Shown here: positions 1 through 5,065 of the stretch, one piece after another
Layout of the letters: each line of letters begins with the position of its first letter
How positions within the stretch are numbered: the stretch's first letter is position 1
Source: a virus
Lineage: Duplodnaviria > Heunggongvirae > Uroviricota > Caudoviricetes
Reading direction: 5' to 3' (one strand)
Length of the DNA: 5,065 nt
IMG/VR virus record: IMGVR_UViG_2693429605_000002
Notes under the pieces: generated by a model
Database searches by the model: none
The model's input: the letters and a program-made list of their open reading frames with translations, nothing else
Told to the model about the DNA's origin: nothing
Program-made: the position numbers and the translations under genes

Positions 1-2390
1 CCACCATAAACATCACCTTGATTGGTAAGCAGCAGGTAAGTTTTAGCGCCATCATTACGCCATAATGCCCCATACTCCCCACCTATCATTCGAATCTGAT
101 TACCACCACGCGCTACAATTTCGTCTGTGGCAAAAAGTTTTTTGCACGACAAGTTATCGTTAACGATTAACGAATGAGACTCATAAAAACCACGCCCACT
201 CTTAAAATCAAGGATAACGTCCGCCGCGATACATTCAGTCGCCGGATTTGTTGCCCCAAACTTATAGGTCGTATCATTAACAACGAGATCAGCACCAGGT
301 GCGGATATTGACAGGCCATCTTCGATAAACGCAAAAACAGGGAAAGCAGCGCCATCAACATAGAACACAGAGCGCAAATCATCGCCCTTATTACTCATCA
401 TTATTGAGTGGATGGCTCGTTCATTGTTTTGATATTGCCAGAACATTCCATAAGCATAACGCCCCCTGTCAGTCCAGCCACCAGGCATAACAAATCCGTT
501 AAACTCGCAGTTATTCATCGGATCGCCTGCGGTTCGCGTTGCCGTGGTGATAATGACCCTTGATGCCAGTTCGCTTACTGAGCCAGCAGAACGCATAACA
601 ACAACAGGGTAATATTTTCCAGATGTTGCACCTGCAGGAGCGTTAACCCGCACATAACGCATACCACGCTTATCAGCAAAGTCTGTTTTACTGACCGCGT
701 TAATGTTGTTCAGGAAGCGTCCCTTATCGGGTATATCAGCGCCGTTCTGGTCTTTCTGCAGACGTTTCTCTGCATTGTTATAGGCTGATTTTACTGCCTT
801 TGGCGTTGCCGCCAGCGTTTCAGACGTGCTGTTGGTCGCGCTGCTTAGCTGGATTATCCCTTTCTGTGCTGTCGTTGCATCCTGTGCGGTGTATTTCCCG
901 TTAGCCAGGTCATACGCGGCCTTAACGGCTTTTGGCGTTGCCGCCAGTGACTCGGAAGTGCTGTTGGTCGCACTGCTGAGCTGTACTATCCCCTTTTTCG
1001 TCGTGCTCGCATCCTCAAGCGCCACGGCGGATGCAATATCCTCTGCCCGTTTTGCCGCTGTCTCAGCGCGCGTTGCCGCGGATTCCGCCGTACTTTTGCT
1101 CTGAGCTGCTGCCGTCGCACTGCCAGCTGCCTCTGTCGCCTTCGTGGATGCCGTCGTGGCGCTACCCTTCGCTGCTGACGCCTGTCTGGTCGCTTCATCT
1201 TTTGAAGCAGACGCAGATGATGCCGATGACGACGCCGAACTGGCTGACGATGCGGCAGCCGTTTTTGAGGATTCTGCGCTGGTTTCCGACGCTTTCGCGT
1301 TCGTTTCGGATGTCTTCGCTGCGGAAGCAGACCTCGCTGCTGCGCTGGCCTGTTCAGTGGCTTCGCCAGCCTTCGTTGTGGCTGTTGAAGCAGACGATGC
1401 GGCGCTTTCTGCCGATTTTCCGGCGGCGCTAGCACTGGCTGAGGCCTGCCCGGCACTTGTTGACGCTGCACTGGCAGACGACGCAGCCGCTGTTTTTGAG
1501 CCTGCCGCAGCCGAGGCGCTCTGTCCCGCTGCCGTTTCAGAAGACCTGGCGTTCGTCTCTGACGTTTTTGCCGCCTTCGCGGAATTTCCTGCCGCTGTTG
1601 CCGAGGAAGCTGCGCTACTGGCGCTCGAGGATGCGTTCGTTTCTGATGATTTTGCCGCCTCTTTTGAAGCCGCCGCATCCCGGGCTGAGGTGGCAGCTTC
1701 TGACGCTTTCGTAGTCGCGGTGGATGCAGAAGTGGCTGCTGATTGTTGTGACGCTGCAGCATTAGTTTCTGACGTTTTTGCGGCACTGGCACTGGTAGCT
1801 GCCGCGCTTTTTGAGGACTCTGCAGCGGCAGCACTTTTTGATGCTTCAGTGGCCTTTGTTGATGCCGTTCCTGCGCTGGAAGTCGCTGACTGAGCCGACG
1901 ACGCGGCCTGTCCGGCTGACGTGCTGGCTGCGCGTGCTGAGCCTGCAGCATCAGTCGCATGGGTTGCCGCCTCACGGGCTGATGTGCTGGCATCACTGGC
2001 TGACTTCTTCGCGGCTGCCGTGTTCTGTGCCACCACGGACGCGTTACGCGCCACCTCTTCCACCATCAGCTCAAAACGGCGCAGTGCCTCCGGACGGGCA
2101 TCATCCTCCGTCATGGCACCGAGAAAATCATTCAGCGTACCGGGTCGGGAATCTTCATACACTGTGATGGTCCCGGCATGTGACGGCGGGAATCCTTCCA
2201 CCAACAGAATAACGCTGTACTGACCGTACTCAACGTCCATACTGTAACGCCCGGCTTCATCCGGATTTTCAGATGCCAGCGTGTTCACCACCACCGTGGT
2301 ACTGTTACGTTTTGCTTTCAGCTGGATTGTGCAGTTCTGTACCGGTTTTCCTGTGCCGTCTTTCAGTACACCTGAAATCTTTACTGCCAT
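1..2390 (-). CDS. stf: Side tail fibre protein Stf, N-terminal 796 codons; 3' end and stop lie beyond the window start
   Basis: Not in the ORF track. Hand translation from ATG (complement of 2388..2390) down to position 3 gives 796 codons with no stop: MAVKISGVLKDGTGKPVQNCTIQLKAKRNSTTVVVNTLASENPDEAGRYSMDVEYGQYSVILLVEGFPPSHAGTITVYEDSRPGTLNDFLGAMTEDDARPEALRRFELMVEEVARNASVVAQ..., then an Ala/Ser/Thr-rich region, two GI(V/I)QLSSATNSTSE(S/T)LAATPKAVK fibre-repeat motifs, and a distal region ending ...GGEYGALWRNDGAKTYLLLTNQGDVYGG at the window edge. The first ~110 residues match lambda Stf as I remember it almost residue for residue. A GGGGTGA Shine-Dalgarno sits 2 nt upstream of the ATG. Confidence 0.88.
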   Translation of the reverse strand, partial: MAVKISGVLKDGTGKPVQNCTIQLKAKRNSTTVVVNTLASENPDEAGRYSMDVEYGQYSVILLVEGFPPSHAGTITVYEDSRPGTLNDFLGAMTEDDARPEALRRFELMVEEVARNASVVAQNTAAAKKSASDASTSAREAATHATDAAGSARAASTSAGQAASSAQSATSSAGTASTKATEASKSAAAAESSKSAAATSASAAKTSETNAAASQQSAATSASTATTKASEAATSARDAAASKEAAKSSETNASSSASSAASSATAAGNSAKAAKTSETNARSSETAAGQSASAAAGSKTAAASSASAASTSAGQASASASAAGKSAESAASSASTATTKAGEATEQASAAARSASAAKTSETNAKASETSAESSKTAAASSASSASSSASSASASKDEATRQASAAKGSATTASTKATEAAGSATAAAQSKSTAESAATRAETAAKRAEDIASAVALEDASTTKKGIVQLSSATNSTSESLAATPKAVKAAYDLANGKYTAQDATTAQKGIIQLSSATNSTSETLAATPKAVKSAYNNAEKRLQKDQNGADIPDKGRFLNNINAVSKTDFADKRGMRYVRVNAPAGATSGKYYPVVVMRSAGSVSELASRVIITTATRTAGDPMNNCEFNGFVMPGGWTDRGRYAYGMFWQYQNNERAIHSIMMSNKGDDLRSVFYVDGAAFPVFAFIEDGLSISAPGADLVVNDTTYKFGATNPATECIAADVILDFKSGRGFYESHSLIVNDNLSCKKLFATDEIVARGGNQIRMIGGEYGALWRNDGAKTYLLLTNQGDVYG
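780..998 (-). repeat. Two copies of the conserved phage tail-fibre repeat motif within stf, 135 bp apart
   Basis: Copy A (998..912) encodes KKGIVQLSSATNSTSESLAATPKAVKAAY; copy B (863..780) encodes KGIIQLSSATNSTSETLAATPKAVKSAY. The DNA copies differ mainly at synonymous third positions. I recall this motif as a widely shared tail-fibre repeat found in lambda Stf and related fibres. Confidence 0.7.
1020..2030 (-). repeat. Ala/Ser/Thr-rich low-complexity, internally repetitive coding region of stf (fibre shaft)
   Basis: About 340 codons dominated by GCN/TCN/ACN codons. The motif (A/K)K(T/S)SETNA recurs four times (coding on minus strand near 1779, 1653, 1569 and 1319), with related SAA/ASS/TKA(T/S)EA blocks between. 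The composition is so biased that other frames and the antisense strand also stay open here (track ORFs 1144..1893 + and 986..1996 -). Confidence 0.65.
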
Positions 2391-2392
2391 AT

Positions 2393-2399
2393 TCACCCC
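2393..2399 (-). promoter_or_regulatory. Shine-Dalgarno sequence of stf
   Basis: Minus strand reads GGGGTGA (complement of 2393..2399), then AT, then ATG at 2390. The spacer is short, so this is tentative. Confidence 0.45.
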
Positions 2400-2401
2400 A
2401 C

Positions 2402-2428
2402 AAAAAAGCCCGCCTGAACCCGCGGGCT
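2402..2428 (-). terminator. Putative intrinsic (Rho-independent) terminator downstream of lom, immediately upstream of stf
   Basis: Plus strand 2407..2413 agcccgc pairs with 2422..2428 gcgggct (7-bp stem, 8-nt loop ctgaaccc). On the minus strand the hairpin is followed by a T-run (complement of the A-run at 2402..2407) that leads straight into the stf Shine-Dalgarno. It lies 27 nt downstream of the lom stop. Confidence 0.6.
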
Positions 2429-2454
2429 GTCATAACACTGTGTTACCTGGCTAA

Positions 2455-3054
2455 TCAGAACTTATAACCAACAGCCACGATGAACCCGTCAGTGCGCCAG
2501 TCACCACTGCCGGAGCCTTCATAAGCGACATCAATGGCCACGGATTCGGTCGGGTTAAACTGCACGCCAGCTCCCCACGCCAGAGACGTGTTGCTGTGGC
2601 GACCGTCATCACTTCCGGTCAGCACATCGTGCTTTTTCCCCTTGTTGTCAGTTACGCGGAGATAATCCCCGGAGAAAGTCGACACACGGCTGTAAGCCAT
2701 ACCCGCCATCGCATACGCGCTGAACCATTCATTCACGCGCACAGACGGCCCCGCCATCACGCTGAACCAGCGATTACGCACGGAATCCTCATGCCAGCGG
2801 GTATCGCTGTAATGCGTTTTTTGCTCATCTTCAGCGTTGGCATAACTGAATGACGTAATCAGCCCCAGCGTGTCCGTAAACTCATAACGGTATTTCACGT
2901 TAATCCCGTTCAGTTCATCGCTGCCAGGAACGTTCGTCGAGACATGAAGATACCCCGCGCTCAGCGTTGACTGATGTTCAGACGCCCATGCAGGCGCACC
3001 GGATACGGCCAGACAAATGGCTGCGGACAAAATGGCGGCATAAAGTTTACGCAT
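2455..3054 (-). CDS. lom: Lom outer-membrane protein, Ail/Lom/PagC/OmpX-family small beta-barrel (199 aa), lysogenic-conversion moron
   Basis: Complete ORF in the track. ATG is the complement of 3052..3054 and is preceded by a GAGAGG Shine-Dalgarno; stop TGA is the complement of 2455..2457. N-terminus MRKLYAAILSAAICLAVSGAPAWA has the n/h/c layout of a Sec signal peptide with an AxA cleavage site. The C-terminus ...YEGSGSGDWRTDGFIVAVGYKF ends in Phe, the typical outer-membrane beta-barrel signal, and closely matches the lambda Lom C-terminus as I remember it. Alternating aromatic/hydrophobic residues fit an 8-strand barrel. Position between J and stf is as in lambda. Confidence 0.92.
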   Translation of the reverse strand: MRKLYAAILSAAICLAVSGAPAWASEHQSTLSAGYLHVSTNVPGSDELNGINVKYRYEFTDTLGLITSFSYANAEDEQKTHYSDTRWHEDSVRNRWFSVMAGPSVRVNEWFSAYAMAGMAYSRVSTFSGDYLRVTDNKGKKHDVLTGSDDGRHSNTSLAWGAGVQFNPTESVAIDVAYEGSGSGDWRTDGFIVAVGYKF

Positions 3055-3058
3055 AATT

Positions 3059-3065
3059 ACCTCTC
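3059..3065 (-). promoter_or_regulatory. Shine-Dalgarno sequence of lom
   Basis: Minus strand reads GAGAGGT (complement of 3059..3065) followed by the 4-nt spacer AATT and then ATG at 3054. Confidence 0.5.
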
Positions 3066-3075
3066 GCTTTTCTGC

Positions 3076-3102
3076 AATAAAAAAGGCGCCATTTCTGGCG
3101 CC
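3076..3102 (-). terminator. Putative intrinsic (Rho-independent) terminator between J and lom
   Basis: Plus strand 3085..3091 ggcgcca pairs with 3096..3102 tggcgcc (7-bp stem, 6 GC pairs, 4-nt loop tttc). On the minus strand the hairpin is followed directly by TTTTTTATT (complement of 3076..3084). It lies 20 nt downstream of the J stop and upstream of the lom RBS. No T-tract follows on the plus strand, so it is unidirectional. Confidence 0.6.
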
Positions 3103-3121
3103 CGTATATGGGTTATAAAAT

Positions 3122-5065
3122 TCAGCTGATACTGATGCCTGCGGTGGCTTTCTTCATCACCACAACCAGCAAATCGCTGATACTTGCTGTGGGATACCAG
3201 TTATTCACCAGCCATGCTGATACCGAAAACTCCAGCGTCATGTGACCGTGACCGGCAGGCATATCAATAACGCCACTGTAAATCAGCGTATTATCCAGCG
3301 CGGTACGGTTATAAATTTCAGCACCGTTTTTCCGCACTATCAGACGGCATGAGGAGTAAATATCAGTATGCTCTCTCTCATGCTTAGCGCCACTGAATGC
3401 CACCGCCGGAATAACAATCTGCCGGTCAAACGGCTGATCGTCATAAACCCTGACGGTAATGGTCCCTGATGGCCACCGCTCCGGTGCACGGGAGTCACGG
3501 GGGAAAGCTTTGCCCACTGTTTTAACGAGATCGCCTTCAATCTGGTTCGCGGACAGTTTTCCCAGAACCCGGCAGTTCTCGTTAATCGTGACGTTGTTGA
3601 GCGTCCCGGAGTTCGCATTCACGTTACCGCTAATATCGGCATTTTTCGCCGTCAGCCGCCCGTCCGGTGTCAGGGAAAATGCCGGAGGATTACCGCCGCT
3701 GGTAATGGTGGGAGCCGTCAGATATTTCAGGAACACGTCGTTCATGAATATCTGATCGCCCTGACCAACAAACATCGGCTTTGTGTTGCCATTCGCAGGA
3801 TTAATCATCGCAATCCTGTCCGCCGCCAGCAGCACCTGACTCTGCATACCGTCAGGGGTATTCTCAATACCGGCACCAATACCCGCGATATAAAGGCGTC
3901 CGTCCTGCATCTGCTGCAGCTTCACAGCCCACATGCTGTTCAGGTTATTATTTGTATCAACCTGAACCTTCTGTATCTGCTGGATCGCTGCACTCTGGTC
4001 TTCCAGTTTCTTATTGACGGTCTGCGTGATTTCATTACTGACATCCGTGATGGACGTTCTGATTTCCGCCAGGTCAGGCGCAAGCTGACCGTTATCAATC
4101 TGAGTCCACAACTCCTGAGCCAGATGGGTTTTCCCTATCTCTCCTTTGAAAAAATCCAGATAGCCGGATGCATCATCACTCGGCTGGCCAACAGCCTCCA
4201 CAAATGCCGATTTGCCAACGGTGTTCACACTGCGGATATAAAAGTAATAATCATGGCCCGGTTTGATATTGATACTGGCGGCTATCCAGTACAGCCCCGT
4301 GCCAAGGTAGCGGGCTGTGGTTTCAACCTGCCTGATATCGGTAATCCGCGTTTCCGAAAACCAGAACTCAAACTGTACCGTCGGGTCATACACCGCAAGA
4401 CGCGGGACCGCTGTTATCTGAAAATAGCCCGGTGTCAGCTCAATCTGTGACGGCGCTGCCGGTGCGGCAATCAGGAACGATACCGACGCCGGATCGCCCT
4501 GCTGTCCCCGGGCATTTACCGCCCGGACTGTCAGCGTGTAACGCCCCAGCGCCAGTTGTGTGAAGCGGTATGTGGTTTCTGCCGTCCGGGCTGTGCTGAC
4601 CAGCCGCTCACTGCCGTCATCCGCTGCCACGGTCAGGCGAAGCATGAAACTCACGCCCTTCACCACCTTCGGCGTGTCCCATCGCGCCAGCACCTGATAT
4701 TCCCCGCTGTCTGCGGTGACTTCGGCAGTCAGGTGCTGCACTGCTGGCGGCGTGACACCATTCACCGTGCCGCTCTGGTCGCCGTCAAAGTGCGCCCCGT
4801 TATCCACGATGGCTTCTTTTTCCGGTACATGCTGCACGGCGGTGATGGCATACGTGCCGTCGTCGTTCTCACGGATACTCACGCAGCGGAACAGGCGCTG
4901 GCGCAGCGTCGGCAGCTTCAGCCCCCACACGCTGTATCCGGCAACGCCGTCAGGAACACGGCTCACTTTTACCTTCACGCCGTCGGTGACGGACTGGACC
5001 TCCACGCTGACCGGATTGCCACTTCCGTCAACCAGGCTTATCAGCGTGGTACCGGAGGATGGCAG
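3122..5065 (-). CDS. J: Host-specificity / tail-tip attachment protein J, C-terminal part (647 codons plus stop); 5' end lies beyond the window end
   Basis: ORF track gives 3122..5005 (627 aa) beginning at an internal GTG. Hand translation of 5065..5006 in the same frame reads [20 protein letters not shown] with no stop, so the gene continues upstream out of the window. Stop codon TGA is the complement of 3122..3124. Identification rests on position (directly upstream of lom and stf, 67-bp gap to lom), large size, and beta-rich composition with segments resembling fibronectin-III-like repeats (e.g. [32 protein letters not shown]); no database search was possible. Confidence 0.88.

Follow-up and report, generated by a model that had tools for sequence, protein, structure and literature searches.

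A StfR-type mid-fibre module in a lambdoid side tail fibre gene cut by a contig end

Descriptions of mosaic exchange among the fibre genes of lambda, Mu, P1, P2 and T4 go back to the early 1990s (Haggard-Ljungquist et al. 1992; Sandmeier 1994; both as cited in PMC3945230). The lambda side tail fibre, Stf, runs through a proximal coiled coil (residues 102-393), a hinge (394-422) and then a distal coiled coil (423-525) (PMC12617516). Fibres of the T4/lambda receptor-binding family have their specificity in the final ~215 residues (PMC9659904). Our lambda reference was the 774-aa Ur-lambda Stf, reconstructed from orf-401 and orf-314. The K-12 Rac prophage encodes StfR (b1372, 1,120 aa), which appeared in our literature searches only as a recombination target or expression locus; they turned up no functional study of its middle module.

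We analysed a stretch of 5,065 bp (the window), which is the entire draft contig CYDP01000063.1. It carries J, lom and stf in the order found in lambdoid prophages, and Rfam detected no RNA family anywhere in it. Because the window is the complete contig, stf is cut by the assembly break.

1..2390, minus strand: stf (side tail fibre) CDS, 796 codons + 2 nt; open frame with its ATG at 2390, running off position 1
2455..3054, minus strand: lom (Ail/Lom outer-membrane protein), between J and stf; PF06316, E 7e-125
3122..5065, minus strand: J (central tail fibre), 3' part with the C-terminal receptor-binding domain; Pfam Ig_J, Ig_J_second, Phage_Tail_Tip, Ig_GpJ_C

The stf frame (window:3-2390:-) yields 796 residues starting MAVKISGVLKDG, the final Gly being fixed by the last two bases (reverse complement GG), and a peptide quoted in a preliminary description of this DNA occurs exactly in that minus-strand frame. 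Small ORFs on either strand within positions 1-780 fall inside it and were treated as chance. K-12 StfR shares with the window the gene position after J/lom (probably with tfa next), the N-terminal domain and the shaft. Very probably, the window belongs to a lambdoid prophage and holds its J, lom and stf, with stf being a StfR-type (Rac/Qin prophage) allele whose non-lambda block is structural and whose tip lies beyond the contig.

Mosaic architecture of the visible fibre

The visible Stf joins a lambda-like proximal part to non-lambda sequence. Its parts, from the N-terminus, are as follows.

1989..2390, minus strand: lambda-like N-terminal tail-attachment domain, residues 1-134; PF08400 phage_tail_N, E 9.7e-72
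1016..1988, minus strand: Ala/Ser-rich proximal shaft, collinear with lambda Stf 135-390 apart from one ~105-aa insertion
909..1015, minus strand: Phage_fiber_2 repeat 1; PF03406, best stretch residues 462-502; DNA direct repeat D1
777..883, minus strand: Phage_fiber_2 repeat 2, a 44-aa extra copy, Mu S-like; direct repeat
699..758, minus strand: junction motif QKDQNGADIPDKGRFLNNIN, homologous to the stretch of Mu S that finishes at the G-segment boundary (gixL, S residue 170)
171..665, minus strand: domain b, residues ~576-740, mid-fibre and beta-rich, with NNCEFNG as an invariant motif
3..272, minus strand: N-terminal part of a T4 gp34/Mu S-type beta-helix and beta-prism shaft nodule, cut by the contig end; Pfam match residues 707-796
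3-143, minus strand: PDB-aligned core of the gp34-like nodule, from residue 750

The attachment domain is of lambda type, in contrast to the myovirus baseplate attachment of the Mu and P1 S fibres. It is identical to lambda Stf at 122 of 134 positions and matches PDB 9e7m (lambda tail fibre residues 1-94) with E 2e-51. The preliminary description had the first ~110 residues matching lambda almost exactly, a slightly generous wording for 92% identity (101/110). Its lambda-like shaft and fibre repeats held for the collinear shaft and for repeat 1, but the shaft is ~105 residues longer than in lambda, which has a single repeat, and the second repeat is Mu S-like. The two copies form DNA direct repeats, 76% identical and 132 nt apart. 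Repeat 2 has no counterpart in lambda, K-12 StfR or phage Kati, and appears as a 44-residue gap against Kati and SE11.

Collinearity with lambda stops at residue 490 (window ~920), on the 3' side of repeat 1. BLASTP of residues 537-796, hereafter the segment, against Ur-lambda Stf gave a best E of 1.4, with no high-identity alignment over these residues. The region is therefore unlike lambda Stf, as had been proposed; the proposed extent, positions 1-780, is indeed non-lambda but falls short of the whole block, which spans window 1-920. Three elements make up the segment: the junction motif, which is Mu S-like, domain b and a beta-prism like P4 of T4 gp34.

The junction coincides with the Mu S G-segment boundary, a classic point of tail-fibre recombination. 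Mu S 111-170, which runs up to that boundary, shares 63% identity with window residues 504-563, and the junction motif is also aligned by PDB 5yvq/8ju3. The lambda-like attachment end and shaft are joined at this position to non-lambda sequence, which supports the reading of Stf as a mosaic and the earlier proposal of horizontal module exchange. We considered and rejected the idea that the junction holds a working crossover site for an invertase: the DNA TTCCTGAACAACATTAACGCGGTCAG there resembles one gix half-site only and has no AAACCnnGGTTT core. A search at <=1 mismatch found no AAACCnnGGTTT in the window, L005 or L006, while recovering both Mu sites as a positive control. Unlike the switchable cassettes of Mu and P1, the stf locus has no gix/cix core and, within the window, no alternative inverted cassette. 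Downstream of tfa, K-12 Rac and Kati carry pinR or a DNA invertase, with no alternative fibre cassette annotated there; L005 and L008 have no annotated invertase.

Domain b is a mobile domain shared by many fibres. It is common to fibres of P1-, P2-, T4-, T5-, rV5-like and lambdoid phages, where its versions are only 55-68% identical, leaving room for functional divergence; the version in a P1-like phage fibre is 66% identical. Besides NNCEFNG it has many near-invariant aromatic and charged residues. It is followed by at least five unrelated distal ends, and in every match among 133 representative clusters it is internal, never C-terminal. In a P1-like phage it lies within an invertible segment adjoining the invertase, and therefore moves with an exchangeable host-range cassette. 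Pfam has no family for domain b, NCBIfam has none for it or for the full protein, and no part of Mu S matched it in BLASTP. AF2 monomer models were of low confidence, both for a 375-aa homologue of the module (pLDDT 53) and for domain b alone (pLDDT 61), and fold searches with them gave no informative match for domain b.

The last visible element is a shaft nodule. In the window copy, cut by the contig end, PF21446 Gp34_trimer scores E 3.7e-20 (73 bits against a cutoff of 27); over residues 707-806 of the full protein it reaches E 3.6e-27 (95.6 bits). Query residues 750-821 align with gp34 1036-1106 in PDB 4uxe/5nxf/9x3r (4uxe E 2e-11), and we equate the gp34 stretch between helix segments 1014-1047 and 1105-1128 with the P4 beta-prism. 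The matched gp34 region is the end of a beta-helix plus a shaft beta-prism, not a terminal domain. With the gp34 C-terminal region (PDB 4uxe, 5nxf) the StfR-type fibre has this one nodule only in common; gp34 forms the proximal half-fibre in a fibre built from four proteins, whereas here the nodule sits mid-way along a single chain. Residues 757-822 of the StfR-type fibre are 45% identical to Mu S 271-336. The domain at position 1 is incomplete, as the preliminary description had said: the nodule is cut there.

Full-length relatives and the tip

Full-length relatives place the segment in the middle of the fibre. The Stf of a sister assembly, L008, is 796/796 identical over the visible part and served as proxy for the unseen 3' part of stf; WP_071940856.1 is 795/796 identical. 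L008 Stf has 1,176 aa and is followed by a 193-aa Tfa. Another 380 residues follow residue 796, closing with a collar and a His/Gly/Ser-rich needle. The full protein maps as phage_tail_N (1-134), two Phage_fiber_2 repeats, Gp34_trimer (707-806) and Collar (951-998). PDB Mu S structures match it at 490-565 and 857-951, the latter in the Mu S/S' fusion chain 8ju3 (residues 322-415), and PDB 2xgf (T4 gp37 tip) matches residues 946-1176 with E 4.9e-86. Within the 796 visible residues, Pfam found no Collar PF07484, Phage_fiber PF03335 or His-x-His needle repeats.

Collinearity with lambda returns at residue 947 (lambda 529), with 71% identity to the end. The preliminary description was right that the lambda end is Gly/His/Ser-rich and gp37-like. 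Ur-lambda Stf shares with the full-length relatives the collar, the His-rich gp37-like tip and Tfa. A gp37-type tip was present in all full-length relatives read, as opposed to the '...INGTWYNVA' end of Mu and P1. A tfa gene follows stf in L008, L005, L004, Kati, SE11 and K-12; in the window its site would fall past the contig end. The stf of this genome probably continues as in its relatives, its 3' end being unreadable in the source assembly; an exact 60-mer over the allele-specific Asn538 codon had no match among the genome contigs searched, and an exact match to the Lom protein led back to the same 5,065-bp contig. The loci differ in setting: stf in L008 and L005 adjoins an MFS transporter gene (ydfJ in L005, with tfaQ downstream), as against the Rac site of K-12 StfR.

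The segment is invariant where tips diverge. Residues 537-796 are 100% identical in K-12 StfR, SE11, phage Kati and PC-NDM34, as are positions 547-946 of the alignment, and K-12 StfR has the same gp37-like tip type. Over the tip stretch 1046-1135, by contrast, K-12 is only 50% identical to SE11, Kati and PC-NDM34, and likewise to the L008 tip that stands in for the window allele. Allelic variation is located in the tip and not in the segment. The segment, annotated stfR, recurs with 99% identity or more in 1,371 records; among complete E. coli genomes the share is roughly a quarter (1,317 of 5,426 cover at least 80% of it). It also occurs in six isolated lambdoid phages, and in up to five copies per genome.

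What the segment does

The segment was originally put forward as the distal part of the fibre, a swapped receptor-binding module and the likeliest host-range determinant in the window. We consider this very unlikely. The idea draws on real features: the segment has no similarity to lambda Stf, its start coincides exactly with the equivalent of the Mu S constant/variable boundary, a homologous domain rides in the invertible segment of a P1-like phage, and domain b is beta-rich, like many binding domains. Domain order in identical relatives nevertheless largely refutes it. Residues 537-796 of 1,176 are not distal, since ~380 residues follow them, including the gp37-type tip that matches 2xgf. 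The segment stays identical across alleles whose tips differ, its other recognisable element is the gp34 shaft beta-prism, and domain b is never C-terminal and precedes many different tips. A receptor-binding role for the segment is thus not supported. Window J, 70% identical to lambda J 513-1131 overall, drops to ~42% over the last 150 aligned columns, and its C-terminal receptor-binding domain would be at least as good a host-range candidate in the window as the stf segment. Window Lom is 45% identical to lambda Lom.

Could domain b bind from the side of the shaft? As a lateral secondary binding domain it would hold sugars such as LPS or O-antigen, give reversible adhesion along the shaft and so contribute to host range. 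Domain b is discrete, mobile and beta-rich, carries the invariant NNCEFNG and near-invariant aromatic and charged residues, and is common to the P1-, P2-, T4-, T5-, rV5-like and lambdoid fibres; its predicted fold gives weak matches that include carbohydrate-binding modules and tailspike domains. We regard this role as improbable. A broader proposal, that domain b, found in at least six unrelated phage groups, is an unrecognised lateral adhesion or assembly-nucleating domain making its own contribution to adsorption, is a long shot as well, if a slightly better one. A chimeric or misjoined short contig would explain the junction as an assembly artefact, and the window is indeed a whole 5,065-bp contig ending inside stf, with up to five segment copies per genome, a typical cause of assembly breaks. 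The same continuous arrangement nevertheless occurs in closed genomes, including K-12 MG1655, and in isolated phages, with 97-100% identity over the junction; closed genomes refute the artefact, and we give it practically no credence.

The most likely job of the segment is structural, and it probably does not recognise receptors. In the architecture we propose, residues 1-490 would supply the lambda-like part, a collar-attachment domain, the long Ala/Ser-rich shaft and one fibre repeat. The window Stf lacks the hinge and distal coiled coil of Ur-lambda (~391-528); in place of these 138 residues, ~456 residues with domains resembling those of Mu S, P1 S and gp34 would follow. The segment would form the first 260 residues of this replacement block, with the junction motif, domain b and the start of the gp34 P4-like beta-prism. 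As a trimer it would make the knee and distal shaft, governing the length, the stiffness and the geometry of tip presentation; we infer this structural role for domain b too. Beyond the block would come the lambda/T4 gp37-type collar and the His-rich needle, folding with the aid of Tfa, and the needle would bear the receptor-contacting loops.

How the sequences relate, in what order the domains stand in identical relatives and how conservation is distributed are direct observations. As a discovery the segment carries little weight, being identical to part of K-12 StfR: it is already known as the central part of the fibre encoded by the E. coli Rac prophage. Its value lies in the annotation and engineering of StfR-type fibres, in which the non-lambda block would be shaft and the specificity-bearing tip would lie 250-380 residues further downstream. 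Contigs broken inside stf can therefore suggest a false 'new distal domain'.

The StfR-type block and the lambda-like tip

Non-lambda sequence in this Stf lies in the middle of the fibre, upstream of a tip that is lambda-like in full-length relatives. All three genes of the window are on the minus strand:

3122 to right end, minus: J (central tail fibre), 3' part; Pfam Ig_J, Ig_J_second, Phage_Tail_Tip, Ig_GpJ_C
2455-3054, minus: lom; Ail_Lom, E 7e-125
ATG at 2390, running off position 1, minus: stf (side tail fibre) open frame; 796 residues, start MAVKISGVLKDG

Two bases are left over at the end of the stf frame; in coding sense they read GG, which fixes the final Gly. Pfam assigned phage_tail_N (1-134), two Phage_fiber_2 repeats and Gp34_trimer (707-796, clipped at the window edge) to the visible Stf; no Rfam family matched either strand of the window. 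An exact look-up of Lom returned three contigs, one of which, CYDP01000063.1 (GCA_001283505.1; 5,065 bp), is the reverse complement of the window. The window is therefore an entire draft contig, stf was cut by an assembly break, and the source holds no extension.

Comparison with lambda located the divergence. We rebuilt Ur-lambda Stf (774 aa) from NC_001416 by joining orf-401 to the upstream-open frame of orf-314. The preliminary description had called the start, shaft and repeats lambda-like: 101 of the first 110 residues are identical and the shaft and first repeat are collinear, but the second repeat is extra. The Ala/Ser-rich shaft carries one additional stretch of ~105 residues, and collinearity ends at residue 490, directly past ...TPKAVK. 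The fibre repeat is a tandem duplicate (window 777-883 and 909-1015; 76% DNA identity, 132 nt apart, a 44-aa unit), present twice here but once in lambda, K-12 StfR, SE11 and Kati. The distal peptide quoted in that description occurs exactly in the 796-residue translation, and its dissimilarity to lambda was borne out (BLASTP of residues 537-796 against lambda Stf, best E = 1.4). A non-lambda module had been placed at window 1-780; the non-lambda sequence is real, and its start lies ~140 nt further right.

Full-length relatives supply the missing end. A 79-kb contig (L008, GCA_001284125.1) with the same Lom encodes a 1,176-residue Stf identical to the window at 796/796 visible positions, followed by a 193-aa Tfa; its accession points to a shared sequencing project. 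In E. coli PC-NDM34, a closed genome, the same protein is encoded (visible part 795/796 identical).

Domain order of the full-length Stf
Residues 1-134: lambda-type attachment domain (PDB 9e7m, aligned 1-94)
Residues 135 to ~460: Ala/Ser-rich shaft (alignment to lambda)
Residues ~462-546: two fibre repeats (PF03406)
Residues 490-565: Mu S-like stretch (matches Mu S 97-172)
Residues ~576-740: domain b, beta-rich; core without a Pfam family
Residues 750-821: gp34-like nodule (T4 gp34 1036-1106; 4uxe, 5nxf, 9x3r)
Residues 857-951: Mu S/S'-like domain (8ju3 residues 322-415)
Residues 946-1176: collar and His-rich needle (T4 gp37 tip 2xgf, E 4.9e-86)

Over its final 230 residues the full-length Stf shares 71% identity with lambda Stf 529-774, so in these relatives the Gly/His/Ser-rich, gp37-like end that had been expected is still there, ~150 residues past the contig edge. 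Lambda Stf comprises StfN (1-91), a linker, a proximal coiled coil (102-393), a hinge (394-422), then the distal coiled coil (423-525), followed by a gp37-like receptor-binding domain (Ur-lambda cryo-EM/ET, PMC12617516). Given this layout, the StfR-type block occupies the position of hinge and distal coiled coil; it is no replacement for the tip.

Junction, domain b and nodule

The block is joined to the fibre at the classic recombination point of tail-fibre genes:

699-758, minus: junction motif QKDQNGADIPDKGRFLNNIN; 63% identical to Mu S as far as residue 170

Mu S residue 170 is the G-segment boundary annotated in the Mu record. No gix-like DNA core was found in the window, K-12 or PC-NDM34, in a search that recovered both Mu sites. 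Pin-type DNA invertase genes follow tfa in Kati (L001:7592-8182) and K-12 Rac (L006:8085-8675). No alternative fibre cassette is annotated at these two loci and no crossover core was found in stf, so the invertase gene looks like a leftover of a formerly switchable system.

Domain b forms a distinct conserved unit marked by an invariant NNCEFNG motif. Among other fibres of E. coli and Salmonella, at least five unrelated distal ends come after it, including Mu/P1-type ends ('...INGTWYNVA'), gp53-like domains and collar-type ends. Homologues occur in P1-like (66%) and P2-like (57%) fibres, and in T4-like Aeromonas, T5-like, rV5-like, Dhillonvirus and other lambdoid fibres. When 1.84 billion representative proteins were scanned exhaustively with HMMER, only 133 clusters contained it; further sequence followed it in every match, and PHROG profiles matched it within their interior. 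In a P1-like phage, domain b lies in a fibre ORF adjoining an invertase gene, which we take to be the invertible segment; domain b would thus move with the exchangeable cassette, as its first, shaft-proximal element.

The nodule matches the end of the gp34 triple beta-helix plus the part that separates helix segments 1014-1047 and 1105-1128. We equate that part with the P4 beta-prism, one of the nodules punctuating the shaft; the gp34 structure paper prints no residue limits for P4 (PMC5537660). Mu S 271-336 carries the same element (45% identical).

Allele variation and host range

StfR alleles differ at the tip. The segment and the whole mid module are 100% identical among K-12 StfR, SE11, Kati and PC-NDM34; over tip stretch 1046-1135, K-12 and the other three share only 50% identity. 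Comparing K-12 Rac (L006:4050-7412) with PC-NDM34 (L005:6719-10246), this stretch carries indels between identical flanks. It is likely the specificity-determining region, and this pattern fits the T4/lambda receptor-binding family, in which specificity is reported to reside in a small unique segment among the last ~215 residues (PMC9659904).

The segment is widespread. In complete E. coli genomes, 1,371 records carry it at ≥99% identity, and 1,317 of 5,426 genomes have a match spanning at least 80% of its length, commonly annotated stfR. Six lambdoid phage isolates carry it as well (Kati, Chlobot, mEp332, PhiR34_1, 2H10, ev099). StfR-type prophage fibres are often in decay. In another assembly, a 599-bp frame-breaking deletion (L009:2756; equivalent to L008:4710-5308, window ~1-590 side) takes out most of domain b and the nodule, leaving separate ORFs of 145 and 320 aa; stf is annotated as frameshifted in strain D10 (L004). 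The window's contig end within stf corresponds to L008 position 5298, 10 bp short of that deletion's right edge, suggesting a repeat or recombination-prone spot common to several prophage stf copies.

Two neighbouring features also depart from lambda or recall it. Lom (199 aa) shares only 45% identity with its lambda counterpart and so represents another Ail/Lom family member at this position. An open frame also runs antisense to the Ala/Ser-rich shaft:

1144-1893, plus: 249-aa ORF, called as a 245-aa gene in the source assemblies

It parallels the annotated lambda orf206b and is most likely a by-product of GC-rich repetitive Ala/Ser codons rather than a gene.

The proposal of a swapped receptor-binding module holds in that the fibre is mosaic, a module having been exchanged at a recognised junction; the segment itself is most likely structural mid-fibre rather than the receptor-binding end, and in relatives the tip lies further on. 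Nor is it the window's best host-range candidate, since the J C-terminal receptor-binding domain is present and diverged (3122-3570, minus; Ig_GpJ_C; ~42% identical to lambda J over the last ~150 aligned columns). Upstream J is 83-98% identical in 60-column blocks, except one internal block with only 10/60 identities. By sequence, central fibre J probably has a receptor specificity unlike lambda's LamB binding.

Apart from the function of domain b, all of this is already established for the gene, the allele and the general principle. From homology and position, the trimeric cassette would form a knee and distal shaft, which would present a gp37-type, Tfa-dependent tip to an outer-membrane receptor; OmpC is the literature receptor for both lambda Stf and T4 gp37. 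The cassette most likely serves a structural role, as knee and shaft of the side tail fibre.

Follow-up and report, generated by a model that had tools for sequence, protein, structure and literature searches.

The Ala/Ser-rich kilobase of a lambda-type side tail fibre gene is very probably its heptad-phased proximal coiled-coil rod, and its long extra reading frames are by-products of composition

One kilobase of the side tail fibre gene (stf) in a tailed virus is so strongly biased in composition that it remains open in several frames on both strands. What does this kilobase encode, how does its length vary among relatives, and are the additional frames genes? These questions were addressed in a window of 5,065 nucleotides, which is the whole stretch of DNA analyzed here (IMG/VR record IMGVR_UViG_2693429605_000002, Caudoviricetes). 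A sequence-only reading had delimited the block at 1020-2030 as an Ala/Ser-rich part of stf, and this was borne out: the block corresponds to Stf residues 121-457 in the minus-strand frame, with 37.7% Ala, 24.9% Ser and 12.2% Thr. We conclude with high confidence that the kilobase encodes the proximal rod, a known coiled coil, in a side tail fibre of the lambda type, that the extra open reading frames are by-products of its composition, and that its length classes differ in whole heptads.

On the minus strand, stf has an open frame that spans 2429 to 3 and runs off the left end of the window; its ATG is at 2390 (Table 1). Upstream of it are the C-terminus of J and lom, in the order of a lambdoid tail module. 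A fibre CDS of 1176 aa in a Qin-like prophage of E. coli CFSAN064035 was 99.8% identical to the window stf, and in that genome the fibre CDS is followed by the fibre-assembly gene tfaQ. In addition to the N-terminal collar domain, whose residues 1-94 matched the Ur-lambda Stf chain (PDB 9e7m, E=1.1e-51), Pfam detected two Phage_fiber_2 repeats and a Gp34_trimer domain (residues 707-796). Because Pfam domains lie in frame on either side of the block, with J and lom upstream and tfaQ after the fibre gene in the near-identical genome, we identified the gene as a lambda-type side fibre gene. A terminator-like hairpin lies between lom and stf, and a terminator is annotated at its position in homologous phage records (mEp460, Ayreon); no Rfam family matched the window.

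Table 1. Positions in the window of stf, its domains and repeats, and the additional open reading frames
Feature	Position	Strand	Remarks
stf (side tail fibre) CDS	3..2390	minus	796 codons seen; 3' end outside window
N-terminal collar domain (PfN / PF08400), residues 1-134	1989..2390	minus	Pfam phage_tail_N, E=9.7e-72, full profile covered
Terminator-like hairpin and T-run, between lom and stf	2407..2428	minus	16 nt 5' of stf ATG
Heptad array (PCoil / proximal coiled-coil shaft), residues 113-455	1026..2054	minus	49 unbroken heptads A-x-x-S-A-x-x
KTSETNA heptad, residues 205-211	1758..1778	minus	
KSSETNA heptad, residues 247-253	1632..1652	minus	
KTSETNA then RSSETAA, adjacent heptads, residues 275-288	1527..1568	minus	
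KTSETNA then KASETSA, adjacent heptads, residues 359-372	1275..1316	minus	
15-heptad block, residues 304-408, absent from lambda Stf	1167..1481	minus	One clean 105-aa gap, identical flanks (global alignment)
Two tandem 44-aa Phage_fiber_2 units, residues 462-502 and 506-546	753..1007	minus	Pfam; just outside the block 1020-2030
+1-frame shadow ORF, 336 aa	986..1996	minus	Judged non-coding
Antisense shadow ORF, 249 aa	1144..1893	plus	Equivalent of lambda orf206b / phrog_560; judged non-coding

When the shaft was written out in rows of seven residues, we observed a heptad array that keeps one phase from where PfN ends, free of register breaks and stutters. Position a was Ala in 47 of the 49 heptads, position d was Ser in 37 and position e was Ala in 35. 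Moreover, the Ala indicator had a Fourier power of 10.6 at period 3.5, where 2000 shuffles reached no more than 1.8, and of 4.0 at period 7, where they reached no more than 1.9. The recurring KTSETNA motif, present three times (residues 205, 275 and 359) together with the variants KSSETNA (247), RSSETAA (282) and KASETSA (366), had been described as irregularly spaced; we found SET-to-SET steps of 42, 28, 7, 77 and 7 residues, all multiples of 7, so that all six motifs share one heptad register. A sequence run quoted from the block in that reading is indeed present from residue 301, except that its first letter is T, not S. Only 4 of the 343 shaft residues are large hydrophobics (V, L, I, M, F), and in place of a canonical Leu/Ile/Val core the positions a and d carry Ala and Ser, respectively. 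Its small core thus makes the shaft an atypical coiled coil, a property that had already been noted for PCoil.

Such an extreme Ala/Ser/Thr bias with almost no hydrophobic residues, in a block for which Pfam has no model, could also belong to an intrinsically disordered low-complexity linker instead of a folded rod. We consider this scarcely credible, since heptad phasing is strict across 343 residues that are predicted to be helical, homologues are helical and trimeric (CD, SEC-MALLS) and appear as rods by EM and cryo-ET, and length differences of whole heptads mean that the register is maintained. In a single-sequence AF2 model, 362 of 376 residues were helical (mean pLDDT 74; a prediction for a monomer, made with no alignment and silent on oligomeric state), with helices at residues 98-385 and 396-469 separated by a low-confidence break (384-397) and with moderate confidence overall. 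Previous studies described residues 102-393 of Ur-lambda gpStf as a proximal trimeric coiled coil by cryo-EM, cryo-ET and AlphaFold3 (Yu et al. 2025, Sci Adv, PMC12617516), and found the PCoil of O157 prophage fibres to be trimeric by SEC-MALLS (EPclA PfN-PCoil) and helical by CD, with PCoil lengths that differ by multiples of seven residues (Ghosh et al. 2012, PLoS One, PMC3368898). Further, in short-shaft relatives collagen Gly-X-Y repeats, whose fold is obligately trimeric, follow the shaft directly. Together, the EPclA SEC-MALLS data, the Ur-lambda cryo-EM and cryo-ET and the collagen-repeat fusions suggest that the shaft of the window is a trimer. By analogy with these homologues, the coiled-coil rod would be about 50 nm long (at about 0.148 nm per residue) and would link two parts of the fibre, the N-terminal collar that docks to the tail tip and, on the other side, the Phage_fiber_2 units with the distal receptor-binding modules. 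It would serve as a trimerization module and, as a spacer, determine how far the fibre reaches.

Shaft lengths were determined from loci retrieved from viral and genome contigs, as distances between fixed anchors. This replaced a protein-database search with the N-terminal domain, whose matches were nearly all partial sequences of 113-235 aa and of no use for measuring shaft length. Assemblies from short reads often break where the shaft begins. Among 82 loci of the window's class, 80 had the same anchor-to-anchor distance of 363 aa. Lambda, at 258 aa, was 105 aa shorter. Relatives grouped by PLPDVW, the first motif past their shaft (the PLPDVW-junction class), gave 257, 250 and 152 aa, the two smaller values being 7 and 105 aa below the largest. 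Seventy-nine shafts of the window's class aligned without gaps at a nucleotide identity of 89-99.8%. Two relatives carried indels that are not whole heptads (L021, +4 aa by duplication of SAST; L041, -3 aa); whole-heptad length change is therefore the rule but is not absolute. A recent internal duplication as the origin of the 15 heptads absent from lambda was unsupported, as their local alignment score was 234 against 217 +/- 12 (maximum 260) in heptad-shuffled controls.

The sequence-only reading had proposed that the shaft varies in length by unequal recombination. One part of this proposal holds, in that homologues differ by whole repeat units (lambda is 105 aa shorter, and one PLPDVW-junction relative differs by 7 aa); the other part does not, because with exact repeats of at most 14 nt and equal length in nearly all loci of its class the shaft is no hotspot of ongoing unequal recombination. 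Tandem Repeats Finder returned 0 rows for the window, so there is no tandem-repeat locus and the repeat exists only at the protein level. Efficient RecA-dependent exchange usually requires roughly 20-30 bp, and the longest exact direct repeat in the block falls below this. A stronger form of the proposal makes the block a hypervariable contingency region, in which frequent unequal recombination or slippage between repeats tunes fibre length within populations. It would fit the existence of whole-heptad length classes, the two rare small indels and the twelve-mer repeat pairs, which are all in frame (three of four offset by multiples of 21 nt). Given the uniform length of the window-class loci, the lack of a tandem DNA repeat and the finding that the 15 extra heptads resemble the rest of the shaft no more than shuffled controls do, we hold such a region to be very unlikely. 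Copy-number and length polymorphism among close relatives was instead located in the adjoining Phage_fiber_2 units, in which DNA repeat D1 recurs at 132-nt spacing with 76% identity; the number of units ranges from 0 to 4 among relatives that have the same shaft. Over evolutionary time, length changes of the rod come in whole heptads and give discrete classes. Among close relatives the rod is stable and acts as a conserved N-terminal handle for many different distal modules.

We then considered the two long additional frames, which had been reported at the positions and lengths given in Table 1 and were recovered exactly there. Both start with GTG and, in agreement with that report, neither is preceded by a convincing Shine-Dalgarno sequence (no AGGAGG-like sequence 5' of either); a promoter scan of 800-2500 found no promoter-like site. 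Codon permutation and substitution tests supported the view that both are compositional shadows. The +1 frame remained open in 1000 of 1000 synonymous-codon permutations that kept the Stf protein: it cannot gain stop codons because almost no stf codons have T at position 2. It had no PHROG or Pfam match. The antisense frame gains only about 2 stops because the shaft contains no Tyr and little Gln or His and this frame shares its third codon positions with stf. Since these positions coincide, the third-position periodicity check suggested earlier cannot separate stf from the antisense ORF; this required a substitution test with partitioned changes. Across 70 unique homologous shafts, which contain 390 distinct substitutions counted without correction for phylogeny, the normalised nonsynonymous/synonymous ratio was 0.21 for stf, 2.14 for the +1 frame and 0.25 for the antisense frame. 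As a test of stf versus antisense, the crude ratio gave no separation (0.21 versus 0.25), the low antisense value being due to the coinciding third codon positions.

The antisense frame nevertheless deserves consideration as a real, translated overlapping gene, whose Ala/Asp/Val/Phe-rich product would be tolerated owing to the third codon positions that it shares with stf. It is 249 aa long, matches phrog_560 over its full length (E=7.7e-122), has annotated counterparts in records of lambda and other phages, is matched by 21 database proteins and shows the low crude ratio mentioned above. However, when codons were permuted with only the Stf protein kept, the longest open run averaged 270 aa, and the observed one is 262 aa. 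In the partitioned test, transversions synonymous in the antisense frame but changing Stf were depleted 4.7-fold (p=5e-7), whereas those synonymous in stf but changing the antisense product were not significantly depleted (0.164 versus 0.215, p=0.19, a comparison of modest power); the odds ratio of 1.4 had the direction expected under weak constraint, again with modest power. Besides its GTG start and the missing Shine-Dalgarno and promoter-like sites, the ORF has no in-frame ATG and no Pfam domain, and in other shaft classes the same frame contains a median of 1-3 stops at varying places, with longest open runs of 44-177 aa. CRISPRi knock-down of lambda orf206b gave no phenotype, which is uninformative as laboratory lambda can do without stf. 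In the literature, a search for orf206b yielded just one gene table, in which it is non-essential, and no ribosome-profiling paper in the library searched named it. A translated antisense gene is accordingly extremely improbable. We observed constraint in the 70 homologues on the stf frame only, the antisense test being of modest power, and both long extra ORFs are by-products of composition and not translated genes.

The finding is correct but ordinary: a trimeric coiled coil with heptad-step length has already been published for lambda-type side fibres. Its value lies partly in annotation, since the shaft reliably yields long false ORFs on both strands. The earlier warning that automated callers may pick the wrong frame is illustrated by wrong-strand calls in lambda J02459 (orf206b), ev099 and phi458 ("hypothetical proteins"). 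One such false ORF survives as the RefSeq lambda protein lambdap90, and phrog_560 is probably a spurious family that should probably be flagged as such. For phage engineering, the 49-heptad register shows which changes are naturally tolerated, namely discrete length classes and, where shafts share their junctions, steps of 7 and 105 residues.

Among known systems, Ur-lambda gpStf (PMC12617516; PDB 9e7m/9mgh, residues 1-94) shares with the window the collar domain and the position after J and lom, and lambda Stf aligns without gaps to window Stf residues 1-303 and has the same junction into the first Phage_fiber_2 unit. Compared with lambda and Ur-lambda Stf, the window shaft is 15 heptads longer (105 aa, about 15.5 nm), two Phage_fiber_2 units are present instead of one, and the distal part, which includes a Gp34_trimer domain, belongs to the StfR/StfQ type. 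The lambda orf206b product (lambdap90) likewise occupies the antisense frame of the stf shaft, with 86% identity over 80 aa, but has 206 aa instead of 249 aa because the lambda shaft is shorter. The PCoil of EPclA/EPclB (collagen-like fibres of E. coli O157 prophages, PMC3368898), relatives of which were among the retrieved loci, is also an Ala/Ser-rich low-complexity heptad region after PfN; it has about 18 heptads, more Glu and a periodicity described as loose and is followed by collagen repeats, whereas the window shaft has 49 strictly periodic heptads followed by Phage_fiber_2 units. StfR of the K-12 Rac prophage (1120 aa) has a shaft of equal length with 333 of 343 residues identical, and agrees in its distal region as far as the window reaches; the 132-bp difference between them is explained by the second 44-aa Phage_fiber_2 unit of the window, as StfR has a single one.

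All of the genes in the window lie on the minus strand, and the long open frame at its left side had been named stf in the sequence-only reading. This name is supported by the Pfam domains of the product and by its matches to a 1176-aa fibre gene of E. coli CFSAN064035 (99.8% identical), which belongs to a Qin-like prophage and has ydfJ next to it and tfaQ after it, and to K-12 stfR (96.5% identity). Between lom and stf, a GC-rich hairpin followed by TTTTTGT precedes the ATG of stf by 16 nt, and a terminator is annotated at this position in related phage records.

Coordinates of the genes, domains and other features in the window
Feature	Window position	Strand	Stf residues	Source
J (tail-tip gene), C-terminal 647 codons	3125-5065	minus		
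lom	2455-3054	minus		
Hairpin, then TTTTTGT	2407-2428	minus		
stf, long open frame	2429 to left edge, ATG at 2390	minus		
phage_tail_N		minus	1-134	Pfam, E=9.7e-72
Ala/Ser-rich shaft	1020-2030	minus	121-457	
Phage_fiber_2 repeats (two)	753-1007	minus	462-502, about 506-546	Pfam
Gp34_trimer		minus	707-796	Pfam
Antisense ORF, 249 aa	1144-1893	plus		
+1 sense-frame ORF, 336 aa	986-1996	minus		
Inverted repeat, 17 nt	1008-1024 and 1619-1635			

The shaft consists of 37.7% Ala, 24.9% Ser and 12.2% Thr, and the run quoted from it earlier starts at residue 301, matching except for the first letter. Arranged seven per line, residues 113-455 resolve into 49 heptads A-x-x-S-A-x-x that follow one another without a shift in register (Ala at position a in 47/49, Ser at d in 37/49, Ala at e in 35/49), and V, L, I, M or F account for 4 of the 343 residues. 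At period 3.5 the Fourier power of the Ala indicator reached 10.6 (shuffle maximum 1.8), and at period 7 it reached 4.0 (shuffle maximum 1.9). There are three copies of KTSETNA (residues 205, 275 and 359) and three variants close to it (247, 282 and 366); the spacing had been called irregular, but the steps are 42, 28, 7, 77 and 7 residues, and therefore each copy falls in the same heptad register. No tandem repeat was found in the shaft DNA, where the longest exact direct repeat was 14 nt and the reported repeat families were short and 62-89% identical. The inverted repeat (94% complementary, arms 594 nt apart), which joins the shaft end to the shaft middle, probably results from the bias in codon use.

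Among 280 collected loci with the Stf N-domain, the heptad array was delimited in 234 unique proteins; it ended near residues 229-243, 340-345, 351-352 and 446-453, which indicates discrete length classes. With the RRFE/RRLE motif and the first motif past the shaft as fixed anchors, the length at the Phage_fiber_2 junction was 363 aa in 80 loci, 258 aa in lambda, and 360 and 367 aa in one locus each; at the PLPDVW junction it was 257 aa in 64 loci, and 250 and 152 aa in one locus each. Between shafts with the same junction the differences are whole heptads (105, 105 and 7 residues), except for two singletons (-3 and +4), and the large step is exactly 105 residues (15 heptads) in both junction classes (363 vs 258, 257 vs 152), which may be coincidence or a preferred increment. 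Compared with the window, lambda lacks one clean 105-aa block (window residues 304-408); the similarity of this block to the remaining shaft, no higher than that of heptad-shuffled versions, does not show a recent duplication. A 4-aa SAST duplication in locus L021 and a 3-aa deletion in the SSASSASSSASS run of locus L041, both in-frame and non-heptad, would give the coiled coil a stutter or stammer; alternatively, they may be assembly errors. Within the window's class, total protein length varies from 475 to 1176 aa but the shaft length is constant, thus the shaft is a conserved handle and the distal modules vary. Length variation among close relatives sits in the adjoining 44-aa Phage_fiber_2 unit, not in the Ala/Ser block: fibres that share the 49-heptad shaft carry anywhere from 0 to 4 of these units in tandem, spaced by exactly 44 aa, and the window has two against one in K-12 StfR, which explains the 132-bp difference in the genome search. 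Of the suggested length variation of the shaft, whole-heptad changes over longer times hold, but the shaft is evolutionarily stable and no recombination hotspot.

The two alternative ORFs were exactly as first described; both start at GTG without a Shine-Dalgarno-like sequence, and the antisense ORF has no in-frame ATG. They are open because of the frame geometry: a stop in the +1 sense frame requires T at stf codon position 2, which occurs in 1% of shaft codons, and a stop in the antisense frame, which shares third codon positions with stf, requires a Tyr codon, or a His/Gln codon after a codon ending in T (Tyr 0, Gln+His 11 in the shaft). When the Stf protein was kept and synonymous codons were permuted (1000 trials), the +1 frame was fully open in 1000/1000, and the longest antisense open run averaged 270 aa against 262 observed; mononucleotide shuffling gave about 8-10 stops in each frame. 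Among 70 unique ungapped homologous shafts, 390 distinct substitutions (260 of them in the third position of stf codons) gave normalised nonsynonymous/synonymous ratios of 0.21 for the stf frame, 2.14 for the +1 sense frame and 0.25 for the antisense frame, the last being low only because of the third positions shared with stf. Indeed, stf-synonymous transversions that do or do not change the antisense product were about equally frequent (0.164 vs 0.215, p=0.19), and among antisense-synonymous transversions the Stf-changing ones were depleted 4.7-fold (p=5e-7). Outside the window's own class of shafts, a median of 1-3 stops interrupts the antisense frame, and their positions vary; no promoter-like site was found in window 800-2500. 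Both ORFs are compositional shadows, as had been proposed; the periodicity check advocated with that proposal is unable alone to exclude the antisense ORF, which has its third codon positions in common with stf.

The predicted risk of wrong-frame calling has real cases in the lambda, ev099 and phi458 records. The lambda GenBank record carries orf206b, still listed as lambdap90, on the opposite strand inside orf-401 (86% identity to the antisense ORF over 80 aa), and phages ev099 and phi458 have antisense "hypothetical proteins" annotated where the shaft belongs. The antisense product matched 21 database proteins and, end to end, phrog_560 (unknown function, profile length 249, E=7.7e-122), which seems to have been compiled from shadow ORFs antisense to stf, for example orf206b.

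Database proteins that best match the Stf N-domain were nearly all 'partial' and 113-235 aa long, which suggests that short-read contigs break at the shaft start; in E. coli the shaft is multi-copy (a median of 2 and a maximum of 15 places per genome). Unrelated organisms, including Leeuwenhoekiella, Pseudomonas, Desulfosporosinus, Shewanella, Oceanobacillus, Kitasatospora and Bradyrhizobium, also have assemblies that contain contigs with a lambda-type stf, most of them at a coverage of about 1 (loci L086-L103, L107, L109-L110, L112, L116-L117, L119-L120). These stf copies, about 91% identical to the window and identical to lambda orf-401 where complete, look like lambda control-DNA contamination.

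A strict heptad array after a collar domain marks a coiled-coil rod, and the collagen Gly-X-Y repeat is an obligately trimeric fold. Relatives with a short shaft (about 18 heptads; L104, L201-L280) run straight into collagen-like GPPGPKGEQGPAGPQGPKG (Gly-X-Y) repeats, and a single-sequence AF2 model of residues 95-470 was helical over 98-385 and 396-469 (mean pLDDT 74). The shaft would thus be read as a rod of three parallel helices, about 50 nm long, which would trimerise the fibre and set its reach. On the whole, the sequence-only reading held in its description and most of its interpretation, with three corrections, on motif spacing, shaft stability and the reach of the periodicity check; the residual value of the finding is an annotation caveat on orf206b and phrog_560. 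Window Stf aligns with lambda Stf without gaps over residues 1-303 and matches the Ur-lambda Stf structure (PDB 9e7m, E=1.1e-51), in which residues 1-94 are resolved as a collar on the tail tip; the Ur-lambda study (PMC12617516) described residues 102-393 as a proximal trimeric coiled coil, with a hinge between it and the distal fibre. In O157 prophage fibres this Ala/Ser-rich region was named "PCoil" by Ghosh et al., who found PfN-PCoil trimeric and alpha-helical by SEC-MALLS and circular dichroism and reported PCoil lengths that differ by multiples of seven residues, and the short-shaft collagen-repeat relatives are their EPclA/B prophage collagens (Ghosh et al. 2012, PMC3368898). Heptads, AF2 helix, lambda alignment, these homologues and the collagen-fused relatives therefore establish the block as a long member of a known domain, and the finding is already known, since all its essentials have been published for homologues.

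Follow-up and report, generated by a model that had tools for sequence, protein, structure and literature searches.

An uninterrupted side-tail-fibre (stf) reading frame cut by the end of a short prophage contig

The window analyzed here is the whole stretch of 5,065 nucleotides, which is the complete 5,065-bp draft contig CYDP01000063.1. The open frame on the minus strand of positions 1 to 2390 is genuine and represents the 5' two-thirds of a common E. coli prophage side-tail-fibre gene of the StfR/StfQ type. Very probably it corresponds to codons 1-796 of a lambdoid prophage stf of about 1,176 codons; in near-identical genomes this prophage occupies the Qin (ydfJ) site. The gene is already known and is an unexceptional representative of a very widespread family, and the case is less remarkable than the earlier note implied because Stf proteins of such length and architecture are usual for prophages of E. 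coli (StfR of K-12 has 1,120 aa).

Open reading frame and gene neighbourhood

Translation of positions 1 to 2390 yielded 796 sense codons on the minus strand, from the ATG at 2390 to base 3 with bases 2 and 1 left over, in agreement with the uninterrupted frame described in the earlier note, and neither an in-frame stop codon nor a frameshift was found. The translated frame begins MAVKISGVLKDG. Given the base composition of the stf strand, the per-codon stop probability was 0.042, and the probability of 796 open codons was accordingly about 1.3e-15; in 2,000 runs of shuffled sequence the longest open run had a mean of 118 codons and a maximum of 280. Reading of the sequence upstream of the frame revealed TAG and TGA in-frame stops, as well as GGGG at 2399-2396, preceding the stf ATG (2390-2388), within a Shine-Dalgarno-like GGGGTGA (2393-2399, minus strand) located five bases 5' of the ATG. 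The start codon agrees with the RefSeq annotation of 99.8%-identical copies.

With 796 codons, compared to 647 for the fragment of J, the stf frame is the longest in the window, yet it is absent from the ORF list, so that the largest gene is indeed easily missed. J is listed although it runs off the window edge, its stop codon falling inside the window, and stf is missing because no stop codon lies within the window, as had been suspected. Both contig ends fall within genes, and stf is cut at base 1 because the window is an entire short-read draft contig with one boundary in stf itself. For clean annotation, edge-truncated ORFs should be permitted, since a list restricted to frames with a stop codon loses the longest gene on a short contig without notice.

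The gene order on the minus strand (J C-terminus at 5065-3122, lom at 3054-2455, and stf from 2390) is identical to that of lambda. The 3' 647 codons of J, encoding the tail tip or central fibre (3122-5065, minus strand), are open to the contig end, contain Ig_J, Phage_Tail_Tip, and Ig_GpJ_C domains, and are 69.7% identical to lambda J 513-1131. The complete lom gene (2455-3054, minus strand) encodes a 199-aa Ail/Lom outer-membrane beta-barrel protein (Pfam PF06316, E = 7e-125), which an exact-protein look-up found on three contigs including the window's own. A consensus scan placed a terminator-like hairpin with a T-run at 2407-2428 on the same strand, after lom and just 5' of stf.

Module architecture and comparison with known fibres

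The identification of the frame as stf holds on the basis of this gene order together with the N-terminal tail-attachment domain at aa 1-134 (1989-2390, minus strand), which matched all 134 profile positions of Pfam PF08400 (phage_tail_N, E = 9.7e-72). The PDB chain 9e7m_Ta, deposited as "Tail fiber protein", matched aa 1-94 with E = 2e-51, residues 1-100 are approximately 90% identical to lambda Stf, and tail-fibre PHROGs matched the protein at E-values down to 1e-139. No NCBIfam model fitted the full protein.

The attachment domain is followed by an Ala/Ser/Thr-rich low-complexity rod at aa ~135-460 (1011-1988, minus strand; A 37%, S 25%, T 12%), in which the second codon position has a GC of 0.80. 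Opposite this rod lies a plus-strand ORF of 249 aa (1144-1893), a counterpart of lambda orf206b, and it is extremely improbable that this ORF rather than the minus-strand frame is the real coding feature. It is called by gene callers and matched PHROG 560 (E = 8e-122) and lambda orf206b (86% over 80 aa). However, it lies wholly within the Ala/Ser-rich segment, where stf has 80% GC at codon position 2 and opposite-strand stops are suppressed, it encodes a low-complexity run of Ala, Asp, Val, and Phe of no known function, and the sense frame has overwhelming tail-fibre homology; the conservation of the antisense ORF follows from that of stf itself. The use of dN/dS to discriminate sense from antisense coding was discarded since the wobble positions of the two frames coincide.

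The rod aligns with lambda Stf 135-355 except for one insertion, a 105-aa extension at aa 304-408 (1167-1481, minus strand) that appears as a single 105-residue gap in lambda in the global alignment and is also present in K-12 StfR. Two "Phage tail fibre repeat" units follow at aa 462-546 (753-1007, minus strand; Pfam PF03406, two stretches, E = 4e-36). The second, 44-aa unit is found in neither lambda Stf nor K-12 StfR, the latter being gapped at 44 positions in the alignment. At the DNA level the pair corresponds to a 107-nt two-copy direct repeat (777-883 and 909-1015, spacing 132 nt), which is the only detectable repeat in positions 1 to 2390, where Tandem Repeats Finder reported no arrays. 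The Ala/Ser-rich region is a compositional bias and not a regular DNA tandem repeat.

The shaft module at aa 547-706 (273-752, minus strand) lies within the block that substitutes for lambda Stf 391-528. It had no Pfam match in searches of the window and of the full allele and matched PHROG 36614 and PHROG 745, both of unknown function; it is 98-100% identical to K-12 StfR, and its GC3 drops to 0.41. The last module in the window, at aa 707-796 (3-272, minus strand), resembles the C-terminal trimerisation domain of T4 gp34 (Pfam PF21446, Gp34_trimer; E = 3.7e-20, with a score of 73 bits where the gathering cutoff is 27, and covering positions 25-106 of the 116-position profile). This domain runs from aa 707 to 806 in the full-length allele of the sister assembly L003, so that the contig end removes its last 10 residues, and the T4 gp34 chains 4uxe and 5nxf in the PDB matched aa 750-821 of that allele. 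In the same allele, beyond the window, a Collar domain (PF07484) is located at aa 951-998, and T4 gp37 (PDB 2xgf) matched aa 945-1176 with E = 6e-86; the gp37-like tip therefore lies outside the window. The resemblance to gp34 and gp37 is restricted to single modules within a siphophage side fibre, the remainder being unrelated to T4 fibres. Similarly, the S/S' fibre of phage Mu (PDB 5yvq, 8ju3) matched locally at aa 490-565 and 857-951 of the full allele, these being short shaft segments in a fibre with another attachment domain and from a phage of another type.

Laboratory lambda carries stf split into orf-401 and orf-314, both according to its annotation and in the literature (PMC12617516), in agreement with the earlier note; the visible part of the allele studied here is without this frameshift. 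Repaired lambda Stf was rebuilt by putting back one base and had 774 aa, close to the roughly 770 aa expected. The statement that the present fibre is larger than that of lambda was borne out, since the 796 visible codons already exceed 774 aa and the identical L003 allele encodes 1,176 aa, 402 more than Ur-lambda Stf. Three additions in the global alignment account for the greater length: the 105-aa rod extension, the extra 44-aa repeat, and a block of approximately 450 aa, T4 gp34- and Mu S-like, that replaces lambda 391-528. The remaining parts are shared with Ur-lambda Stf. The N-terminal domain and rod are approximately 88% identical over aa 1-303 (an estimate made on the alignment by eye rather than a calculated value), the first fibre repeat is common to both, the tip of the full allele (947-1176) is 71% identical to lambda 529-774, and the gene occupies the same place after J-lom and before tfa. 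The module junctions of the alignment to lambda Stf coincide with the engineered fusion points R393 and S528 (PMC11338833).

The closer relative is StfR of the K-12 Rac prophage (WP_000279097.1, 1,120 aa), which was 96.1% identical to the full allele over 1,113 aligned positions in a MAFFT global alignment; a value of 74% from blastp was discarded as it resulted from a register slip in the low-complexity rod. The module order is the same, a tfa gene directly follows StfR, and in the window part the two proteins agree at 727 of 740 aligned positions, with the gp34-like middle block included in the high identity. Blocks of 50 aa were 94-100% identical except at the repeat, where StfR has one Phage_fiber_2 unit instead of two (44 aa fewer), and at a divergent tip patch (aa ~1051-1100). 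StfR also differs in being located in another, defective prophage.

Cryo-electron microscopy of Ur-lambda described four trimeric fibres with an N-terminal collar attachment, a gp37-like tip, and binding to OmpC, and its Stf fibres on the virion speed adsorption via an outer-membrane receptor (PMC12617516). By homology, the product of the present gene would be a homotrimeric fibre that is anchored to the tail-tip collar by aa 1-134 and lengthened by the Ala/Ser-rich rod, the two fibre repeats, and the T4 gp34/Mu S-like shaft block. Beyond the window, the Collar domain and a His-rich tip similar to those of T4 gp37 and lambda would bind an outer-membrane receptor reversibly and thereby accelerate adsorption, and Tfa, encoded directly downstream of stf, may help the tip to fold. 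Such fibres are of practical interest for the engineering of lambda particles, to which they offer a natural supply of receptor-binding modules (PMC11338833); the window, being without the receptor-binding tip, adds nothing new in this respect.

The full-length allele and its state in related genomes

The sister assembly L003 is identical to the stf part of the window at 2390 of 2390 nt, and there the frame continues for 380 codons to a stop, giving 1,176 aa; the window thus contains the 5' 68% of this allele, i.e., 796 of 1,176 codons plus 2 bases. The earlier note had proposed to look for the stop and for tfa in flanking sequence, and in L003 both are present, with tfa (PF02413) directly downstream of stf, followed by ydfJ/ydfI, which mark the Qin prophage site. 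The tfa product (tfaQ), a Caudo_TAP protein of 193 aa, begins where stf stops, both in L003 and in complete genomes, beyond the window. Copies 99.8% identical to the stf part of the window are annotated as intact in several complete E. coli chromosomes under WP_071940856.1 (1,176 aa, "prophage tail fiber N-terminal domain-containing protein"), which differs from the window by 5 nt and 1 aa (N538D) across the 796 visible codons. The gene is found at the Qin/ydfJ site of E. coli ARL09/232, CFSAN064035, PC-NDM34, and MS 145-7, with J and lom upstream as in the window and tfaQ downstream, and together with tfaQ it adjoins a truncated ydfJ in complete genomes. Among 5,426 complete genomes of E. coli, 1,234 had matches over at least 80% of the stf segment.

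Whether the unseen 3' third is likewise intact was judged from these relatives. It is unlikely that the gene is a pseudogene whose 796 visible codons are followed by a frameshift, stop, or deletion, even though disrupted copies exist. Among ten near-identical copies sampled from complete genomes, two carry a lesion, in each case downstream of codon 796 (D10, where a frameshift leads to a stop at codon 843, and A19, with a stop at codon 919), and the draft assembly L004, with an identical Lom, has a 601-bp frameshifting deletion in stf, at the edges of which no repeat beyond 2-3 nt of microhomology was found that could account for it. The other eight copies are intact, as is the identical L003 allele, and dN/dS of stf was 0.07-0.10, i.e., around 0.1, indicative of purifying selection. 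The suggestion that the fibre is probably functional is reasonable in view of the dN/dS and of the intact copies, its function being putative on the evidence of the window.

Alternatively, the gene may be intact and yet reside in a cryptic, non-inducible prophage, its fibre never reaching a virion and the locus serving as a reservoir of modules for incoming lambdoid phages in the manner of stfR/tfaQ of K-12. This is possible, if doubtful. The 96% identical StfR of K-12 lies in the defective Rac prophage, beside a lom interrupted by an IS and a tape-measure gene that is truncated, the Qin site of K-12 also houses a defective prophage, and lambda recombines with both Rac and Qin across stf-tfa (PMC3945230). 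On the other hand, in the close relatives all tail genes upstream of stf (J, I, K, L, M, and the tape-measure gene) are annotated as intact, neither J nor lom is interrupted within the window, and the purifying selection on stf is strong.

All sampled copies that share at least 99.6% identity with the window extend into the 1,176-codon form, and the last base of the window agrees with L003 and disagrees with the E. coli genome L011. It is improbable that the 3' end is instead unlike this allele, having another tip or a deletion, or that the contig is a collapsed repeat of two prophages with different fibre ends. Several features of the contig would fit such a case. Both contig ends lie inside genes, E. 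coli genomes contain a median of three places resembling the window, and the contig end is located 1 nt from the start of the 339-bp deletion carried by L011 and at a distance of 12 nt from the edge of the L004 deletion. Variants that differ at the 3' end while their 5' part is nearly identical include L011, with this deletion, and ECO20, in which a different tip patch is joined to a 98% identical 5' part in a protein of 1,160 aa. The contig end falls at the start of a conserved GWNTLRPF motif, and we regard it as a quite improbable option that this position is a hotspot at which distal fibre modules are preferentially exchanged by recombination or deletion and that two prophages of the source strain share the 5-kb J-lom-stf segment and differ in their receptor-binding ends. 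Isolated phages also carry a fibre of this kind, e.g., Chlobot, with a 1,107-aa version together with tfa.

An open side tail fibre frame in the window

The minus-strand frame that starts with the ATG at 2390 was translated as far as the window edge and gave 796 codons with zero stops (the product begins MAVKISGVLKDGTGKPVQNC), which confirms the unbroken stf frame described in the earlier note. The probability of 796 open codons under the base composition of the minus strand is approximately 1.3e-15, and the longest open run in 2,000 shuffles had a mean of 118 codons and a maximum of at most 280. A Shine-Dalgarno-like element, GGGG(TGA), lies 5' of the ATG, TAG and TGA stops are found in frame upstream of it, and the same start codon is used in the RefSeq annotation of near-identical genes. 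As the note had also proposed, the frame was missing from the ORF listing because its stop is not in the window: J, which likewise leaves the window and has its stop inside, was listed. The technical lesson is that scans of short contigs should admit edge-truncated ORFs.

The product was identified by its matches to PFAM phage_tail_N (residues 1-134, E=9.7e-72), two Phage_fiber_2 repeats (E=4e-36) and, partially, the T4 Gp34_trimer model (residues 707-796). The top PHROGs were tail-fibre families, and residues 1-94 matched a chain of PDB 9e7m deposited as "Tail fiber protein" (E=2e-51). All 2,390 stf bases are identical in L003 (GCA_001284125.1, a neighbouring accession), where a further 380 codons precede the stop, giving 1,176 aa in total, and a 193-aa Caudo_TAP assembly protein follows directly 3', then ydfJ and ydfI; the stop and tfa that the earlier note had proposed to look for in flanking sequence were thus both found in an identical allele. 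The same gene, 5 nt and 1 aa from the window, is annotated as intact in the complete E. coli chromosomes ARL09/232, CFSAN064035, PC-NDM34 and MS 145-7 (WP_071940856.1, 1,176 aa), with tfaQ and a truncated ydfJ after it; this locus is the Qin prophage site. In CFSAN064035 the prophage end carries an IS1 element that separates tfaQ from ydfJ (L008:2318-3015), and ARL09/232 lacks it at the same place. StfR of the K-12 Rac prophage (1,120 aa) shares 96.1% protein identity with the full 1,176-aa allele, in isolated phages, Chlobot among them, the gene comes in a 1,107-aa version with tfa after it, and at least 80% of the window stf segment is covered in 1,234 of 5,426 complete E. coli genomes. The gene is of an ordinary E. 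coli prophage type that has been annotated before and has near-identical RefSeq proteins, and exceeding lambda Stf in length is typical of the family, not exceptional.

Comparison with lambda Stf

In the lambda record orf-401 and orf-314 are separate genes, and restoring one base between them rebuilt a Stf of 774 aa, in agreement with the published account of a frameshift that abolished the side fibres of laboratory lambda (PMC12617516; PMC3945230). The earlier note's account of a split gene and a repaired product of roughly 770 aa was therefore accurate, as was the claim of a fibre larger than that of lambda (796 visible codons, and 1,176 aa in the L003 allele, versus 774). The length and domain-order comparison suggested in the earlier note was performed by global alignment of the rebuilt lambda Stf with the 1,176-aa allele, and it revealed shared ends, a larger middle block and a rod extension. 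Allele residues 1-303 match lambda 1-303, residues 304-408 have no lambda counterpart and lengthen the Ala/Ser-rich rod by 105 aa, and residues 409-495 match lambda 304-390. Lambda 391-528 is replaced by a different, larger block (496-946) containing a second 44-aa fibre repeat, an unannotated shaft segment, a gp34-like domain and Mu S-like segments, and residues 947-1176, a T4 gp37-like tip (PDB 2xgf, E=6e-86), match lambda 529-774 at 71% identity. The additional fibre repeat is visible in the DNA as a 107-nt direct repeat (777-883 and 909-1015). Both natural junctions coincide with R393 and S528, the fusion points at which lambda Stf chimeras have been engineered (PMC11338833). The window stops at residue 796 and lacks the last 10 residues of the gp34-like domain, along with the Collar domain, receptor-binding tip, stop codon and tfa.

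The GC content is approximately 0.61 in the Ala/Ser-rich rod (window 1000-2000) versus 0.45-0.47 in the distal shaft module (1-750), where GC3 falls to 0.41; this drop is consistent with a separate, T4/Mu-like evolutionary origin of the middle block. Two further ORFs overlap the Ala/Ser-rich part of stf. The 249-aa antisense ORF at 1144-1893 (plus strand) corresponds to orf206b of lambda (86% identity over 80 aa) and has a match to PHROG 560, a family of unknown function; there are gene calls for it in all three contigs that encode the exact Lom of the window (L003, L004 and L005); the 336-aa ORF at 986-1996 (minus strand, frame 1, a different frame from stf) overlaps the same region. Since codon position 2 of stf reaches 80% GC there, and since the wobble positions of the 249-aa ORF coincide with those of stf, the two ORFs are most probably artefacts of base composition.

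Intactness and predicted function

The dN/dS of the window stf against its relatives was 0.07-0.10, with mainly synonymous substitutions, which points to recent purifying selection. Among 10 near-identical copies sampled from complete genomes eight were annotated as intact and two were disrupted, D10 by a frameshift that brings in a stop at codon 843 and A19 because codon 919 is a stop; the lesions are past codon 796 in both cases and hence off the window. The draft contig L004 carries a frameshifting 601-bp deletion from codon 601. Given the intact 5' two-thirds, stf in the source genome is quite likely to be intact. The interpretation of the earlier note is supported overall: for its "probably functional" fibre, the frame is intact over 796 codons and the substitution pattern is favourable, and functionality itself is a prediction from sequence.

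In Ur-lambda a dodecameric collar at the tail tip anchors the N-terminal regions of four trimeric side fibres, which extend past the central fibre, bind OmpC reversibly via a gp37-like tip and make adsorption 10-30 fold faster, yet are non-essential (PMC12617516). The window Stf has the anchor in common with Ur-lambda and the identical allele adds a like tip and chaperone, so that by homology the fibre would act as in Ur-lambda, with a longer shaft. The tip of the full allele has patches unlike lambda and unlike StfR.

Contig ends and neighbouring genes

The complete Lom, looked up as an exact sequence, matched three contigs, and the window is all of one of them (L005; CYDP01000063.1, 5,065 bp, GCA_001283505.1), reversed and 100% identical. 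Both termini are intragenic, one in J and the other in stf, and the truncation of stf is an assembly break, not biology. Over the 500 nt across the contig end, stfR and many further fibre genes of prophages are approximately 98% identical to the allele, and E. coli genomes typically contain several places similar to the window (median 3); the most economical explanation would be an assembly-graph branch due to another stf-like copy in this genome. In E. coli Z1323PEC0011 stf has an in-frame deletion of 339 bp that starts 1 nt from the final base of the window (L011:4749), the deletion in L004 has its right edge (L004:2757) 12 nt from that base, and the contig end and both deletion edges coincide with the beginning of the conserved GWNTLRPF motif. 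This site may be a hotspot of recombination or deletion, or a branch point of the assembly graph. In Z1323PEC0011 a gene for a 296-aa macro-domain protein (L011:5520-6410) lies between a frameshifted stf and tfa, perhaps as a cargo or defence-related insertion into this fibre module.

On the minus strand the C-terminal part of J (5065-3122, 647 codons) and the complete lom (3054-2455, 199 aa) are each followed by a GC-rich, terminator-like hairpin with a T-run (3103-3084 and 2428-2407, respectively), and stf starts at 2390 and leaves the contig. Because of these hairpins transcription of stf would need read-through or a promoter of its own. No sigma-70-like promoter was found in a scan of window 2300-3200; late transcription in lambda is Q-antiterminated and proceeds by read-through. 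The 647 aa of J are just 69.7% identical to lambda J 513-1131, and the final ~460 nt, encoding the receptor-binding end (minus-strand positions 1482-1944), have no DNA match to lambda. Compared with J of L003 the identity was 93.5% over 930 nt with an additional unmatched stretch of 350 nt, whereas lom and stf are nearly identical between the two contigs, so that a mosaic junction lies inside J.

Follow-up and report, generated by a model that had tools for sequence, protein, structure and literature searches.

The data favor a model in which lom, the gene under study, is a promoterless passenger of the phage late operon that carries its own 3′ terminator, and in which its product may mask the phage receptor, by analogy with lambda Lom; we assign this joint reading a probability of roughly 0.7. 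According to this model, the lom gene of the window (the whole stretch of 5,065 nucleotides of phage DNA that was analyzed) would be transcribed mainly on a late tail transcript of the pR′-type, Q-antiterminated, which would read through both of the hairpins that flank the gene. When antitermination is absent, the two hairpins would insulate lom, and for that reason its expression in lysogens would be expected to be low or leaky. The model fits the expression pattern described for Lom, which is stated, in a passage citing ribosome profiling, to rise sharply late in infection (preprint 10.1101/2025.02.28.640651). Once in the outer membrane, Lom may adjoin the receptor of the phage and thereby prevent phages of the same kind from adsorbing. 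Such masking would spare progeny a dead-end adsorption to infected cells or debris and may also protect lysogens, while the long variable hairpins L1 to L3 would set its specificity. Lom may, in addition, promote adhesion to host cells.

Identity and setting of lom

The feature is an ordinary lom allele of a lambda-like E. coli prophage, located between J and stf. An intact ORF of 199 aa with an ATG start occupies 2455..3054 on the minus strand, and its product matches the Pfam family Ail_Lom (PF06316) over residues 1–199 of 199 (E = 7e-125; 414.7 bits, with a cut-off of 23) as well as PHROG 108, “Lom outer membrane protein,” at 3e-109. The coordinates and the family match confirm the preliminary description of this DNA, which had placed an Ail/Lom-type outer-membrane protein at 2455-3054, and the same assignment upholds its view that Lom is not a component of the virion. 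All genes of the window, namely J, lom, and stf, are carried by the minus strand. On the upstream side lies the 3′ part of the tail-tip gene J (3122..5065, minus strand, running off the window), recognized by the Pfam domains Ig_J, Ig_J_second, Phage_Tail_Tip, and Ig_GpJ_C, and on the downstream side lies the 5′ part of the side tail fiber gene stf (1..2390, minus strand, likewise running off the window), recognized from its translation. The first 94 aa of the stf product match PDB 9e7m, “Tail fiber protein” (1e-51), and E. coli genomes annotate the gene as “prophage tail fiber N-terminal domain-containing protein.” Two sub-threshold Rfam matches to isrG, on the opposite strand inside stf, are irrelevant to lom. 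With J ending at 3122 and stf starting at 2390, lom is situated inside the tail operon, as had been proposed, and the J-lom and lom-stf intergenic gaps measure 64–67 nt. The J product is about 95% identical to lambda J at the amino acid level in its upstream part, but only 42% identical in its last 130 aa; its receptor-binding domain, which comprises the last ~150 aa, is closer to PDB 9wca, “A8 gpJ,” than to lambda.

Prophage regions 97% identical to the whole window are found in many E. coli chromosomes, where the three genes are annotated as gpJ, “Ail/Lom family outer membrane beta-barrel protein,” and tail fiber protein, and Stx-converting and other lambdoid phages are 93–96% identical to the window. 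Relatives in the Lom cluster number tens of thousands in the databases and are of full length. The presence of lom at the J-stf position is already known from the annotation of thousands of E. coli prophages; as a gene call, the lom described here adds nothing new.

The lom product is predicted to comprise a signal peptide (residues 1–24) and a mature 175-aa barrel of eight strands. Its N-terminus is of the Sec type, with MRK followed by a hydrophobic core of 16 residues (mean Kyte-Doolittle 2.05) and by a cleavage site between APAWA and SEHQ; a lipobox is absent, as Ile precedes Cys14, and the C-terminus reads VGYKF, with an aromatic last residue. An AF2 model based on 20 relatives combines the signal helix with eight strands, the beta3-beta4 and beta5-beta6 hairpins being long, at a mean pLDDT of only 62, and its best Foldseek matches are OmpX (1qj9) and Ail (3qrc), both with a probability of 1.00 and a target-normalized TM of 0.70–0.71. 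A predicted signal peptide and a predicted barrel, both of which had been named as checks on the assignment, were thus found, the former in the N-terminal sequence and the latter by AF2 and Foldseek. By sequence, the PDB matches of Lom are lambda Lom (9e-48), OmpX (1.5e-17), and Ail (9e-17). OmpX of E. coli, Ail of Yersinia, and Rck and PagC of Salmonella likewise possess an eight-stranded barrel, a signal peptide, and a C-terminal Phe. However, the window Lom is only ~30% identical to the members of this group, its L2 and L3 hairpins are much longer than those of the OmpX/Ail group, by about 25 extra residues, and, unlike these proteins, it is phage-borne within a tail operon. The scores obtained with the NCBIfam equivalog models lie below their cut-offs for Rck (NF011777; 109 bits vs. 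258) and for OmpX (NF006917; 96 bits vs. 176). On these sequence comparisons, the protein is a Lom and not an ortholog of OmpX, Rck, or Ail.

The lom unit, its hairpins, and its expression

The extent of the lom unit can be drawn from prophages in which J and stf are joined without it. A 220-nt query, consisting of the last 110 nt of J and the first 110 nt of stf, was compared with 5426 complete E. coli genomes, and a lom-less J-stf junction was found in 31 of them, with J and stf 58 nt apart. In lom-less E. coli RM11911 (locus L209), homology to the window covers 4731..3076, breaks off, and starts again at 2407, within the T run that precedes stf. This delimits a presence/absence unit of ~668 nt (2408..3075, minus strand), which consists of a 21-nt leader with the Shine-Dalgarno sequence, the lom ORF, a 3′ spacer, and the stem of the putative lom terminator. 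The comparison shows that, of the two putative terminator hairpins, only the downstream one belongs to the lom unit, whereas the upstream one is that of J, with or without lom; L209 keeps it as GGGTGCC-AGAAAT-GGCACC, another compensatory variant, followed by TTTTTTATT. The earlier picture of a gene flanked by terminators is therefore retained in part: a hairpin lies on each side of lom, but the upstream one is J's own and is kept in lom-less prophages. The borders of the unit coincide with the two T runs and carry 1–2 nt of microhomology, so that insertion and deletion are not distinguishable from them. As lom is near-universal between J and stf and the 31 lom-less sites look like a single lineage, deletion is at least as likely. 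Among 209 phage records matching the split J-stf query, a lom-less junction was absent; mEp460 and Kati, which match only the stf half of the query, carry lom. In HK97, J is followed by stf without lom, and this phage was rejected as an empty site from which to draw the borders, its junction having no DNA homology.

The upstream hairpin, assigned here to J (3076..3103, minus strand), has the form GGGCGCCA-GAAA-TGGCGCCT (3103..3084) and is followed by the U run TTTTTTATT (3084..3076, with T3084 shared with the 3′ arm). It forms 8 pairs with an energy of -15.2 to -15.7 kcal/mol (z = -2.95; 1 of 200 shuffles was as good), and its stem covaries among close relatives, with G-C to A-U and C-G to U-A swaps at two pairs. 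In the alignment of this stem, 94.6% of cells are paired, compared with 41–69% when the partner is slid, and three pairs are changed on both sides (9 cells vs. 2.4 ± 1.2 in shuffled data, with 0 of 500 shuffles reaching the score). Other hairpins with a U run hold the same site in lambda, in a Citrobacter prophage, at loci L091 and L093, and in the lom-less L209. The downstream hairpin, that of lom (2402..2428, minus strand), has the form AGCCCGC-GGGTTCAG-GCGGGCT (2428..2407) and leads into a T run (2407..2402, with T2407 shared with the stem). It forms 7 pairs, with -14.9 kcal/mol when folded alone and TTTTTT following, while in its 66-nt context the energy is unexceptional (z = -1.1). This hairpin is mostly invariant and occurs in lambda and about 90 relatives; being mostly invariant, its stem has weaker support from covariation. 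An alternative 3′ flank (loci L052, L089, and others) brings a different hairpin and T run after lom. The window has nine terminator-like sites, no excess over shuffled sequence (5.5 ± 2.5), and their number is therefore no evidence in itself; the best two of these sites sit in the two intergenic gaps, on the coding strand. Both hairpins are credible as putative intrinsic terminators, and we take them to be equivalent to the t′J terminators of lambda.

Immediately within the unit, the Shine-Dalgarno sequence GAGAGGT (3059..3065, minus strand) is located 4 nt ahead of the lom ATG, and its AGAGGT is invariant across 16 diverse alleles, including those of lambda and Citrobacter, which bears out the claim that lom has a strong Shine-Dalgarno of its own. 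A strict sigma70 scan of the window returned no site on the lom strand, and a PWM scan of 3700..3040 (661 nt to the ATG) gave a best score of 6.1 bits, against shuffle maxima of 8.6 ± 1.8; the two scans agree with the preliminary description that no convincing sigma70 promoter is to be seen. The TATAAC element mentioned in it is indeed weak, reaching about 0 bits with its best -35 and spacer, but lies at 3117..3112 (3112..3117, minus strand) and not at 3116..3111; the element is conserved among E. coli alleles and absent in lambda and Citrobacter. A candidate promoter composed of TTTATT (3081..3076), a 17-nt spacer, and AATTAT (3058..3053) scored 5.3 bits and was rejected, as transcription would start at or inside the ATG. 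With just 21 nt between its border and the ATG, the unit would bring no promoter with it. The scans and the borders together show a lom unit without a detectable promoter, and a non-consensus or activator-dependent promoter is possible. In composition, lom equals the tail genes (GC of 0.548 for lom, 0.552 for J, and 0.545 for stf; GC3 of 0.608 for lom and 0.635 for J).

These results bear on the status of lom as a moron, a term that reviews apply to lambda lom (PMC3594210). In the definition of Juhala et al. (2000; also Cumby et al., 2012), as relayed in PMC3594210, a moron is extra DNA with its own promoter, its own terminator, and a deviant composition. Two of these four features are found here, in that lom is extra DNA at a syntenic position and has its own putative downstream terminator, while a promoter of its own was found neither in the scans nor in the 21-nt leader, and a base composition unlike that of its neighbors was not observed. 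The “standard moron layout” initially ascribed to lom is accordingly not borne out, as no promoter is seen, the GC content is native, and the upstream hairpin is J's own. The morons of HK97 and HK022 (Juhala et al., 2000) are likewise extra genes amid tail genes, with their own terminator and missing in some relatives; unlike them, lom has neither its own promoter nor a compositional difference.

It is possible, if unlikely, that lom is a moron in the classic sense, that is, an autonomous unit with its own weak or non-consensus promoter, expressed in the repressed prophage, ended by its own terminator, and selected for lysogenic conversion of the host, through adhesion to epithelial cells or through serum resistance as with Ail, Rck, and PagC. 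Lambda lom is reported to be expressed in lysogens (PMC7067206; PMC1151598), and it is listed as lysogen-expressed and as encoding a moron product that improves adhesion (PMC7067206; PMC3594210; PMC1151598), while the lom homolog of Phi24B is expressed equally in lysogens and in induced cells, its expression thus being uncoupled from induction (PMC3342100). Reported lysogenic expression of this kind is the main argument for a cryptic promoter missed by consensus scans. In addition, the position of the downstream terminator within the lom unit, the J-stf arrangement of HK97 without lom, and the homology of Lom to Ail and OmpX all favor an autonomous moron. However, no promoter above chance lies upstream of lom, where the leader has only 21 nt and is immediately preceded by a conserved, covarying terminator, and the gene has no GC deviation. 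Further, lom was undetected in one lysogen array study, and the scores of Lom with the NCBIfam models of Rck and OmpX fall short of the cut-offs. The view that Lom acts in adhesion or serum resistance draws on one lambda study, which concerned another allele, and on homology with Ail and Rck.

The conservation described above also bears on whether lom is maintained at all. A scenario in which lom is a decaying, functionless remnant, kept by its linkage to J and stf in prophages that are often defective, would accommodate the frameshifted copies at loci L090 and L111, the IS insertions in or beside the gene at L028 and L020, and the existence of a lom-less lineage. However, the ORF is intact here, and the tens of thousands of database members are of full length; conservation, with compensatory changes, is seen in the membrane strands, the Shine-Dalgarno sequence, and both hairpins; the plaque-forming phages mEp460 and Kati carry lom; and lambda Lom has a measurable phenotype. 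Decay is thus regarded as highly improbable, and lom looks like a passenger of the late operon, furnished with its own 3′ terminator.

Divergence from lambda Lom and possible receptor masking

Lambda Lom occupies the same J-stf position and is of the same family and fold, and the layout of lambda lom is alike, with a hairpin and U run, a GAGAGGT Shine-Dalgarno, the ORF, and a second hairpin and U run. The window Lom and lambda Lom (NP_040601; PDB 9wso chain C) are 45% identical overall, with 38% identity in the part preceding residue 158 and 76% in the part that follows, in agreement with the earlier observation that the N-terminal two-thirds had diverged from lambda Lom. When residues are classed by the AF2 topology (mean pLDDT 62), the predicted extracellular parts are 22% identical to lambda Lom, as compared with 58% for the membrane strands of the N-terminal part and 76% for those of the C-terminal part; this alignment on predicted topology supports the suggestion that the variable part corresponds to the surface loops. 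The apparent conservation of the C-terminal third is largely due to its lack of any long loop. The last 45 aa are near-identical in the two proteins, including the YEGSGSGDWRTDGFIV.VGYKF segment, and the short L4 loop GSGSGD is invariant between them, while loop L1 is 8 aa shorter in the window Lom than in lambda Lom. A pure recombination breakpoint at ~2582 was considered as the source of the N/C asymmetry and was found to account for it only partly, the main effect being that of loops versus strands; in a codon-level comparison with lambda lom, same-codon use differs modestly (50% vs. 67%).

The alleles of lambdoid and Stx phages of E. coli, Shigella, and E. albertii (JLK-2012, mEp460, Kati) encode proteins 92–97% identical to the window Lom, within the same flanks, and differ from it by point differences only; they are annotated as “Ail/Lom family outer membrane beta-barrel protein” or “Lom outer membrane protein.” Across the 99 loci with this Lom type, which encode 77 distinct proteins, the differences again concentrate in L1 (37-47) and in the tip of L2 (72-81). 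Comparison of the alleles delimits a dimorphic block at the predicted tip of the extracellular hairpin L2 (codons 70-80; 2815..2845, minus strand), where the window reads ANAEDEQKTH and the alternative, deeply different allele reads AGDKNRQLT[HR]. Within its 31 nt, this block holds 18 common variant sites, of which 12 are completely linked, while lom genes are otherwise 92–96% identical. In the window copy, the L1 form LHVSTNVPGSDEL is paired with the acidic L2 tip ANAEDEQKTH.

With regard to function, receptor masking appears, by analogy, at least as likely as the classic role in adhesion. In PDB entry 9wso, “Outer membrane protein lom” is accompanied by Maltoporin, the sequence of which is that of LamB in the lambda J-LamB structure 8xcj; this Maltoporin was found with LamB as the query. 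Lambda Lom would accordingly have been solved together with LamB, in a complex whose geometry and meaning we infer. Expression of lambda Lom was reported to provide strong defense against lambda-vir, with a drop in EOP, and not against T7, while OmpX provides none (10.1101/2025.02.28.640651). In HK022, a receptor-blocking gene, cor, annotated as a moron, lies directly behind J. Taken as a whole, the 9wso deposit, the defense against lambda-vir, and the slot occupied by cor favor receptor masking as the most probable function under selection in Lom proteins. Cor of HK022, phi80, and N15 and Llp of T5 resemble Lom in being phage-encoded outer-membrane proteins whose genes lie next to that of a receptor-binding protein. 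Both are superinfection-exclusion proteins, small lipoproteins whose target is FhuA. They block the phage's own outer-membrane receptor, and a comparable action is proposed for Lom; however, they share no sequence or fold relationship with Lom, which is an integral barrel. Masking is documented only for lambda Lom, a protein 45% identical to the window Lom and differing from it most in the surface parts. As the J receptor-binding domain beside the window lom is only 42% identical to that of lambda, the receptor, and hence any partner of Lom, may differ as well. In PADLOC, no model matches the window Lom.

A more specific extension of the masking model would have the Lom hairpins, especially the L2 tip (2845..2815), tuned to the receptor of the neighboring J allele, such that Lom and J form a matched pair for host range and exclusion, with every J type accompanied by a Lom that masks the receptor it uses. 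We consider this unlikely. In a set of 85 non-identical loci, the allele at the L2 tip correlates with the cluster of the J receptor-binding domain (40/6 vs. 9/30; Fisher 2e-9; r2 0.42), an association observed in related, database-sampled sequences, where a mosaic history by blocks could likewise produce it. Most SNPs located physically nearer to J have a weaker association with the J cluster (r2 0.02–0.16). At the level of whole types, the same Lom type (at least 80% N-terminal identity) adjoins at least 9 clusters of J receptor-binding domain, and the idea that each Lom type belongs strictly to one type of J receptor-binding domain, also considered, was not borne out among the major types.

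Significance for lambdoid phages

A promoterless unit that owns only a 3′ terminator explains why a “lom promoter” has not been found, and suggests that lom is mainly a late gene. The hairpin upstream of it is to be read as a conserved, covarying terminator of J within the late operon, independent of lom. Given the deposit of lambda Lom with LamB, the divergent Lom alleles that lie beside divergent J domains would constitute a natural set for tests of receptor-specific masking. The diversity of Lom and J thus bears on superinfection exclusion by prophages and on the engineering of phage host range.

Allelic forms of Lom and the neighbouring J types

Comparison of alleles across the related loci L002-L081 and L184-L208 revealed that the tip of the predicted extracellular loop L2 of Lom (codons 70-80; 2815..2845, minus strand) is dimorphic, occurring either in an acidic form, ANAEDEQKTH, or in a basic form, AGDKNRQLT[HR]. 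A 31-nt stretch contains 18 common variant sites that distinguish the two alleles, and linkage is complete for 12 of these 18. Association of the L2-tip allele with the cluster of the J receptor-binding domain reached an r2 of 0.42, which exceeds that of most SNPs lying nearer to J. A third type of Lom, with 60% identity to lambda Lom, was seen exclusively with J cluster J6. Chimeric Lom proteins of 207 aa were also encountered, and the chimeras and the third type together involve proteins P0080, P0091, P0095, and P0098 and loci L093 and L144-L179; in some of the chimeras, such as P0080, a long lambda-like L1 loop is joined to an otherwise window-like protein.

Among structural entries, lambda Lom and LamB are both present in PDB 9wso, and 9wca and 9wcb contain “A8 gpJ 713.” The last 70 residues of the latter, compared by eye, are apparently the same as those of the representative of the J4 cluster, which adjoins the window-type lom in 13 IMG/VR loci.

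Lambda-identical lom and spurious signals in stf

A lom identical to that of lambda, which matches the query at 45%, was found in low-coverage contigs (L094-L105 and other loci) from assemblies of Neobacillus, Kitasatospora, Pseudomonas, Shewanella, Bradyrhizobium, and others, several of these contigs being about 48.4-48.5 kb in length. Such copies almost certainly represent contamination by phage lambda DNA. Spurious signals were met in stf, where long open reading frames occur out of frame with the gene, one of 336 aa on the minus strand (986..1996) and one of 249 aa on the plus strand (1144..1893), and where Rfam returned two sub-threshold isrG matches on the plus strand, all of which arise because the middle of Stf (window positions about 700..2000) is a long low-complexity region, rich in Ala, Ser, and Thr and of 60% GC.

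Variation between J and lom

The J-lom hairpin carries the loop ATTTCT in place of its reverse complement AGAAAT in L008, L026, L039, L050, and L056, and since the stems are identical, the palindromic element as a whole has been inverted in these loci. Two independent insertions of about 2.47 kb were found nearby, one within the leader of lom, downstream of the J terminator and ahead of the Shine-Dalgarno sequence (L028, about 521..2995), and the other in the final codons of J (L020, about 438..2910); each is flanked by 8-bp target duplications and has ends reading GTAAGCG..., which we take to resemble those of the IS66 family. Frameshifted lom pseudogenes occur in L090 and L111, from E. coli ECMA0423 and Shigella flexneri, with the upstream hairpin and Shine-Dalgarno sequence still intact. 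In HK022 (L083, 4739..4972), the stretch downstream of J contains cor, annotated as a moron and superinfection-exclusion gene, and its location parallels that of lom, likewise downstream of J.
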